A stretch of 64,000 nucleotides of DNA from Methanotrichaceae archaeon (GCA_963803145.1 CAWDLW010000012.1:160001-224000), one strand, 5' to 3'. Positions 1-64,000 are shown, counted from the first letter of the stretch. The notes: generated by a model not told the origin, from the letters alone. Program-made: numbers and translations.

Positions 1-2
1 CA

Positions 3-77
3 TCCAAGCTGTTAATAGGCAGCGTCGTGCAAAAAGTTCTTTACTGGGCAACGATACCAGTACTTGTAGTGAGATGA
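3..77 (+). CDS. Universal stress protein (UspA family), 3' end only
   Basis: Manual translation SKLLIGSVVQKVLYWATIPVLVVR* matches the Usp C-terminal motif LLGSVxxxVLxxxxxPVLVV; truncated by window start. Confidence 0.75.
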   Translation, partial: SKLLIGSVVQKVLYWATIPVLVVR

Positions 78-81
78 TTCT

Positions 82-195
82 ATGAGTGAGGCATTCCTAA
101 TAGCAGATACGCTGGTTTACACTGGGTTTGCAATTGTATTCATAGTGGGCGTACTTCTGGCATACTTCGTGATCAGCCTAATCGGCGCAAGCTGA
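82..195 (+). CDS. Small single-pass membrane protein (37 aa)
   Basis: ATG 4 nt after the Usp stop; MSEAFLIADTLVYTGFAIVFIVGVLLAYFVISLIGAS*, one hydrophobic helix; below ORF-track cutoff. Confidence 0.55.
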   Translation: MSEAFLIADTLVYTGFAIVFIVGVLLAYFVISLIGAS

Positions 196-359
196 GACGG
201 CTTTAAAAGAGAGCAGCCAGATTGGTTGCAGCTCTTTTATATTTATAGATTCTCTTAGTACTGGTTATATATCTTTTTTAATATTATTTGTATATCCATG
301 ATTACATTTATGGGGTCTTGATTCGGAAGATGAATTGAATAGGTACCAATGCTGATAGT

Positions 360-1371
360 TTAGGGCAGTGTTAAGAGAAATTTTCCTTCCTTCATAATAA
401 CCTCCTCCTCAACAGTAATTGTAGGATTCCTTACAAGCAAATCGGTATGATATCTGCTACTCGTCTTCCCCAAACCATACGAGTCTCCAAACGCAAAATG
501 GACAGTGCCTTCTGCCTTTTCATCCATAAGCATATCTCCGATAATTCGGGCGCTAGGATTGAGGCCTATCCCGAACTCCCCCAAGGTTCTTGTCGCAGGA
601 GCATCGTATTCACATACCTTAGAGAATTGCTGGAAGATTTCATCTTCAACTTCGACGGGCTCCATTCCAGTGATATAGCCATCCTTCACGTGAATGATGA
701 AGGGATTTGCTACCAGTCCAATTCCGCCTATGCTGCCATCGATTACGATCTTCCCTTCAACTGTTTCTTCAATTGGCGCTGTGAAGATCTCGCCTGCCGG
801 AATGTTGCCGAATGATCCTGGCTTAGATAGGTCTCCGTCGTCTATCATTATCTTCCGGCTTCCTATGCTGAAGGATATGTCAGTTCCCAAAAGACTGGTT
901 ATTCGGATATGGCGTCCTGAGATAGCTCGCAACAACTTCTCTTCTCTTTGCCTTAGCTTATCGTAATCGATAGATACCGCTTCTTTCATGTCATCCGTGA
1001 AGCCGGGCATAATACATACTCGGCCTTTTATACTGCAATGGAATGGAGAGAAGAAAGTGCCTGAAAGCCACTTCATGAGAAAGATCCTTTGTTCTGCTCT
1101 CTGTAGCTATAACGTAGATGACAATATCTGAGGAGACCAGAGCCAAAGCCTGAATATCTGTGATCTTTGTTATCGGCCTAATGCTCTCTGGAATAACAAA
1201 AACAGTGACGTCAGCTCCCGACCGCGCAAGGCACCCTGCCAGCTCGTCTGCAATAGCCAACCGAGATATATCCGTGAATATAGTTGCCTCTTCTCCTGAC
1301 TTGGTTTTTAAGCTATATTCGACAATAGCTCTAGCGTAGTTAATTGGCGGGTTCGTTCCTAAAACCTTCAT
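360..1371 (-). pseudogene. Aminopeptidase (M29 thermophilic metallopeptidase-like), frameshifted
   Basis: ORFs 991-1371 and 360-1076 join (..IPLQYK/GRVCIMPGF..) if one T is removed from the T4 run at 1026-1029; motifs NIPAGEIF, GEFGIGLNP, DEKAEGTVHFAFG, HTD. Confidence 0.75.
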
Positions 1372-2426
1372 TATTGTGTTTTGAAGTATTTCGGCGCCGT
1401 CTCCAGAGCCCTTGCCATAAGCTCAGCAGATTTATCGATATCGCTCAGGCTCAAAACTTCGACCGGCGAATGGATGTACCTTGTCGCCACGCTCAGGACA
1501 CCTGTGGGAATTCCCTCTTTGGTCAGGTAAATGGCAGTTGCATCTGTTGTCCCTCCGTCCGATGCCTCAAGCTGGACTTGGATATTGAACTCTTTTGCAG
1601 TATCCACAAGCCAATCCACAATGCTTGGGGTGGCCAGTAATCCTCTTCCAGATGCATCAGCTATTACTATTACAGGGCCCTTTCCCATCTCTATTGGAGC
1701 ATCCTTCTTATCGATTCCAGGATGATCGCCGGGTATGGTCACATCAGTCGCAATGGCCAAATCGGGATTCAGACAATATGTGCAAACTTTTGCTCCCTTA
1801 AGGCCGACCTCCTCCTGGACTGTGGCAACCGCATATATCGTTGATTTGCTCTTAGTTCTCTTTACGGCCTCAATCATTGCCACGATGCCGGCACGATTAT
1901 CGAATGCCTTTCCTGTGACTCTATCGCCTTGCAGAGACGTGAAAGTTCTATCGATTGATATGGGTGTGCCGGGTGCAATTCCCAGGTCTTCAGCCTCCTT
2001 CTGGCTCTGGCATCCGATATCGATGAACATATCCTTGGCCTCAATGAGCTTCTTCCTTTCATCCTCCTTCATAACATGTGGCGGCTTTGAGCCTACGACG
2101 CCGAAAATGGGGCCAGATCTGGTGTGGACAATTACCCTCTGGTTGAGAAGAGTTGGATCATACCATCCGCCAATGTGGATAAAGCGCAGAAAACCTTTCT
2201 CATCAACCTGTTTGACCATTAGGCCGATTTCATCCGCATGTGCAGCAATCATTATTGAGGGTTTTTCACCCTTCTTCGTTGCTATGACATTCCCCAAAGC
2301 ATCTACTCTGACATCATCTACATAAGGTCTGATTTCATCCATCACTATCTTCTGGACATTTCCTTCTCGCCCAGATATGCCGTGGGCGTTGCTAAGTTTC
2401 TCAAGCAAAGATCGTATATCGCTCAT
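1371..2426 (-). CDS. M42 family (TET-type) metallo-aminopeptidase
   Basis: AAHADEIG, KAFDNRAG, VQEEVGLKGA, GGTTDA, RYIHSP motifs; start MSDIRS follows a GAGGTGA RBS. Confidence 0.92.
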   Translation of the reverse strand: MSDIRSLLEKLSNAHGISGREGNVQKIVMDEIRPYVDDVRVDALGNVIATKKGEKPSIMIAAHADEIGLMVKQVDEKGFLRFIHIGGWYDPTLLNQRVIVHTRSGPIFGVVGSKPPHVMKEDERKKLIEAKDMFIDIGCQSQKEAEDLGIAPGTPISIDRTFTSLQGDRVTGKAFDNRAGIVAMIEAVKRTKSKSTIYAVATVQEEVGLKGAKVCTYCLNPDLAIATDVTIPGDHPGIDKKDAPIEMGKGPVIVIADASGRGLLATPSIVDWLVDTAKEFNIQVQLEASDGGTTDATAIYLTKEGIPTGVLSVATRYIHSPVEVLSLSDIDKSAELMARALETAPKYFKTQ

Positions 2427-2457
2427 AAAATCACCTCTAAAGTATAAACAAGAGACA

Positions 2458-3987
2458 TCATGCAATTCTAACCCGTGCGCCCTCGTTCCTGGATCTAGTG
2501 GTCAGAACCTCTCCACCTACATCACTCATAGCATCTCGTGCCGCTGCCTCTATATCTCTAACTCGAGAATCGGCAACTGCATATACCGTCGGCCCAAAGG
2601 AGCTAAGGCCTGAGCAGGCTGCACCGGCATTTCTCATATCAGCCATAAGCCCGCGAACGATAGGGTGCTGCAGCATTACCTCAACCTTCTTGAACCCAAG
2701 CTCTTGAACTCTGTTTACGGCTTTGCCGAACTCATCAAGATCCTTTTCAACCAGGGAGGGCGCCATCCTCACGAGGATCTGATAGCAGAGCTCGTGGACA
2801 TCGGACAGCGGAACAGGGCAGTAATCCCTGAATATGTCTATCTCCCTCTGGCCATGAGCGCCCTTGGGCAGGTTCGGTATGGCTAGCATTACCTGCCAAT
2901 CCTCAGGAAACTCGTGGCGCACTATCACTGGAGGCGGGCTCACGCCAATGGAGGCAGATGATGGCCTGAAATCAGTCTTGTCCTTTCCCGGTCCGAATGT
3001 ATGGCCTCCATCGATTATGAATCCGCCCACATCAAAGGCTGCAGTGCCTATGCCGCTTGTCCCGCCGCGATGGATTATCCTTGCAATCTCGCGTGCGTTC
3101 GCATGGCAGTCATAAAGCTCGCAAACAGCCTTTGCTGCTGCGATGCCAAGCTGTGTCCCTCCGCCAAGGCCCACGTGCAGCTTGTATCCGTTCCTGATTG
3201 AGATATGTGCGCCTCCAAGGCCGAAATGCTTCATGACGGCTTGTGCAGCAATTTTAGCGCGCTCTGCACTCTCATTTTCGCCAACGACCGTCAGCTCCCT
3301 GGTTCTCCTGGCCTCTAATACTATGTTCGGCTCGTTCAGAGTGATGCCGATTCCACCATCAACGCGGCCGCAGCTGCCTGTCAGATCCGTCAGAGTCAGG
3401 TGGATCCTCGAAGGCGTCTCTATCACTACCTTTCGCTCATCCAGGAAGCTGTTATAAGGAAACATTTCCTTTATCACAATCAACGGCTCTCCATGTCTGA
3501 AGATCTTGTAGCTCCTTGAAAGCATCGGCTCTTTGGGAAATATATTAAATATTCGGCTCATTTCCCTGTCAGCCTGCAACACTTCCGCGCCTGTTATGTC
3601 GCGTCTGGACTCTATCTGGTGCTTCTTCAGTATGATGCCGATTGGTATGTCTGCTTTTGTGAGGTCGTCCCTGAAGTCATGCTCGAGCCTCTTCATGGGA
3701 GTATGCGAAATTGCATAGATTAGAGCTTCTCCCGTATCCTCCCTATTCAGCTTCACAATCCTGTAATTGATCTCCTCTCCAGGGCTAATCTTCAGCTCAG
3801 CCGCAACAGCATTATCTGCGGGCACAACCTGCTGAACCAATGTTTCAATTCCGATTTTGCTTCCGGTTATGATCTCTAATAGACTGGTAACTGAGCCGTC
3901 CGTTCCCAAAAGCATCTTCTGAACAGGACTAAGCCTGCCTACAAGGCTCTCAAGCTCTGAGATCCTACTTGAAATGGGAAGAGGCAT
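2458..3987 (-). CDS. mptG: Fusion of chorismate lyase-like (UbiC/DUF98) domain and beta-ribofuranosylaminobenzene 5'-phosphate synthase (methanopterin pathway)
   Basis: N-domain LLGTDGSVTSLLE..ADIPIG..RSYKI; C-domain GHMP-like TPSRIHLTL, GRVDGGIG, HVGLGGGTQL, RGGTSGIG, GGFIIDGGH, GLSSFGPT. Confidence 0.88.
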   Translation of the reverse strand: MPLPISSRISELESLVGRLSPVQKMLLGTDGSVTSLLEIITGSKIGIETLVQQVVPADNAVAAELKISPGEEINYRIVKLNREDTGEALIYAISHTPMKRLEHDFRDDLTKADIPIGIILKKHQIESRRDITGAEVLQADREMSRIFNIFPKEPMLSRSYKIFRHGEPLIVIKEMFPYNSFLDERKVVIETPSRIHLTLTDLTGSCGRVDGGIGITLNEPNIVLEARRTRELTVVGENESAERAKIAAQAVMKHFGLGGAHISIRNGYKLHVGLGGGTQLGIAAAKAVCELYDCHANAREIARIIHRGGTSGIGTAAFDVGGFIIDGGHTFGPGKDKTDFRPSSASIGVSPPPVIVRHEFPEDWQVMLAIPNLPKGAHGQREIDIFRDYCPVPLSDVHELCYQILVRMAPSLVEKDLDEFGKAVNRVQELGFKKVEVMLQHPIVRGLMADMRNAGAACSGLSSFGPTVYAVADSRVRDIEAAARDAMSDVGGEVLTTRSRNEGARVRIA

Positions 3988-4081
3988 AAAAAATAAAGAT
4001 ATTGCCTGGAATAAAGTTTTTCCCTTACCAGAACTTTTGTAGTCCTAAGTATGTCAGTAAATATTACGAGGTATGAGATAG

Positions 4082-5338
4082 GTGACATCCAGAATTTCAG
4101 GATTATATAAGCTTCCTCCGGCTGAAAGGCTCAAATCTGTGGCAGAGCAGGCGGGTCTGAGTCAGGAAGACGTATCCCAGATAGAAAATGGACTGAAACT
4201 TGATCAAGCCAACATGATGGTAGAAAATGTCATAGGCATGTTCCAGGTTCCGCTCGGCATAGCTACTAACTTCCTTATAGACGGCAGGGATGTTTTGGTG
4301 CCAATGGCGACCGAAGAGCCTTCAGTTATCGCCGCAGCAAGCAATGGCGCAAGGATGGCACGTGGCGGCGGAGGATTCATGACCAGCAGCACAGGTCCTA
4401 TAATGCGTGCCCAGATCCAGGCCACTCACATCGCCGATCCTAGTGGCGCAAAGCAGGAGATCCTTCTTCATAAGGATGAGCTCATTAAGCTCGCAAATGA
4501 CAAGGACCCAATGCTTGTAAAGTTCGGTGGTGGTGTCAAGGATATCGAGGTCCACATAATCGAATCCAGAGTTGGGCTAATGGTCGTAACTCATCTTATT
4601 GTTGATTGTAGGGACGCAATGGGCGCAAATGCCGTTAACACTATGGCAGAGGCAATAGCACCTAAAATTGAAGAGATAACCGGCGGACGGGTTTATCTGA
4701 GAATAATCTCAAACCTTGCTGATAAGAGGCTCGCAAGGGCAAAGGCTGTTTTCAAGGCCGAAGGAATTGGCGGGGCAGAGATCGTTGATGCGATTATCCA
4801 GGCGGCAGCTCTCGCTGAGGTCGATCCATACAGGGCAGCAACCCATAATAAAGGTATAATGAATGGAGTTACAGCAGTTGTTATGGCTACCGGTAACGAT
4901 ACCAGAGCAGTTGAATCCGGAGCCCATGCTTACGCTTCAGCCAACGGGCGTTATAAATCTCTTACCAGATTTGAGAAAAATAAGGATGGCGATCTCGTGG
5001 GCACGATTGAGCTTCCCATGGCTGTCGGACTTGTCGGCGGTGCTACACGCACTCATCCTGTAGCTAAATCTGCGGTGAAAATCTTAGGTGTTAAGTCTGC
5101 AGATGATCTCTCAAGGATAATAGCATCTGTCGGCCTTGCCCAGAACTTTGCAGCTCTTCGGGCGCTCGCATCTGAAGGCATCCAGAGAGGCCATATGACA
5201 CTTCATGCAAAGAACATTGCTATCCAAGCAGGTGCCGCTTGCGACCTTATCGAGGTCATAGCAGCAAGGATGGCAGCTGAGCGCCGGGTAAGCGTCGATC
5301 GGGCGCTCGAGCTGATCAAAGAGCTGGAGAAGAAATGA
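4082..5338 (+). CDS. mvaA: Hydroxymethylglutaryl-CoA reductase, class II (bacterial type)
   Basis: ENVIG, PMATEEPSVIAAAS, DAMGANAVNT, RAATHNKG, GIQRGHMTLH motifs. Confidence 0.93.
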   Translation: MTSRISGLYKLPPAERLKSVAEQAGLSQEDVSQIENGLKLDQANMMVENVIGMFQVPLGIATNFLIDGRDVLVPMATEEPSVIAAASNGARMARGGGGFMTSSTGPIMRAQIQATHIADPSGAKQEILLHKDELIKLANDKDPMLVKFGGGVKDIEVHIIESRVGLMVVTHLIVDCRDAMGANAVNTMAEAIAPKIEEITGGRVYLRIISNLADKRLARAKAVFKAEGIGGAEIVDAIIQAAALAEVDPYRAATHNKGIMNGVTAVVMATGNDTRAVESGAHAYASANGRYKSLTRFEKNKDGDLVGTIELPMAVGLVGGATRTHPVAKSAVKILGVKSADDLSRIIASVGLAQNFAALRALASEGIQRGHMTLHAKNIAIQAGAACDLIEVIAARMAAERRVSVDRALELIKELEKK

Positions 5339-6135
5339 AGATAGGAGTTCTGGGTCCTGAGGGGTCCTACTCAGATAAGGCAGCGCGTCTTTGGCTGCCT
5401 GAGGCCGATCTTGCCTACTACAGCGACTTCGAGGATGTTCTCAAAGCCGTAGAGGCAGGAGATGTAGACGTGGGAATCGTTCCGCTAGAGAACAGCCTTG
5501 AAGGAGCGATCGGACTGACCATGGATCTTCTTCTTCGAATGCCTTTGAGCATCAGGGGAGAGGTTAACCTGCCAATAAGGCACTGCCTTGTAGGCAGAGG
5601 GGAGGGCGAGGTGAAGGTAATAATCTCGCACCCTCAGCCCCTGGCGCAATGCCGACAGTATATCAAACTGCATTATCCTAAGGCTGAGGTCAGGAGCACA
5701 GGCTCCACAAGCCATGCAGCACGTCTCGCCCAGGAGTTCCCAGAAATGGCAGCCATAGCAGGTGCTGGCGCCGCTGAGAGATATAATCTTAAGATCTTGG
5801 CAAAGGATATCCAGGATGGGAGCGAGAACGTTACCCGATTCGCCGTAGTTGGCAAAGAGATGGAGCCTGCGACAGGAAGGGATAAAACTTCCCTTGCAAT
5901 TTATCTTGATCGCGATAGACCCGGTGCGCTTTATTCCATTCTCCAGGAGTTTGCCATAAGGGATATTAACCTAACAAGAATAGAATCACGGCCAAGCAGG
6001 CGCGGCCTTGGAGACTATTACTTTTACATAGATCTAGAGGGGCATATAAGCGACCCTATAATCGAAGAGGCTCTGGCTATAATAAAAGATAAGGCTGCGA
6101 TGATCAGGGTCCTGGGGTCCTACCCCAGGGCATAA
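5335..6135 (+). CDS. pheA: Prephenate dehydratase with ACT domain
   Basis: LGPEGSYS, PLENSLEG, SHPQPLAQC, NVTRF, NLTRIESRP; ATGA overlap with the upstream gene. Confidence 0.95.
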   Translation: MKIGVLGPEGSYSDKAARLWLPEADLAYYSDFEDVLKAVEAGDVDVGIVPLENSLEGAIGLTMDLLLRMPLSIRGEVNLPIRHCLVGRGEGEVKVIISHPQPLAQCRQYIKLHYPKAEVRSTGSTSHAARLAQEFPEMAAIAGAGAAERYNLKILAKDIQDGSENVTRFAVVGKEMEPATGRDKTSLAIYLDRDRPGALYSILQEFAIRDINLTRIESRPSRRGLGDYYFYIDLEGHISDPIIEEALAIIKDKAAMIRVLGSYPRA

Positions 6136-6140
6136 GTATC

Positions 6141-7031
6141 ATGAATTGGCTTTTCTTCGCCCTGTTGAGCACAGCATCTCTTGCTGTAACTGTCATAATA
6201 GACAAGCTTCTGCTCAATCGCTATGTTCGGAACTCTATAGCCTACCTTATCACATTGATAATAATACAGCAGTTCTTCGCTGCACTGATCCTTATCTTCC
6301 ACGGTGCAAGCTACGATTATCCCACATCCATATACGGAATGCTTGCGGGCACTGCCCAGGCTGCTATGTACGTGGCTTATATCCGTGCGCTGAAAATAGA
6401 AGAGGCATCCAGGGTTACATCTCTCATATTCGTTTATCCTTTGTTCGTCTTCTTGGCAGCGGCAGCACTGCTCGGCGAAACATTGACTGCAAAGGATTAT
6501 GTGGGCGGTCTGATACTAGTTTTAAGCGCTCTGCTGATATCGTATAGGCCATCAGCCACTAGATCCATTGTTTTATCTCCAGCGCTAAAACATATTGTAT
6601 TTTTCTGGTTGTTTTCCACCTTATACGCAATCGGTGTAAAGTATCTTCTTACATTCATGGATGGATGGCATCTTTTCATATGGTCATCCCTGGGGACTCT
6701 GCTGGCGGTCATACCATTAATTGCAGAGCGCGAAATAAGAACAGAGGTCATGGGGTTCTTGAAGATAGGTCGTCTTTTTATCGGCGCTGCAGTTCTTGAG
6801 GAGGTGTTTGATTTTATAGGGAGGATCTCATCGATATTTGCACTTGCCCTCGGTCCTGTCGCCCTCGTATCGGCAGTCGGCGCCCTTCAGCCTGCTATAA
6901 CTTTGATCTTTGTGCTGGCTTTGGGCCTTTTCATGCCTGGGCTGCTTGAAGAGGAGATCGATAGGAGGACTCTGGCCTTAAAGCTCATTGCTGGGATATT
7001 TGTAGTAATAGGGGTTTACCTTGTGTCATGA
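6141..7031 (+). CDS. EamA/DMT family transporter
   Basis: About 10 hydrophobic helices in two repeats; LLGE motif. Confidence 0.8.
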   Translation: MNWLFFALLSTASLAVTVIIDKLLLNRYVRNSIAYLITLIIIQQFFAALILIFHGASYDYPTSIYGMLAGTAQAAMYVAYIRALKIEEASRVTSLIFVYPLFVFLAAAALLGETLTAKDYVGGLILVLSALLISYRPSATRSIVLSPALKHIVFFWLFSTLYAIGVKYLLTFMDGWHLFIWSSLGTLLAVIPLIAEREIRTEVMGFLKIGRLFIGAAVLEEVFDFIGRISSIFALALGPVALVSAVGALQPAITLIFVLALGLFMPGLLEEEIDRRTLALKLIAGIFVVIGVYLVS

Positions 7032-7159
7032 TCCCTCGAATCGTGATCTCTGTCTCTTCAACAGGGAATCTTTCTTATACTAAGCTGGCTTGAAAAAGGG
7101 TTGCCTGGCTATTGGATTTATCTATGATCTATCTATACAGGCTGGAGGGTGCAAACGCT

Positions 7160-9301
7160 ATGGATCCTTTTGAAGGCAAGTTTCCTTATATACCTGAGAG
7201 GATATCGCGCCTCAGCGAGCTGGCATGCAACCTCTGGTGGAGCTGGCATCCGGAAGCGAAGGCTCTGTTCCAGATGCTGAGCGGAAACGGTACCGAATTC
7301 AAGGCCCAGAACCCTGTGAGGCTGCTTCATGATATCGATAGATCTATTCTGGACGATGCCGCTAAAGACTCGCGGTTTTTGAGGCATTATGATGCCGTCA
7401 TTACCAGGTTCGATTCTGAGATGAACGCATATGGAAGCTGGTTCTACTCAAAGATTGCCGACCCCGAAATGAGCCCCATTGCCTACTTTTCGGCTGAATT
7501 TGGACTCCATCATTCGTTACCCTTCTATGCCGGAGGCCTCGGCTTTCTGGCAGGCGATTTTCTTAAGGAATGCAGTGATCTAGGCGTTCCTGCAGTCGGC
7601 GTCGGCTTCATGTATCCTGAAGGCTACCTGCATCAGAGGATCTCATCCGATGGTTGGCAGATGAACGAGAGTGAGACCCTCGACAGGATATATGCCCCTA
7701 TCAGCCATGTGCTGGATAGAGATGGGAGTCCGCTGACCATCAAAGTGCCAACTACTGATCTTTCCGTCTACTTCGAGGTCTGGAAGGCTCAAATAGGCAG
7801 GGTGCCTCTTTACTTGATAGATACCGATATAGAGGGAAATGATCCCTGGAACAGAGGAATATCAGCCAGGCTCTATATAGGGGACCAGGACCAGCGTCTG
7901 GTTCAGGAGATAATCCTGGGAATCGGCGGTACTCAGCTTCTACATGCTCTAGGAATAAAACACTCTATTCTTCACCTCAATGAGGGTCACTCTGCCTTTG
8001 CCATCTTTGAAAGGATCCGGGAGCTGGTGGAGAAGGGCAAGAGCTATAGGGATGCTGCTGAGCAAGTCAGATCCACAACAGTATTCACAACGCATACGCC
8101 TGTGCCTGCAGGACACGATGTCTTTCCTTTCCTTTTAATGGATAAATATTTCAGTTCTTATATACCCATGCTTGAGCTTGATAGAGATTCATTCTTCAAG
8201 CTCGGAGTCGATCCAAAGGACCCGCTTGCAGGATTTAATATGACGGCCTTTGCTCTCAGGATGTCGGCCTACTGTAATGCCGTCAGCAAAAAACACAATG
8301 AGGTTACAAGAGCGATGTGGCAGCATCTCTGGCCAAACTTGCCTGAGGAGAAGCTCCCCATTGGCTATATAACCAACGGGGTCCACGTTCCAACCTGGGT
8401 CGATTCGAGGATCTCAGCCATTTTCAACAAATACCTCGGCCCAACATGGATCGCTGATCACGATAATCCATCTATCTGGCAGCTTGTGGATGATATTCCT
8501 GATTTAGAGCTATGGCAAACCCATAGATTGCTGAAGATGGTGATGATAACAGTCCTACAGGAAAGAGCTAGGCTCAGGTGGATGGAAGACCGAGCAGACC
8601 CTAATATAATCCTGGCATCGGGTATGCTGTTCGATCCAGGAACCCTGACTATCGGCTTTGCCCGCAGATTTGCAAGCTACAAGAGGGCTACTCTTATTAT
8701 GCATGATCTGGAGAGGCTCAAGAGAATACTGAATAATCACAAAAAGCCGGTGCAAATCGTATTTGCTGGAAAAGCACATCCTGCGGATAATTATGGCAAA
8801 CAGCTGATCCAAAGCATCTTCAATATCGCCAAAGAGCCGTCCTTCGGAGGTCGAATAGCCTTTATTGAGGATTACGAAGAGGAGCTTTCCCAGTACCTGG
8901 TTCATGGCGTGGATGTCTGGCTCAATAATCCTCTGCCTCCATTCGAGGCATCAGGCACAAGCGGAATGAAGGCGGCTATCAACGGCGTGCCTCACCTGAG
9001 CATACTCGATGGCTGGTGGCTCGAGGGATATAACGGCAGAAACGGCTGGGCATTTGGCGGCACAAATGGAAACAACTCCGATGCAACAGATGCAGAAGAA
9101 CTTTATTCCATCCTAGAGAAGGATATAATACCTCTTTATTACGATAAAGATGAGCTGGGCATACCACATCCTTGGGTAAAGGTCATGAAAGAATCGATAA
9201 AGAGTGCAGCCCCTTACTTCAGCTCCAGAAGGATGGTAAAGGATTATGCGCTGAAGTTTTATCGAGATGCGCTTAAGTCCGCAGACCGAATAAAGGCATA
9301 A
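7160..9301 (+). CDS. glgP: Alpha-glucan (glycogen/maltodextrin) phosphorylase
   Basis: YFSAEFG, YAGGLGFLAGD, HLNEGH, FTTHTPVPAGHD, ARRFASYKR, EASGTSGMKA (PLP lysine); ATG 7160 after GGAGG. Confidence 0.95.
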   Translation: MDPFEGKFPYIPERISRLSELACNLWWSWHPEAKALFQMLSGNGTEFKAQNPVRLLHDIDRSILDDAAKDSRFLRHYDAVITRFDSEMNAYGSWFYSKIADPEMSPIAYFSAEFGLHHSLPFYAGGLGFLAGDFLKECSDLGVPAVGVGFMYPEGYLHQRISSDGWQMNESETLDRIYAPISHVLDRDGSPLTIKVPTTDLSVYFEVWKAQIGRVPLYLIDTDIEGNDPWNRGISARLYIGDQDQRLVQEIILGIGGTQLLHALGIKHSILHLNEGHSAFAIFERIRELVEKGKSYRDAAEQVRSTTVFTTHTPVPAGHDVFPFLLMDKYFSSYIPMLELDRDSFFKLGVDPKDPLAGFNMTAFALRMSAYCNAVSKKHNEVTRAMWQHLWPNLPEEKLPIGYITNGVHVPTWVDSRISAIFNKYLGPTWIADHDNPSIWQLVDDIPDLELWQTHRLLKMVMITVLQERARLRWMEDRADPNIILASGMLFDPGTLTIGFARRFASYKRATLIMHDLERLKRILNNHKKPVQIVFAGKAHPADNYGKQLIQSIFNIAKEPSFGGRIAFIEDYEEELSQYLVHGVDVWLNNPLPPFEASGTSGMKAAINGVPHLSILDGWWLEGYNGRNGWAFGGTNGNNSDATDAEELYSILEKDIIPLYYDKDELGIPHPWVKVMKESIKSAAPYFSSRRMVKDYALKFYRDALKSADRIKA

Positions 9302-9401
9302 GAAAGTCCACGCTAGATACGCGCGTCCCGTCGTGTTTTTGGTGAAGGCGGGAGAGGCCCTGTCTCCCTATCAATATAGCTAGCCCACCAAGCTTAAGTG
9401 C

Positions 9402-11393
9402 CTATTCCTTCAGATATCGGTCAAACCAGCGCAACATATGGCTCCATACGGCGACCTGGCGGTCAACCCGCCGCGGAAAGTGTGACTCTTCAGGCAGGAG
9501 CAGCATTTCAGTATCAACTCTCTGCCTTCTCAGCGCCGTGAAGACCTGCTCCGCCTGTTCCGGACAACAGCGATAATCACCTTCACTGTGGATGATCAAC
9601 GTGGGTGTTCTGGCATTGCCGATGTACTTCATAGGGGAGTATCGCCAGTAATCATCAAAATCATTCCAGGGTGTTCTACACCAACCAACACCTTGCTCCG
9701 CTATAAACCAAAGGTCCAATGTGCCGTACCAACTAACCCAGTTGCTGAGACTCGATATGGGAACGGCGGCTTTGAAGCGGTTAGTGTGGCCGATTATCCA
9801 ATTGCTCATATAGCCACCGTAGCTGATTCCGCTGACCCCCATTCTTTCCCTGTCTACGTAGGGCTTCTTCTCAAAAGCATCAACCCATGCCATCAGGTCA
9901 TCGTAGCAGGCCCAAGGCCCGACGTTTTCGACAGCGTTCCGGCATTCTTTGCCGTATCCCATACTCCCCCTAGGATTGCAGTAAGTGACCACATACCCAT
10001 TAGCCGCCAAGAATTGGCTATGAAACGTAAACAGGTAGCCCCATTGTGTTGGAGCGCCGTGGATCAACAGCACCAGGGGGTATTTCTTTGTCTCGTCAAA
10101 GTCTGGAGGCTTGAGAACCCAGCCCTGCAGCTCGTTACCTGATGGCCCTAGCATCCGGACCTCCTCAATCTCTCCGAGCTTGCGAGCAGAGAGCAAGTCG
10201 GCATTTATGCCGGTAAGCTGGCATGACTTGCCAGTGGTCATATCCCTGACCCAGACGTCCGCGGGGTTCTTCTCATCTCCCCAGATATAGGCCAGCCTTT
10301 CTCCCTTCTTGTCCAGAGTGAAACCCACCACAGCCCCTTTGTCACCGACGATAGTTTCCAGCTTGCTCCCATTGCGGCCTACGGCAATCGACACGAGGCT
10401 CTGTTTGCCGTGGTCATCCACCTCAAAGTAGAGGAGACCGCTGTCCTGAGACCAAGTAGGTGGCGTGGTGGGGGCTATAAGAATCCCGGCGACATCGCTT
10501 AAAATCCAATTGCCCACCTCAACATCAAACGGCTCCGTAACCTTCTGCGCCTTACCAGTGCCGTCTGCTGGCACGATCCATACGGCAGGTTGTCTCTTCT
10601 CTTTGTGGTACTGAATATCTACGAGATCCATATCACAGTAATATGCTAGCCATCTGCCATCAGGTGAGTACGATAGACCATCTTTCTGCCCTTGAGGCGT
10701 TTCCAGCTTGCGGAGGTCTCCATCTGAGACCTTCATCATGTAGATATCATTATCGTATGGAGTCAGGTCCGGCTCTGGGCTGCGATTTGATATGAAGGCT
10801 ATCTCCCTGCCATCCGGTGACCAGCACGGCGATAGGTTCTGATGGTCGTCACCCTCGGTCAGCTGTCTGGCTCCTCCGGTAGCAGCATCAACGAGCCAGA
10901 TATGGTAGCGCTCTGTCGGCAGGAAGCCCTCTACCATATCTTTGTAGACGAGTCGCGTGATCAAGCGCACCACGGGCACTTTAGGGCCCTCGCCTTCCTT
11001 ACGGAACGCGAGAACGATTTGCCGACCTTCAGGAGACCACTGGAAGCTACCTATTGAGCCATTCATATCAGTCAGTGGCCTGGCGTCACCTCCGGACATA
11101 GGAATGGTGCATAGCTGCATGTTGCCAGGGCCTCTCAAAGACAGGAATGCAATTTCTTTGCCACTGGGAGACCACCGCGGCATCGTGTTAAAACCACCAC
11201 TTGTCAATCGCCGGGCCAGCCCTCCTGCGGTTGGCACGAGCCAGATGTCAGCAAGCCTCCCCAGCGCTTCTTTGCTCACATTTAGGACACAGTACGCAAC
11301 TTGGCTTCCGTCCGGCGATATCTCGGGGTTGGAGACTACCTTGAGTTGGTACAGATCTTCTGGACTGATATTCGTGCTAACATTATCTGCCAA
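9402..11393 (-). CDS. S9 family serine peptidase (acylaminoacyl/dipeptidyl peptidase, beta-propeller plus hydrolase)
   Basis: WSPxG PD40-like repeats; GISYGG nucleophile, EGDYRC, EESH. Confidence 0.9.
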   Translation of the reverse strand: MADNVSTNISPEDLYQLKVVSNPEISPDGSQVAYCVLNVSKEALGRLADIWLVPTAGGLARRLTSGGFNTMPRWSPSGKEIAFLSLRGPGNMQLCTIPMSGGDARPLTDMNGSIGSFQWSPEGRQIVLAFRKEGEGPKVPVVRLITRLVYKDMVEGFLPTERYHIWLVDAATGGARQLTEGDDHQNLSPCWSPDGREIAFISNRSPEPDLTPYDNDIYMMKVSDGDLRKLETPQGQKDGLSYSPDGRWLAYYCDMDLVDIQYHKEKRQPAVWIVPADGTGKAQKVTEPFDVEVGNWILSDVAGILIAPTTPPTWSQDSGLLYFEVDDHGKQSLVSIAVGRNGSKLETIVGDKGAVVGFTLDKKGERLAYIWGDEKNPADVWVRDMTTGKSCQLTGINADLLSARKLGEIEEVRMLGPSGNELQGWVLKPPDFDETKKYPLVLLIHGAPTQWGYLFTFHSQFLAANGYVVTYCNPRGSMGYGKECRNAVENVGPWACYDDLMAWVDAFEKKPYVDRERMGVSGISYGGYMSNWIIGHTNRFKAAVPISSLSNWVSWYGTLDLWFIAEQGVGWCRTPWNDFDDYWRYSPMKYIGNARTPTLIIHSEGDYRCCPEQAEQVFTALRRQRVDTEMLLLPEESHFPRRVDRQVAVWSHMLRWFDRYLKE

Positions 11394-11574
11394 GTTTTTC
11401 CCTCCTCATTTTTTCAAAATTGTTTAGTATTTCCTATATGTTAGATAGAGTGTTGGTTAGGTAAATAGCAATTCCAATAACAATTTACCTTATGCTTTCG
11501 ATTGATCATCGACCATAGTTCAGGCCAGATAACTATTTGATATACTGATAGAGCCTAAGGGCTGAAAAGGTGGT

Positions 11575-12129
11575 ATGATGAGATCTCATTTGATCATAGT
11601 TCTTGTAATATTGATGCTGGCAGAGATAGGTACATCTTTAGCAACCCATGAGTCTGGGAAGCTCGGACCCTATGTGGTTTCCTTCGATATGAACACGACC
11701 TCGCAGTACAAAGTCATCGTTGATCCGCCAACGAGCGGTGCTACCTCTGACGGCGCGAAGTTCACCAGATACTATCTATCTGTCGATGGCGATGACGGCT
11801 ATGCTTCTATTATTTTAACGGGATATCAGAAAAATATGTCGGATGGCATTGATGCAAACAAGGATATCGTTACATCAGCTCTCACAGCGCTAGGTGGTAC
11901 GGACTCTAAGATCTATCCATCAACGGTGGGAGTTGACGGCCAGCAGGCGGTCCTTGGAAGCTGCAAATATCCTACAGGCGAGACTATATTCATCGCGAGC
12001 TATTCCCCTGATGCAGCTCCGATGAATGGAACTTACATCGGAAAAACTGATTGCAGATTTGTATCCACCTATTCATGGGATGTGACCAGAAATCTGCTGG
12101 GCACACTCCATGTAGAAGTGCCTAAATAA
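11575..12129 (+). CDS. Secreted hypothetical protein
   Basis: Signal-peptide-like N-terminus; 184-aa ORF. Confidence 0.7.
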   Translation: MMRSHLIIVLVILMLAEIGTSLATHESGKLGPYVVSFDMNTTSQYKVIVDPPTSGATSDGAKFTRYYLSVDGDDGYASIILTGYQKNMSDGIDANKDIVTSALTALGGTDSKIYPSTVGVDGQQAVLGSCKYPTGETIFIASYSPDAAPMNGTYIGKTDCRFVSTYSWDVTRNLLGTLHVEVPK

Positions 12130-12362
12130 TCGAATAATGGTATAATAACATCTTCATGCAGTCTCGCGTGAGATCGATGACTCGCGTAATGCCCGGATAA
12201 ACGAATACAATGCATATCCTCATTCATACCACCTAAAGAGACTGAGGAGAAAAATGACCCGCAGTCATATCTATATTATACTTATCATAAAACTAGGCGC
12301 TATCTGAATATCTTGTGCATTTAGAACCAGCTTTTCCATACCTGCAACCTCGTGGAGGATTC

Positions 12363-12388
12363 ATGTAGGTATTAGATGATACCTACAT
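12363..12388. promoter_or_regulatory. Perfect 10-bp inverted repeat, operator-like
   Basis: ATGTAGGTAT-N6-ATACCTACAT just upstream of an AT-rich TATA-like stretch (about 12399-12408) preceding the 12458 ORF. Confidence 0.45.
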
Positions 12389-12457
12389 AAAAACCAGCTT
12401 TTAATATTACGGCCACGATAGGTAGTATTTGGAGGAATTGAAATTAGCAAAGTCAAG

Positions 12458-12994
12458 TTGATATTATCCATAATGGCGCTAGGAATGCTGATGGCAATTG
12501 GCGCTGCGAATGGAGAGGACCATCCATACGATGGGCCTGGAGCAGATTACCAGAATAACGCACCGATGTATGATCAATATGCACAAAACCAGTATGGGCC
12601 GGACCAATATGGGCAAGGACAATATGGGCAGGGCCAATACGGCCAGTCTGGATATAATTCCCAATACGGCTCAAGCTCTTCGAGCCAGGTGCTCACGCCG
12701 CCGACCAGCACATACAATAACTACAACTACTACGATTGGCTCTCCCCAGGAACTGCGTACTGGCCGTATTCGTATCCTGCATATTACAACTATAACTATG
12801 ATAACTACTGGTGGTATAGCCATAATCCAAAGTACTATTACACAACACCGATCAAGCACTACTACACCTGGTATCCGGCAACGTATAACTGGGATCCATG
12901 GTATGCCGCTAATGTCTACGGCTTCGGCTCTACGACCTATTACTACTCGAACAGATGGTCCTATCACAGCGGAGGATTCTTCTTCGACCCATAG
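12458..12994 (+). CDS. Secreted Tyr/Gln/Gly/Asn-rich low-complexity protein
   Basis: Signal-like N-terminus after GGAGG; QYGPD-QYGQG-QYGQG-QYGQS repeats; Tyr/Trp-rich C-half. Confidence 0.7.
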   Translation: MILSIMALGMLMAIGAANGEDHPYDGPGADYQNNAPMYDQYAQNQYGPDQYGQGQYGQGQYGQSGYNSQYGSSSSSQVLTPPTSTYNNYNYYDWLSPGTAYWPYSYPAYYNYNYDNYWWYSHNPKYYYTTPIKHYYTWYPATYNWDPWYAANVYGFGSTTYYYSNRWSYHSGGFFFDP

Positions 12995-13239
12995 GCCAGA
13001 GGATGATAAAAAGTTATTAAGCAAGATCAAGATCCAAGAACAACCGAGATCCATAGGCTTTAATATAGCGCCTGAAGGACTGCAGCCATCAGCTTTATGG
13101 ATACATAAGAGCTGGGCATAGGCTCCAGGGGGTAACCTGTGTCCGGCAAAAGGCAGTGCCCTTTAACTATTTTATTGGCATAGCAATCTTAGAGAATTGC
13201 CTATTGATCAGCCTGAAGGCAGGATCGGTTTTTCATCAT

Positions 13240-13626
13240 TTATTCTGCTTTGAAGAAACGCCAATCGTCAGTCTCCAAAGCTTCTCTAAGCTTCTGTTTT
13301 ATCTCGTGAGGAAGCGGATAATTTCCGCTCTTGTCGCAGATCGCACTTATCAGATCTTCATGACTTACGCCCAAGAGATCATGATCTAGGGCGAATGAGG
13401 CCGTAACTTCATCGCGCTCTGCAGTTATGACCGTGATCATCAGTCTGGCTCTATCCTCCAGGCAGTTGATAAAAAAATAGGACATTCCACGAAGATCGGC
13501 TAGGTTACTACATAGTGATCTGTAGTCCTCAACGGATCTGACCTGAGTTAACCTAAATGCCTCAAGAAGTGGCAAATCGAACCTGATCTTTTTTGGATCG
13601 AAGATGACCTTTTCTCTAGGGGGCAT
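13240..13626 (-). CDS. Hypothetical protein
   Basis: 128-aa ORF with globular composition; no recognised motif. Confidence 0.6.
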   Translation of the reverse strand: MPPREKVIFDPKKIRFDLPLLEAFRLTQVRSVEDYRSLCSNLADLRGMSYFFINCLEDRARLMITVITAERDEVTASFALDHDLLGVSHEDLISAICDKSGNYPLPHEIKQKLREALETDDWRFFKAE

Positions 13627-13817
13627 AAGATAAATATCGTTCTCTAGCCGTATAAAAGTGCTAGTAAGCCTATGAGGATTATAATTTTGGCGTAGAGATA
13701 GACTATCTCGAAAAATTTATCTATATTCAATGCTAAAGGAACTATTATATTTCCGATCGAATTGCTTTCGTGTCATGAATTGAATATCGTTAAAGTTCAA
13801 ACTCAGGGAGATGAATT

Positions 13818-14642
13818 ATGCTGCATGCCAGAGACCTGAATGATGAGGGGGTTTCCCATTATAAACAGGGTGAATATGAGACGGCTATAGAATTCTTCGA
13901 TAAGGCTCTGAAACTGGACCCAATGCTCGCGCCTGCTTGGAGCAATCGGGGATTGGCTTTATCAGAGCTCGGCAGGTATGAGGATGGGATAGAATCATTC
14001 GAAAAGGCCCTTAAAATCAAACCCGACTATATTCTGGCATTACAGGCAAAGGGAGTTGCACTCTGCAGAGCGGGCATGGATGTAGAAGCTATAAAGGCTT
14101 ATGAAAGAGCATTGGAGATCGATCCTCAGTTCACAGCCGCCTGGATAGGCAAGGGTGTTGCACTTTATCATCTGCGTAAGGACAATGAGGCTATCGAGTG
14201 TCTTGACAAGGCTACACAGCTTGACCCCCTTGATACAATTGCCTGGGTAAATCGGGGAAGGGTCCAACATGACCTGCATAGGTTTAATGAGGCCCTCAAA
14301 TCCTATGAGAGAGCAATCGCGCTTGATCCCGATTATGCGAAGGCATGGGAGAGCAAAGGTCTTTTGCTATACGACCAGGGGGACTACGATGGAGCACTTG
14401 AAGCATACGACAAGGCACTGGAGCTCGATCCATTATTCAAAACAGCCTGGGAAGGAAAAGGGGTTGCGCTCTATGAGCTCGGAAGGTATGAAGAGGCATT
14501 AAAATGCTATGAGAGGGCTGGCGAGCTCAATCCAACAGATCCTGCCATCTGGATAAAGAAGAGCCTTACGCTGCAAGCACTGGGTAGGAATGCAGAGGCT
14601 AATGATGCAATGGAGATGGCTAGGGGGATGGGAGCCGGATAA
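13818..14642 (+). CDS. Tetratricopeptide repeat protein
   Basis: About 8 regular 34-aa repeats (AWxxKGxAL..EA..Y..AL.LDP). Confidence 0.92.
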   Translation: MLHARDLNDEGVSHYKQGEYETAIEFFDKALKLDPMLAPAWSNRGLALSELGRYEDGIESFEKALKIKPDYILALQAKGVALCRAGMDVEAIKAYERALEIDPQFTAAWIGKGVALYHLRKDNEAIECLDKATQLDPLDTIAWVNRGRVQHDLHRFNEALKSYERAIALDPDYAKAWESKGLLLYDQGDYDGALEAYDKALELDPLFKTAWEGKGVALYELGRYEEALKCYERAGELNPTDPAIWIKKSLTLQALGRNAEANDAMEMARGMGAG

Positions 14643-14818
14643 CCTTCCTGCGAGGCTATCCAAATATATTCTTTAGAACTATCTTTTTGCTTTTGTATCT
14701 CCGTGGCTTGGTTTATCATTTTTAGTCAGGCAAACCAAGAGCGTTTCACAAAGGCATAAATAGCATAAAATTGAGATTGGCAAAAAATATTAGTATCAAA
14801 AAATTATAACTCCTCTCT

Positions 14819-16156
14819 CTATCTCAGTTCTATCGTGCCAATCTCTTGCCTATCAGTCGTCAAGTTGGCGATCACTACTGAACTGTTTGTATTTCCGGCA
14901 GCATCCTTCGCCATTACCTTAACATTATCACCATCTGCAATCCATGGAGCTGTGCTGTTCGCCAGGTAATCAGCGAAATCGCAATCTATGCTGAACCAGC
15001 CAGAGGAGCTTGGATCCGCGGTCTTCACAACGCCTGTTCTCTCGTTCGTTGCAGTGATAGTAACATTAGCAGGATCTGTAGCATTGACATTTCCGATTAT
15101 CGGATGTAGCTTGTTTGTTGTGTATTCAGAGAAGCCCATTCGGTCAAAGCTGTAGCTTACGCCGTTCCTGGGCTTTAGAGATCCGTTGAACTGGGATACC
15201 TGCTCGAAGACAATATAGCTCGGCATAGGCGCTGGAAAATTCACTGGCAGAGGCACATTCTTGAGCACATTTATCATCAGCTCGAGCTTGTATTCGCCAT
15301 TGTCGGCCTCGACTTTGTAGGCAGTGGGATACATCCTCGACGTGATCTGATCTAGCGAGAAGTCTGCGTAGTTCAGCTTAACCTGAGAGCTTGAGAACTT
15401 GATTGTCTCTCCAGCGTGCTGTATTCCCAGAATGGTGTTTCTATCCTCGCCTAACACATCCCCTAGCGTCAGGCTGAAGCCATCTTTAGGATTCGATACC
15501 TGTGCCCAGTTCCACTTAGCATCATTGAATGCCCACCTGCCCCAATTGTGATCATGATAGCCGACGGCGTCTATGCTTCTCGTCTGGTTGCCCAGGATTA
15601 TGGTTCCTTTGACGGTTGCAGATGGCATATAGACCAGCCATTTCATCCAGTCGCCCTTGAGGTGGCCTACATGCATCTGAACTGGTGTAGGGAACCAGGA
15701 GCTGACTGCGATAGTATATGTAAGATCCCATGCAATAGGCGTATCTGACAGAGTATCTCTTGCAGAGCCGAATATCCTGTAGGCTGATGTATTCAGAGCA
15801 CTGAAGCCGTTTTGATCGATATCGATTGTTGGATTGCTGCGATCTCCTCCGAAGCCACGGCTGCTATGTATGCCCAAAAGAGGCGGCATGCCGTCTACAA
15901 GCACAAGTGCAATCGCCTGTATCCTCCGCTGACCGGTTAAATTATCAGGATCGCTCAGGAAGTAGTTAAAGAAGAACTGCGTATCGTTTGAAACTCCATT
16001 GAAGTACCACCATTCGTTATAGAGCTTATCATCAATGTTGTTGGCCATGTAATGATAGGCATCATCCTTTAAGGTTGGTTCTGCAGCCAAGCCACTGCAG
16101 CACGAAAAGATGAATACTGTTAATGCTGCTAATAGATAATTTTTATAAGTTCTCAT
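14819..16156 (-). CDS. Secreted lipocalin-like/CrtC-AttH-like protein
   Basis: Signal peptide; EWWYF, GYHDHNWG, WNWAQ motifs typical of the CrtC/tocopherol cyclase-like fold; C-terminal beta-rich extension. Confidence 0.65.
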   Translation of the reverse strand: MRTYKNYLLAALTVFIFSCCSGLAAEPTLKDDAYHYMANNIDDKLYNEWWYFNGVSNDTQFFFNYFLSDPDNLTGQRRIQAIALVLVDGMPPLLGIHSSRGFGGDRSNPTIDIDQNGFSALNTSAYRIFGSARDTLSDTPIAWDLTYTIAVSSWFPTPVQMHVGHLKGDWMKWLVYMPSATVKGTIILGNQTRSIDAVGYHDHNWGRWAFNDAKWNWAQVSNPKDGFSLTLGDVLGEDRNTILGIQHAGETIKFSSSQVKLNYADFSLDQITSRMYPTAYKVEADNGEYKLELMINVLKNVPLPVNFPAPMPSYIVFEQVSQFNGSLKPRNGVSYSFDRMGFSEYTTNKLHPIIGNVNATDPANVTITATNERTGVVKTADPSSSGWFSIDCDFADYLANSTAPWIADGDNVKVMAKDAAGNTNSSVVIANLTTDRQEIGTIELR

Positions 16157-16248
16157 TTAAGCGCCCTCCTTCCCTGAACCCGCGCCTGAGGACTAATGGC
16201 TTTTGTATTATTTAACAATATTTCTAGGTTCTATGCTCCTTATTATTA

Positions 16249-16677
16249 TCAATCCAAAAGTTCAACTGCTTCCTCTGCGGTCGCAGCCTTCAGCGTTCCA
16301 GGAATATCCCAGCTACCAAGGCTTATCACGCGTTTTCCCATCTTCAGGGCGAGGGCAATTTCCGAGAGAGTTCCATACTCTCCAGGCAAAGCGATAATTG
16401 CATCAGCGCTTTTTACTATTATCACATTTCTAGCATGGCCCATGCCTGTGGATATGGCTATCCCGACGCATTTATTTGCATCCCATTTTTCGCCCGGAAG
16501 TATGCCAACGGCTATGCCTCCTGCATCCTTAGCACCGCAGCAGACCGCCTCCATCACACCAGTCAGGCCGCCGCAGATCGGCGTATGGCCGTTTTCTGCA
16601 AGCAGCCGACCTAGGGTATATGCGGTCCTTTTAACCTCAGAGCTGCACTCAGCCCCACCAATTACAGCTATCTGCAT
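16249..16677 (-). CDS. LOG-like protein, TIGR00725 family
   Basis: ICGGLTGVMEA, VGILPG, TGMGHARN, PGEYGTLSEI. Confidence 0.88.
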   Translation of the reverse strand: MQIAVIGGAECSSEVKRTAYTLGRLLAENGHTPICGGLTGVMEAVCCGAKDAGGIAVGILPGEKWDANKCVGIAISTGMGHARNVIIVKSADAIIALPGEYGTLSEIALALKMGKRVISLGSWDIPGTLKAATAEEAVELLD

Positions 16678-16782
16678 TCAGCGTTCAGCCTCCTCAATTA
16701 TACGGCCATTACCGTAAATATCTATCGTCTTGCACCGTCTTTTAGCGCAAAGTATTCATATACCTCCCAAGAGTTATTTTTT

Positions 16783-19578
16783 GTGAACACATTCAGTCGG
16801 CTCTATCCCTCAATTGGAAAGATGCTAGCGGAGCAATCGATCACAGAGCCGACGCTGCCGCAAAAGCTGGCGATTCCTGAGATCTTGGATGGCAGAAACA
16901 TTCTTCTGATAGCTCCTACGGGCACCGGCAAGACTGAAGCTGCAGCTCTTCCAGTTCTCCATAAAATCCTAGCGGAGGAGCGTTCTGGAACACAGGCTAT
17001 CTATATCACGCCTCTGCGCGCCCTGAACAGGGATATGCTCAGACGTTTCGAAGAGTGGGGTGAGCGGCTGAACATATCAATCGCAGTTCGCCATGGAGAT
17101 ACAAGCAAAAGCGATAGAAGAAGACAGTCATTGAGTCCGCCTGATCTTTTGATCACTACCCCAGAAACTCTGCAGGTGATGCTCACTGGAAAGCGGCTGC
17201 GCAAAAATCTATCGAGCGTGAAGACAGTAATAGTCGATGAGATCCATGAGCTTGCATCATCAAAGAGAGGATCGCAGCTCTTTGTCCTTCTCGAGCGGCT
17301 GGTCGAGATCGCCGGCGAGTTCCAAAGGATCGGCCTGTCTGCTACTGTCGGATCGCCTGAGCAGGTTGCAAGGCTTCTTGCAGGCTCGCAAAGGCCATAT
17401 AAAATCATCAGGGCAGATATCCAGAGGGCTAGCGATTTTAAGATTGTCAGCCCTAACCCTACGCGAGCAGATTATGCTCTCGCAAGCCAGCTGGAATGCG
17501 ATCCTAGGTTAGCTGCACAGATTGGTTGGATCAGGGAGCAGGTCAAACTAAAGAAGTGTCTTATTTTCGTCAACACAAGACAGGCGGCTGAAGTTCTGGG
17601 CTCCAGGTTCAGGCTGCTTGGAGAGCCGATAGGAGTTCATCACGGGAGCCTCTCAGCCGAGACCAGGGTCGAGGCGGAGGAGGCGTTCAAAGGAGGCGCT
17701 CTTCGCGGCCTTATCTGCACATCATCAATGGAGCTTGGAATCGACATCGGTGATGTCGATCATGTCATCCAGTACAGCTCTCCTCGTGAGGTCTCAAGGC
17801 TGCTACAGCGAGTAGGTCGTTCAGGCCATAAGATAGGCCGAACGGCAGAAGGCACAATAATTGCCACATGCCCGGATGATATCGCCGAAGCATGTGCAAT
17901 TGCAAGACGAGCTGGAGAGGCAATGCTCGAAGAGATTCAGATTCACGAGAAGCCGATGGATGCTCTCGCAAATCAGATTGTAGGATTAGAGCTGGACTTC
18001 GGCGACATAAGCCTCCAGCAAGCTCATAGAATCATAACCAGGGCTTATCCCTTCCGTGACCTAACGCTTGATGAGCTGAGGAAAGTAGCAGAGCAGATAG
18101 CCGAAAGCAGACTTACACGAATTCAGGGTGATATCCTCCAGAGGACACGTAAGGCCCGCGAGTACTACTACGAGAACCTCTCGATGATTCCCGATGAGAA
18201 GAGATACAATGTCTACGACATCATCGGCCGCAAATCGATAGGAACATTGGATGAGGCATTTGTAGTCAGCTATGCCCAGCCTGGTGCAACTTTTGTAACA
18301 AAGGGCGAGATCTGGGAGATCTCGGAGATCGACGAGGACGAGATCAAGGTCATGCCTATTCAGCGCAGCGGCGAAATTCCATCCTGGAGCGGTGAAGAAA
18401 TACCTGTTCCATTCGATGTGGCACAGGAGGTAGGCAGGATAAGGGAAAGTGTCCGACTATATCTGGAATCCGATGGCAAGGATGCTGCTGTAAACTGGCT
18501 GACCGAAAGCTATCCTGTTGATCGTGAGGCTGCAGCAGAGTTTATCGATCTGATAGAGATGCAGATAAGGAAAAATCTGCCGGTCCCCGATGACAAACAT
18601 ATCGTTATTGAGGGAGGCGGCACCGAAGTTATCATAAACTCATGCTTCGGCCACAAGACAAACGATACCCTGGGAAGGGCAATAACGGCTATGCTCTCTG
18701 CAAAGTTCGGATCAAGCGTTGCTTCAGAGATAGATCCTTACAGGATAGAGCTGACATTGCCGCGTTCCGTGATCGCTGAGGAGATCGCAAAAACGATCAT
18801 GGAGCTGAAACCCGAGCATCTGGAGCCGATCCTTGAGATGACCCTCAAGAATACCACTCTGCTCAAGTGGAAGATGGTTCATATCGCCAGGAAGTTCGGA
18901 GCTCTATCTAGGGATGTGGACTTCCAGAGAATTAGCATAAACAGGCTGCTCTCAGTATTCGAGGGAACGCCAATGTACCGTGAAGCAATACGGGAAATAT
19001 ACCAGGATCGGTTAGATCTCCCCCGTGCCAGGCAAATACTCGAAGAGATTCACAAAGGCAACATCGTTATTACCACCAGCAGCCCGAGTCCAATAGGTGC
19101 CAGCGGCAGGGGAGGCGGCAGAGATGTGACGTCGCCGGAGCATGCAGATGGCGCAGTAATAGAGCTTCTGAAATCAAGGATCATGAACGATTCCGTGATA
19201 TTATTCTGCGTCAACTGCAAGAAGTGGAAGTCGCTCCGTGCAGTGGGCCGCGTTCCGGAGCAGCCTGAATGTCCCATCTGCGGCTCCAAGATGGTCGCAG
19301 CCCTCAAGCCCTGGGAAGAAGAGGAGATAAAGGTAGTCAAGAAGCCCGAAAAGAAGAAGACGCCAGAAGATCGTCGAAGGACAAAGCGGGTCTTCAGGAA
19401 TGCCAATCTTGTCTTGAGCTATGGCAAAACTGCGGCAATTGCGCTTGCGAGCCGCGGACTTGGGCCCGAGACCGCGGCAAGAGTAATCGGCAAGCTTCGA
19501 ACAGATGAGCTTGAGTTCTATCGGGATATCCTGAAGGCGGAGAGGGAGTATGCGAGGACGAAGAGGTTCTGGAGTTAA
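16783..19578 (+). CDS. lhr: Lhr-like DEAH-box helicase with C-terminal Cys4 motif
   Basis: APTGTGKT, ITPLRALNRD, DEIHE, GLSAT, HHGSLS, QRVGRSGH, WSGE; CVNC..CPIC. Confidence 0.92.
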   Translation: MNTFSRLYPSIGKMLAEQSITEPTLPQKLAIPEILDGRNILLIAPTGTGKTEAAALPVLHKILAEERSGTQAIYITPLRALNRDMLRRFEEWGERLNISIAVRHGDTSKSDRRRQSLSPPDLLITTPETLQVMLTGKRLRKNLSSVKTVIVDEIHELASSKRGSQLFVLLERLVEIAGEFQRIGLSATVGSPEQVARLLAGSQRPYKIIRADIQRASDFKIVSPNPTRADYALASQLECDPRLAAQIGWIREQVKLKKCLIFVNTRQAAEVLGSRFRLLGEPIGVHHGSLSAETRVEAEEAFKGGALRGLICTSSMELGIDIGDVDHVIQYSSPREVSRLLQRVGRSGHKIGRTAEGTIIATCPDDIAEACAIARRAGEAMLEEIQIHEKPMDALANQIVGLELDFGDISLQQAHRIITRAYPFRDLTLDELRKVAEQIAESRLTRIQGDILQRTRKAREYYYENLSMIPDEKRYNVYDIIGRKSIGTLDEAFVVSYAQPGATFVTKGEIWEISEIDEDEIKVMPIQRSGEIPSWSGEEIPVPFDVAQEVGRIRESVRLYLESDGKDAAVNWLTESYPVDREAAAEFIDLIEMQIRKNLPVPDDKHIVIEGGGTEVIINSCFGHKTNDTLGRAITAMLSAKFGSSVASEIDPYRIELTLPRSVIAEEIAKTIMELKPEHLEPILEMTLKNTTLLKWKMVHIARKFGALSRDVDFQRISINRLLSVFEGTPMYREAIREIYQDRLDLPRARQILEEIHKGNIVITTSSPSPIGASGRGGGRDVTSPEHADGAVIELLKSRIMNDSVILFCVNCKKWKSLRAVGRVPEQPECPICGSKMVAALKPWEEEEIKVVKKPEKKKTPEDRRRTKRVFRNANLVLSYGKTAAIALASRGLGPETAARVIGKLRTDELEFYRDILKAEREYARTKRFWS

Positions 19579-19926
19579 GATCGATTGCTCCTCTGATCTT
19601 GAAATCTTCAGATCCGCAGGAGAGCATATCGCTATGATCACTTTAGATTATCTCAATCGTCTATATGTTCCAATAATTCTTCACCATTAGTTTTGTGGCC
19701 CAGAGGTATGTTTTAAATCTCCCTCCTTTACTTACCGCTGGGTCATCTCTTCTCTGATCATCTAACATAGCAAGATCAATGAAGTTTGTGACTCAAGGCC
19801 GATGAAACTGATGCGCTCATATCCACGATAAAGCCCTAGGGCCATAGGCTACAGCTATATGGATATGCTTGCCTTCCAATAAGCCATTAAACCATCAAGA
19901 TAATCAGCACCCACAAGGTGCAAAAC

Positions 19927-20033
19927 ATGGTCGAAGTTGGAGATGCCGCTCCAGAGTTCTGTCTGCCGGCAGGCGACGAGCAAGAGGATGCCTTAGCTCA
20001 TACCGTGGCAGATGGGTTGCGCTTTATTTTTAA
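19927..20033 (+). pseudogene. bcp: Peroxiredoxin (BCP-type) 5' fragment
   Basis: MVEVGDAAPEFCLP.. then, after a 1-nt frameshift near 19988, CLSSYRGRWVALYF*; truncated before the catalytic region. Confidence 0.7.
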
Positions 20034-20691
20034 ACGTAATACCCCACAGCTTGTTGTGGATGGGATAAAGGGCATCCGTATACAACTTAGGGATGGATCA
20101 GCTAGCCAATTGTGATTTAATGCGGCGACGCCTCGCATGCCTCACTGTTTGCAGCGTGAGATAAAATACCGGTAAGAACCTTTTTCATCGAACTTGGAAG
20201 GATCACCTATAATTATATTATCCTTGCCATTCTGTTAGCTGTCGCTTTACATTTTCAAAGGTTGGGTCTTTGATCCTTTCGAAAATTTTAAGCGCAGACT
20301 GAGCATAGTCAACAGCCTTAGATTGTTCCCCTATCTTATATAATACGAGGCTTATATTCCATAAGGCATTGCCCTCTCCAGCAGGGACTCCAATCTTACG
20401 GAAGATTTCTAATGATTGCTCATAGGATTCGATGGCCTGGCGAGATTCGCCTAGTCTCTCATAGGCCACACCAAGGTTGCCTAAAACGTTTGCCTTTCCT
20501 TTAAGATCTCCAATATTATTAGCAATTTCTAATCTCTTTTCATAATATTCAATTGCCTGGATAGGTTCGCCTAACGCACAGTATGCAATGCCTAAATTAT
20601 TTAAATCTGCACATTCTCCTTTCAGATCTCTTAATTCTCTGTCAATTATCAGAGCTTTCTTATAAAATTCAATAGCATATTGAAGCTTACC

Positions 20692-21829
20692 GAGGATTCC
20701 TATTTACTTGTATCCTAAGGGCGGTTTTTTTAAATCGACTCTAGATTTGCCTTACGATGTTCGCTATTCTTGGTCTAACCTGTTTTTTTTCAGTTAATTC
20801 TCGATAGCATCCGCTATCCCTAAATGACATTTGCCTTTTTAAGAGTACAAAGCTGATACAAGTTAAAAGCGAAAGCGGTAACTATCATTTTCACATGCAC
20901 TCTTCTGACTGATGTAACAAGCACTCTTCCAGCCTCGAAAACCCTCTTGATTACAGCATGGGGCCTTTCGCCAGGCGATCTGAGGATACTGATCAACTGA
21001 TTGCGTTCTTTATCAAGATCAGAAAGAGGTTTATCAGTAGTCCTGCGCTTCATTGTAAAATCAATACCTTTGGCCTTCACACCGAAATATCCTCTATCTC
21101 TGAAAACTGGCACGCCAGGGATAGAGAGATCAACCTGACTGTCATGCAGTGATGCAGTCGAGGTCTCTATATCACGTATTAGGCTGTAATCGATATCAGT
21201 TATTTGATGTAACTTATATCCGAAGTGAGTTTCATTGCCTTTCTTAGCCCATGTGCCATCCTTGCTGCGACGTGTCTTAGCCTCATCGCCACGTGGTTTC
21301 TTTGACTCCGATGATCCTGGATCTGCTTCTATAAAGGTAGCATCCTGAACAATTCCGCGTCTGATCTTCAATCCTTTTGCATCCAACTGTCTTTGAAGTT
21401 CAGCCCAAACAAGCCTATCTGTTCCTGTCTCCGCCATTCGTTCTTTGAATGACCATATAGTTCTGGAATCAGGGAACTGATCAGGAAAACCAAGAAATGC
21501 CATAAATGATATGCGATCAGCCATTTGCCGTTCAACAGCCAGATCGCTCAGGCCATACCACTGCTGGAGAATCAGGATCCTGAACATTAGAATAACATCA
21601 CAGTTGGGCCTTCCTCCCTTCTCGGTCTTATTAGTATACATCCCTTCCAGAAGAGGACGAAAGGGAACCCAATTGATCAATCCAGATACTTGAGCTAATT
21701 TAGACTCCTCTTGCTTTGCATTTAGACCTTTCAATACCCAAGTAGTAAAAGAATCCATAACAATAAATACTATTTGCTGTATTTAACACTTTCGATGCTA
21801 AAGCAGGGGGTAGGTTTATAGGAATCCTC
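20692..21829 (-). mobile_element. IS5-family insertion sequence
   Basis: 16-bp TIRs GAGGATTCCTATTTAC / GTTTATAGGAATCCTC (14/16); 4-bp target duplication TACC at 20688-20691 and 21830-21833. Confidence 0.93.
20820..21758 (-). CDS. IS5-family DDE transposase
   Basis: GGRP, LQQWYGLSD, PDSRTIW, QDATFI, GYKLH, RDRGY, R..GERP; intact 312 aa. Confidence 0.93.
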   Translation of the reverse strand: MDSFTTWVLKGLNAKQEESKLAQVSGLINWVPFRPLLEGMYTNKTEKGGRPNCDVILMFRILILQQWYGLSDLAVERQMADRISFMAFLGFPDQFPDSRTIWSFKERMAETGTDRLVWAELQRQLDAKGLKIRRGIVQDATFIEADPGSSESKKPRGDEAKTRRSKDGTWAKKGNETHFGYKLHQITDIDYSLIRDIETSTASLHDSQVDLSIPGVPVFRDRGYFGVKAKGIDFTMKRRTTDKPLSDLDKERNQLISILRSPGERPHAVIKRVFEAGRVLVTSVRRVHVKMIVTAFAFNLYQLCTLKKANVI

Positions 21830-23850
21830 TACCTATTGATAGATAAATAGTCCCTATATTCCCTAGAACTGTTTCTTCTCCGACAAGATCTTTAATTTCT
21901 TGGGAGATCTTAAGGCTTTTATTATAGAAATCTAATGCAATATGAGGCTTACCTAGTTTTAAATATATATTACCTAGATCACATAATGCTGTATATTCTC
22001 CCTTGATATCCCTTAAATAACATGAAATTTCCAATCGCTTTTCATGCATCTGAATACCCTGTTGAAATTTCCCAGTTTGCGAATAGATTCTGCCTAAAGA
22101 ACTCAAAGCTTTGCTTGCCCCTCTTAAATCCCCTCTCCCTAAATGGATTTCTAAAGCCTTCCGATACGATTCATCAGCTTTTTTTAACTTCCCCAGATGC
22201 TGATAAACCCTACCGAGATTGCCACAGGCGTTGCCTTCGCCATACTTATCTCCAATTTTATGGGCTATATGAAGAAATCTCTTAAAAAGTTTAAGGGCAT
22301 TATGGTAATCTCCAAAATGAATATTGGCGTTACCCATATTGCCTAGTACATAACACTCTAATTGGCGATTTCTAATCTTATGGGCGACAGCAAGTGCCTG
22401 ATTATAATAATCAATAGCAAGATGCATATCTCCTAGATCAGCACAAGCTAAGCCTAACAGATTAAGGAAAGCTCCCTCGTTGTTGTAATCTCCAATAGCA
22501 AGCGCAGCCTGTAAGCCTGCTTTGGCTACCTTAACTCTTTCTGTTGAATAGCCTTGTAAATCTAAGTAATTATCGAACATTAAGGTTATTTTACAGACAG
22601 CATCCCATTCACTAGCATCAAGGCAAGCAGATTGTAGCGCTAAAATATGAGCGCGATTAGTATCAATGATGATCTTACCTGGTAGACCCGGACCCCCTTG
22701 CTCCTTTAATAAGTTACAGTAATATTGAGCAAGGCGTAATAACATATCATGCTCCGTTACTAGATCTTTTCGTGCGTATGTATATGCTAATGTATGCGCT
22801 ACGTGATAGAACGTATCAGGTCTTATTATCAAACCGTAATCTACTAGCTCCCCCAAATGGCGATCAGCTTCATGTCTAGGTATATTTAAGGCTGTAGCGA
22901 TGAGTTCTGGACCAAAAGGGCTCATTGCTAATATGCCAGCCACCCTAAATGAGGCGCGTGATAACTCACTTAGCTGATCTAAGCTACGCTTCATTAATAC
23001 AGGTATACTTTGATGCTGCCGCTCTCCTAGGTCTAGGGCTGCCAGAGGTGTGGCCTCAAGCCATGCAAGATAATCCTCGGCTTGTTGATGGCATTGAGAC
23101 ATATATTTTCCTGCTAGAACGATCGCAAGGGGTAAGCCCCCCAGGAATTCACAAATCCTATTAGCTGATACTTCATCGGCTGCATAATTATGCCCCCATG
23201 CACGTAATAGCTGGATAGCTTGGTCTTGTGGTAAAGGTGATAAATCACTCCAATCGGCAGGAGCATCTCTATGACGTCGACTAGTAATGATAATACCACA
23301 ACTCACAGCAACCTCTAAGATTACATCCAAATTATCGGCAGATTCAGCACCATCTAATATAAGAAGGGCTTTGCGACCTGCCAATGCACGGCGAGCAGTA
23401 TCGATTGGGCTGGGTCGTGGATCTTCTCCAAATGCACGGGCTAATGCCTCTAAGGCAAGACTGGCCTGGGGTTGATGGTAAAATGTATGAAAAATCACTC
23501 CATCTGGAAATTGACTGGGGGGACTATTATCAGGGGCAAGGCGCCAAAGTATCTCAGATACAAGAGCAGTCTTGCCGATACCTCCTGGACCACATAATGT
23601 AACTGCATAACCAGGCTTTAATGAATCTAATAAGGTTGCAAGTTCCTTTTCACGGCCAACAAAATGGTGGGTTCGGGGCGGCTTCTGCAGAGGGATATGT
23701 AGTGAAAGAGACGGCGCGTTAATAATGACTGGCCCATGAAACTTTCCAGAAAGCACTGGGCCATCTGCATTTCCCCTTATGTTAGTCTGGGAACCATCTC
23801 CAGCTTTATCCTGTTGGCTCATGGTGGATTCCCTTTATTATCCGATATTT

Positions 23851-24288
23851 TCATTTGGATTCTCTTGCGTTAACTGAACCGTGGAAATTGCCTGAAAGCA
23901 CAGGGCCATTTACATTACCAGCGATGTTTGTCTGTGAGCCATGGATTATTTGTCCACGCTGATCGAAAACACTGCTGGCTGTACCTTTCTCTTCAATTGC
24001 TTCAATTAACTTGCCTACTTCTTCAGCGAACTTCGTGTCCTTTTCCATTTTTTCAGCTAAGACATCCTTAAGTGCTGCCTGCCTATCTTCTGACTCAGGT
24101 TTCTCTTTTGCGCGAGCTAGCGTTTGCTCGGCGAATGTGTCTCCTTTGAATTTATTCTCGACTGCCTGGCATAATTCCACAAACTTTTTGCCGAGTCCCT
24201 CGCCAGCAGTTTTGATAAATGAATCTCCTCCCTTGGCAAGATAGGGGGCTGCTGCAGCTGCGATTAATCCAACATCGACAGGTAACAT
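23851..24288 (-). CDS. BELL/HeLo-like small helical effector with C-terminal amyloid-like motif
   Basis: Hydrophobic N-helix (VGLIAAAAAPYLAKGG), charged helical body, C-terminal GSQTNIAGNVNGPVLSGNFHGSV that is 18/23 identical to the NLR N-terminus; 28 nt upstream of the NLR start. Confidence 0.8.
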   Translation of the reverse strand: MLPVDVGLIAAAAAPYLAKGGDSFIKTAGEGLGKKFVELCQAVENKFKGDTFAEQTLARAKEKPESEDRQAALKDVLAEKMEKDTKFAEEVGKLIEAIEEKGTASSVFDQRGQIIHGSQTNIAGNVNGPVLSGNFHGSVNARESK

Positions 24289-24441
24289 ATTGCCCGAACC
24301 TCGGATGCTTTCTTAGGGGTATGGAGTGATAAATTTTATCCTATCGCTTATTGTAAAACCTACTGAACATAATGGGCTGTTAATATGATTAATATGGCGG
24401 TATCTTAAGCCTGAATGCCTTTAACAATTCACTAAAGGAGA

Positions 24442-25760
24442 CTATTTATCACGCTTTTGTTTTTCAATAGGGCTGTCGAGCGTAACTTCATGAATGAAAG
24501 TTCCTGAAAGTACGTGTCCATGCACATCGCCGTAAATATTCGTTATGGCTTTTGCTCCTATGAACAAAGAGGTTAATAAGACCAGCTTTAAAGTTTCAAA
24601 TCTCTGTTCTAATGTTGCTGTATCTTGAGATTCTAATAGAGCAAGGGTTTCAAGATACTCTTGTGCCTCCTTGGGAAATTTTTTGCAGTGAAGCTTCAGA
24701 AGTGGAACAATCTCCAGCAAATAACGATCTGCAGCTATTGGTGAGCTGATATCTTTCAACCCCTTAGTTGCATCGTAAGTAAGCTTTCCGAAATCTTCAA
24801 GAGCAGTTCCCTTAGAGCTTTTACAGAGCTTCCGTGCTGCATCCTCTACATCCTTAAATATAGTCTTGATTTTATCATCGATGATCGGGATTCCCCTTTC
24901 AACCATAGCAGCATCTACTACCTTGGAAGCAAAAGGTGCTCTGCCCCTTACCCTCTCCAAGCAATCCACTGCCTGGAAGCAATATCTAGTGTAGGCTTTG
25001 AGATCCTGTTTCCGAGATATCATATCTTCCACGGTATATGTCTTGACCTCCCAGAGAGCCTTAGATAGGTTATCCACAGCTTCAAGGAGGATCTCCTCCA
25101 TACTCTCAGAGACTTTTACTGCCTCCTTAGCCTCTTAGCCTCAGCTAGATATCTCTGGATCTCCTCTGCCTTAGATACATCTCTAAACAAAAGACTGTGT
25201 AGTGATTTATAAAAGGGCAGACAAAAAACAGCATGGTTCTCATTTCTCCAATTCCCCGGGCTATCCGAGGATTTTTGGAAGAATTCGATCGCTTCTTCTA
25301 GGTGAGCTTTGAGATCCCTATCATCGGCCTCAGTTGCCTTGAAGATGCATGCCCGACCTAAGGAATGATAGGAGATAGACCTGATGGCTTCATCCTTCTC
25401 CTTAGAGAGCCTATCTAATTCTCTCCAAACTAGAGACTTGTAAGGCAAGCTAGGGAATAACGATCCAAGCACGCAGCCTACTTCCCATCGTACATAGCGA
25501 TTCCGGTCATTAGCTAATCTGTGAAGATCCTGCCATACAAGATGATCGCTAGGCAAGTTAGGGAACGCCAACTCAATCGCGGCAACTGCATATTTTCGCA
25601 CAAGAAAATGGTGATCCTGGGTTAGCCTATGTAGGTCTTGCCAGGCAGCTTCTTTGTCATCCAGATGGTCAAACTCGTTTCCGAGCAGTGTTGCAGCATG
25701 TTGCCTATGTTCTGTACTCTCAGAAATTGACATCTCATGGATCTCTGCGTAGGATACCAA
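24442..25760 (-). pseudogene. HEAT-repeat protein with C-terminal amyloid-like motif, frameshifted
   Basis: WQDLHRL..D...VR HEAT repeats; deleting one copy of tandem TTAGCCTC (25127-25142) fuses ORFs 25116-25760 and 24442-25101 (..YLAEAKEAVKVSESMEEILL..) into 436 aa. Confidence 0.85.
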
Positions 25761-25890
25761 GGACTAGCACCAGCGAGTACATACTTAAAAGAGCTTATAA
25801 GTTTATGCCTTTCCATGGCCGCCGCTAATCTACATCTTTTAGATACTAACGAGATATAACTATCATGGATCAAAACCACTAATATTCCTC

Positions 25891-26115
25891 TTAGCCTTTA
25901 TTCTCCTTTCTCATCACCTCCACCCGCACCGAAAACACTGCCGACTCTAATGGCTCATCCAGCGTATAGAATGCCTCTCTTGAATGCTTCTTGGCCATTT
26001 CGGCGATCATCTGACCGTAAATCTGGTCTTCCTTCTTCAGCGCCTTCGAAGCCTTCAGCCACCTTGTCGAGACTTCCTTCACGGCCATTCTCACGATCTC
26101 AATACTTCGGCCCAC
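25891..26115 (-). CDS. Small conserved archaeal protein (MGRS..VR type, reminiscent of the small ORF found in PolB2 neighbourhoods)
   Basis: MGRS..VRM..ALKKEDQ..H..EA..PLES pattern recalled from that family; no polB2 in window. Confidence 0.55.
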   Translation of the reverse strand: MGRSIEIVRMAVKEVSTRWLKASKALKKEDQIYGQMIAEMAKKHSREAFYTLDEPLESAVFSVRVEVMRKENKG

Positions 26116-26155
26116 GCTATCTACCTATAGGAGAGGGATAACTTTAGCGATTAAA

Positions 26156-26401
26156 GGACAACTCGTAACATAGGGTCCTTATAATTATATTTGGCATCCC
26201 TCTTATACCGGCGGCCTGCTAATTTTTGTAAGGGTATCCTTGGCGATTGGGACTTGGCTTGGGGCGATCTTTGCTCTTGCTGCAAACTTGATAGCTTACC
26301 GTTACCGCATTCGAGTTGAAGAAGAGGCGTTGCAAGAGGCTTTTGGCTCCGATTACGAAGTGTATAGAAGAAGAACTTGGAAATTATTTCCAGGCTTTTA
26401 A
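26156..26401 (+). pseudogene. Isoprenylcysteine carboxyl methyltransferase-family 3' fragment
   Basis: GQLVT*GPYNYIWHPSYTG..RIRVEEEALQEAFGSDYEVYRRRTWKLFPGF*; 5' part absent, internal TAG at 26171. Confidence 0.75.
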
Positions 26402-27048
26402 AAGAAGGCACGAAGAAAGCATGGCCAAAGTTAGAATCCCTTGTGGCTGCGAGTATCAACCTTAAGGAGAAAACAGCATGCTGCAGCTCAAAAATCGATA
26501 TTTGCGAGTATCAGCGAGTATCAAAATGACCCCAATATGGGTAATCACTGATATACTCATTGCCTGCAAAAGCAAGAGCCAATAATCATTCGCGGCGACA
26601 GCTATGATTAGGTGCAAGGAGTTAGAAGAAAAAGATATGGTGTATAAAGTAGAGTATAGAAAAAACATGGATGGCATGGATGGTAACGCATTATCACTCA
26701 GACCATGCTGGGTTGGCCCAGGAGGTTAAACTGAAGGGCGTCCGGCTTGTCGTCCTAGAAAATCGGATGCCATTTATCCCAAAGCTGCGAACATAGATGA
26801 AGCCAAGCAGTCCTTACATTGAGATTGCTCTTGATGATAACCTCAGTCTCAGCTTCAAAGACAGCCGAGCTTTCTTGCAGCGTTTTGCATAATGGGCCTG
26901 TCAGGCGTCTGAAGAGCCCGACGATTAATAGGACGAATGATAGTAGCTATTAGGATAATCTTTAATAATTTCCCATTAAATTATGGCTAAGATACATGAT
27001 AAACTTAGAATTGTTATGCGTAACTATCTCAAGGTGGAGGTTAATAGA

Positions 27049-27705
27049 ATGAGGCTGACAAGCGTCTTGTTATTGGCCATATTGCTTTTATGTTTATCTG
27101 TTCATGCTGCTGATGATGATTATTACCTAGGCGCTGCCGCAGTGCCAAGCATTCCAGCGCCGAATATGGATGTGCCAAGTCCTGTCGTCTCAGCCCCGAA
27201 TATGGGCATGACGGATACAAAACCTGCGCCTTTAGTTAAGCCAAACAACATTAATCCGAGCAATAATCTTAATCCAACCTCCAATCAAACCTCGAATAAA
27301 GTCGGCAATGTGAGCGCCGATCAGACTCAAGTGGCACAAATACAACAAACAGCCAAGACAATGGATGTAAGCGGCAAATGGTTGATAATGTTCGACGATG
27401 GATCTGACAGGTCGCTTGATCTGACACTATGGCAATCTGCCGGAGCTGCAGGAATCATGGGTTTCGGCACTTTGACTGAAGAGGGCACAAAGAATTCTGT
27501 GACTGCCAGCGGATCTGTAACAGCTGAGGAGCTCAAATTAACCGCTAAGCTAGCCACGCCCGAACAGGCCAATCTGAAGTACGACGAGTGTGATCTCGAC
27601 CTGCATAATGTGAATGATACCCTATCAGGAACTTATGTCCTGAGATCCGCCGGTCAGTTTTTAGTGAAGGGGAATGCAACAGCAGAGACGGCTCCCGCTT
27701 CATAG
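27049..27705 (+). CDS. Secreted hypothetical protein with Pro/Asn-rich linker
   Basis: GGAGGT RBS, signal peptide MRLTSVLLLAILLL, beta-rich C-terminal domain. Confidence 0.72.
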   Translation: MRLTSVLLLAILLLCLSVHAADDDYYLGAAAVPSIPAPNMDVPSPVVSAPNMGMTDTKPAPLVKPNNINPSNNLNPTSNQTSNKVGNVSADQTQVAQIQQTAKTMDVSGKWLIMFDDGSDRSLDLTLWQSAGAAGIMGFGTLTEEGTKNSVTASGSVTAEELKLTAKLATPEQANLKYDECDLDLHNVNDTLSGTYVLRSAGQFLVKGNATAETAPAS

Positions 27706-27967
27706 ACATTTAAGAATTCAAAATCTAGAGGGATCTGCCTCCTTCATAGGCATTAGCTTTTTGAATTTTTTTATAAAGGCTTATGCTAATGCACTGTCAT
27801 TATTGGCTATCTTAGCTGTTATTTGGTTAATGGAGTAATCCCCAGTTTGCCAACGGAAACATTAATTAGCATTAACTTCCATTAATAAAAACTAAATAAA
27901 GGATAATGATCCTTGCCTATTAGACATAGTTCACAGCGAAATTAAGGCGCAACGGCGGAGTTACTTC

Positions 27968-30421
27968 ATGGATGACAGCATAATAATGAAAAAGTTGCTA
28001 CATGAAGCTTTTAACAATAAAAAACAGTTAATCTCTTTCCGAAGCGCCCTAATACTTGGGGCCTGCATTATTCTTGGTAACATAGTGATAGTTGTCTCGC
28101 TAAGAGATAACCTAGCGCTTATCAGGACAGTTGGCGATTTTGTAGCTCCTCTAATAGAGCTTTTTTCGGTATTCTGTATGGCCTATGCAGCTAGCAATTT
28201 CAAAAAATCAGGAGAGCAGGTATGGCTCGCCTGGGTTATTCTCGCTGCTGCCCAGTTCTCTTATGCGATTGGAGATGTTGTATGGTCCATAATCGAATTA
28301 GGACAACATCGATTACCCTTCCCATCGCGAGCGGATGGATTTTATCTGATGTTTTACCCTCTATTTGCTGCAGGTATTCTTCTTTTGCCCAAAAGACCCA
28401 TGGCCTCAGGTGACAGGATTAAGGTACTATTGGACACTGGCATCGTGATGATTGCCTCCATTTTGCTGTTTTGGGCATTCTTGATCGCTCCGGCCGTTAA
28501 GTCCTTTTCGGGGACAGATGCCTTTACTGTGATTCTTGCTGTGGGCTATCCCATAATGGATCTGCTGCTAATCTTTACGCTGATAGAGCTATTGCTCAGA
28601 AGGCTAAGTTACACAGAAATCAGCCCGTTGGCTCTATTAACAGCTAGCATAGTGATAATGATCATCACTGATATAATTTTCATGAACCAATCATTACAGA
28701 GGAAGTACATCTCAGGTGGCTTGTTGGACACGGGGTGGTATGCAAGCTTTTTATTGATGGGGCTTGCCGGCATACTTCAGGCAAATTCACAGCGATTCAA
28801 TCTACCATCCCTATCTTTAGTACCTGAACCCAAGCCTAGATACGTCCAGTTTACGTGGCCTCTTTATTTTCCTTATATATTGGCGGGAGTTGCCTACATT
28901 CTTCTTATCTACAATTACAATCACCCGTTTCCCATAGCATTTTCCACTATGGCTCTAAGTGTGGGCTGCATCGTTGGCCTTGTAATCATCCGTCAGATTG
29001 TTGCCTTAAAAGAAAACTCCAGGCTGTATGGGATGACCCTAAAGGAGATTGCTGAACGCAATAAAAAAGAAGAAGAGATCAAGAGGCTCAACGAAGAGCT
29101 GGAAGTTCGGGTTATCGAGCGCACTGCAGAGCTCGACGATACAAACAAAAGGCTGCGAAATGAGATCCTTGAACGTGAAAAGACTGAAGAGGATCTGCAT
29201 AAGGCCAAAGAAGCAGCGGAAGCTGCAATGACAGCTAAATCTGAGTTCCTCGCCATTATGAGCCATGAGATAAGGACCCCAATGAATGCAGTCATTGGAA
29301 TGACCGGTTTCCTCCTGGATTCTAATCTCGATAAAGAGCAGCGTGAACACGTTGAGATTATAAGAAATAGCGGCAATGCTCTTCTCTCTGTAATAAATGA
29401 TATTCTTGACTTCTCTAAAATCGAGAACGGTAAGATGGTGCTGGAGAGCCAAGCATTTGATCTTAGAAGTTTTATTAAAGCCAGCATGGATTTGGTAGCT
29501 AACAATGCCGCCGAGAAAGGCCTGAAGCTGGTATGTATAATAGAAGATTCTGTGCCTAGTGCAATCATAAGCGATCCGACTAGGCTACGTCAGATCTTGG
29601 TCAATCTGCTCAGCAACGCCGTCAAGTTTACTGATAAAGGCGAGGTCGAGATATCCGTCACCTCCCAGACGATTAAGGATGGCAGATGCGAGCTTCACTT
29701 TGCTATCAGGGATACTGGGATTGGGATACCAAAGGATAGAATGGACAGGCTCTTCCAATCATTCAGCCAGATCGATATGACCACCACTCGGAAGTATGGT
29801 GGAACAGGTTTAGGACTGGCCATAAGCAAGCGCCTTGTCGAAATCATGGGCGGCAAGATCTGGGCGGAAAGCGAGTCGGGGATAGGATCTACATTTCACT
29901 TTATGCTTTCGGTTGATACGTCATTGGATCATTTCCCCAAGCCTGAAGAGGCTCCTTATCGATCAAAGGGCAATGTTCATGCTAACGCTAATGCTAATTT
30001 GCGCATCCTCCTTGTAGAGGATAATGTGATCAATCGGAAGGTCATGTTGCATATGCTCAAGAAGCTGGGCTATAGAGCAGAGGTAGCTGCAGATGGCATG
30101 GAGGCTCTCAGGATTCTAAATCTCGAGCATTATGACATTGTGCTTATGGATATACAGATGCCGGGGATGGATGGCATTGAGGCCACAAAGGAGATACGCA
30201 AACGTTGGCCCAATGGGCCGGTGGTCGTTGCTCTCACTGCCTATGCATTGGATGGTGACCGAGAGCGATGCATGGAGGCAGGCATGGATGGATACATTAG
30301 CAAGCCTGTGAAGATAGAGGAGCTGGAAGCTGTGCTGCTGAATTGCGAGGATAAAATAGCAGAACGATCGGGTTCCTACAAAAAGGAGAGCGAGATAACT
30401 GGGCTTGTCAATAACACCTAG
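27968..30421 (+). CDS. Hybrid sensor histidine kinase (multi-TM input, HisKA, HATPase_c, REC)
   Basis: [48 protein letters not shown]. Confidence 0.95.
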
Positions 30422-30589
30422 GCTGAGATATGAGCACTAGCTCCGTTTTACAGTGGTCTCTCCTCCTAGAAAACGCCATCGATGTTCGGCGAATCTGTTG
30501 GCACGGGCTGGTTATAGTCCCACATTTCCACAATCCTGTTGCTTGTTTATGATGTTGGGTGCTGTCTTCCATGATGATTCTCCCTTGTG

Positions 30590-31189
30590 ACTCCGGATCG
30601 ACTGAATCTCCTCGGCCGACCAATCTGGAATATGCAGATTCAATTGTTTCACTTTAACGACTAGCGTGGGCCAATCTCCAGGGTTTGGAGCTATCTGGGT
30701 GTATTCCTCCTGCCAAGGTGTCCCTGCCAGGTTTTCAGGCTTTAAATTCTCCATTCCTGCAACGAGCCCTGGTTGGAATCCGCTATTGTTGTAGGTAACT
30801 GAGGCGACCACAAGCTTGCGCACCAGATCAGGCTGATGGATGGCAATCTGAAGGGCTATGCCAGCACCCATGCTGTAGCCGAAGACATCAGCTTCCTTTA
30901 TCCCGATGTGCCTCAGCAGGGCGGCCGTATCCTCCGCCATCCGATTGATAGTCAGCGGGCGATCGATGTCAGCCGTGTGTCCATGTGCCTGCTGCTCGAT
31001 TGCGATGACCTGACGGGTCCTGGCAAGGGACGGCAGGAGCTTTCCGAAAGATGTGCCGATTGCCGATAATGCACCGTGAAGCAGGACCAGCGGCCTGCCA
31101 GTGCCGTGGATCTCGTAATACATATTGAGACCATTCACAGATGCATAGCCCCTCTCAGAGACAGTTGTTATCTTGTTCTTTGTCATCAT
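30590..31189 (-). pseudogene. Alpha/beta hydrolase, 3'-truncated
   Basis: LLHG, GHGHT-like and GYSMG motifs present; similarity to the 35607 paralog stops after WSAEEIQSI, so the Asp/His region is missing. Confidence 0.7.
31088..31129. repeat. 42-bp exact direct repeat, copy 1
   Basis: CAGCGGCCTGCCAGTGCCGTGGATCTCGTAATACATATTGAG, identical to 36324-36365. Confidence 0.85.
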
Positions 31190-31199
31190 GATTTTCCTT

Positions 31200-31772
31200 T
31201 CATCTTTTATAGTGAAGCAAAACGTTTCCGGACTTGAAGGTCTTTGTTTCTAAAAGCTCAAGGTCAAGCTTTTTAACTCCGGCAAACAGCGTTTTTCCTG
31301 CTCCCAAAATAACAGGAGTTACCGCAATCAAGTACTCATCAAGTAATCCAGCCGCTGTAAGTTGCTGCACAATTGTGCCGCTGCCAAATATTAGGATATC
31401 AGATCCTTTTTCCTGTTTCAACTTGTCTACCTCTTCTGCTACATCGCCCTTAACCAGTTTGGTATTCTCCCAAGAAACTTCTTTCAAGGTCTTTGAGAAA
31501 ACTACTTTGGTCATCTGATTTAGCTCGTTTGCAGTAGTCCGTGCATCTTTGGGAGCTTTTGGATCAGCAGCGATCTTTGGCCAGACACTTTCAAATAGCT
31601 GAAAAGTCACTCGCCCGAGCAAAACAGTACCGGGCGAAACCATGCCTGGTCGGCTCATTTCGTGTAGCGCTTTATCAAGTTCGGGGTCCCTTATAAACCA
31701 ATCAATTTCTCCGTTTGGCCCAGCAAAAAAGCCGTCAACGGAAACTCTATTAAACATTATAACTTTTCTCAT
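31200..31772 (-). CDS. Dihydrofolate reductase-like / RibD C-terminal family protein
   Basis: SVDGFFAGPNGE, LLGRVTF, KVVFSKTL, GSGTIV, PVILGAGK. Confidence 0.88.
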   Translation of the reverse strand: MRKVIMFNRVSVDGFFAGPNGEIDWFIRDPELDKALHEMSRPGMVSPGTVLLGRVTFQLFESVWPKIAADPKAPKDARTTANELNQMTKVVFSKTLKEVSWENTKLVKGDVAEEVDKLKQEKGSDILIFGSGTIVQQLTAAGLLDEYLIAVTPVILGAGKTLFAGVKKLDLELLETKTFKSGNVLLHYKR

Positions 31773-31913
31773 GATACTCACTCCATTCTTTTTAATAGCT
31801 CTCTTAGGTTTCAACCAGCTGATGATCTATTTAATCCGGGTCCCGACAAAGTCGTAGGCCACTGTACTCTGATGCTATTTATTGCTTTTTTGATTGATGA
31901 ATGAAACCGACGC

Positions 31914-32699
31914 TTAAGCCTTAAAGAACGTTATGAGTATCGGGGCCAGTATTTTTGGCGAGATTTCGTGCGCCTGGCCCTCAAGGGTTTTCCGCTCTGC
32001 GTGCGGCATAGCTTTGGCCAGAGCGTCGGCGGCTTCATGCATGAAGGCTGGACGTTCACCGCCGCCAAGAACCAAGGTCGGCATAGTTGCAGCTTTGGCG
32101 GCCTCGACCGGCAGTGAGCCGTCACCCATAATTGCGTTGTCATATGCCAAGGTAGGTGCCAAAGCCTCCATGATCTGCCATTCAGGCGATTGCCGTATAC
32201 CCTCTACCATCTCCGCCGGCAAGCCAAGAGTGGTCATGAACAAAGCAACTGCATCCCCGCGTTTGTCATCCGCAAGCAGTTCAGTCAAATGCCTGGTATA
32301 TAGGGCTGAAGCTTTCTTGGCCTCATCACCAAAGGTGAGCGGTGCTTCGTAGAGTGCCAGCTTTGCAACCTTGGCGCTAAGCTTACTGGCAGCCTTCAGC
32401 GCCAAAACAGCGCCAGAAGAAATTCCGTACAAATATACCGAGCCACCCGCCTCCTCGATAAGTGCCTCGATATCCTCAATCTCCCTTTCAACGGAATAGG
32501 GCTTTATATCGGTACTCTCACCGCGGCCACGGCGGTCATATGTATAGACGGTGAAGTGCTTTGAAAGCTCAGTGGAGAGTGACCGCATTGGACCGAAGGC
32601 ACGGTAGCCCATGGCGCCATCTACCAGGAGGACAGCGGGCCCTTTGCCAATCGTATCATAGACGATTGAGGTGCCGTCTTTTGATACTGCTTGTGACAT
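31914..32699 (-). CDS. Alpha/beta hydrolase
   Basis: YDRRGRGES, GISSGA, LEGQAH. Confidence 0.88.
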   Translation of the reverse strand: MSQAVSKDGTSIVYDTIGKGPAVLLVDGAMGYRAFGPMRSLSTELSKHFTVYTYDRRGRGESTDIKPYSVEREIEDIEALIEEAGGSVYLYGISSGAVLALKAASKLSAKVAKLALYEAPLTFGDEAKKASALYTRHLTELLADDKRGDAVALFMTTLGLPAEMVEGIRQSPEWQIMEALAPTLAYDNAIMGDGSLPVEAAKAATMPTLVLGGGERPAFMHEAADALAKAMPHAERKTLEGQAHEISPKILAPILITFFKA

Positions 32700-32711
32700 T
32701 GTTCTCCCACT

Positions 32712-33191
32712 TCACATCCTTTTCAATATCTCATCGAGACGATCATACGAATCATTGACCCCCACCTCCATGCCGGACTGGAGCATGCCGTCACGATCAG
32801 CAACCGATTGGAAGACGGATTGAGATGTCATCTTTGTCCTGTTGCCCGGCAACGCAACAAATCTCGCCGTTTGGAGAATGACATGCCCTTTTTCGGGAAG
32901 CCCTTCAAACTCAAATGTGCCGATAATTCTCTCAGGGGCTGTGACCTCATGATTCACGCCATGAAATGCGAACTCGTTGCCGTTTTGATCTTTTTGGACA
33001 TATCGCCATGATCCGCCGCTTCTCGGTTCAAATGTCTCAAGAGTCGTTGTGATTCCTCGTGGTCCAAGCCATTGTGAATAAAGCTTCGGATCTGTGAATG
33101 CCCTGAATACGAGCTCACGGGATGCATCAAACTCCCGGGTGATTACAATCTCCTGTTTTCCAGGTTCTGCAACAATATTAGTTTTTGTCAT
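32712..33191 (-). CDS. SRPBCC/AHSA1 family protein
   Basis: [36 protein letters not shown]. Confidence 0.9.
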
Positions 33192-33269
33192 TTATGTTCA
33201 TATCCCCTGTACACCGTTCTTATTTGTGCATTCTGTTATGCTTTGACGGCAATCATCTGCCATCGGCAA

Positions 33270-34418
33270 TTATTTGGACGGCTGGCGATAAGCATGGAAA
33301 AATTTACGCATGTCCTCAGCCAACAGCTCAGGCTCTTCCATTGCAGCGAAATGGCCACCTCGGGGCATATCAGTCCACTGCTGTAAGTTCAGCCTGCGTT
33401 CGACCCATTCACGTGGCGGTGGATTCAGATCTTTTGGAAATGCCGCAAACGCAGCGGGAACTGCAGGGAGCGGCTCCAGTTTTTGAGGTGGGTTATCACG
33501 GTAGCTTCGAATTGAAGAGCCAATGGTCCCAGTTACCCAGTATATCATGATATTAGTCAGCAGTTCATCCTCGGTTATCCGCCGTTCTGTGGCAGAGCCG
33601 GGATCCTTCCAGGAATGGAACTTCTCTGAAATCCAGGCCGCCAGACCTGCTGGTGAGTCATTCAGACCATATGAGAGAGTTTGCGGTTTAGTGCCCTGGA
33701 TCATGTAATAACCGCCTTCACTCATGCTCCATTGCTGGAGAGCGCCGAGATAGCGCTTTTCGGCTTCGGACAGCTCGGATGGATCGGGGATTGATGCATA
33801 ATGGCCTATGTACGTCAAGTGGATGCCAATGAGCAGCTCTGGATGGTCAGCTGCCAGATACTGTGTGACGATTGAGCCAAAGTCTCCGCCGGCAGCTGCA
33901 AAGCGCTTGTAGCCAAGCACATCGGTCATCAGCTTCACCCATAACTCGGCTGCCCAGCGGCTTGACATCATGCCCCGTTCCCGCGGACGATCGGAAAAGC
34001 CGTAGCCCGGTAACGATGGCACGATCACGTCAAAAGAGTCAGACTGGTCACCGCCGTATCTGGCGGGATCGGTCAGCAGAGGAATGAGCTTGCATATTTC
34101 GAAAAATGAGCCTGGCCAGCCGTGAGTGATAATTATCGGCGTTGGATTCGGTCCTTTGCCGTTTGAGTGAATGAAGTGGATGTTCAAGCCATCGATCTCG
34201 GCTTTGAATTGCGCAAACTTATTCAGTTCTGCTTCTTGTTTCCGCCAGTCGTACTTGTGTTGCCAGTAATCAACCAGCTCCTTCATATAGCCCAAGTTGG
34301 TGCCATAATCCCAGCCTGCGCCTTCTACCTCATCGGTCCAGCGTGTATTTGCCAACCGCTCCTGTAGGTCATCCAATATTGGCTGTGGAATATTGATCTG
34401 AAAAGGTTGAACCCTCAT
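33270..34418 (-). CDS. Epoxide hydrolase (EHN plus alpha/beta hydrolase)
   Basis: YDWR, IHFIH, HGWPGS, PSLPGYGFS, GGDFG, DSPAGLAAWI.EKF, GGHFAAMEEP. Confidence 0.93.
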   Translation of the reverse strand: MRVQPFQINIPQPILDDLQERLANTRWTDEVEGAGWDYGTNLGYMKELVDYWQHKYDWRKQEAELNKFAQFKAEIDGLNIHFIHSNGKGPNPTPIIITHGWPGSFFEICKLIPLLTDPARYGGDQSDSFDVIVPSLPGYGFSDRPRERGMMSSRWAAELWVKLMTDVLGYKRFAAAGGDFGSIVTQYLAADHPELLIGIHLTYIGHYASIPDPSELSEAEKRYLGALQQWSMSEGGYYMIQGTKPQTLSYGLNDSPAGLAAWISEKFHSWKDPGSATERRITEDELLTNIMIYWVTGTIGSSIRSYRDNPPQKLEPLPAVPAAFAAFPKDLNPPPREWVERRLNLQQWTDMPRGGHFAAMEEPELLAEDMRKFFHAYRQPSK

Positions 34419-34614
34419 TTCATCCTCATGCGAAATGCGAATAAGTTGCTTGAATCGGCCAATAATATTTCATACAGTAATAATTGTCTGGAATGCATTT
34501 AAAATCTTCTGCTTGTTATTGTGATGTAGAGTTCCAAAAGCTTATATAAAGTTCTTTTTACGCTGAACTGCATGAAGGAGCATTCAAATATCGAGTACCT
34601 ATAATAAAAGGAGG

Positions 34615-35475
34615 TTAGTCTCCGGCCTTGTTCACCCTTGCCGACACAATATCAACTCCTTTGCTAATCACGCGCCCAGCATTTGGGCCAGTGAAATAGA
34701 GCCGTTTTAGCTCGTCGGCATCCACATTGTGAACATCGCTGAAGCCCCGCTGGATCAGGAACGGCTCAATCTGATCTTCATCAATCCCGAAAATAATCTC
34801 CTCGCCAATCACTCGCATTAGCCGCCGTATCTTCTTCACCTCAGGACCATGCAGGGCCTCGTTTGTGAAATAGTCAAAGATCACAGCGCTGCCCTGCCTG
34901 GAATGATGGGCAATAAACGCCAGCGTGCTGTCAACCGCTTCCGGAGTAATATACCCGGTCACGCCCTGCCAGATAAACAGCGTTTTGCCATGCTTGTCAT
35001 AGCCACTGGCAGGCAGGCGCTCATCAAGCGTCTGGGTATTGAAATCTATCGAAACGAAGGTGACATAATCAGGCAGGGGATCGATGACCTTCTTCAACCG
35101 TTTTTGCTTAGCTTCCTGCGTGGCCGGATAATCGACCTCGAATACCCTCGTCTCCTCGATTCCCTCGATGCGGTAGGCACGCGTATCGAATCCGGCGCCC
35201 AGGATGACTACCTGATCGAGCCCTTCCCTCAGGCACGCCTTGAGGAAATCATCGATGTAGCGTTCACGAGCGGTGATGAACTCGATTGCCCCCGGGAAGA
35301 ATCGTCCGTATAGGCCGGAATCAATCGTCAGCTTGCTGAGGGTAAACTTGTAACCGGGCACCATTGAGCGTGCGATAGGGTCGTAGCAAATCCGTTTGCC
35401 TTCGGGTCTTGACGCCTCGATGGCTCGCACCAGGGCCATGCCCTCGGCGGTAGTACTAGATTGTTTTTGTTTCAT
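34615..35475 (-). CDS. SAM-dependent methyltransferase (LCM/TIGR00027-like)
   Basis: QVVILGAGFDTRAYR, FEVD, LFIWQGV..Y. Confidence 0.88.
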   Translation of the reverse strand: MKQKQSSTTAEGMALVRAIEASRPEGKRICYDPIARSMVPGYKFTLSKLTIDSGLYGRFFPGAIEFITARERYIDDFLKACLREGLDQVVILGAGFDTRAYRIEGIEETRVFEVDYPATQEAKQKRLKKVIDPLPDYVTFVSIDFNTQTLDERLPASGYDKHGKTLFIWQGVTGYITPEAVDSTLAFIAHHSRQGSAVIFDYFTNEALHGPEVKKIRRLMRVIGEEIIFGIDEDQIEPFLIQRGFSDVHNVDADELKRLYFTGPNAGRVISKGVDIVSARVNKAGD

Positions 35476-35606
35476 GCCCGATCATTACGGAATGATTTTA
35501 GCTGATACGGCTATTTAAGCATCTATCCTATTTCTATAAATCTGCAGTATATGGGGTGAGGATACTGGTATCGGCTGTTGTAATTCGTGAAGCCGATAAG
35601 TCACGC

Positions 35607-36431
35607 TCACTTGGCTTCGGGAATGGGCACGTTGAGAAATCTCGTAACAAGGTCGCCCAGCTCTAGGAAGGTTAGGACATCATAGTGTGTCATGCCCGGA
35701 AGGATGGCAAGCTGTGCCGCTGGCCTCAAAGAGCCGTCTAAGCCAGCGTCCCTCTGGCCGCCGCCAAGCAGCGCAAAGAACTCCATTATATGTGCTGTTT
35801 GGATGGCATCCGCATCAGCAAAGACTATCATCACAGGCGACTTGATAGAAGCTGCGTCCTTCGACCAGTCGTAGTCCTGTCTCAGCAGGTCGCCAAGTTT
35901 TGTGAAGAGCACTGCCCAATTAACGTCGGGATAGAGCTGGTAGAGCGGAGACTGCTTCATGAATTTTGCAGCCTCTGGACCCATCTGCGCCATGCTCTCC
36001 AAGACCTCAGGGTACCATCCATTCCGCTCGACAGGAGTCGAGATTAGCACGAGCTTACGGACAATGTCTGGATGACGGATGGCTGTCTGCAAAGCAACGC
36101 CGCCACCGAGCGAGTAGCCCATGAAATCAGCCTTCTCGATGCTTAGATGCTCCATCAGCGCCGCAATGTCTTCCGCCATCAATTCGAACCTAAGCGGCCT
36201 ATCGATGTCGGCTGTCCGGCCGTGGGCCTGCAAATGGACTGCAACAACCTGCCTATCTTCGGCGAGCGTTGGCAGGACGTTGCCGAACATTTCGCTCGCA
36301 TCGACGCCGCCGTGAAGCAGAATCAGCGGCCTGCCAGTGCCGTGGATCTCGTAATACATATTGAGGCCGTTCACTAATGCATAGTTACTTTTGGCGTCCC
36401 TGTTTTTTTCATCGGTATTACCTTGGATCAT
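35607..36431 (-). CDS. Alpha/beta hydrolase
   Basis: LLHGG, QAHGRTAD, GYSLGG, ADAD, LPGMTHY. Confidence 0.88.
   Translation of the reverse strand: MIQGNTDEKNRDAKSNYALVNGLNMYYEIHGTGRPLILLHGGVDASEMFGNVLPTLAEDRQVVAVHLQAHGRTADIDRPLRFELMAEDIAALMEHLSIEKADFMGYSLGGGVALQTAIRHPDIVRKLVLISTPVERNGWYPEVLESMAQMGPEAAKFMKQSPLYQLYPDVNWAVLFTKLGDLLRQDYDWSKDAASIKSPVMIVFADADAIQTAHIMEFFALLGGGQRDAGLDGSLRPAAQLAILPGMTHYDVLTFLELGDLVTRFLNVPIPEAK
36324..36365. repeat. 42-bp exact direct repeat, copy 2
   Basis: Identical to 31088-31129. Confidence 0.85.
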
Positions 36432-36891
36432 GATGAAGTCTCCAATTGGTGTAAATTGTTATATGTTTTTGGTTCTTTGAAAATTAATTGTTGACATTAT
36501 AAAAAAAACTTGCGGACCACCTCATAGTACACTTGAGATCATTTAAACCTTGATGTATTGGATAGGACAGTATAGTTTTTATCCTCTGGCAAGAAAAAAA
36601 TTTTCTAAATCATCTTATTCTATGGTTCAAGCGGCTTTCTGAACAAGGCGCTAATATTTGCGAAAATATCTAAAATTATTACATATTCAGCAATTAGGGT
36701 CAAGAAGATATAATGCTGAAGTGGATAGACCTCTTTTATTGTCTTAACATCATCTTCGATGAGGACCGAAAGCGAATCATATTAGCATCTGAGTACTGTA
36801 CATCCAGGGTTTTTCTGTCAAGGTTAATATACATGCTCCTACCGGCATATTAGGGATTAAGGTTCTCTTTCCTAGGCTTCTGTTGAAAGCG

Positions 36892-38304
36892 TTAAAACAG
36901 ATCGATATAGGGATCAAGGTTAGCCAATAGATCCATTTTTTTCGCTTTTTCAAAAGCGGCGTTTGCTTCATTGACGCGATTAAGTGCACTTAGAACATTG
37001 CCTTTGTTGCGTCTGACTGTTGCATTAAATGGGTCCAGCTTGATAGCTTCATCATAAGCCTCATTAGCTTTATCATTTTCATTTAGTTTAAAATATGCAT
37101 TTCCTTTATTAACCCAAGCTTCGAAGAAATTAGGGGTTACTCTAATAGCCTTGTTATATGCTTCTATAGCATCCTGATATCTTTTCAGGTTATAGAGTGC
37201 ATCGCCTTTTTTAAATGAGATTGTAGCGTTTTCTGGGTCTAGCCTGAAAGCTTTATCATAAGCCTTAGCGGCCTTATCATACATATATATATTATTAAAG
37301 GCATCGCCAGTATTTAACCAAGCTAAAGCATCCCGTGGGTCAATATCGATAGCCATATTGTAGGACTTGATTGCTTGATTGTAATAGCCTTGTTGAAATA
37401 GGACTCTGCCTTTCATATACCAGGCATTGAAAAAAAGTGGATCAAATTCAACGGCTTTATCATAAGCATGAACTGCTTCATCATACTTTTCTTGAGCCTT
37501 GAGTACATTGCCTTTATTATACCAGAAAGATGCATTATTTGGTTGTATCTCGATAGCTTTATCATATGCATCAATTGCCTCATCGAATTCGCTTTTATCG
37601 TTGAGTAAATTGCCAATCGTAGACCAAGCCCCAGCACATTTTGGATCAAGCCTAACTGCTCTTTCTAACGCCTCCATAGACTTGTCGAAATCGAAATTTC
37701 TGCGGTGAACCTCACCTTTATTAGCTAAAATACTGGCAAGTTTCCAATCTTTTGCAAACCCCTTATCTAAGAGTTCAATTGATCGAATAGCCTTATCAAA
37801 GGCTTTAATTGCCTCATCGAGTTTGCCTTTATCCCTTAGGATTATGCCCTTAGTATTCAAAGAGTTAGCATTTTTTGAATCTAGATCAATAGCCGTTTCT
37901 ATAGCATTAAGTGCATCTTTGTGCTTACATTGTTCAGATAAAGCAGTAGCTATATTAATCCAAATTTTACTAGACCGTTTATTTATTTTGATAGCCTTTT
38001 CATAGCCCTGAATGGCCTCGTTGTAATTCTTTTGCTTCCTGAAATCAATGCTTCTTGTATTCCAATAATCTACTTGAATATCTTTTAATTGATTTGTAGT
38101 GCCTTCTAAGCCAAAAATTGCAACGATTATGCTAAAGAATCCGATGATCAATCCTACGAAGGAATCCTTTGAACTCATAGTATAGTATAAATAGCGTGAA
38201 ATAATCAAGAATAGCAAAGAACTAGAAAGAGTAATACGATAATCTATAAGAGGGTTAATTATGGCGATTTTTACTCTTTTCCAACTATTCTCGTGCCGCA
38301 TCAT
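36892..38304 (-). CDS. Membrane-anchored TPR protein
   Basis: Two N-terminal hydrophobic segments, about 11 TPRs; AT-rich. Confidence 0.88.
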   Translation of the reverse strand: MMRHENSWKRVKIAIINPLIDYRITLSSSLLFLIISRYLYYTMSSKDSFVGLIIGFFSIIVAIFGLEGTTNQLKDIQVDYWNTRSIDFRKQKNYNEAIQGYEKAIKINKRSSKIWINIATALSEQCKHKDALNAIETAIDLDSKNANSLNTKGIILRDKGKLDEAIKAFDKAIRSIELLDKGFAKDWKLASILANKGEVHRRNFDFDKSMEALERAVRLDPKCAGAWSTIGNLLNDKSEFDEAIDAYDKAIEIQPNNASFWYNKGNVLKAQEKYDEAVHAYDKAVEFDPLFFNAWYMKGRVLFQQGYYNQAIKSYNMAIDIDPRDALAWLNTGDAFNNIYMYDKAAKAYDKAFRLDPENATISFKKGDALYNLKRYQDAIEAYNKAIRVTPNFFEAWVNKGNAYFKLNENDKANEAYDEAIKLDPFNATVRRNKGNVLSALNRVNEANAAFEKAKKMDLLANLDPYIDLF

Positions 38305-38334
38305 CAGCTATTGTTCACAATTATAGTTAATCTC

Positions 38335-38862
38335 CTAGCTTTTTGCACTAAGAAATCGCTCCACCCAGGACTTTGAATATCCATCCTTTTTGGAATAAAA
38401 TATTTCTAAAGCGCAATCTTGGCTAGCTATAATAGCTTCATCGAAATCAGTGTATTTGGCGATCTCTCTTTTGAAATCCTTCCAACCGAATTCTATAGGA
38501 TTCAAATCTGGTGAATAGGGGATATTATAAATTAAGTGAATATCGATTTCCTCAGCTAGTTTTCTAAATTTCTTGGCCAAATGAATTCTAGCATTATCTA
38601 AAAGTATACAAATTGGCCTCATAATATTATTATTTCTTATATTTTGAGCAAATGCCATCAACGCTTCCTTCTTAGAGGAGTTGGAAACCATAACCTCATC
38701 ATTGCCATTTAATGCTATAAATCCAAAAATAGTTCTTGATCTAACCTTTCCAGGTTTATAATTTATTAAATGAGTGTTTAAGACTCTACGTGTATTAGGG
38801 CGCTGTTGTAAAGAGCTTTCATCAAGAAATCCTATAACAGGATCAGTAACAGTGGTCAGCAC
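38335..38862 (-). CDS. IS630 transposase, DDE part (OrfB)
   Basis: FLDES, LLDNARIH, PYSPDLNPIE..W. Confidence 0.9.
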   Translation of the reverse strand: MLTTVTDPVIGFLDESSLQQRPNTRRVLNTHLINYKPGKVRSRTIFGFIALNGNDEVMVSNSSKKEALMAFAQNIRNNNIMRPICILLDNARIHLAKKFRKLAEEIDIHLIYNIPYSPDLNPIEFGWKDFKREIAKYTDFDEAIIASQDCALEIFYSKKDGYSKSWVERFLSAKS

Positions 38863-39340
38863 TGATTTTATCCTTTTTTAAAAAACTTTCTGCATCTGCA
38901 GGCCTCTTTTCATTTCTGATGTATGGTTTCCCATACTTAACTTTTTTCACTACTCTTAAAATTCGCCAGCCATATTTATATGAAAAATCTATACCTCTTG
39001 TATCCCTTACATATTTTAATACGTCTTTTATCGTCATTCCTTTGTCTTCAATTTCTTTAATAACTCTATCCCATTCATCAAGAGACATCTTTGGCTTTTT
39101 GCCATTTCTATTCTTTGGTGTCAATCCATTATAGCCTTGATTATTCCATCTGCTTAACCAATATTTTATTGTCCTCTCGCCCCTTTTTAAAATATCAGCT
39201 ACCTCATATACGTTTTTCCCTTCATATAAATGTATTATTGCCAATAACCGTTCCTTAATCCTTAGATCAGTCTCTTTTTTATATAATTTATCAAGGTCTA
39301 TCTTTGATATATGCCTAATTATTATAGGTTTTCTACCCAT
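38843..39340 (-). CDS. IS630 transposase, HTH part (OrfA)
   Basis: ERLLAI..A..TIKYW..W...G..GL HTH; ends just past the T6A6 run at 38874-38885. Confidence 0.88.
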   Translation of the reverse strand: MGRKPIIIRHISKIDLDKLYKKETDLRIKERLLAIIHLYEGKNVYEVADILKRGERTIKYWLSRWNNQGYNGLTPKNRNGKKPKMSLDEWDRVIKEIEDKGMTIKDVLKYVRDTRGIDFSYKYGWRILRVVKKVKYGKPYIRNEKRPADAESFLKKDKISADHCY

Positions 39341-40130
39341 GCCTATGTATTTTCACGCATTAATTATTAAATGTATCTATAGGGCAATAAGCTCAATGAT
39401 TAACTATAGTTTATGGATTTGTCGGGACAACAAGTTTTATAATCGAACTTATATGAAATTCTGTCTTCAAATCCCCTCACTTAGATATCACGTTATAAGT
39501 GAATGACTGCTTTCGTTACTGCCAATTGGCCAAAAAGCCTCTTCATTTCTTCTCCAATTAGAAAGTGGCTAATAAACCGCCTACAAATGTCATAGACAAA
39601 TTGCAGAGTATCACTACATTTCATTTGATATTGTTGCAGAAGTCTAGCAATTGATAGACATGCGCACTATTAGGACAATCCTTGATTCTAAACTATCTCA
39701 TGGCAGCTAGGCTATGATAATCTTGCTTCAAGCCTTTTGGACTAAGGCCGGTAGTCCAGAAAGTAGAGTAGTCACTCAAGATTCTATCTCTACAAACCTT
39801 CTGAACTAGCTTCCTGACATTATCCAGGTTTAAAGCTATTAGTTCTGATTCCTTAAAGAACACATGCCCCCAGTTAGAACCCACCTCAAACGATAGGCTT
39901 CTTTTCTCAACTCGCGGCTGCCATCTACCGCCTCCGTTATACCCGCTGAGCAGATCCGTCCATACCCCCAATCACAGGGAAAGGAATAACCACCTGCTGA
40001 TTGGTGTTGGAAAAGTTGAGAACGACAATGAAGTTATGCATCTTCCCACCAGCGCCAAAATCGGCGATTGCCAGTTCTGGCATGGAGGGCAGCATTCTGC
40101 TGCCCCGTTGACCACATGGCTGCTATTGCC

Positions 40131-40394
40131 TTACATCTTTTCCATCATTTTTAGCGAATCTTCCAATGGCAAAGCGGGATTTATATGAGGGACTCCCAAT
40201 TCCCTGAATGGGTAGGTTATCTTCAGGATTGCCTCTTCGCTCGGCGCATCAAATATTGCCATAGAGATATGCCTGCCTATCAGCAGATATCTCCCTATCA
40301 CTTTGACTTCTTTGGGGAATTTAAAGTCTTTCCAAAGATTTTCAACTTTTTTTGTATTCTCTGGCTCCCACTTAAACCATAGTACAAATAGCAT
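40131..40394 (-). CDS. Small DUF3303/GYD-like protein
   Basis: MLFVLWFKW after GGAGGTGA; IFDAPSEE and PALPLED patterns. Confidence 0.7.
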   Translation of the reverse strand: MLFVLWFKWEPENTKKVENLWKDFKFPKEVKVIGRYLLIGRHISMAIFDAPSEEAILKITYPFRELGVPHINPALPLEDSLKMMEKM

Positions 40395-40755
40395 ATATTC
40401 ACCTCCGTTTACACTTATATAATGAATATATAGGTTAGATTGATATTTAAGGACTTTGACTAATGATTGCACTCGCTGGGCTAGATATCTTGATTTACAG
40501 CTTTCCTATCGCTCGCTAAATTATAGCAAGCATATTTATAAAAAATTTTAAATACCATAACGTACAATGCCCCTATTTGGAAGAACTTGCCATGGCTTCA
40601 GGTCCTCCCACCTCCTATTATCCAAAAGCCAGCGAAGGGATAAAGCCACGTAACACTCTTCTATCCCTTTGCACCTTATTTTATGCTATTCTTATATAGG
40701 TCTCAAGTTTGCCTGCCGTGAAGAATGGCATCTGGTAGTTTGGATAATTTTAATC

Positions 40756-41031
40756 TTATCTCTTAGACCGTTCCAGCTTTATTGTTACCTGGTTCTGGGG
40801 ATCTGGGCAGCGCAGCTGTATGGTGTCACCCTGCCACCATGGCATGCTGCCGCCAAATTGAAAGGTCTCAAGATTGGGAAAGATGTTGTGATAGAAAAAT
40901 CCACAGAGCCCTGCTGAATTGTGGCAGCTTATCTCAAAGCTTTCACCTACTGTATGGCCTGCACTGCATCTTCCCTTAACCTCTGTTACTGTTGCCACTA
41001 ATCTGTATCCTACTCCGGGATCATTTGCTAT
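40756..41031 (-). CDS. TIGR04076-family Cys-rich protein (apparent ATA start)
   Basis: VKGRCSAGH.VG..F, GLC, CPDP; GGAGG RBS precedes ATA-GCA-AAT-GAT-CCC in frame. Confidence 0.75.
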   Translation of the reverse strand: MANDPGVGYRLVATVTEVKGRCSAGHTVGESFEISCHNSAGLCGFFYHNIFPNLETFQFGGSMPWWQGDTIQLRCPDPQNQVTIKLERSKR

Positions 41032-41152
41032 TCTCTTGCCTCCTAAATTCGCCTCTTCTTTATTGAAGTCGTTCCTTACAACAATCTTTCTTCATTCAAT
41101 AGGTTTGTCTCGTATTTCCCTTCAATACTTTGCTCAAACCTCATGCTCGAAC

Positions 41153-41713
41153 TTATGCCGATTGAAATAGCATGCTCCGGCTGAAGAATACCTTTGGCTC
41201 TGAGATGGGCTTAAAGCCAACCGTTTGGGCGGTCTCTAATGTCCCTTTAAAGGCAGATGCCGAAACATGGAATTTGGGCTCGACAATTAGCAGCTTGCCT
41301 TTAGGTTTTAGTATAGAGGCTATTTCCTTCAGCAGTGCTTCGGCATTGGGTACTTCATGTACCATATAGAATGCTAAAGCAAAATCTACCTTTTCTGTGA
41401 TGCCGATCCTATTTGGATCACTCTTGTGTGTGATTATTCTTGATTGCAGTCCTTTCTTAGCAGCTTTTTCTCTTAGGATCTGGAGCATCTCCTCTTGAAC
41501 ATCTACTGCTATGACTTTTCCCATCTCGCCAACCATTTCAGCCATAGCGATGGAGAAGAAACCAGGGCCGCACCCTATATCAAGAACCGTTTGCCCTTTT
41601 TCTACAATTCCGTCAAGGATCTTTTTGGGGTTATGTATAACCCTTCGAATTGGATTGTCCAGGGCAGGCGCACGCCTCCACGAACAGATACGTGATGATT
41701 CGGTCATTATCAT
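41153..41713 (-). CDS. Class I SAM-dependent methyltransferase
   Basis: VLDIGCGPG, VIAVD, HEVP, LKPKG. Confidence 0.9.
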   Translation of the reverse strand: MIMTESSRICSWRRAPALDNPIRRVIHNPKKILDGIVEKGQTVLDIGCGPGFFSIAMAEMVGEMGKVIAVDVQEEMLQILREKAAKKGLQSRIITHKSDPNRIGITEKVDFALAFYMVHEVPNAEALLKEIASILKPKGKLLIVEPKFHVSASAFKGTLETAQTVGFKPISEPKVFFSRSMLFQSA

Positions 41714-42114
41714 GATCTCCTGATCTAACTCAGATTATATAATGGTCTATCCTTCTTGCTCCGATATAACAATCTGTCCTTGCCGATTTGATGTGGACTT
41801 TGAATATTGATACCAATAAGGCCCATAAAGCTCTCCGCCAGGCTTGGCACAATGGCACGATGGCTTGCCGCATTTCACCTTTTGGAGAATATATGCGCCT
41901 ACTTTTCTTTCTCTTGCAGGTTCTCAGTATTCATAGAGTCTTATATGTATTATCCATATATCGATTTGGCTATGGCATATAAGGCGCTATATCCATCTTT
42001 TTTTTGATGGTAAATAGACTACCATGAACTTAGCGCTTAATATGCCGTGCTTCCAAAACTATTTGTAGTATAATAGGATATACATTCGGAATACAGAATT
42101 TCGGGGGTGTAGCA

Positions 42115-42492
42115 ATGATGGAAAACGGCGTAAGGGTATTTGGAGAAAGGGATAAGCTACTTATAGATATCTTATGTGGCTTAGGTGTCCGAAGACAGGA
42201 AGCCACTCTGATCGTCTGGATGAACGGTGCAGGAGAAGTATCTTCTAAGGATATTGAGAATGGAACAGGTATTCGACAGTCAGAGGTAAGCAAGGTTTTG
42301 AAGGCAATGCGGGAACTTGGCTGGGTAGATAATCTGGGGACTAATAATTCAGCGAAAGGCAGGCCCAGGAAAGTCTACTCACTTGGTGCCTCATTGAATG
42401 ATATCGTGACGTATTATGAGCTGCAAAAGCTTAGGGAAACTACACTGGCCAAGGATTCTATACAGAAGCTGAAAGAGCTGGCACCAGCATAA
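42115..42492 (+). CDS. Winged-helix transcriptional regulator (methanogen type)
   Basis: SKDIE..GIRQSEVS..M..L...GWV..GRPRKVY. Confidence 0.8.
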   Translation: MMENGVRVFGERDKLLIDILCGLGVRRQEATLIVWMNGAGEVSSKDIENGTGIRQSEVSKVLKAMRELGWVDNLGTNNSAKGRPRKVYSLGASLNDIVTYYELQKLRETTLAKDSIQKLKELAPA

Positions 42493-42610
42493 GTCAGAAG
42501 GATACAGCGTAACCCCTGTTCATTTTTGGGGGATTTTTAATCTTTAGCTTTCGGTGTTCATTGTATCTTATATGCAATTTTGGGATATTGAATTCTGAAA
42601 TATTGAATTG

Positions 42611-43375
42611 TTATTTGCGGAGGCTGAACGCGTATGTCCCTACAATAACCATGACAACATCGAAGGTCAGCAGGAATAGCACATCGATATAGAACGGAAT
42701 GGGCGAGATATATGCGCTGCCGAGTATGATAGTTCTCAGCGCGTCCACACCATATGTAAGTGGGTTGATGTAGACGACCCAATGTAGCCATGACGGTAGG
42801 CTATTCACAGGGAAAAGAGCGCCGCTGAGAAGGAACATTGGCAGGTTCACAAACGTCATTATAGTGCCATAGCTCTCTAGACTAGTCATGAAGCTAGCCA
42901 GCGTCAGTCCAATACATACAGTGCCAAGTGTGATAAGCAGCATCAACGGTAGGATCTCGATGACAATAGCCAGTGTAATTTTAACCCCTATTAAAAACCC
43001 GAGCATTAGAACGATCGTGCCCTGGATCATGGAGTCAGTGCTTACCCCCAGCATCTTGCCGGTAAAGATAGAGACCCGGGAGACGGGCGCCACCAATATC
43101 TCTTTTAGAAAACCGAATTGGCGGTCCCATATCACCGATATGCCCATGAACATAGACGTGAATAACAGCGTTTGACCAATAATGCCTGGAAATATGAACT
43201 CCTGGTAGCTGAATCCGGATCCAATGCTGCCCCTTATAGATGACCCGAGGCCTGCGCCGAAGATGATCAGCCACAGCATCGGCTGGACGAAAGAGCTGAT
43301 AAAACGAGTTCTCTCACGAACAAACCGCTTAACCTCCCTTTTCCAGAGAGTCTTAATTCCCCGCAGCTCGCTCAT
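42611..43375 (-). CDS. ABC-2 transporter permease
   Basis: DRQFGFLKEILVAP, NLPMFLLSGALFP, NPLTYGVD. Confidence 0.93.
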   Translation of the reverse strand: MSELRGIKTLWKREVKRFVRERTRFISSFVQPMLWLIIFGAGLGSSIRGSIGSGFSYQEFIFPGIIGQTLLFTSMFMGISVIWDRQFGFLKEILVAPVSRVSIFTGKMLGVSTDSMIQGTIVLMLGFLIGVKITLAIVIEILPLMLLITLGTVCIGLTLASFMTSLESYGTIMTFVNLPMFLLSGALFPVNSLPSWLHWVVYINPLTYGVDALRTIILGSAYISPIPFYIDVLFLLTFDVVMVIVGTYAFSLRK

Positions 43376-44358
43376 TTTATCTGCCTCCTCTTAATGGCAC
43401 CCATGCCGCTCAGCTCCTTGCCGCCGCCTTCACGTAAGTCTCTGCCAGTATAGTACAGGAACACATCATCTAACTGAGGCTCTTGGAGGGAGATAGATCC
43501 AATAATTACTCCATTTCTGGAAGCAACATCCACAATATGAGATAGCACCGTATGGGCATTATCAACGGTTATCTTAACCTCATCACCAGCGATAACTACG
43601 CTTTTTGCAATGCCCGCTTCTTTAATCTTCTCCAGATACAGGGGATTATTCTGGGTCTTGACAGTGATAGTCTCGCCCCCGAGCTTTTCCTTCAAGCTCT
43701 CGGGCGTATCCAGTGCAACGACATTGCCGTGATCGACTATAGCTATCCGATCACACAGCTTATCCGCCTCTTCCATGTAATGCGTGGTCAGGATAATGGT
43801 GAGATCTTCCGTCTGTAGTAGCTCCTGAATATATGACCATATATGATTACGGCTTTGGGGATCAAGGCCGATGGTCGGCTCATCCAAAAATAGCATCTTT
43901 GGAGTATGTACCAGGCTTCGAGCTATCTCCAACCTCCGGCGCATACCGCTAGAGTAGTTTCGCACAAAATCGTTGCCGCGGTCTGATAGCTCTACCAGCT
44001 CAAGCACCTTATCGATCTGTTGCTTCATTTCTGGTTCGGGAACACCATAGAGATCGGCATGCATCTCCAGGTTTTCCCTTCCTGTAAGACGGTCATCTAC
44101 GCTTGGGTCCTGGAATACAATTCCAATGGACTTTCTAACCTGAGAAGGCTGTTTAACGATATCATAACCATTGACCAGAGCTGTGCCTGATGTTGGCTTC
44201 AGGATCGTACACAGCATGGAGATTATAGTGCTTTTCCCGGCTCCGTTGGGGCCCAATAGTCCGAAGGTCTCGCCCTGCTCCACATTTATGTTCACTTTAT
44301 CAACGGCCGTCAAGCCATCGAACTTTTTAGTCAGATCCTTTGTCTCTATTGCGCTCAT
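43372..44358 (-). CDS. ABC transporter ATP-binding protein (DrrA-like)
   Basis: GPNGAGKST, YSSGMRRR, LFLDEPT, TTHY. Confidence 0.95.
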   Translation of the reverse strand: MSAIETKDLTKKFDGLTAVDKVNINVEQGETFGLLGPNGAGKSTIISMLCTILKPTSGTALVNGYDIVKQPSQVRKSIGIVFQDPSVDDRLTGRENLEMHADLYGVPEPEMKQQIDKVLELVELSDRGNDFVRNYSSGMRRRLEIARSLVHTPKMLFLDEPTIGLDPQSRNHIWSYIQELLQTEDLTIILTTHYMEEADKLCDRIAIVDHGNVVALDTPESLKEKLGGETITVKTQNNPLYLEKIKEAGIAKSVVIAGDEVKITVDNAHTVLSHIVDVASRNGVIIGSISLQEPQLDDVFLYYTGRDLREGGGKELSGMGAIKRRQIK

Positions 44359-44380
44359 TGTGCGCCTCTTTCACAGTAGA

Positions 44381-44570
44381 TCATTTCTCAAACATCCCTG
44401 CATTGGCAAAGGCAGCATCTGCCTCTATGCCTTTGCCCAAAGCCATGAGAGCAAGCCCTTTGCTATTCCATGTTTACTGCATGTTTATCTGGCTTTTGAT
44501 CTAATTCCGGTTCTATTTTATTGGCCTTCACCAGCATAAGCCCTTAGAGCCGATTCATCTCTTCTAAAAG
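44381..44570 (-). pseudogene. Decayed TPR gene remnant
   Basis: WNSKGLALMALGKGIEADAAFANA..* resembles the C-terminal TPR of the other TPR proteins; upstream pieces lie in shifting frames. Confidence 0.45.
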
Positions 44571-44837
44571 TGCCTCGCGAACTATTTTGAATGGATTCTG
44601 CATTTAGCTCGGTCTTTGTTATGGTAGAAACCATATATTGTTCTTTCATTTGCATATTAGGCCTTTCAAATTTATGCCAATGGAAAATAAGAATTTGCTT
44701 TGGAAAATATCATAGAGCTGCTTTAAGAGAATTATAAATCTGTATTATCAATACGTATTTATAATACTAACTTAGATTTAGATCGTTACCAGGCGGAACG
44801 CTTTTAATAGAGATATTTCAAGTACTTAACTGAGATT

Positions 44838-45077
44838 ATGAGAAGAACTAAGGAGGAGATTATAATCAGGGTCCTGGAGACCTGTCTAACTGATGCCAAC
44901 AAGACGGTTATTGTTTATAAAAGCAATCTGAACTTTGCAACAGTAGTTCCCTACCTTGATTCCTTAATAAAGAACGGATTCATATCATTGACAGAAGGAC
45001 CTACCAGGAAGTATAAAACCACAGATAAAGGAAAGGAGCTTTTGAGCGGGCTCAAGGAGATCCATAAATTGCTATAG
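44838..45077 (+). CDS. Small archaeal winged-helix protein (HTH_45-like)
   Basis: KT.IVYKSNLNF..YL..L..G..YKTT.KG. Confidence 0.85.
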   Translation: MRRTKEEIIIRVLETCLTDANKTVIVYKSNLNFATVVPYLDSLIKNGFISLTEGPTRKYKTTDKGKELLSGLKEIHKLL

Positions 45078-45248
45078 CCTTCGTATAGTGATCACAGCTT
45101 TCGTATTTGGGCATTCGGCCTGGCCACCTCAGTATTCACAATCATTCAACCGAATGAAAGGGCATTTTGCCAGTTATTTCTCTTCGTTATAATATTGTTA
45201 AGTTATGAAAATAACTAGAAAAAAGGTGCAGGGTATATGAAATGATTA

Positions 45249-46133
45249 TTAGGAAGATCCCTGCTGGTTTGAAGATCCTAGAGTACATGCAGTCCACGCC
45301 CAGTTATCTGCACCATCTGGTATCCTAGCATAGCATAGGCCGTTATGAGATCCGGCTCCTGTATACATTACAAAATCCCTTCGATTGTCTCCGGAATCAA
45401 AGAGAGTGACATCTTGGTAATCTCCTGTAAGCCCGGTCACATCAACTACTAAGAACCCAAATGGGGCAATCACTTGATCATTTATCGTTCCTATAACATC
45501 TCCACTTATGTTTCTCAAGTACCATAGATTTACATTTACTGGGGTATTCCCAGGGTTATACAGCTCCACCATCCCATTTCCACTCTTTGCAGATGCCCCT
45601 ATGCCGGGATGGATCTCATTTATTACTACTGGTCCAGTTGAATTGCCAGATGCCTGCCCTGGCGCTACAACGTCAGATCCGCCTGATACTACGCTAGATC
45701 CTCCGCCGGAATTGCTCTGAGGAACCTCCCCAGAACCGCCACTGCTGCCTCCGTTGTTGCTGCCCCCAGAACCTCCATTTCCGTCAGAGCCGCCATTTCC
45801 ACCTGAACCACCATTTGATCCGCCTCCGTTTCCTTCATCAGAGCCGCCTCCGGAATTGCCCCCAGAACCACCGTTATCTCCACCGCCGTTATTATTGCCA
45901 CCTGACCCCCCTCCAGAGTTATCTCCGGAAGTTGGTGTTCCAGATTCAATTACAGATACTTGAGTGATATCGCCGCCAACAATGCAATTATCCTCTGCGA
46001 CAAGCTGTGAGCTTGCGACATAAACATTGTTATCTTGGCTTTCAGCTGTTTGACTAATGTAAAATAAAACCGGGAAAACAAACAGCATAAAGGCTACCAT
46101 TGCAGAAATTATCGCTTTTAACATATCCCACAC
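45249..46133 (-). CDS. Exported lamin-tail-domain protein with Gly/Ser/Asn linker
   Basis: N-terminal hydrophobic segment; GGN/GGS tract; VVINEI..VELYN..W.L..YARIPDG..TLG..N. Confidence 0.78.
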   Translation of the reverse strand: MWDMLKAIISAMVAFMLFVFPVLFYISQTAESQDNNVYVASSQLVAEDNCIVGGDITQVSVIESGTPTSGDNSGGGSGGNNNGGGDNGGSGGNSGGGSDEGNGGGSNGGSGGNGGSDGNGGSGGSNNGGSSGGSGEVPQSNSGGGSSVVSGGSDVVAPGQASGNSTGPVVINEIHPGIGASAKSGNGMVELYNPGNTPVNVNLWYLRNISGDVIGTINDQVIAPFGFLVVDVTGLTGDYQDVTLFDSGDNRRDFVMYTGAGSHNGLCYARIPDGADNWAWTACTLGSSNQQGSS

Positions 46134-46939
46134 TCCACCCGTATTTATTCTACGTACGGTCCTTCCACTCTATTAACTAGTCTTTAAATTTATAAGAGTA
46201 TACGAACTTTGATTAATTATTCTATGGTTCTAAATCGTATCCATGTCCAACAATCTTTTCTTAATTTTGTTGATTCATACAAAAGTTTGACATTTATCTA
46301 CCGATGTGTATATTCTTTTTAGATGCCATGATATTTCGCAACTACATCAAATGTACTTGTTAGAGTAATTAAATATATCATTTAGTGATGATTGCATTTT
46401 TCCTTTTAGAATACTCCTAAAATATCATCCTATACTAATATACTATCCCGACGATGTTACGGTAATTTTTATCTAGCGGACATATTTAACAGCTAGCTTT
46501 GTTAAAGAGAATGCAAGCAGAAAGCCTATAACAGCGATTATAACCGATAGTGAATGCATCTCCTAAAAAAAGGCTGTGGTGTATGGTGGCTATACTCATG
46601 ACGGAAGCATCTAATATATTGGAAAATAGCGGTAAAACCATATGCGAAAGAATATGATTTTCAGAGGGAATAGGAAAATTTATATACTGTATTAGTACTA
46701 CTATTATTATCATCTATGAAGGGCCGCAGTCTCATGCCATCCCTCCCTAGAAACTTTTGCCAAAGAGGCATTTTAGACTGCGGTCCAGTAAACTATCATT
46801 TCTCAATCGGATCGCTCGAAACAATCGAGATTCGCTCAATCACTTCCTTGTGATTATCGATTAAAGCAGTAGCAATTATACTTAGGCAGTATCATCCACT
46901 AAAAAAAAGGACTTACCAGGATATAATATCCCGGTAGAA

Positions 46940-47674
46940 TCATAATTTCTTGTGGCAGAACCACCAATCGTAGCAGATTATCTCTCCGCCGGTAACACGT
47001 GTCTTAGCAGTCTTTTCGTCTGCAGGCGGCGGTATGATCACATCCTCGCCGATAAGCTCATTTTTCGGCCAGTTGGCAGGCGCAGACACCTTATACTTAT
47101 CTGTGGTTTGAAGTGCATTAACGGCCCTCAGGATTTCATCCATGTTTCTGCCGACCTCCTGGGGATAGAAGAGTATCAGTCTAACAGTTCCCTCTGGATC
47201 GACGATAAATACTGCCCTGACTGTATTCGTCCCTTTTCCCGGATGGATCATCCCCATCTTTGCGGCAATCTTTCCTTGATCGTCTGCGATGATTGGGAAC
47301 TTGATCTCTACGCCCAAATTCTCCTTGATCCACTGCGTCCACTTCATATGGGAGAATACCTGATCGATGGAGAGGCCAATAAGCCCGCAGTTCAGCTTTT
47401 CAAACTCAGGCCTTCTTTTCTCGAACCCCACGAACTCCGTGGTACATACTGGCGTGAAGTCCGCCGGATGGCTGAAGAGCACAAACCATTTGCCTGCAAA
47501 GTGATCAGGTAGCTTAAGAGTTCCTTGGGTAGTCTTTACCTCCATCTGTGGGAACTTATCTCCGATCAAGGGAAAAGCGGATGCCTCTCCGCCCATCATA
47601 TGATGCATCATGCCCATATGTTCCATATGTCCCATTCCTTCTTTCATGCCCATAGGCCCATCAGTTCTGCACAT
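46940..47674 (-). CDS. Peroxiredoxin (archaeal Prx6 type) with Met/His-rich N-terminal extension
   Basis: [35 protein letters not shown]. Confidence 0.93.
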
Positions 47675-47925
47675 ATCATATGCCTCTTTTTTCTAGATTA
47701 TTTTACGATTACTAATTAAAGGTTACTATTGCTATGTGAGTAATAATGCTTGAGGGTTTACTCCTTGGCTAGCTTTGAGGCTATGGTTGCCATATGCTTG
47801 CCCTGGAATATCTGGAACATCGCAGTATCTCTATTTTCAATCAGAAAGTTAGTATGCCTGAGTAATGTATAAGGGACTTTCAGAACCTCCATAATGCCTC
47901 TACTTATTTTAGGACTTTTAGGAGA

Positions 47926-49187
47926 GTGAACGCTCCCCGCCCTAAAGGGCGGAGCTTCTATCGCTTTTGCGAAGAGATTGCATCCCCAATCTCAGAATGT
48001 TGATCGCTGCATTCAGATCTCTATCCATGGACAAGCCACATTCCGAGCAGCTATGGATTCTTTCAGAGAGATCTTTTTTGACTATTAGACCACACCTGGA
48101 ACACATCTGAGATGTTAGTCCTGGATCTACCAGTACAACCTTTGAACCAGCGTATACTGCTTTGCTCTCAGTTGCCTTCACCAGCATATTCCAAGCCACA
48201 TCCGAGATAGATTTAGCTAGGCAATGGTTTTTGAGCATATTTCGGATATCAAGGTCTTCAAAGACTATTACGCCAAATCGATCCACCAACTCACGGCTAA
48301 CCTGGTTGGCAAAATCGTTTCGCCTGTTAGCGATCCTCTCATGGACTCGTTCGACGACCTTTAAGGCAGCTCTCCTCTCAGGTGAACCTTTCGGAGCTTT
48401 TGAGAGCTTCCTTTGAACCTTAGCAAGCTCTTTTTCCTCATCCCTGAAGAATCTAGGATTAGCAATCGTCTCACCATTGGAGAGAGTCGCGAAACTCTCC
48501 AAGCCTACATCAATCCCTACGACTGAACCATCTTTCCAGGGAGGCAGGGGTATGTCTTCCAACTCAACTGAGAGGCAAGCAAACCATTTGCCAGTGGGCA
48601 TTTTCCTAACTACGCAGGTCTTGATCTTGCCATTAATAGGTCTATGGAGCTTGACCTTGATATCACCGATCTTGGAGAGATGGAGTTTGCCAGAATCCAA
48701 TCCGAACCCGGATTGAGGATATGTAATACTGTCATACCGGCCTTTTCCTTTGAATCTAGGATATCCGGGATTCTCGCCAGCTTTAACTCTTCGAAAGAAT
48801 GCTTTGAAGGCAAGTTCTACCCTCAGAACAACGTTTTGAAGCGTGAGAGAATGGACTTCTTTGAACTCAGGATGATTTACTTTCAATTGAGGTAATCTAT
48901 CCTGAGTCTCAAAACGCTTGACTTGTCGTTGCTCTTTCTCCCACGCGTTCTTTCGATATGCCAAGGTATCATTATAGACTTGCCTGCAAAGCTCAAGCTG
49001 CCTTTCTAGGATACGGACTTGAGATTTTGTCGGGAATAGTCTAGAGCAATACGATTTAAGCATTGATGATAAGTTGCTTAATAAGGTTAAATAGTTATTG
49101 ATTACGCGAGAAGACGGGAGGACTCCACTCTCATCCCACGGCCTGAAGGCCGGGGACTTCTCGTTCCGTCCTCTCCGCCCCTGCGAA
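47926..49187 (-). mobile_element. IS200/IS605-family TnpB-only (IS1341-type) element
   Basis: Right-end hairpin CCGCCC-TTTA-GGGCGG followed by ..GTTCAC; structured left end (GGCC-TTCA-GGCC) preceded by TTTAA on the minus strand; no tnpA; end positions inferred from family conventions. Confidence 0.8.
47942..49063 (-). CDS. tnpB: RNA-guided nuclease TnpB
   Basis: PGYPRFK, GIDVG (RuvC-I D), VFEDL (E), CSRC..CSEC Zn ribbon, DRDLNAAINI (D). Confidence 0.95.
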   Translation of the reverse strand: MLKSYCSRLFPTKSQVRILERQLELCRQVYNDTLAYRKNAWEKEQRQVKRFETQDRLPQLKVNHPEFKEVHSLTLQNVVLRVELAFKAFFRRVKAGENPGYPRFKGKGRYDSITYPQSGFGLDSGKLHLSKIGDIKVKLHRPINGKIKTCVVRKMPTGKWFACLSVELEDIPLPPWKDGSVVGIDVGLESFATLSNGETIANPRFFRDEEKELAKVQRKLSKAPKGSPERRAALKVVERVHERIANRRNDFANQVSRELVDRFGVIVFEDLDIRNMLKNHCLAKSISDVAWNMLVKATESKAVYAGSKVVLVDPGLTSQMCSRCGLIVKKDLSERIHSCSECGLSMDRDLNAAINILRLGMQSLRKSDRSSAL

Positions 49188-49358
49188 TTAAACTTGCTGC
49201 TCAGCGGTTCTATTCAGCATCAGAGCCGTTATGATAATTTATCTATGCTGGTGCAATAACGGATGAGCTTTGGCAAGGTTTAAGACGAGAGCCGAATGTG
49301 ATAGTGCTGGATGCCGAAATACGATAATATCAGAAGCCTAAGATGGTGAAGTAAGCAT

Positions 49359-50363
49359 ATGGATATCTTCTCCCATGCATTGCTTCCTTACCTCGTAGGT
49401 AGCCTTGTGAAGCTGAACAAGAGAGATCTTACAGCTTTAGTCGTGGGTGGGATTATCCCTGATCTGGATTTCCTTATCCTGTGGATTAACTACCTCTATC
49501 CGAGCGATCTTTTGCTTACTCACAGAGGAATTACTCATACGCTGATATTCGGTCTTCTATTATCGCTTATAATGCTATACATACTATCACGCGGCAAAGT
49601 TAAAAGTGCGATCAATAGGTTAGCGGACTTCGATATTTCCCTAACAGGAAGGGCCCTTATATTTGTCTATGTAGGCGTATTGAGCCATCTTCTCCTGGAT
49701 TATCTGACCACATGGGGAGTTCCTCTGTTTTATCCGCTTGATGCATCAAGGGTGTCTGCCGATATATTCTCCCCTATTGAGATCGTGCTTGCAATAACAA
49801 GCCTGGCAATCATCGCCGTGCTGCTGAGAAACGGCCTGAGAAACAGCCAAAGCAGATCGACAAAGGTGAGGCTATTAGCTGTCTTTTTAATAGTAATAAT
49901 AGCAGTGGGGCTTATCAGGATAGATGGAAAGGAGATGTCAGAGAGTTTTCTAGGAGATGCAAATGCTAAGAGCTATCCTGACACAGATCTGTTTAAATGG
50001 AGTGTTCTTGAGGACAACGGAAGCTGGTTTGATGTATATGAGTATGACCTTCTTTCTGGGGATATGCAGCATATGGCGGCCTTTCCATATCTGGAAATAT
50101 CGTCGGATAGAAACAATTCAAATGAGGATATCGGAGCTGCATTGGCGGCAGCAAACAGGCTGCCACAGGTAGTGCTCTTTCGCTGGAGGGCATATGCTGT
50201 TGCAATCAATGCTTCGTTTAAAGACGACATATGGCATCTCGAATATTATGATCCTGTAGCCAGAGCCAGGCAGATGAAATCGCCACCTATGCTCAAAATG
50301 GCAACAGGCGGCTACTCGTCGATTAGGGTAAAAGTCGATGACGGCAAGGCTTTCGTTGTATGA
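49359..50363 (+). CDS. Membrane metal-dependent hydrolase (YdjM family)
   Basis: MDIFSH, PDLD, HRGITHT, SHLLLDYLT..G..LFYP. Confidence 0.88.
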   Translation: MDIFSHALLPYLVGSLVKLNKRDLTALVVGGIIPDLDFLILWINYLYPSDLLLTHRGITHTLIFGLLLSLIMLYILSRGKVKSAINRLADFDISLTGRALIFVYVGVLSHLLLDYLTTWGVPLFYPLDASRVSADIFSPIEIVLAITSLAIIAVLLRNGLRNSQSRSTKVRLLAVFLIVIIAVGLIRIDGKEMSESFLGDANAKSYPDTDLFKWSVLEDNGSWFDVYEYDLLSGDMQHMAAFPYLEISSDRNNSNEDIGAALAAANRLPQVVLFRWRAYAVAINASFKDDIWHLEYYDPVARARQMKSPPMLKMATGGYSSIRVKVDDGKAFVV

Positions 50364-50502
50364 AAATTTGTTTTGAATACTAATTGAGTATTTGCCTGCG
50401 AGAGATATAATACATTAAGTTGATTAAGGAATTATAAATCTATGAACCTTCAAGCGGAAAAATGTATATACGTCGGAACAATAGTTATTTAAGGAGATAT
50501 AA

Positions 50503-50919
50503 ATGGCCACTAATTATGCTGTAAAGGCTGCAATAGACGAACTTTATGAATCTTTGTCGGTAGATAGCATAATTGGCGAGCCTATAGCGATAGGGGACAA
50601 GATAATTCTGCCTGTTACCAAGATGGGCATTGTTTTCGGCACTGGACTTCATTGCGGAGCTCAGGATAGTTGTGCTGACGGCAACGCAGGTGGAGGCGGC
50701 GGCATATTCCCTGTAGCCGTGGTTGTCATTTCCAAAAGCATCCAAGGGCCTGAGGGGATCAGGGTTATTCCCCTGACCAAGCCATCCACTCAAGTTGAGC
50801 TTGCAGAATCCCTGAATCACATAGCCTCAGCAGTGGTCTCAAGACTGAAGGCTAGTAGTACGGCCAGTGAAAATAAGCCATCGCATATTCCTAATACAGC
50901 CAGGGTGGAGATAAAGTAG
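50503..50919 (+). CDS. GerW/YtfJ family protein
   Basis: IIGEPI..IILPV..FG.G..GGGGGI.PVAVVVI. Confidence 0.85.
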   Translation: MATNYAVKAAIDELYESLSVDSIIGEPIAIGDKIILPVTKMGIVFGTGLHCGAQDSCADGNAGGGGGIFPVAVVVISKSIQGPEGIRVIPLTKPSTQVELAESLNHIASAVVSRLKASSTASENKPSHIPNTARVEIK

Positions 50920-50929
50920 GTATCAGAAG

Positions 50930-51610
50930 ATGAATACATTAGCAATTGCAATAATTCTAATCTTAATAGTCCTTTTGATGGTCTTTCTGCTAGGTCCCTT
51001 CCGTCTTTACTTTAGCCTCGGAAAGGAAGATATATCTTTGCAGAGTTTTTATAAACTCAGCTTTTTAGGCTTTACGCTAAAGAAAGGTGAGATTCCTTCG
51101 ATACAAGCTAGTCCTACTGAGGGGATCGTGGAAAATCAAGAGCATCAGGAAGCTATCGCCTCGAAGACGGTCGATGCCTCTGAAAAGGAGTATGATGAGA
51201 AAACTTATGAGGATGCAAATATAGGCGCTGATCAAAAGCCAATCAAGATACCGCCTCAGACGCAAGTAAGGCTCATTATCGATGCCTTTCCCCAGATCGC
51301 CCAGATACTCATCGATCTCATAAAATCCATAAATATAAAGAGATTTTTTTGCGAAATATCCTTTGGACTAGATGATCCTGTAGATACAGCCGTGGTGAAC
51401 GGCTATCTCTGGTCAATAGCCTCTGCAACTGGCCTTTATAGAACGGATATTTCTATAGAGCCTCGATTTGATGGAGCCCAACTTGAGGGATCTATATTAG
51501 CTGTGATTGAGGCAAGAATGCTATGGTTTGTAGTAGCTGCCGCAAAAGCATTAGAAGAGGAGAAGACGAGGAAGCTGATATTTGAACTTGTGAAGGGTGG
51601 TGTCTCTTGA
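50930..51610 (+). CDS. DUF2953-like membrane-anchored protein
   Basis: N-terminal TM, FGLDDP..TA..G..W, EPRF; typical neighbour of ytfJ. Confidence 0.7.
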   Translation: MNTLAIAIILILIVLLMVFLLGPFRLYFSLGKEDISLQSFYKLSFLGFTLKKGEIPSIQASPTEGIVENQEHQEAIASKTVDASEKEYDEKTYEDANIGADQKPIKIPPQTQVRLIIDAFPQIAQILIDLIKSINIKRFFCEISFGLDDPVDTAVVNGYLWSIASATGLYRTDISIEPRFDGAQLEGSILAVIEARMLWFVVAAAKALEEEKTRKLIFELVKGGVS

Positions 51611-51909
51611 AGATCGACACCGGAAAAATCCCCAGAATTGAGACCGATATAAAGATAGGTGAGGCTCTGAGAATAGACAATAGGACACTCTATTTTTTAG
51701 CCAGAGTCACTATCATGAAGACCGATGACGGAAAAATCCTTGGAGGATGGGCTAATCCACTGGCTATAGTAGTCAGTGAGCAAAATGAAGAGTATGTGCT
51801 CTCTTTTACAGACAAGGATTACACCATCGATCAGCTTATTGAAATGGCACCTTCTCTGGGGGATGTTTTGAATAAAGATAAGGGGATACATAAGGTCAAG
51901 ATAGAATGA
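51607..51909 (+). CDS. Hypothetical protein, GerW-like derivative
   Basis: IGEAL.I..TL and PLAIVV resemble YtfJ; overlaps upstream stop. Confidence 0.55.
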   Translation: MKIDTGKIPRIETDIKIGEALRIDNRTLYFLARVTIMKTDDGKILGGWANPLAIVVSEQNEEYVLSFTDKDYTIDQLIEMAPSLGDVLNKDKGIHKVKIE

Positions 51910-51999
51910 AGGAATATCGATCGGTAAGGTCAGTAAGATCGGTATGTTCGGCATGTCATCGATACTGTTGAAATAAAAGTATAAAATAGTTTAGAGGTC

Positions 52000-52458
52000 T
52001 CAGGCTTTGATTACGACAGTCTTCGCTGCCCTATCCCCGAGCCTCTGCTTTTTGTGTGATGTCCAGATAAGTATTGCTCCAATTAGATAAAAGATGAGGC
52101 CATCGATTACTCTGAGTATGTTTCTTACGAATGCTGTGCCCATATCTATGGGGCTTCCATCTTCCTTAACCACTTTTATTTTCATGGCCATCTTACCTAT
52201 CGTTTGTCCCCTGGTTCCCTCAAGGTAAGTATAATAGGCGATGTATATTACGAACGTAACTATACCCCACCCGGATAACGCTCCCTGGGGGTTCATATAG
52301 AAGCCTGTAGTATAGACGCCAAACAGAATGCCTAAAAACCAGCCTACTATTCCCAAAATTATGCTATCTATCAGCAATGCCACAAATCTTGTTCCTACGC
52401 CCTGATACGCCATTGGCTCATGATGCGCAGCCGGTACCGTCTCAACTGTGTCTGCCAT
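52000..52458 (-). CDS. RDD family membrane protein
   Basis: RFVALLID, GQTIGK, QRLGD..AKTVV. Confidence 0.9.
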   Translation of the reverse strand: MADTVETVPAAHHEPMAYQGVGTRFVALLIDSIILGIVGWFLGILFGVYTTGFYMNPQGALSGWGIVTFVIYIAYYTYLEGTRGQTIGKMAMKIKVVKEDGSPIDMGTAFVRNILRVIDGLIFYLIGAILIWTSHKKQRLGDRAAKTVVIKA

Positions 52459-52794
52459 AAACCCATCCCCAAAGCTATCAATACATTGTAAACTAAATTA
52501 TATATAAATCATCTAATATTGAATATATCATCCTCTTTATCTCTATCGATGTGCTTGGGTCCTGCTCTAACTATGGAAGTTAATTTTAACTATTAGGATA
52601 ATTACTATTTAAATATCCCGAATCCTTCGGCTTTGCATATAAAGTCACTTTGACAGAAGCTCAGTTCAAATTAGACCCACGATATTGTGGGGGATATAGT
52701 ATCATCAGTTTTATATTTTTGCAAATCCAACAGTTATAATAGCGACCGAATATGTGACGGTGGCAGGGTTAATGCGTAAAATAGAGGTTAAAAC

Positions 52795-53613
52795 ACGAAT
52801 AAGCTATACGGTACAATAATAGGTGGAGCAGTAGGCTTAATTATAGGCATAATTGGTTTATTACTCTTAAGGATAGAGTATGGTCCGACACATGCAGCCC
52901 ATACGCCGTTAATGATAATAATAACTATAGTCCTGCTCATTATTGGCGCTATTATCGGATACTTCAGCTCTGGAAAAAAGGAGACCATAAAAACGCCCAC
53001 AAACGCAGTGCCACCCAAAATGACCAAAATGAAAATCATCGCTGTGATAGCGCTGGGAATTATCGTGGGGGCGGTGCTGGCATTCCTCACAGGAGGCATT
53101 CTCATTTACTATGAGGCACACACCATGGAAACGAATGTCAATGGCTGGAGCACCACCTTGAATTACGGTGAATGGGGCAACAACATTCTCTTACGGGCAG
53201 CATTCGCCCAGGTCCTTACCGCCGCTAACGTGCCAGCGGAGGCAGTGTACTGGACGACAACCGTGGACAGCACGGGTAGCAAGCTGAACGGAACACATGA
53301 CTATATAATGCACTTCCCCGCCGGAGGGCTCCCTCCAAACAATGCCTTCTGGTCGTTGACAATGGAAGACTCAAATTATTACATGGTGAACAATTCGATA
53401 AATCGTTATAACGTCGGTTCATTGTCGAACCTTACGCCGAACGCGGATGGGTCCGTTGATATTTACATACAGAACGCACCTCCATCCGGCAATGATTCCA
53501 ACTGGCTGCCGGCGCCCTCCGGCGACTTCATGCTGTGGCTGCGTGCCTACCTGCCTGGCCCGGCGATCCTGAACGGTTCGTACCAGGTGCCGCCCGTCGT
53601 GGAGGTGAGCTGA
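52795..53613 (+). CDS. DUF1214-domain membrane protein (apparent ACG start)
   Basis: EAVY, L.G...Y.MHF..LPP..AFWSLT, NADGS.DIYIQ, NWLPAP..F..LR.Y.P; frame open from 52792; GAGGT precedes ACG. Confidence 0.75.
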   Translation, partial: TNKLYGTIIGGAVGLIIGIIGLLLLRIEYGPTHAAHTPLMIIITIVLLIIGAIIGYFSSGKKETIKTPTNAVPPKMTKMKIIAVIALGIIVGAVLAFLTGGILIYYEAHTMETNVNGWSTTLNYGEWGNNILLRAAFAQVLTAANVPAEAVYWTTTVDSTGSKLNGTHDYIMHFPAGGLPPNNAFWSLTMEDSNYYMVNNSINRYNVGSLSNLTPNADGSVDIYIQNAPPSGNDSNWLPAPSGDFMLWLRAYLPGPAILNGSYQVPPVVEVS

Positions 53614-54189
53614 TGCCGAATATCAAACACAAGCAACTGCTCTTGTTCGCCTTAGTAGTGCTCGTAGTGTGGGGGGTAGGCACCGTCGCCTACGTCTACT
53701 ATTATCCGCATCTAATTTACAACGCGTGGGATAATGCGATAATCAATAACGGCGACGGAGCAACGCCAAATTCCACGGGCATTCCCGCCAATACGCTCTA
53801 CACGCTGCCCACCCTCGCTTCCCCGTCCACACACAACAATGTGGCAGGCGGAAACCACGACACGCTCTACACGATAGGCGTGCTTGACCTGAGCAAAGGG
53901 CCGCAGGTTTTGCACGTGCCGAACATGGATAATACGATACTACTGTATCGAGTTCGTCGACCCCTGGGGTGACACCTCCTATGTCGGCCAGCGCACCACC
54001 GGTACTCAGGCGGGTGACTATCTAATGAGTGGACCAGGCTGGAAGGGGAATCTACCATCGGGAATGACGCAGATAGCCTTTTCGGACAATTCCGTGCTGG
54101 TCATCGGAAGGGTGCTCGTGTATAACGATACCGACCTGACGACCGCCTATAACCTATCGAAACAGATACAGCTCACGCCACTGACGTAA
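53613..54189 (+). pseudogene. DUF1254-domain protein, frameshifted
   Basis: NHDTLY..LDLSKGP..VPNM, then after removing 1 nt near 53934 RYYCIEFVD..VGQRTTGT..GPGWKG..GRVLV..QIQLTPLT*. Confidence 0.8.
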
Positions 54190-54538
54190 AGGTTACCGGG
54201 TGCTTATCAAGGCGTATACAATCCTTCGTAGAATGGGCCGAACCTTTCAACATCCGACATTATTGCAACTACTTTACAGGGCGATGAGAAAGGGAAAGCC
54301 CAGATATTTTCAATGAGAAAAGAAAGCGTGGTTCGGCTTTACACCTAAAGTCAATTCTGCACCTAAAGTACTTATTTTTCAAGACTTTAGGTGCAAAGCC
54401 GAATCCTTGGCTAAAGATAAATAAGATCCTTTGAGCATTCAAAAATAAGATTAGGAGATTATTCTTAGCCTGAATATGTTGATGGCTAAGCAGCTTTAGC
54501 TCTTGCTTTTGCAAAATAAGCCAAAAAATCTCAGAAAT

Positions 54539-55369
54539 CTATCCTGGCTTTGTTGCACTAACTTTTATGCTTGATATAGAATCTGATACATCTCTAAGCT
54601 GCTCCTGCGATAGCTTTGGCATATCTTGGATGGGAGATCCTGCAGATTCAGAGACCAGAGACTCAATTGGGAAGGCAGTCTCATCCATAACCATGATGTT
54701 CGTAAAGCCCTCGGATTTGATGATATTCAGGTAATCTTCCTTCATGATTGCACCTGCCAGGCAGCCGATGTATGCATCAGTAGATCTTTTTACAAACTCG
54801 GGCAGATCTCTCAGAAGGACTATATCAGAAACTGCGAGCCTTCCTCCAGGCTTCAAAACCCGAAATGCCTCCTTGAATGCCATATCTTTGCTCGGAACTA
54901 AATTTATGACGCAATTGGATATTACTACATCTACGTAATTATCGGCGACCGGCATATTCTCAAGGTCGCCCTGCCGGAAGTCTATATTGGTGTAGCCTCC
55001 CTTCCTTGCGTTTGCCCTGGCTTTCTCCACCATCTCTGAAGTCATATCAACTCCTATGACCTTGCCGCTCTGGCCCACCTGGTTGGATGCGAGGAAACAG
55101 TCGAAGCCTGCTCCAGAACCCATATCTAGGACGATTTCGCCTTCTTTTATCGATGCCAAAGCCACTGGATTGCCGCAGCCAAGCCCAAGGTTGGACCCTG
55201 GAGGAGCCGCCTGAATCTCCTCATCTGTATAGCCTAATCTTTTGCTGATCTCCTCAGGAAGATCTGTGCATCCGCAACAGCTTTTAGATGCATAATTGGA
55301 TGTAGCTCTCTTTGCTATACGGGCATATCCCTCTCTCACCGCTCTCTTGATCTCACGTTCTTTCATCAT
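54539..55369 (-). CDS. arsM: Arsenite methyltransferase
   Basis: SCCGC, LGLGCGNP, LDMGSGAGFDC, ISNCVINL, GCLAGA. Confidence 0.92.
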   Translation of the reverse strand: MMKEREIKRAVREGYARIAKRATSNYASKSCCGCTDLPEEISKRLGYTDEEIQAAPPGSNLGLGCGNPVALASIKEGEIVLDMGSGAGFDCFLASNQVGQSGKVIGVDMTSEMVEKARANARKGGYTNIDFRQGDLENMPVADNYVDVVISNCVINLVPSKDMAFKEAFRVLKPGGRLAVSDIVLLRDLPEFVKRSTDAYIGCLAGAIMKEDYLNIIKSEGFTNIMVMDETAFPIESLVSESAGSPIQDMPKLSQEQLRDVSDSISSIKVSATKPG

Positions 55370-55570
55370 AATAATACCTTTATTTATTGTGACTTATTTT
55401 TTGAACTTTAATTATCCTCGAGTCGTATCTTTTAATGTTGGTTCTAGGCTTTAATTAATTTTTCTTCGCAATAGAAGATTGCAGCCTTAAAGGTAGTTCA
55501 TCAATCAGTGACTGAAGCTAAAAGATATCATGAAGTAGTTTACCGATGCCGTTAATTTTTGGGAGTCGGA

Positions 55571-56113
55571 TTAGACCTGCCTGAGGAGAGGCTCATATTC
55601 GCCAATCTTCTTTATCAGATCCTGATGCCTAATCCAGAGTCCAATAATGGCTGCCAAAGAGAATGTAAGCCACGCGGCGAACCCCAGCTTCAAATATCCT
55701 ATAAGTGCAGGCTGCTGTGTGTGAACGAACATCGCTGCTGCCAGGGTTACTATTATGGAGAAGAAGATGTTGGCCGAAGGTGCGATGCTATCCCGGTATT
55801 CTGTACAAAAATGCTCCCACTCTCGCTCAGCCGTTCCTGCGCGAGATGCAGGGTGTTTGCCGAGGAAGATGCCGATCCTTTTGATCCTGGAATCTGCAGA
55901 CATAATATATAGATCATAGCTGATAGCAACTAATGGTATAAAATAAAGAAGCCAATATATATCTGCAATCTTGATCCCGAGGTTTACCGAGCTTATGCCG
56001 AAAAGCACTGTGACAAAGGCTAGCTTTCTTGTGACATAATCTGCTCGCTCATTCTGCGTCCTAATTTTCTCCTCATGGAGCGCCCGGAGAAACTCGCGAT
56101 CGCTCTCTTCCAT
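55571..56113 (-). CDS. Hypothetical 4-TM membrane protein
   Basis: Four hydrophobic segments in two pairs. Confidence 0.7.
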   Translation of the reverse strand: MEESDREFLRALHEEKIRTQNERADYVTRKLAFVTVLFGISSVNLGIKIADIYWLLYFIPLVAISYDLYIMSADSRIKRIGIFLGKHPASRAGTAEREWEHFCTEYRDSIAPSANIFFSIIVTLAAAMFVHTQQPALIGYLKLGFAAWLTFSLAAIIGLWIRHQDLIKKIGEYEPLLRQV

Positions 56114-56248
56114 TGCTACCCCAATACAGGAAAGGATCTAATGTATTAATAACTTTTGCATGTGATGTATTACGATGCGAACGAAAAGAGAAAGGCTTAA
56201 AGATACTCAGAAAAATGATATGGCGAGCGTATCCAGATAGCTGGACCC

Positions 56249-57553
56249 TCAGGATATCTCGCAGCTTGCTACAGCATGAATCGCTGATTTAATCTCCTTA
56301 ATCTCTTGCCTTCCTGCCGACCCTTTCGACCCTTTGATACTATGACCCTTCATTTCAGACAGGGCCAAGAGAAGCAGTAGATAATCTTTGATATGCCTGG
56401 TTATAAGGAAATTATTCCTGACATGCTCTTTGCCGTTTATTCCGAGAATCTTCGCATACTCCGGCTCCATCAGGAGTTTCTTCAGATAGAATACTGTTTC
56501 ATCAGATGAACTTGTGAGGATGCCTGAGGTGCCATGATTTATCTGCAGTGGAATTCCTCCTACTGCAGATGCTATTACAGGCTTTGCCTTCCACAGCGCC
56601 TCTGTAACCGTCAGCCCGAATCCCTCTCGGAGCGAGTTTTGAAGCACCACGGTGGATGCCCTCTGTAGCGCATTGATCTCCAGATGGCTCGTTGGCGGAA
56701 GATCAAGGACATGAATATCCGTATCCTCCTTTGCAGCGCATAGAACCTTCTCAAGAACTGCAGGCCCCTCCGGATCGTCAGTGGCACTACCGCCTGCAAG
56801 GACAAGCTGGCAATCGATATCTTCTTTGACCTTCTTATACGCCTCAATGACCCCTATCGGGTTCTTCAGTTTATCAAAGCGAGAGACCTGTGTTACTATT
56901 GGGCGCTCCTGGTCGATTCCAAAGCGGTTAAGGGTTGAGGAGATGAAACCATCGGATAGCTCCTTATTTTTATCGCTCAATGGATCAATTGACGGCGGGA
57001 TGATTATCTGCTCAGCGCCCAGACTTCTCTGTGCATATTTCTGTGCTGAGATTATCGCATAATCATATCTCTTAATATAATTGTTCAAGAAATTCAATGG
57101 TCCCATCTGGGGCTCCGATAGATCGATATGGCATCTCCAGAGCCATGTCCGTCCATCGTCTTCTCTTTTATCGATCAGAGTAATAGGCTGGGGGTCATGA
57201 ACGAGTACAATATCTCCATAGATATCAGTCGCCTCGGCATTCATCCTGCCGATCTCCATGAAATATGCAAGATCATCATTTGTTATATCGGTATTAAATC
57301 CCTGCAATGAATTGTGGAACTTCTTGGTGATGCCGAAGAATCTATCATCGCCTTTTATGACATCCCATCTGATATCGACTCCAAGCTGCTTGAATAAAGG
57401 CAGCATCCTTGAGAGTATCTCGGCTACGCCTCCTCCGACATAGGTCGAGTTTATATTTTGTAGTATTTTTCCCTGGGACCCTTCAGCTAGCGAATATAGT
57501 TCATTTATGGTGTCCTGTCCAACAATGGCTGCGTAATCGTCAATCTTAGGCAT
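56249..57553 (-). CDS. treT: Trehalose synthase-like GT4 glycosyltransferase
   Basis: NST..GGGVAEIL, TKKFHN.LQG, HDPQP, WRCHID, PSIDPLS.KN, QVSRFD..K, REGFGLTVTEA. Confidence 0.88.
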   Translation of the reverse strand: MPKIDDYAAIVGQDTINELYSLAEGSQGKILQNINSTYVGGGVAEILSRMLPLFKQLGVDIRWDVIKGDDRFFGITKKFHNSLQGFNTDITNDDLAYFMEIGRMNAEATDIYGDIVLVHDPQPITLIDKREDDGRTWLWRCHIDLSEPQMGPLNFLNNYIKRYDYAIISAQKYAQRSLGAEQIIIPPSIDPLSDKNKELSDGFISSTLNRFGIDQERPIVTQVSRFDKLKNPIGVIEAYKKVKEDIDCQLVLAGGSATDDPEGPAVLEKVLCAAKEDTDIHVLDLPPTSHLEINALQRASTVVLQNSLREGFGLTVTEALWKAKPVIASAVGGIPLQINHGTSGILTSSSDETVFYLKKLLMEPEYAKILGINGKEHVRNNFLITRHIKDYLLLLLALSEMKGHSIKGSKGSAGRQEIKEIKSAIHAVASCEIS

Positions 57554-57971
57554 ATCCCAACCTCACAGCTTACGTTCCAGCCAATTTTATAAAAGCATTT
57601 TTTATAGATGGAACTCATGTAGAGGCCAGCTAGCTCATCTTTCGGATAACAAGGGTCTTTTCTCTGGAAAATCGTTTTAGCAAATGCAACATGCACAAGG
57701 TTAGGTCAAATGACTTACATGAGAGTAAGTTGGTGCAATTTGGCATGTTCTAGCTCTATAACCTCTATAAATACACTCAGTCACTTGGTGGATTTGATAG
57801 CCGGATGTGGGCACTCATTGGGCTTTCATCGAGACTCATTCTTTTCCCAAAATATCATGAAAGGCAATTACTATTCTATTCGGTATTCACGAGGCCGTCA
57901 GTGATTCATAAACAAAACATTATGATTCTTTCTTAGGTAGGGATTGAATTGCGCCCAAAGAACGAAAATAG

Positions 57972-58089
57972 TCATTAGCTTTACACTTATTCTGGGGCTA
58001 GAGCTAACGGCTACAACTAGCGCCCTCAATCGCCGGGCGGGCTTCCCCTAACCCCTCTCTGGGGGAAGGCTTTAGAAAACGATAGGCTA
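57972..58089 (+). repeat. Long imperfect inverted repeat, left copy
   Basis: Aligns by eye at about 80% identity to the reverse complement of 58693-58808. Confidence 0.85.
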
Positions 58090-58152
58090 TATGGTTGATT
58101 AGAATAAGATGAACGAGCCCTTATTGTGTTTAAGATGAATACTATGGTTCTT

Positions 58153-58377
58153 TCAGTATTCCAGATCCCTTATTAGATCCTTCACTGTTCCTCGTCTAAC
58201 TTCTCCACGTTCGAATGCGTCTTGGGCTTCCTTTACTTCGATTACAAGCTTTGCTCGGCGCTTCTCAATGATACGCTTATTGATGATCTCGATCAACATA
58301 GACTGATCATCGAGGAGCAGAGACTCGACTGCATCGATCAAATCTTGAAAGCTTAAAGACTCTGCTGCACCATTCAT
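58153..58377 (-). CDS. Putative orphan type II antitoxin
   Basis: 74 aa; ..EA...F..GEVRRGTV.DL..L C-terminus resembles RelE/ParE-associated antitoxins; RBS-like AGGT upstream. Confidence 0.6.
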   Translation of the reverse strand: MNGAAESLSFQDLIDAVESLLLDDQSMLIEIINKRIIEKRRAKLVIEVKEAQDAFERGEVRRGTVKDLIRDLEY

Positions 58378-58692
58378 CTAAACCTACCTTCATGGCTTTA
58401 TATCTACAGGGGATTAAATGGATAATAAATTGTTGTTTATCACATGTTAATGAAATCATCCTGTGCAAGAGGATCGCTTACCATCTACAATATCCTACCA
58501 AGGATAATTCATCATTTTGCTGGCGGCTAAATGGACTCAGGCTCTACGATCTTTGGCACTGCTTTTCTGATCCTCTTTACATCCAGCTCAACTGAATGCT
58601 TTCTCTTTGGAGGAATATGAACTATAATATCATGCGTAGGCTCTGAATCTAAGCGCTGATCAAGACTCAATAATCTATCCCCTTTAGCTGTT

Positions 58693-58808
58693 TAGCCTAT
58701 CGTTATCATAAGCCTTCCCCCGTAGAGGGGCCAGGGGTAGCCCGCGCGGCGACTGAGCGCGCTAGGACAGCCATTAGTTTTAGCCCCAAAGTAAGTGTAG
58801 GCTAATGA
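58693..58808 (-). repeat. Long imperfect inverted repeat, right copy
   Basis: Reverse complement TCATTAGCCTACACTTACTTTGGGGCTA..GGGGGAAGGC..ACGATAGGCTA matches 57972-58089. Confidence 0.85.
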
Positions 58809-58860
58809 AAACTCATACAGTCCCAAATGCGAATATTGTTATTAGAGCCTTTTTCGATAT

Positions 58861-59031
58861 CTGTGGCTTGCCAGACGTGCGGCAGAAATAGCCATAGAAT
58901 ATAGTCTCAGGGGCGCTGATGCTATCTATGTAGCTGTTGCCGAGGAATTTGATTCTGCTCCGATATCCTGGAATGCTGAAATGCTACAGAGATGCCCTGA
59001 GTTCGCGCTTACTATGAGCCCAGAAGGGTGA
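58861..59031 (+). pseudogene. PIN-domain (VapC) toxin 3' remnant
   Basis: LARRAAEIAIEYSLRGADAIYVAVAEEF..ISWNAEML matches the PIN C-terminal L.xxDAxYVAxA..LxxxD motif; 5' half absent. Confidence 0.7.
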
Positions 59032-59219
59032 CTGGAAGGATCTGCGGGTACTAAAGTGTAGTATATATCCATATTTTAGCAGTATGGAATGGTACGTGAA
59101 GGATATTAGTAGTAACACCATTTATTCTTGAAGCCAGGGTATCTGAATAGGTATCTTCAGACTTTTTATATTATGCTACAAATCAACTTAATAGCATTGC
59201 ATATTTAGCTAGCGTTTAA

Positions 59220-60690
59220 TTATGCATTCAATAACGTTTTTAGATTCAAATAAACATCAGGAACTGCATTCTCCATAAACCAAGCTGGCAATAATCTCAA
59301 TGCAGTTTCTTTTTTAAATTTTTGACTTTGCCCGAATAAGCCTTCGAGGTTAGGAGATTGATATAATACATTTCCATCGCCTATTAGGGACCTTATTTCG
59401 GTTATCCTTAGTAGAGTGCTTGGCTCTCCTGGATCTTCATCTACAAGAGCAAAGATATTTATATTAAATTTCTTGAGTATCTCTGCCACTGGTTTAATAC
59501 CAGTGTTTCCGCCGCAATCTACAATTGATATATTGTGCTTATTTATCTCAACATTTAATCGCTCTAACGCAATTGTACACGCAATCTTATCGTCTGGCCC
59601 CTCGACTAAAACCACTTTCTCTGCAAAGAAAACTTCATTTAACTCTTCATCAAATTTAGAAGCTGCCTTTATTATATTTATATCTGAGATATTACCCCTA
59701 CCAAAATAGACTTTGGTCTCTTTGTTTTCCTTTTTAACTACGTACACTGATTCAAAGTCAGCAATATTTATAAAACATCGCTCATGCGTTGTGTACATTA
59801 TCTGAACGCCATGAGTAGATAGATCCTTTAAAATGTTATAAAAATGTCTACAACCATGGGGGTGAAGATATAATTCGGGCTCTTCTATAGTTAATATTAA
59901 GGGTTGGCTCACTATTTCGGCATACGTTCTAGCAATAGCTATGGCTACAGCACTTTGAACTCCTGCCCCTTCATCACCCACATCAACATTAACGTCTGAA
60001 TATGCACTTGATATAAAAGGTCGAAGATCCCTTAAGATCATAGTAGGATCAATAATAGACAGACTTAATTCGAGTTCCAATCCAATCTGTTCTTTAACAA
60101 ATTCATTCAACTTAATTTCAGCATCTCTTATATAGGGGGTATAAATTAACTCCATATGATCTATCTAAATCTGTTTTAAATTCCTCTTTGTCATCATTCC
60201 CAATCTGATCTGATACATATTTGATCAATTTACCATAAACAGTCCATCGAGATGGTTTAATTTGCTGATACGCCTGGCGATCCAGAGGTAAATACATCAT
60301 ATTAATGTTATCTTTCATTTGACTGTTTACTCTTATATCTTTTCCACTTGTAAAGTAAGTTAAATTTTGTCCATCGTTATCTATAGCCACATAATCAGTA
60401 TCACGACCGTTGCATGTCAACCGGAATCCATAAACATCATTTGAGAAATATTTTATTGGATTTGAAAATCTTATCTCGATAACGATGTCATTCGATTTAT
60501 TATAGCAGTAGAAGTCTGTCTCATCGAACGATCTGATAGTTGGCCAAGTATTTCCAATAATTAAATTTAGAGCTTTAAGTATATTCGATTTACCTGCACT
60601 ATTGGGACCAATAAAAGCATTTAGGTTCTCAAGTTCGATATCTAAATTTTTTATAGACCTAAAATTTTTTATTATTAATCTATTTATCAT
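59220..60690 (-). pseudogene. OLD-family ATP-dependent nuclease (ABC ATPase plus TOPRIM), split by a frameshift
   Basis: IKNFRSI, GPNSAGKS, EGAGVQS, IEEPELYLHP, TTH, LVEGPDD, LVDED; removing one G from G5 at 60135-60139 joins the ORFs (..NLYPYIRDAE..). Confidence 0.88.
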
Positions 60691-60756
60691 TAAATATCCA
60701 TCCAAATCAAGTTTTGATCCCAATAAGATATAACTTAAAATTAGTATACAGCTCCC

Positions 60757-60786
60757 GAAGCGCGGCGTTTGTCCCCGCCGCGCTTC
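60757..60786. repeat. Perfect 11-bp GC-rich hairpin
   Basis: GAAGCGCGGCG-TTTGTCCC-CGCCGCGCTTC. Confidence 0.8.
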
Positions 60787-60936
60787 TGGAACCGCTCCTC
60801 CCTCCTTGTGATGTAGTTTTGTTTGTTGAGTTATAATTGTTTATCACTGGCCATATTATAGCATGGCCTATATCGAGCGCCTTATTTGGCACTCGTCAAG
60901 ACCATGCTACAACGTCCCATGATATATACTTTACTT

Positions 60937-61929
60937 CTATCTCTGTAGCCACGGCATCATTGAGCGCAGCTCGGCGCCGACCTTCTCTATCGGGTGCTCC
61001 GATTCCTCCTTCTCCAGAGATTTCTTTACCGGCAGCCCTGCCTGCGACTCTAAAATCCATTCGCGTGCAAACTCTCCAGACTGGATCTCGGCCAGGATCT
61101 CCTCCATTTCAGCCCGTGATTCCTCGTTGATGATTCTGGCTCCGCGGGTCATGCCGCCGTACTCTGCTGTGTTTGAGACGTTGTTCCACATCCTCATGAA
61201 CCCGCCCTCGTAGATCAGATCAACGATCAGCTTCAGCTCATGGCACGCCTCGAAGTAGGCGATCTCAGGCTGGTAGCCCGCATCCACAAGCGTCTCGAAG
61301 GCCGCCTTTATCATCTCTGTAACCCCGCCGCAGAGGTCGACCTGCTCGCCAAATAGGTCGGTCTCTGTCTCTTCCTGGAATGTAGTCTCGATAACGCCGG
61401 CGCGTGTTCCTCCAATGCCCTTTGCATACGCAAGCGCCCTTTGTAGCGCCTTTCCGGATGCATCCTGCTCGATTGCAACGAGGCATGGAACGCCTTTTCC
61501 CTCCTGGAACTGGCGCCTCACCAGATCTCCAGGACCCTTGGGAGCGATCATAACGACATCAACGTTCTTCGGCGGCACTATCTGGAAGTAGCGTATATTG
61601 AAGCCGTGCGAGAACCCGAGCACCTTGCCCTCTGTCATATGTGGTGCTATCTGCTCCCTGTAGATCCTGGCCTGCAGCTCATCAGGCAGAAGCATTTGGA
61701 TATAATCTGCTGCCTTGGAAGCCTCTGAGACGCTCATGACCTTGACGCCGTCCTGCTCTGCGCGCCTCCATGCCGGGGTTCCTTGAAGGTCAGCTGCAAT
61801 CACATTAATGCCTGAATCCTTGAGGTTTGCACCCTGGGCATGCCCCTGATTGCCGTATCCTATTATGGCGACGGTCTTGCCCTTCAATGCATGAAGATCT
61901 GCGTCTCCATCACGGTATATTGTTGCCAA
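60937..61929 (-). CDS. ilvC: Ketol-acid reductoisomerase
   Basis: [47 protein letters not shown]. Confidence 0.97.
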
Positions 61930-62058
61930 ATTTATGCCTCCTTTATTTGCTTTTACTCATGTTACTTAATCTATCATAGTCTAGTGGCAATAAAAATATT
62001 GATGCTTTTGGCGATTATCAAGCCCTGTTTTTGTGGATGAGTACCTATTTGCTCAAAC

Positions 62059-62106
62059 TAAGCCTTAGTCATCTTAAGCCTTAGTCATCTTAAGCCTTAA
62101 TCACCT
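62059..62106. repeat. 16-bp tandem repeat x3 at the ilvN 3' end
   Basis: TAAGCCTTAGTCATCT x2 plus TAAGCCTTAATCACCT. Confidence 0.85.
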
Positions 62107-62581
62107 TCGTGCCCCTCACCATTGAGACCTTGCCAGTTCTTGCAAGCTCCTTGATGCCGTATTGCCTGAGCATATGCACTATGGCATCTACCTTTTCCGA
62201 ATCCCCTGTTACCTCGATTATCATAGACCTTGCAGATACATCGATTATATTTGCCCTGAAGATATCGACCATCTGCATTATCTCACTGCGGCTATCTTTG
62301 TCGGCGCTCACCTTTATCACAGCCAGCTCGCGCTCGACAGACTCCTTAGGTTCAAGCTCGCTTACTCTAATCACATTTATGAGCTTGCTGAGCTGCTTTG
62401 TAACCTGCTCCAATACGTCATCATCCCCTTCGACAGTCAAAGTCATGCGTGAGTATTCGGTGTGATCTGTAGCTCCGACTGAGAGGCTTTCTATATTGAA
62501 CGACCTGCGGCTGAACAGCCCGGCGATCCTTGTCAGTACGCCGGACTTGTTCTCCATTATCACGGCAATGGTGTGCTTCAT
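62090..62581 (-). CDS. ilvN: Acetolactate synthase small subunit
   Basis: [37 protein letters not shown]. Confidence 0.96.
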
Positions 62582-63999
62582 GTGAACCCCTCACTGCCCA
62601 ATATCTCCTTTCTGGACTCGGCATACATCCTTTCCAGGTGGCCAGCGTGCGACTCCTCGCACCATTCCAGTTCAAGGATCTCGCTGATTGCAGCCCCTGC
62701 CGGTACCATCGGCGATACATTCTCTACAGGGTTGACAATGAAGTCCATAATGGTCGGCCTATCCGAGGCTAAGGCAGCTCTAATCACCGGTTCAACCTCC
62801 TGAGGCTTCGTCGCCCGCAGACCGACGGCTCCATATGCCTCTGCCAATTTGACGAAGTCGGGACTTGTGCGTCCGAGAATTGTGGCAGAATACCTCTTCT
62901 CAAAGAACAGTTCCTGCCACTGGCGAACCATGCCGAGGCAGCCGTTGTTCAGTATTGCCACTTTGACAGGTATTTCGTTGACTACCGCAGTTGCAAGCTC
63001 CTGGCTGTTCATGAGGAAGCTGCCATCACCTGCAACATCTATGACCTCGCATTCAGGCCTCCCAACTTTCGCGCCGATTGCGGCCGGGAACCCATAGCCC
63101 ATTGTACCTAGCCCGCCGGATGATATGAACTTGCGCGGGTCCTTATGTACAAAGAACTGCGCTGCCCACATCTGGTTCTGGCCGACCTCAGTGGTAATAA
63201 TTGCGTCCGGGGCCAGCTCACAGAGCTTTTCTATGACGAACTGCGGTTTTATAACATTCATATCCGGTATATACTTCAGAGGATGATCCTGCTTCCACTG
63301 GACGACCTTCTCGTCCCAAGCGGACCAGGGCTTGGGTGTTACCTCCTTCAGCAGAGCAACCAGTGCGTTCTTGGCATCCCCGACAACTGGAATATCCACA
63401 CGCACATTCTTTCCAACTTCGGCCGGGTCTACATCTATGTGGACTATTTTGGCATAAGGCGCGAAGCTGGCAATCTTACCTGTAACTCGATCATCGAATC
63501 TCGCTCCCACTGCCAGGAGCAGGTCGGATTCCTGGATCGCGTAGTTGGCATACTTTGTTCCATGCATTCCAAGCATGCCAAGGGATAGGGGATGATCCTC
63601 AGGGAAGCAGCCTATACCCATGAGAGTAGTAGTAACAGGCGCATTGATCTTTGTTGCCAAATCAAACAGTTCCTTATGTGCATCGGCGTACTTCACACCT
63701 CCGCCGACGTAAATGACAGGCTTTTCAGCATCCATCAATGCTTTGGCTGCCTTTTTGATCTGCATTTCGTGAACTTTGATTGATGGATGATAGCCCGGCA
63801 GGTTTACCTCGGGCCACGTGAACTCTACCTCTTCTACAGTAACGTCGCGAGGCAGATCAATCAGCACTGGACCTGGCCTACCGCTTCTGGCTATATAAAA
63901 AGCCTCGCGGAAGACGCGCGTTATGTCCTTGGCGCTTCTGAGAAGGTAGTTATGCTTGGTAATTGGCAGGGTTATGCCGGTTATGTCGGCCTCCTGAAA
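62578..63999 (-). CDS. ilvB: Acetolactate synthase large subunit (5'-partial)
   Basis: Frame open to window end ([18 protein letters not shown]); [38 protein letters not shown]. Confidence 0.96.
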
Positions 64000-64000
64000 T

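Follow-up and report, generated by a model that had tools for sequence, protein, structure and literature searches.

The stretch of DNA analysed here (the window; 64,000 nt, positions counted from its first letter) carries on its minus strand two adjacent genes whose products share a short motif at facing termini. The upstream gene (23851..24288) encodes a Bell-like effector of 145 aa with a helical region (residues 1-103) followed by a disordered tail (104-145) that holds the motif. The second gene follows after 28 bp on the same strand, and its 5' part (21830..23822) encodes an N-terminal motif, an NB-ARC NTPase and the first TPRs of an NLR-type protein (Pfam NB-ARC, AAA_16, TPR_12/1/2/8). 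As a formal ORF it runs to 668 aa (21816-23822, minus strand), with the last four codons and the stop lying across or inside the end of an insertion sequence (IS). The NB-ARC match (Pfam E 1.8e-7) is above the family cut-off, TPR families are matched as well, and both a Walker A motif (GPGGIGKT) and GLPLA are readable in the sequence. Because NB-ARC begins at about residue 50, the protein has no other N-terminal domain. An earlier interpretation made from this DNA without database searches (hereafter the sequence-only reading) had proposed both minus-strand ORFs and an NLR free of any further N-terminal effector domain, and on these points it agrees with the present analysis.

The same reading recognised the NB-ARC-TPR organisation of the second gene correctly but was silent on the fact that the ORF ends inside an IS, beyond which the TPR array resumes at 20218-20691. 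The IS (20692..21829, minus strand, 1138 bp) lies within the TPR array and is delimited by its ends, a 12-bp terminal inverted repeat (GAGGATTCCTAT) and a 4-bp target duplication, GGTA, at 21830-21833 and 20688-20691. Its transposase ORF (20820-21758, minus strand) matches Pfam DUF772 (E 6e-19) and DDE_Tnp_1 (E 4e-11), and the genome holds 13 copies, seven of which, including the one in the window, are 100% identical over their full length. Transposase ORF, inverted repeats, target-site duplication and several copies together identify it as an element of the DDE-transposase type. The severed 3' part of the NLR gene (20218..20691, minus strand) encodes the remaining TPRs (Pfam TPR_12/TPR_2/TPR_1 on 20218-20469) and the C-terminus. 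With the IS and one copy of the 4-bp duplication taken out, the two parts read through as one frame of 820 codons; orthologues at loci L002 and L014 measure 792 and 833 aa, respectively. In four sequencing runs, metagenome contigs carried this IS between other flanks, the module was represented by a few pieces of 151 nt, and no contig joined the two NLR halves across the insertion site. Judged from this sequence, the module in the window is most likely off, a recently active IS having split the NLR inside its TPR sensor. The disruption appears not to have been reported before.

The C-terminus of the 145-aa protein, which ends in ...HGSQTNIAGNVNGPVLSGNFHGSVNARESK, and the N-terminus of the 668-aa ORF, which starts with MSQQDKAGDGSQTNIRGNADGPVLSGKFHGPV, are identical at 18 of 23 residues. 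This identity, and the positions of the two 23-residue segments (23872-23940 in the effector gene, 23727-23795 in the NLR gene), had been given correctly by the sequence-only reading, as had the absence of any other relationship between the proteins: BLASTP of one against the other returned a single common segment (19/30 identical, E 2e-9), with the next alignments at E >= 1.5. In its long form the effector-side motif comprises residues 108-140 (23869..23967, minus strand; FDQRGQIIHGSQTNIAGNVNGPVLSGNFHGSVN; motif HMM E 2.8e-19) and includes the shorter segment, and the NLR-side motif comprises residues 10-32 (23727..23795, minus strand; GSQTNIRGNADGPVLSGKFHGPV; motif HMM E 1.2e-7). Among the 37 sequences of alignment A1 the motif is the best-conserved C-terminal block, with F108, Q110, Q113, Q119, T120, N121, I122 and G133 invariant. 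Codons differ at 12 of the 18 identical residues (nucleotide identity 50/69), and the match has therefore been preserved as protein; a recent DNA duplication was rejected as its source on the same grounds.

Two genome-wide controls also led us to reject a chance origin of the motif match. When the C-terminal 50 aa were scored against the N-terminal 60 aa of 3,433 adjacent same-strand ORF pairs, the window pair ranked fourth with a score of 96 (median 19) and a second module of the same genome sixth with 89. The remaining six of the eight highest-ranked pairs are artefacts of repeated sequence, comprising one tandem repeat, TPR frames read in antisense, a CBS pair and stretches of low complexity. 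When a motif HMM made with this genome's sequences left out was run on its 92,689 six-frame segments, it gave six matches at E < 0.01, every one within the two modules, the next match having E 0.65. The Pfam models for RHIM, PP (Ses_B), HET-s and sigma gave no match to the effector at E <= 10, nor to the effector, the NLR or an upstream 219-aa ORF (described below) at E <= 0.1, in searches in which the HMMER filters discard most weak matches. A complex prediction with two effector tails and the NLR N-terminus (score 0.03, mark 0.32) weighs neither way.

An AF2 model of the effector places helices at residues 6-19, 21-27, 30-47, 51-62, 67-83 and 85-103 and leaves the tail at pLDDT < 50; the first helix is Ala-rich and hydrophobic (VGLIAAAAAPYLAK). 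In size, in the predicted all-helical N-terminal domain and in its hydrophobic first helix the protein thus resembles Bell effectors (~120-140 aa). Searches of Pfam, NCBIfam and PADLOC, which contain no Bell model, gave no Bell match, and no PADLOC model matched the effector. The link to Bell is indirect and goes through the Methanothrix soehngenii protein AEB69174.1, which an earlier survey places in its Bell alignment (Dyrka et al. 2020, bioRxiv 10.1101/2020.01.06.895854), and whose neighbour contains a peptide that fits the NLR side of the effector's motif family. Foldseek of the effector model against the PDB returned nothing at E <= 1e-3 and no significant match to a HeLo, MLKL, CC or Bab fold; the best of 48,161 chains in VIA-align was the CC region of the ZAR1 resistosome (Z 5.6, rmsd 3.4, 76 aligned), which lies within helical-bundle noise. 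All named members among the 164 homologues of the effector are from Methanothrix or Methanotrichaceae. A profile of the N-domain reaches further, to 1,829 cluster representatives; four of ten that were looked up carry names, and these are Ca. Electrothrix, Anaerolineae and Cyanobacteria. The bacterial relatives have the same protein size and end in other C-terminal beta-type motifs, as in the BASS families. The named distant relatives are filamentous bacteria. PF20701 (HetE-N), a precomputed label on some homologues, was set aside after hmmscan of five such homologues and of the genome did not reproduce it.

The expectation of the sequence-only reading that the motif should be kept in paired positions of homologous loci was borne out by a set of 33 loci (31 fetched and two from this genome). 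At 26 of these a Bell-like gene precedes an NLR-type gene of the same orientation that carries a matching motif, and two more (L018, L021) are Bell-motif-NB-ARC fusions in which a single copy of the motif acts as linker; the rest comprise three loci at contig edges, one remnant and one alphaproteobacterial locus lacking a downstream NLR. Across 21 pairs the motifs co-vary, cognate combinations scoring 69.7 on average versus 47.3 for non-cognate ones with none of 10,000 permutations reaching the observed mean, figures that are inflated by kinship among the loci. Orthologues of the window NLR occur at L002 (as the second NLR), L014, L004 and L018 (E 1e-118 to 1e-150). In the Methanothrix family as a whole, matches were found in 42 of 105 species genomes and 8 of 16 genera, a patchy distribution typical of defence genes. 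The second module of the window's own genome, on contig C34, belongs to the same family and is intact, and appears not to have been reported before. The assignment of this genome, for which contamination is 6.8%, to Methanotrichaceae rests on homologue names and its McrA gene.

Bell/NLR pairs as a kind are already known in Methanothrix. The closest published counterpart of the window pair is AEB69174.1/AEB69175.1 of M. soehngenii, which is like it in taxonomic family, layout and motif family, and the original survey reports two Methanosarcinales Bell/NLR pairs that the BASS1-10 profiles did not match (Dyrka et al. 2020, 10.1101/2020.01.06.895854); the archaeal motif is described by Dyrka et al. 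as 'resembling BASS3'. The sequence-only reading, which took the locus for an archaeal version of the BELL/NLR system, was thus right about the architecture (a small helical effector, a collinear NB-ARC/TPR gene and a shared terminal motif), but the locus is not the first of its kind. The resemblance extends to the bacterial Bell/NLR pairs with BASS1-10 motifs from Actinobacteria and Cyanobacteria. In these, too, the effector is short and helical and its first helix is hydrophobic, an NB-ARC/TPR gene lies collinear with it only a few bases further downstream, and the effector's C-terminus and the NLR's N-terminus each carry a motif of ~25-35 residues in which G, N, Q and V are abundant. The features by which such pairs are recognised, namely an adjacent collinear gene with NB-ARC and TPRs, a shared terminal motif and its paired conservation, were each found for the window pair. 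The fungal pairs NWD2/HET-S and PNT1/HELLP, in which, according to the same survey, the N-terminal motif of the NLR templates the C-terminal motif of an adjacently encoded membrane-targeting effector (Dyrka et al. 2020, 10.1101/2020.01.06.895854), follow the same logic with no detectable sequence relation of motif or domain.

Differences from the M. soehngenii pair bear on how far its biochemistry can be carried over. Tested with FTIR and with Congo red, a peptide from the NLR side of that pair (AEB69175.1, residues 5-29) is reported to have shown amyloid-like aggregation (Dyrka et al. 2021, PMC8086366). Scored against the HMMs built here, this peptide reaches 29.6 bits on the effector side and 40.4 bits on the NLR side, placing it in the motif family of the window. 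The NLR of the window belongs, however, to another NB-ARC clade than AEB69175.1, is disrupted by the IS, and has in common with its effector the segment QTNI.GN..GPVLSG.FHG, which is the downstream part of a longer motif whose FDQRGQ half is the one assayed. The M. soehngenii peptide covers FDQRGQ..QINVAGD and the window NLR mainly QTNI..GPVLSG.FHG, and the aggregation assay is therefore not directly transferable. At L002 and L029, NLR N-termini near-identical to that of the published M. soehngenii NLR stand beside members of the effector family.

The shared segment might also act as a non-amyloid docking or recognition peptide, through beta-strand addition between effector and sensor or as a site that a third component, for example a protease, recognises, with no templated cross-beta folding. 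Such a role would suit the relatives in which a CHAT protease domain comes directly after the motif (L004, L014, P0158, P0177), an arrangement that fits a cleavage or recognition site, and the published amyloid assay concerns the FDQRGQ half of the motif as opposed to the GPVLSG.FHG half. We nevertheless regard it as improbable, given the cross-beta signatures of the related aggregating peptide (PMC8086366), and given that the motif agrees with BASS motifs as the survey describes them (10.1101/2020.01.06.895854) in being composed of G, N, Q and beta-branched residues, in its length and in its terminal position. The Bell-motif-NB-ARC fusions, moreover, retain one copy of the motif as linker, something not called for if the motif were a protease site.

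Amyloid signalling from an NLR to a membrane-attacking effector is established in fungi, and an antiphage role for amyloid signalling has been shown once, in E. coli. For Archaea, our literature searches turned up no more than a brief mention and the assay of a single peptide. We consider it probable (roughly 0.75) that the locus in the window is a Bell/NLR amyloid-signalling-type module of a Methanothrix-family methanogen, homologous to the published AEB69174.1/AEB69175.1 pair. In an intact module of this type, a trigger would be sensed by the TPR array of the STAND NTPase and the NB-ARC domain would oligomerise, bringing together the N-terminal motifs, which could then take on a cross-beta fold. 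This fold would template the C-terminal copy of the motif in the 145-aa protein, whose helical domain would in turn free its hydrophobic first helix, leading to membrane damage and cell death. Amyloid templating and membrane attack are what we infer for the window pair, and the cell death would most probably serve as an abortive response to a virus.

The antiviral part of this proposal is drawn by analogy from Bab/Agp of E. coli (BASS11), an abortive-infection system (Ibarlosa et al. 2024, bioRxiv 10.1101/2024.11.07.622273). Like the window pair, Bab/Agp consists of an adjacent effector and sensor with a common amyloid-type motif and a conserved hydrophobic N-terminal effector helix, and its 'MEPIS' region is comparable to the consensus MDP.S of the effector family in the window; unlike the window effector, its effector is a shorter Babybell domain, and function has been shown for Bab/Agp whereas the module in the window is known from sequence. 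A non-immune process, for instance programmed cell death in filaments during fragmentation or development, or recognition among strains, would accord with a distribution that tracks multicellular lineages and with the neighbourhood of the module, which encodes an Lhr helicase, hydrolases and a hybrid histidine kinase, shows no clear signs of being a defence island and contains no other defence genes; the role of prokaryotic NLR/Bell pairs is also termed a blind spot by their own authors. We think this unlikely, since Bab/Agp, the one bacterial amyloid pair whose function has been tested, acts in abortive infection (10.1101/2024.11.07.622273) and since patchy presence (42/105 genomes) and IS disruption fit dispensable defence genes.

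The module in the window is itself damaged and introduces no principle that was not already known. The locus and its relatives show that a system of the amyloid-signalling type is widespread in the Methanothrix family (42/105 species genomes), with co-varying pairs, natural fusions and multi-partner versions, and they provide actual sequences with which its function could first be tested in Archaea.

A third, weaker copy of the motif lies upstream of the effector gene and appears to be unreported. It forms the C-terminus (24481-24543, minus strand; TNIYGDVHGHVLSGTFIHEVT) of a 219-aa ORF with a helical domain (24442..25101, minus strand). Between this ORF and the effector gene downstream of it lie 153 bp, and the ORF is itself preceded by a HEAT-repeat ORF of 214 aa (25116..25760, minus strand; Pfam HEAT_2). 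A frameshift separates the two ORFs at an 8-bp tandem duplication (25126-25141), and the 756-aa ORF of a metagenome relative (L033) aligns across both with the frame change at ~25134; on this alignment the 219-aa ORF is read as the frameshifted tail of the HEAT-repeat gene. It has no match in Pfam, NCBIfam or PADLOC. Its AF2 model is helical (mean pLDDT 62.6) and found nothing in the PDB at E <= 1e-3 with Foldseek, helical-bundle-level matches only with VIA-align (best Z 9.3, adenylosuccinate lyase) and no lead in the ESM Atlas (best score 0.76). A metagenome scan for relatives returned one contig of 2.9 kb, too short for neighbour genes.

We lean towards regarding this tail as a remnant that an old rearrangement left behind; it would then not function as a third partner, and the module would be a plain two-gene pair. 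The ORF corresponds to the 3' half of a frameshifted gene; its tail matches that of the effector less well (BLASTP 12/21 identical, E 3e-5); no counterpart occurs at the other loci of the 33-locus set; and its two homologues besides itself among 5.8 billion cluster representatives have other C-termini, which, like that of L033, are longer. The tail is nevertheless the fifth-best match to the motif HMM in the whole genome (E 1.4e-4), sits at the extreme C-terminus on the same strand just upstream of the effector gene, and shows no trace of a recent DNA copy of the effector tail, the two matching over 8 nt only. A more speculative and rather doubtful reading is that one NLR serves more than one client, the upstream HEAT-repeat/helical protein having gained a C-terminal motif and being, or having been, a second amyloid-controlled partner from an effector or regulator class not described so far. 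The Methanothrix motif would also have two segments, FDQRGQ.V.G.QTNI and GN..GPVLSG.F.GPVN, read by different NLR clades, and one effector could therefore be wired to several sensors, as at L002, where one Bell gene is accompanied by two NLR genes.

The minus strand of the window carries a head-to-tail series of four elements: a HEAT-repeat ORF (25116–25760), a 219-aa ORF 14 nt downstream of it (24442–25101), a Bell-like ORF of 145 aa, hereafter the effector, after a gap of 153 bp (23851–24288), and, after a further 28 bp, an ORF of 668 aa, hereafter the NLR (21816–23822). Pfam assigned NB-ARC, AAA_16 and many TPR families to the NLR, whose NTPase motifs read as intact in the sequence, and gave no significant match for the 145-aa and 219-aa proteins, to which NCBIfam and PADLOC added nothing. 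Neighbouring genes encode an Lhr-type helicase, a hybrid histidine kinase and hydrolases, and do not form an obvious defence island. The genome, with an estimated contamination of 6.8%, encodes McrA. The product of a 74-aa ORF at 25891–26115 in the window has more than 12 paralogous matches scattered across the genome (E down to 1e-31).

A sequence-only reading had held that the effector ends, and the NLR begins, with a common motif, and the motif coordinates proved correct when the sequence was re-read. The effector C-terminus consists of GSQTNIAGNVNGPVLSGNFHGSV plus six residues, and GSQTNIRGNADGPVLSGKFHGPV begins after nine residues at the NLR N-terminus. The two copies are identical at 18 of 23 residues, with no similarity between the two proteins beyond the motif detectable by BLASTP. 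A fresh DNA copy as the origin of this match is excluded, since 12 of the 18 identical residues are encoded by different codons and nucleotide identity is 50/69, which argues for selection on the peptide. A second module was found outside the window on another contig of the same genome (C34:5462–8442), comprising an effector gene, a 139-aa ORF and an uninterrupted 644-aa ORF that matches the window NB-ARC region (phmmer) and carries the full motif at its start. The 139-aa ORF lies between effector and NLR; its product has the first half of the motif, FDQRDQIIDGPQINI, at its start and an unknown domain thereafter. An HMM of the motif, trained on homologues from other genomes and searched against 92,689 six-frame segments of the window genome, matched six places with E < 0.01: in each module the C-terminus of the effector and the N-terminus of the NLR, and in addition the 219-aa ORF at its C-terminus and the 139-aa ORF at its N-terminus. 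The seventh-best match had an E of 0.65. The shared motif is confirmed, with its HMM matches confined to the modules. In a ranking of 3,433 pairs of adjacent ORFs on the same strand of the genome by similarity of C-terminus to N-terminus, the window pair came 4th and the second module 6th, and repeat artefacts filled the remaining six of the first eight places. One artefact in this control, outside the window at C12:120909–121700, is a tandem repeat that places the same peptide in neighbouring ORFs and may be a CRISPR array.

Comparison of 33 loci (31 from species-representative genomes and two from the window genome) supports the paired architecture proposed from the sequence. In 26 of them a small gene is followed by a same-strand NLR-type gene with a matching N-terminal motif; this count includes L009 and L024, in which the NLR was assigned by eye from the N-terminal sequence and a Walker A motif, L029, in which the small gene is frameshifted, and L004 and L014, in which the motif runs on into a fused CHAT domain, with the matching NLR ~2–2.6 kb downstream. 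Two further loci (L018 and L021) encode Bell domain, motif and NB-ARC in a single polypeptide, three are truncated by a contig end, one (L030) is a remnant, and one, the alphaproteobacterial L031, has no NLR downstream. Motif variants co-vary within pairs, as with EANAPV, which effector and NLR have in common in L005 and in L008. The mean motif score over 21 pairs was 69.7 for cognate versus 47.3 for non-cognate combinations, and the observed cognate mean exceeded that of every one of 10,000 permutations, in a test inflated by relatedness among loci. Matches at E ≤ 1e-5 occur in 42 of the 105 species genomes of the taxonomic family and in 8 of its 16 genera, some being motif-only matches at NLR starts. 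Several relatives (L004:5983–7134 and L014:6001–7131; proteins P0158, P0177, P0159 and P0185) carry a further domain on the same chain after the Bell-like domain and motif, namely a CHAT protease, a PNP_UDP_1 phosphorylase or DUF4062.

Among 5.8 billion cluster representatives, 164 effector homologues were found at E ≤ 1e-3, and all named ones belong to Methanothrix or Methanotrichaceae. The family consensus starts with MDP.SLAA.AAPFLAKGAEAF and ends with FDQRGQTVHG.QTNI.GNV.G.V.SGTFSGPVN. AlphaFold2, run on the family alignment, modelled six helices within residues 6–103 (pLDDT mostly 80–90) and a tail disordered from residue 104. Foldseek found no structure matching this model at E ≤ 1e-3, and the best VIA-align match, to the ZAR1 resistosome CC region with Z 5.6 and an rmsd of 3.4 across 76 residues, lies within helical-bundle noise. 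Of 1.84 billion cluster representatives searched with the family profile, 1,829 matched at E ≤ 1e-3, and at the stricter cut-off of E ≤ 1e-10 there were 348. Ten of these matches were looked up and four were named, from Ca. Electrothrix, Anaerolineae (two records) and a cyanobacterium, all filamentous lineages. The N-domains of these bacterial relatives can be aligned while their C-terminal beta-type motifs differ, the same pattern as in Bell domains with interchangeable motifs of the catalogued bacterial BASS families. The alphaproteobacterial protein of ~133 aa at L031:5953–6351 has the same N-domain (37% identical to the window protein in alignment A3), a different, Gly/Asn/Val-rich C-terminal motif and, as judged by eye, TPR-like-repeat ORFs upstream.

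The window pair had been put forward as an archaeal version of amyloid-signalling systems; it is not the first, since archaeal Bell/NLR pairs have been published. In Dyrka et al. (2020, bioRxiv 10.1101/2020.01.06.895854), Bell domains are found in Methanosarcinales, the M. soehngenii protein AEB69174.1 is placed in the Bell alignment, and two archaeal Bell/NLR pairs obtained by pairwise alignment, unmatched by the BASS1–10 profiles, are listed in Table S2. Residues 5–29 of its partner NLR AEB69175.1, termed 'resembling BASS3', were later synthesised; the peptide bound Congo red and gave FTIR signatures of cross-beta structure (Dyrka et al. 2021, PMC8086366). This peptide scores 29.6 bits against our effector-side HMM and 40.4 bits against the NLR-side HMM and therefore falls in the same motif family as the window motif. 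The kind is thus already known, Methanothrix included, and further literature searches on archaeal pairs yielded no additional paper. Unlike the NLR of the published M. soehngenii pair, the window NLR belongs to another NB-ARC clade, with orthologues in L002 (second NLR), L014, L004 and L018; whereas the assayed half of the published motif is FDQRGQ, the window NLR instead shares the downstream half of the longer motif with its effector. In L002 one effector gene is followed by two NLR genes, one per clade (5908–10947), both with a version of the motif at the N-terminus, and the two clades match different parts of the effector tail. In E. coli, an effector and a sensor that share an amyloid motif were shown to form an abortive-infection system (Ibarlosa et al. 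2024, bioRxiv 10.1101/2024.11.07.622273). By well-founded analogy, the window pair may act through an amyloid step and a membrane step in an antiviral role, and the biological role of such pairs in Archaea is putative.

The third carrier of the motif in the window is the 219-aa ORF, whose last residues, TNIYGDVHGHVLSGTFIHEVT, are identical to the effector tail at 12 of 21 positions (E 3e-5). Besides itself, this ORF has only two homologues in a large protein collection, both sharing residues 1–180 and continuing into a longer, unrelated C-terminus. On the metagenome contig L033, HEAT repeats and a 219-aa-type domain form one 756-aa protein, whose alignment spans both window ORFs and switches frame at an 8-bp tandem duplication (25126–25141). 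This alignment and the longer C-termini of the homologues thus indicate that the HEAT-repeat gene of the window is frameshifted and that a motif-like end has taken the place of its original tail, which may represent either a once functional second NLR client or a relic.

The window NLR is itself interrupted within its TPR array by an insertion sequence of 1138 bp (20692–21829) encoding a DUF772/DDE_Tnp_1 transposase and bounded by an inverted repeat of 12 bp, with the 4-bp target site GGTA duplicated. Removal of the element and one copy of the duplication leaves an open frame of 820 codons, in keeping with the lengths of orthologues (792 and 833 aa). The insertion looks recent because the 4.1-Mb genome holds 13 copies of the element, seven of them full-length and 100% identical, the window copy included, and because the element is found next to other flanking sequence on contigs of four sediment metagenome runs.

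Follow-up and report, generated by a model that had tools for sequence, protein, structure and literature searches.

A split HEAT-helical gene bearing half of the Bell/NLR motif is a putative effector-side client in a Methanotrichaceae gene cluster

In a 64,000-nucleotide stretch of DNA from a Methanotrichaceae archaeon (hereafter the window), the motif shared by a Bell-like effector and the adjacent NLR-like protein has a third, statistically significant carrier, in which it forms the C-terminal tail of a HEAT-helical architecture. The HEAT-helical gene is split in this assembly and bears a half-motif. Based on where the motif lies relative to the globular part of the protein, we favour, with a probability of roughly 55%, an interpretation in which this third carrier of the Bell/NLR cluster would be an effector-side client. 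What is new is the HEAT-helical carrier; three-carrier clusters as such are already known.

Organization of the Bell/NLR cluster

The cluster consists of four consecutive open frames on the minus strand of the window, which ORF and Pfam scans delineate as a HEAT-repeat frame, a frame of 219 aa, a Bell-like gene and an NB-ARC/TPR gene, separated in the order from HEAT to NLR by gaps of 14, 153 and 28 bp. The 219-aa frame is thus located 153 bp upstream of the Bell-like gene on the same strand, and the Bell-like gene 28 bp upstream of the NLR. The Bell-like effector gene (minus strand, 23851-24288) encodes 145 aa; the N-terminal segment is hydrophobic and the C-terminus carries a full motif, which the motif profile matches at window positions 23866-23970. 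Homologs are present in 42 of the 105 genomes of the order, and the protein aligns over its full length with its relatives, such that both the hydrophobic N-terminal segment and the conservation of the family are visible (alignment A3). Pfam, NCBIfam and PADLOC contain no Bell profile; as expected of a Bell effector, the protein is short (about 120-140 aa being usual) and collinear with the adjacent NLR. A TATA-like element can be read by eye from the sequence upstream of the Bell-like gene, which suggests that the Bell/NLR pair may be transcribed on its own.

The NLR-like gene (minus strand, 21816-23822) encodes 668 aa and has a full motif at its N-terminus, within the first 38 residues, followed by matches to Pfam NB-ARC (E=1.8e-7; 31.1 bits, cut-off 23.5), TPR_12 (E=5.4e-30) and other TPR families. 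Its 3' end is interrupted by an insertion sequence of 1138 bp (20692-21829), the ORF running four codons into the element's terminal inverted repeat before it ends. The insertion sequence has 12-nt perfect terminal inverted repeats with TACC on both flanks, encodes a DDE transposase (20820-21758; Pfam DUF772 and DDE_Tnp_1) and is present in 13 genomic copies of 98.4-100% identity. Beyond it, the displaced 3' end of the NLR gene (minus strand, 20218-20691) can be followed in translation, with a TPR_12 match (E=9.3e-11) on 20218-20469. Since the interrupted TPR repeat resumes in frame across the element, the translation indicates that the NLR has recently lost about 160 residues of its TPR repeat domain to the insertion.

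The island that holds the cluster is variable. Two genomes of the same genus lose synteny with the window just past a helicase gene, at approximately 19.6-20.0 kb, and the G+C content drops from 47-52% to 40-45% at the island; comparison with these two genomes yields no ancestral state for the locus. Public reads matching the region come from three DNA runs of one study, in small shares, and no RNA run is among the matches listed. Three public contigs of 151 nt fit the region, at 24065-24326 and 24892-25042, with the duplication described below and the insertion junction lying outside them.

The tail corresponds to the second half of the motif

A sequence-only reading of this DNA had placed a copy of the effector motif at 24484-24543, with 12 of 20 residues identical, and both the coordinates and the count were reproduced, as was the consensus TNIxGxxxGxVLSGxFxxxV, which is present in all three genes. 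The 20-residue motif core (minus strand) corresponds to residues 187-206 of the 219-aa frame and ends 13 residues before its stop. When the comparison with the Bell-side motif is extended to a 24-residue frame, the hand count remains at 12 identities, and the corresponding values are 11/24 for the NLR-side motif and 13/24 for a Bell-like gene located on an unlinked contig of the same genome (C34). By comparison, the Bell and NLR motifs of the window are identical at 18 of 24 positions, and the canonical copies share 16-18/24 among themselves. When the genome (4.13 Mb) is translated in six frames, a loose regular expression for the motif matches four times: at the three copies in the window and at the second Bell-like gene, on C34.

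The tail is also recovered with an HMM that was built from 12 Bell- and NLR-side copies of this genome and related genomes, leaving the tail out, and searched against 72,419 stop-to-stop six-frame ORFs of at least 30 aa. The Bell-side and NLR-side copies of the window are the top matches (E=1.9e-22 and 5.6e-18). The score of the tail is 23.6 bits (E=1.1e-4), against E=1.4 for the next unrelated ORF, so that the tail similarity proposed in the sequence-only reading is significant in a profile search. The match covers profile positions 14-33 only, that is, the second half of the motif of approximately 35 residues. Within this half, the tail keeps the three Gly and the hydrophobic positions of the motif and has all seven columns that are invariant in alignment A1, which itself includes the tail row. 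The tail lacks the Pro that usually follows the second Gly in this family, as well as the final Gly-Pro. No DNA-level similarity between the tail region and the other motif copies was found. A fortuitous similarity between the motif and a Gly-rich C-terminus, as might be entertained for a stretch of just 20 residues with an identity to the other copies below theirs to each other, would have to account for a genome-wide profile match four orders of magnitude ahead of the next one, for the C-terminal position of the stretch beside the only other carriers on the same contig, and for the occurrence of the same tail in two relatives (see below); such an origin of the tail is effectively excluded.

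An 8-nt duplication splits the HEAT-helical gene

The region 24442-25760 had been taken as a single HEAT gene ending in the motif. The gene does belong to a HEAT family with an intact member of this architecture, the metagenomic protein P0010, but in this assembly it is not one open frame. Rather, the HEAT-repeat ORF, which represents the 5' part of the split gene (minus strand, 25116-25760; 214 aa), ends at a stop at 25116-25118, and the motif-bearing 219-aa ORF, which represents the 3' part (minus strand, 24442-25101), lies in a different frame and comprises the motif tail, preceded by a helical domain that spans residues 1 to ~187. At the break, a tandem-unit scan and Tandem Repeats Finder reveal an exact, frame-shifting 8-nt tandem duplication (minus strand, 25126-25142), which the latter program reports with a period of 8 and 2.6 copies at 25121-25142. 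When one 8-nt copy is removed in silico, the frame stays open over 436 aa and can be aligned to P0010 residues 1-487 as one continuous match (41.8% identity, E=2e-117); taken separately, residues 10-209 of the 214-aa ORF align to P0010 residues 1-269 and residues 5-208 of the 219-aa ORF to residues 281-487. In relatives, HEAT repeats and helical domain are encoded on one ORF in 19/20 cases (18/19 loci), with the repeats finishing some ten residues ahead of the helical domain. The 214-aa and 219-aa ORFs are thus one ancestral gene, split in this assembly by the 8-nt duplication, be it a mutation or an assembly error. An intact open reading frame, lacking for the HEAT-helical gene of the window, is found in the homolog P0010. 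With an ATG of its own 14 nt past the HEAT stop, the 219-aa frame could conceivably give a separate product.

The 214-aa ORF contains about three 36-residue repeats and a capping region, together with an N-terminus typical of the family, and its match to Pfam HEAT_2 (E=6e-7) scores 30.1 bits against a cut-off of 27.7. The HEAT scores of the relatives are much stronger, as exemplified by P0007 with 101 bits. The motif does not directly end the HEAT repeats but is separated from them by the helical domain, which is distinct from the repeats and meets the motif with almost no linker (alignment A2). This intervening domain, the frameshift, the interruption of the NLR by the insertion sequence and the restriction of the tail to half of the motif were absent from the sequence-only reading. 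With the NLR deprived of about 160 TPR residues and the HEAT gene frameshifted, the signalling circuit is probably impaired in this genome.

The helical domain and its C-terminal endings

The helical domain of the 219-aa ORF matches no family in Pfam, PADLOC or NCBIfam, the Atlas yields no usable match, and the best match of a sequence profile against the PDB has E=0.064. An assignment as a divergent Bell domain was considered and is ruled out, since profile-profile comparison with the Bell family (hhalign) gives a probability of 0.4%. Likewise, no toxic or enzymatic domain is recognisable in the HEAT-helical protein with Pfam, PADLOC and NCBIfam. Relatives of the helical domain number 241 at E<=1e-3 among 1.84 billion representatives; within the order the domain is found in 36 of 105 genomes, and it also extends to further families of the phylum (21 of 401 genomes sampled). 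Close relatives are named in the sources as HEAT repeat proteins of Methanotrichaceae, and the number of HEAT repeats varies widely across the relatives, from about 3 to 17. No fusion of the HEAT-helical domain to an NLR was observed, the precomputed Pfam lists of 18 long relatives and the scans of five relatives showing HEAT-type families only.

The family usually has a different ending from the one in the window. After the helical domain, relatives generally continue for 100-150 further residues with a coiled-coil or hydrophobic region, and 10 of the 26 complete relatives terminate in an uncharged hydrophobic 14-mer, as in tail-anchored proteins; others have an amphipathic ending or another conserved module. 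The motif tail is present in only 3 of the 168 family members collected, namely the window copy (motif E=2.3e-7), the 152-aa metagenomic fragment P0017 (6.2e-6) and P0010 (1.1e-5), with the next best member at 3.3. P0010 is an intact 496-aa protein with the order HEAT-helical-motif, and it is 64% identical to P0017 and colinear with it through the tail. Searches for further tail carriers yielded none: in the 105 genomes of the order no alignment of the 219-aa ORF extends beyond residue 197, among the 401 sampled genomes of the phylum the tail is spanned only in the genome of the window, and the 18 long relatives are covered to 83% or less. A search with residues 400-496 of P0010 returned P0010 itself as the sole match, and one sequence that had been a candidate carrier (G374) proved to be without the motif.

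In a tree of the helical domain with 43 rows, the three tail carriers do not form one clade. The window copy nests among relatives with ordinary endings, P0010 and P0017 are basal, and the AU test disfavours a grouping of the three (p=0.022). The tree thus points to an architecture that arose or was swapped more than once, with the motif ending gained, or exchanged between paralogs, on more than one occasion and always at the end of the helical domain.

At the locus in the window, the tail is linked to a Bell/NLR pair as the sequence-only reading proposed, but no such linkage was seen in the stretches scanned around the other HEAT relatives. Specifically, none of the 8,164 ORFs scanned around other HEAT relatives bears the motif, and a Bell or NLR match occurs in 0/19 of the relatives' loci. 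The source contigs of P0010 and P0017 were found neither among the metagenome loci (12, with 32-46% identity) nor among the genome loci (2). Therefore, the linkage of the tail to Bell/NLR genes is known at one locus only, and the sole tail carrier with a known gene context is the one that adjoins a Bell/NLR pair. The surroundings of ten HEAT relatives contain no conserved partner gene. Some of their neighbours are defence-like (GmrSD, SNF2/NOV_C with HD, an Eco57I-type methylase and MazF), and many are housekeeping genes.

Additional carriers and half-motifs within the order

The motif occurs in 43 of the 105 genomes of the order (profile A1; 14 rows, the tail being one of them). Three motif matches within some 5 kb of sequence are found on eight contigs of the order, and two matches on roughly a dozen. 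A Pfam check of four of the eight three-match contigs revealed diverse compositions, comprising a Bell-motif-CHAT fusion with two NB-ARC/TPR genes (G040:C61), a Bell protein with an NLR and a caspase-motif-NB-ARC-TPR protein (G014:C45), a Bell protein with two NLRs (G072:C50), and an NLR with a Peptidase_C14 protein bearing a C-terminal motif and an NB-ARC protein (G057:C30). Several NLRs of the order carry the first motif half only. Similarly, the second cluster in the genome of the window, on contig C34, has a 139-aa orphan frame between Bell and NLR with the first half at its N-terminus. Thus, extra carriers and half-motifs are ordinary in this motif family. The unusual element is the HEAT-helical carrier, being neither a Bell protein nor a protease nor an NLR.

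This bears on two claims of novelty. The sequence-only reading considered the three-carrier arrangement as such to be undescribed, which is contradicted both by the eight three-match contigs of this order and by the published fungal hellp-sbp-pnt1 cluster (PMC7885112). Its statement that a HEAT-repeat carrier is undescribed fared better, in that no such carrier is named in the main texts of Dyrka et al. 2020, Ibarlosa et al. 2024 and PMC12261475, although the supplementary lists of the two preprints may name further carriers. By title and abstract, the papers listed as connecting HEAT repeats with NLR amyloid signalling concern fungal NLRs or the RHIM motif, with no HEAT carrier.

A putative effector-side role for the HEAT-helical protein

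The HEAT-helical protein is most likely to act as an effector-side client that would be engaged by amyloid templating. This is suggested by the location of its motif C-terminal to the globular part, as in the Bell and caspase carriers, and by the absence of an NTPase module. Indeed, caspase proteins with the same C-terminal motif, and hence an effector-side topology, occur in related clusters. We envisage that the NLR would oligomerise, allowing its N-terminal motif to nucleate a cross-beta fold, and that this fold would template the tails of the Bell and HEAT proteins together. Templating would thereby bring the HEAT-helical protein into the Bell assembly, perhaps to the membrane, in a manner likened to the recruitment of the SBP lipase by HELLP in Chaetomium globosum. 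Since the motif occupies the place of the hydrophobic end of many relatives, recruitment into the Bell assembly would replace constitutive anchoring. BASS pairs that cross-seed have reported identities of 43-56% (Dyrka et al. 2020), and the tail, at 50-60% identity to its partners, lies inside this range or above it. Several observations speak against a client role. The tail is no nearer to the motifs of its own neighbours than to that of the unlinked Bell gene on C34, it is missing conserved prolines, and it contains only the second motif half, the first half being the one tested experimentally in the literature. In addition, the linkage to Bell/NLR genes is known at one locus, this gene and the NLR are both damaged in the window, neither a toxic or enzymatic domain nor an NLR fusion was seen, and the TATA-like element hints at separate transcription of the Bell/NLR pair.

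The C-terminal location of the motif also bears on the notion of a second sensor, in which the HEAT repeats would bind a ligand, the helical domain would oligomerise and the motif would activate Bell in parallel to the NLR. HEAT arrays form superstructures like those of the TPR and WD sensors of NLRs, their repeat number varies between relatives, two sensors per Bell are common in clusters of the order, and Agp is a sensor that has an amyloid motif without being an NLR (Ibarlosa et al. 2024). However, in every described system and in all NLRs surveyed, the sensor-side motif lies at or close to the N-terminus, ahead of an NTPase module, and the HEAT-helical protein has its motif at the other end and matches no NTPase family. 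Moreover, its HEAT repeats are 31-45% mutually identical, compared with the 80-90% reported for fast-evolving NLR repeats, and most HEAT relatives are without any amyloid partner. We therefore regard a second sensor as unlikely. A regulator or decoy, by which the half-motif would cap or divert NLR/Bell fibrils and thus damp or buffer signalling, appears less likely still. The tail is a half-motif with altered conserved positions, and a bulky HEAT cargo beside a short motif could conceivably block elongation. Viral RHIM proteins, which block necroptosis through hetero-amyloid formation, provide an analogue for such a role. Half-motifs would nevertheless not be inhibitory in themselves, since NLRs with the first half only are common members of these clusters, in which they presumably function as active partners.

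The state of the locus raises a different prospect, namely that the tail arose incidentally through recombination in a variable island rich in IS elements, and that the locus is decaying and has no three-way function. The frameshift in the gene and the interruption of the NLR by an element with 13 near-identical copies are in line with such a relic, as are the end of synteny after the helicase gene, the accompanying drop in G+C, and the near absence of a linker where the helical domain meets the motif. In addition, split or interrupted copies are seen in 3 of the 19 relatives' loci (L033, L042 and L050). By contrast, the architecture, tail included, persists in an intact homolog and in a fragment that are 64% identical to each other, the structural positions of the motif are preserved in the tail, and the lack of DNA-level similarity to other copies means that there is no sign of a recent copy event. 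A decaying relic is accordingly judged improbable, and a recruited, effector-side client remains our preferred reading of the HEAT-helical protein.

Comparison with known amyloid-signalling systems

Bell domains and BASS motifs were defined in the preprint of Dyrka et al. 2020. The published archaeal pairs are unmatched by the BASS1-10 profiles, and the archaeal motif has been called 'resembling BASS3' (Dyrka et al. 2021, PMC8086366). A 25-residue peptide from an M. soehngenii NLR formed Congo-red-positive, beta-rich aggregates (PMC8086366, Table 2), and its sequence, as printed, represents the first half of the motif family to which the copies in the window belong. The published Bell/BASS-NLR pairs, including that of Methanothrix soehngenii, resemble the window in that a small Bell-like gene with a C-terminal motif lies upstream of, and collinear with, an NB-ARC/TPR gene with an N-terminal motif; the window differs in having, further upstream, a HEAT and helical carrier of the second motif half.

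The closest published three-gene arrangement that we considered is fungal. In C. globosum, the hellp-sbp-pnt1 cluster combines the NLR PNT1 with HELLP and the lipase SBP, and HELLP brings SBP to the membrane region (PMC7885112). As in the window, one NLR is accompanied by two effector-side proteins that have a motif in common and whose genes lie side by side (PMC7885112, PMC7889193). The fungal motif, however, is of the PP/RHIM-like type and the second client is an enzyme, whereas the presumed client in the window has no recognisable enzymatic domain and bears a half-motif. More generally, the portable C-terminal tag on varied globular domains is shared with published motif-tagged domains beside NLRs, and caspase (Peptidase_C14) and CHAT carriers of the motif occur in related genomes. 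The published tagged domains are immune or death enzymes and are also found fused to NLRs, neither of which applies to the HEAT-helical protein in the set examined.

Parallels also exist outside Bell/NLR pairs. In the coupling by EADs, a core sensor and a number of effector or signalling proteins each carry one and the same small adaptor, often within a single operon (Kaur et al. 2020, PMC7159879), which resembles the distribution of the motif in the window. The EADs, however, are folded and mostly helical, whereas the adaptor in the window would be a short, presumed cross-beta motif. The antiphage system Bab/Agp of E. coli (Ibarlosa et al. 2024 preprint), whose sensor contains repeats and an amyloid motif but is not an NLR, is similar in that this sensor hands the motif over to an executioner related to Bell. 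It differs in having two components, with the motif at the N-terminus of a sensor that contains TPR, GreA/B-C and PIN domains.

Implications for archaeal amyloid signalling

For fungi, amyloid hand-over from an NLR-like sensor to a death effector is established, and one defence system of E. coli has been shown to use it; for archaea it has so far consisted of gene-pair predictions and one peptide assay. Within the archaea considered here, a single motif family is found on Bell proteins, Bell-CHAT proteins, caspases, caspase-NLR fusions, membrane-anchored NLRs and a HEAT-helical protein. A non-enzymatic client with a half-motif raises the question of how much of the motif suffices for templating, for which the intact P0010 offers a clean construct, and whether scaffolds or regulators are recruited besides killers. 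The cluster thereby provides a lead towards non-enzymatic clients and a bipartite use of the archaeal amyloid-signalling motif.

More speculatively, HEAT-helical proteins could constitute a previously unrecognised class of clients, the usual ending of which was swapped for a half-motif more than once, and the motif itself could be bipartite. We advance this broader proposal tentatively. If true, relatives would be placed constitutively by their hydrophobic or coiled-coil end, and tail carriers would instead be placed upon NLR activation and co-templating with Bell. Different partners with either half alone or with the full motif would then allow a combinatorial wiring between sensors and clients.

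Two halves of the motif and their carriers

In our alignments of the motif (A1) and of the Bell-like family (A3), the motif family behaves like a unit of two halves. Both halves are present in Bell proteins, only the first in several NLRs and only the second in HEAT-type tails. The archaeal test peptide in print (PMC8086366) corresponds to the first half. A first half without the second is also found at locus L031 (5462–8442) on contig C34, which holds another Bell/NLR cluster of the same genome as the window. Here, an orphan ORF of 139 aa (6036–6455), flanked by the Bell-like gene on one side and the NB-ARC/TPR gene on the other, bears the first half only, at its N-terminus (E=8.9e-5), and the 104 other genomes of the order contain no homolog of it. 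Just upstream is a transposase gene of the IS110 family (3655–4914).

Protease-domain and membrane-like carriers

At loci L102 (8440–9705) and L112 (10348–11502), a single protein joins a Bell-like N-terminus to a full motif in mid-protein and to a protease domain of the CHAT family (Pfam CHAT, E=1.5e-8 at L102 and 2.7e-9 at L112), an architecture that the literature consulted does not mention. The NLRs at L103 (3465–6761) and L109 (2736–5267) have an N-terminal caspase (Peptidase_C14) domain, with the motif placed between caspase and NB-ARC; their effector is part of the protein itself, and they retain the amyloid motif too. In further caspase-domain proteins (L093, 8253–9626; L094, 4428–5813; L097, 9599–10600) the motif is C-terminal to the protease, and two of the three continue for ~140 residues beyond it, a stretch that starts with a second conserved Gly-rich element.

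Three additional frames begin with hydrophobic, membrane-like segments followed by the motif (L096, 7415–8368; L100, 7596–8048; L101, 7141–7860), after which those of L096 and L101 extend into an NB-ARC-type P-loop region. These frames may represent membrane-anchored NLRs with an internal motif.

The HEAT-helical family

The helical domain (alignment A2) contains a nearly invariant Cys, C41 of the 219-aa ORF in the window (24442–25101, minus strand), as well as elements of the forms Ala-Pro-x-Ala and Pro-x5-Ile; two more Cys positions appear mostly conserved in the printed alignment. In three relatives (L033, L042 and L050), the HEAT-helical gene likewise falls into two frames or contains an internal stop, which indicates that these genes decay often or that their repeats are difficult to assemble.

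Genomic setting

The genome of the window measures 4.1 Mb, compared with 2–3 Mb in most relatives. Synteny with two same-genus genomes ends directly after the Lhr-like helicase gene (16783–19578), and G+C is 40–45% at 19600–30000, compared with 47–52% in the flanks, such that this region resembles a variable island. An insertion sequence of 1138 bp, encoding a DUF772/DDE_Tnp_1 transposase, occupies 20692–21829; its 13 copies genome-wide, at 98.4–100% identity, suggest that it has expanded recently.
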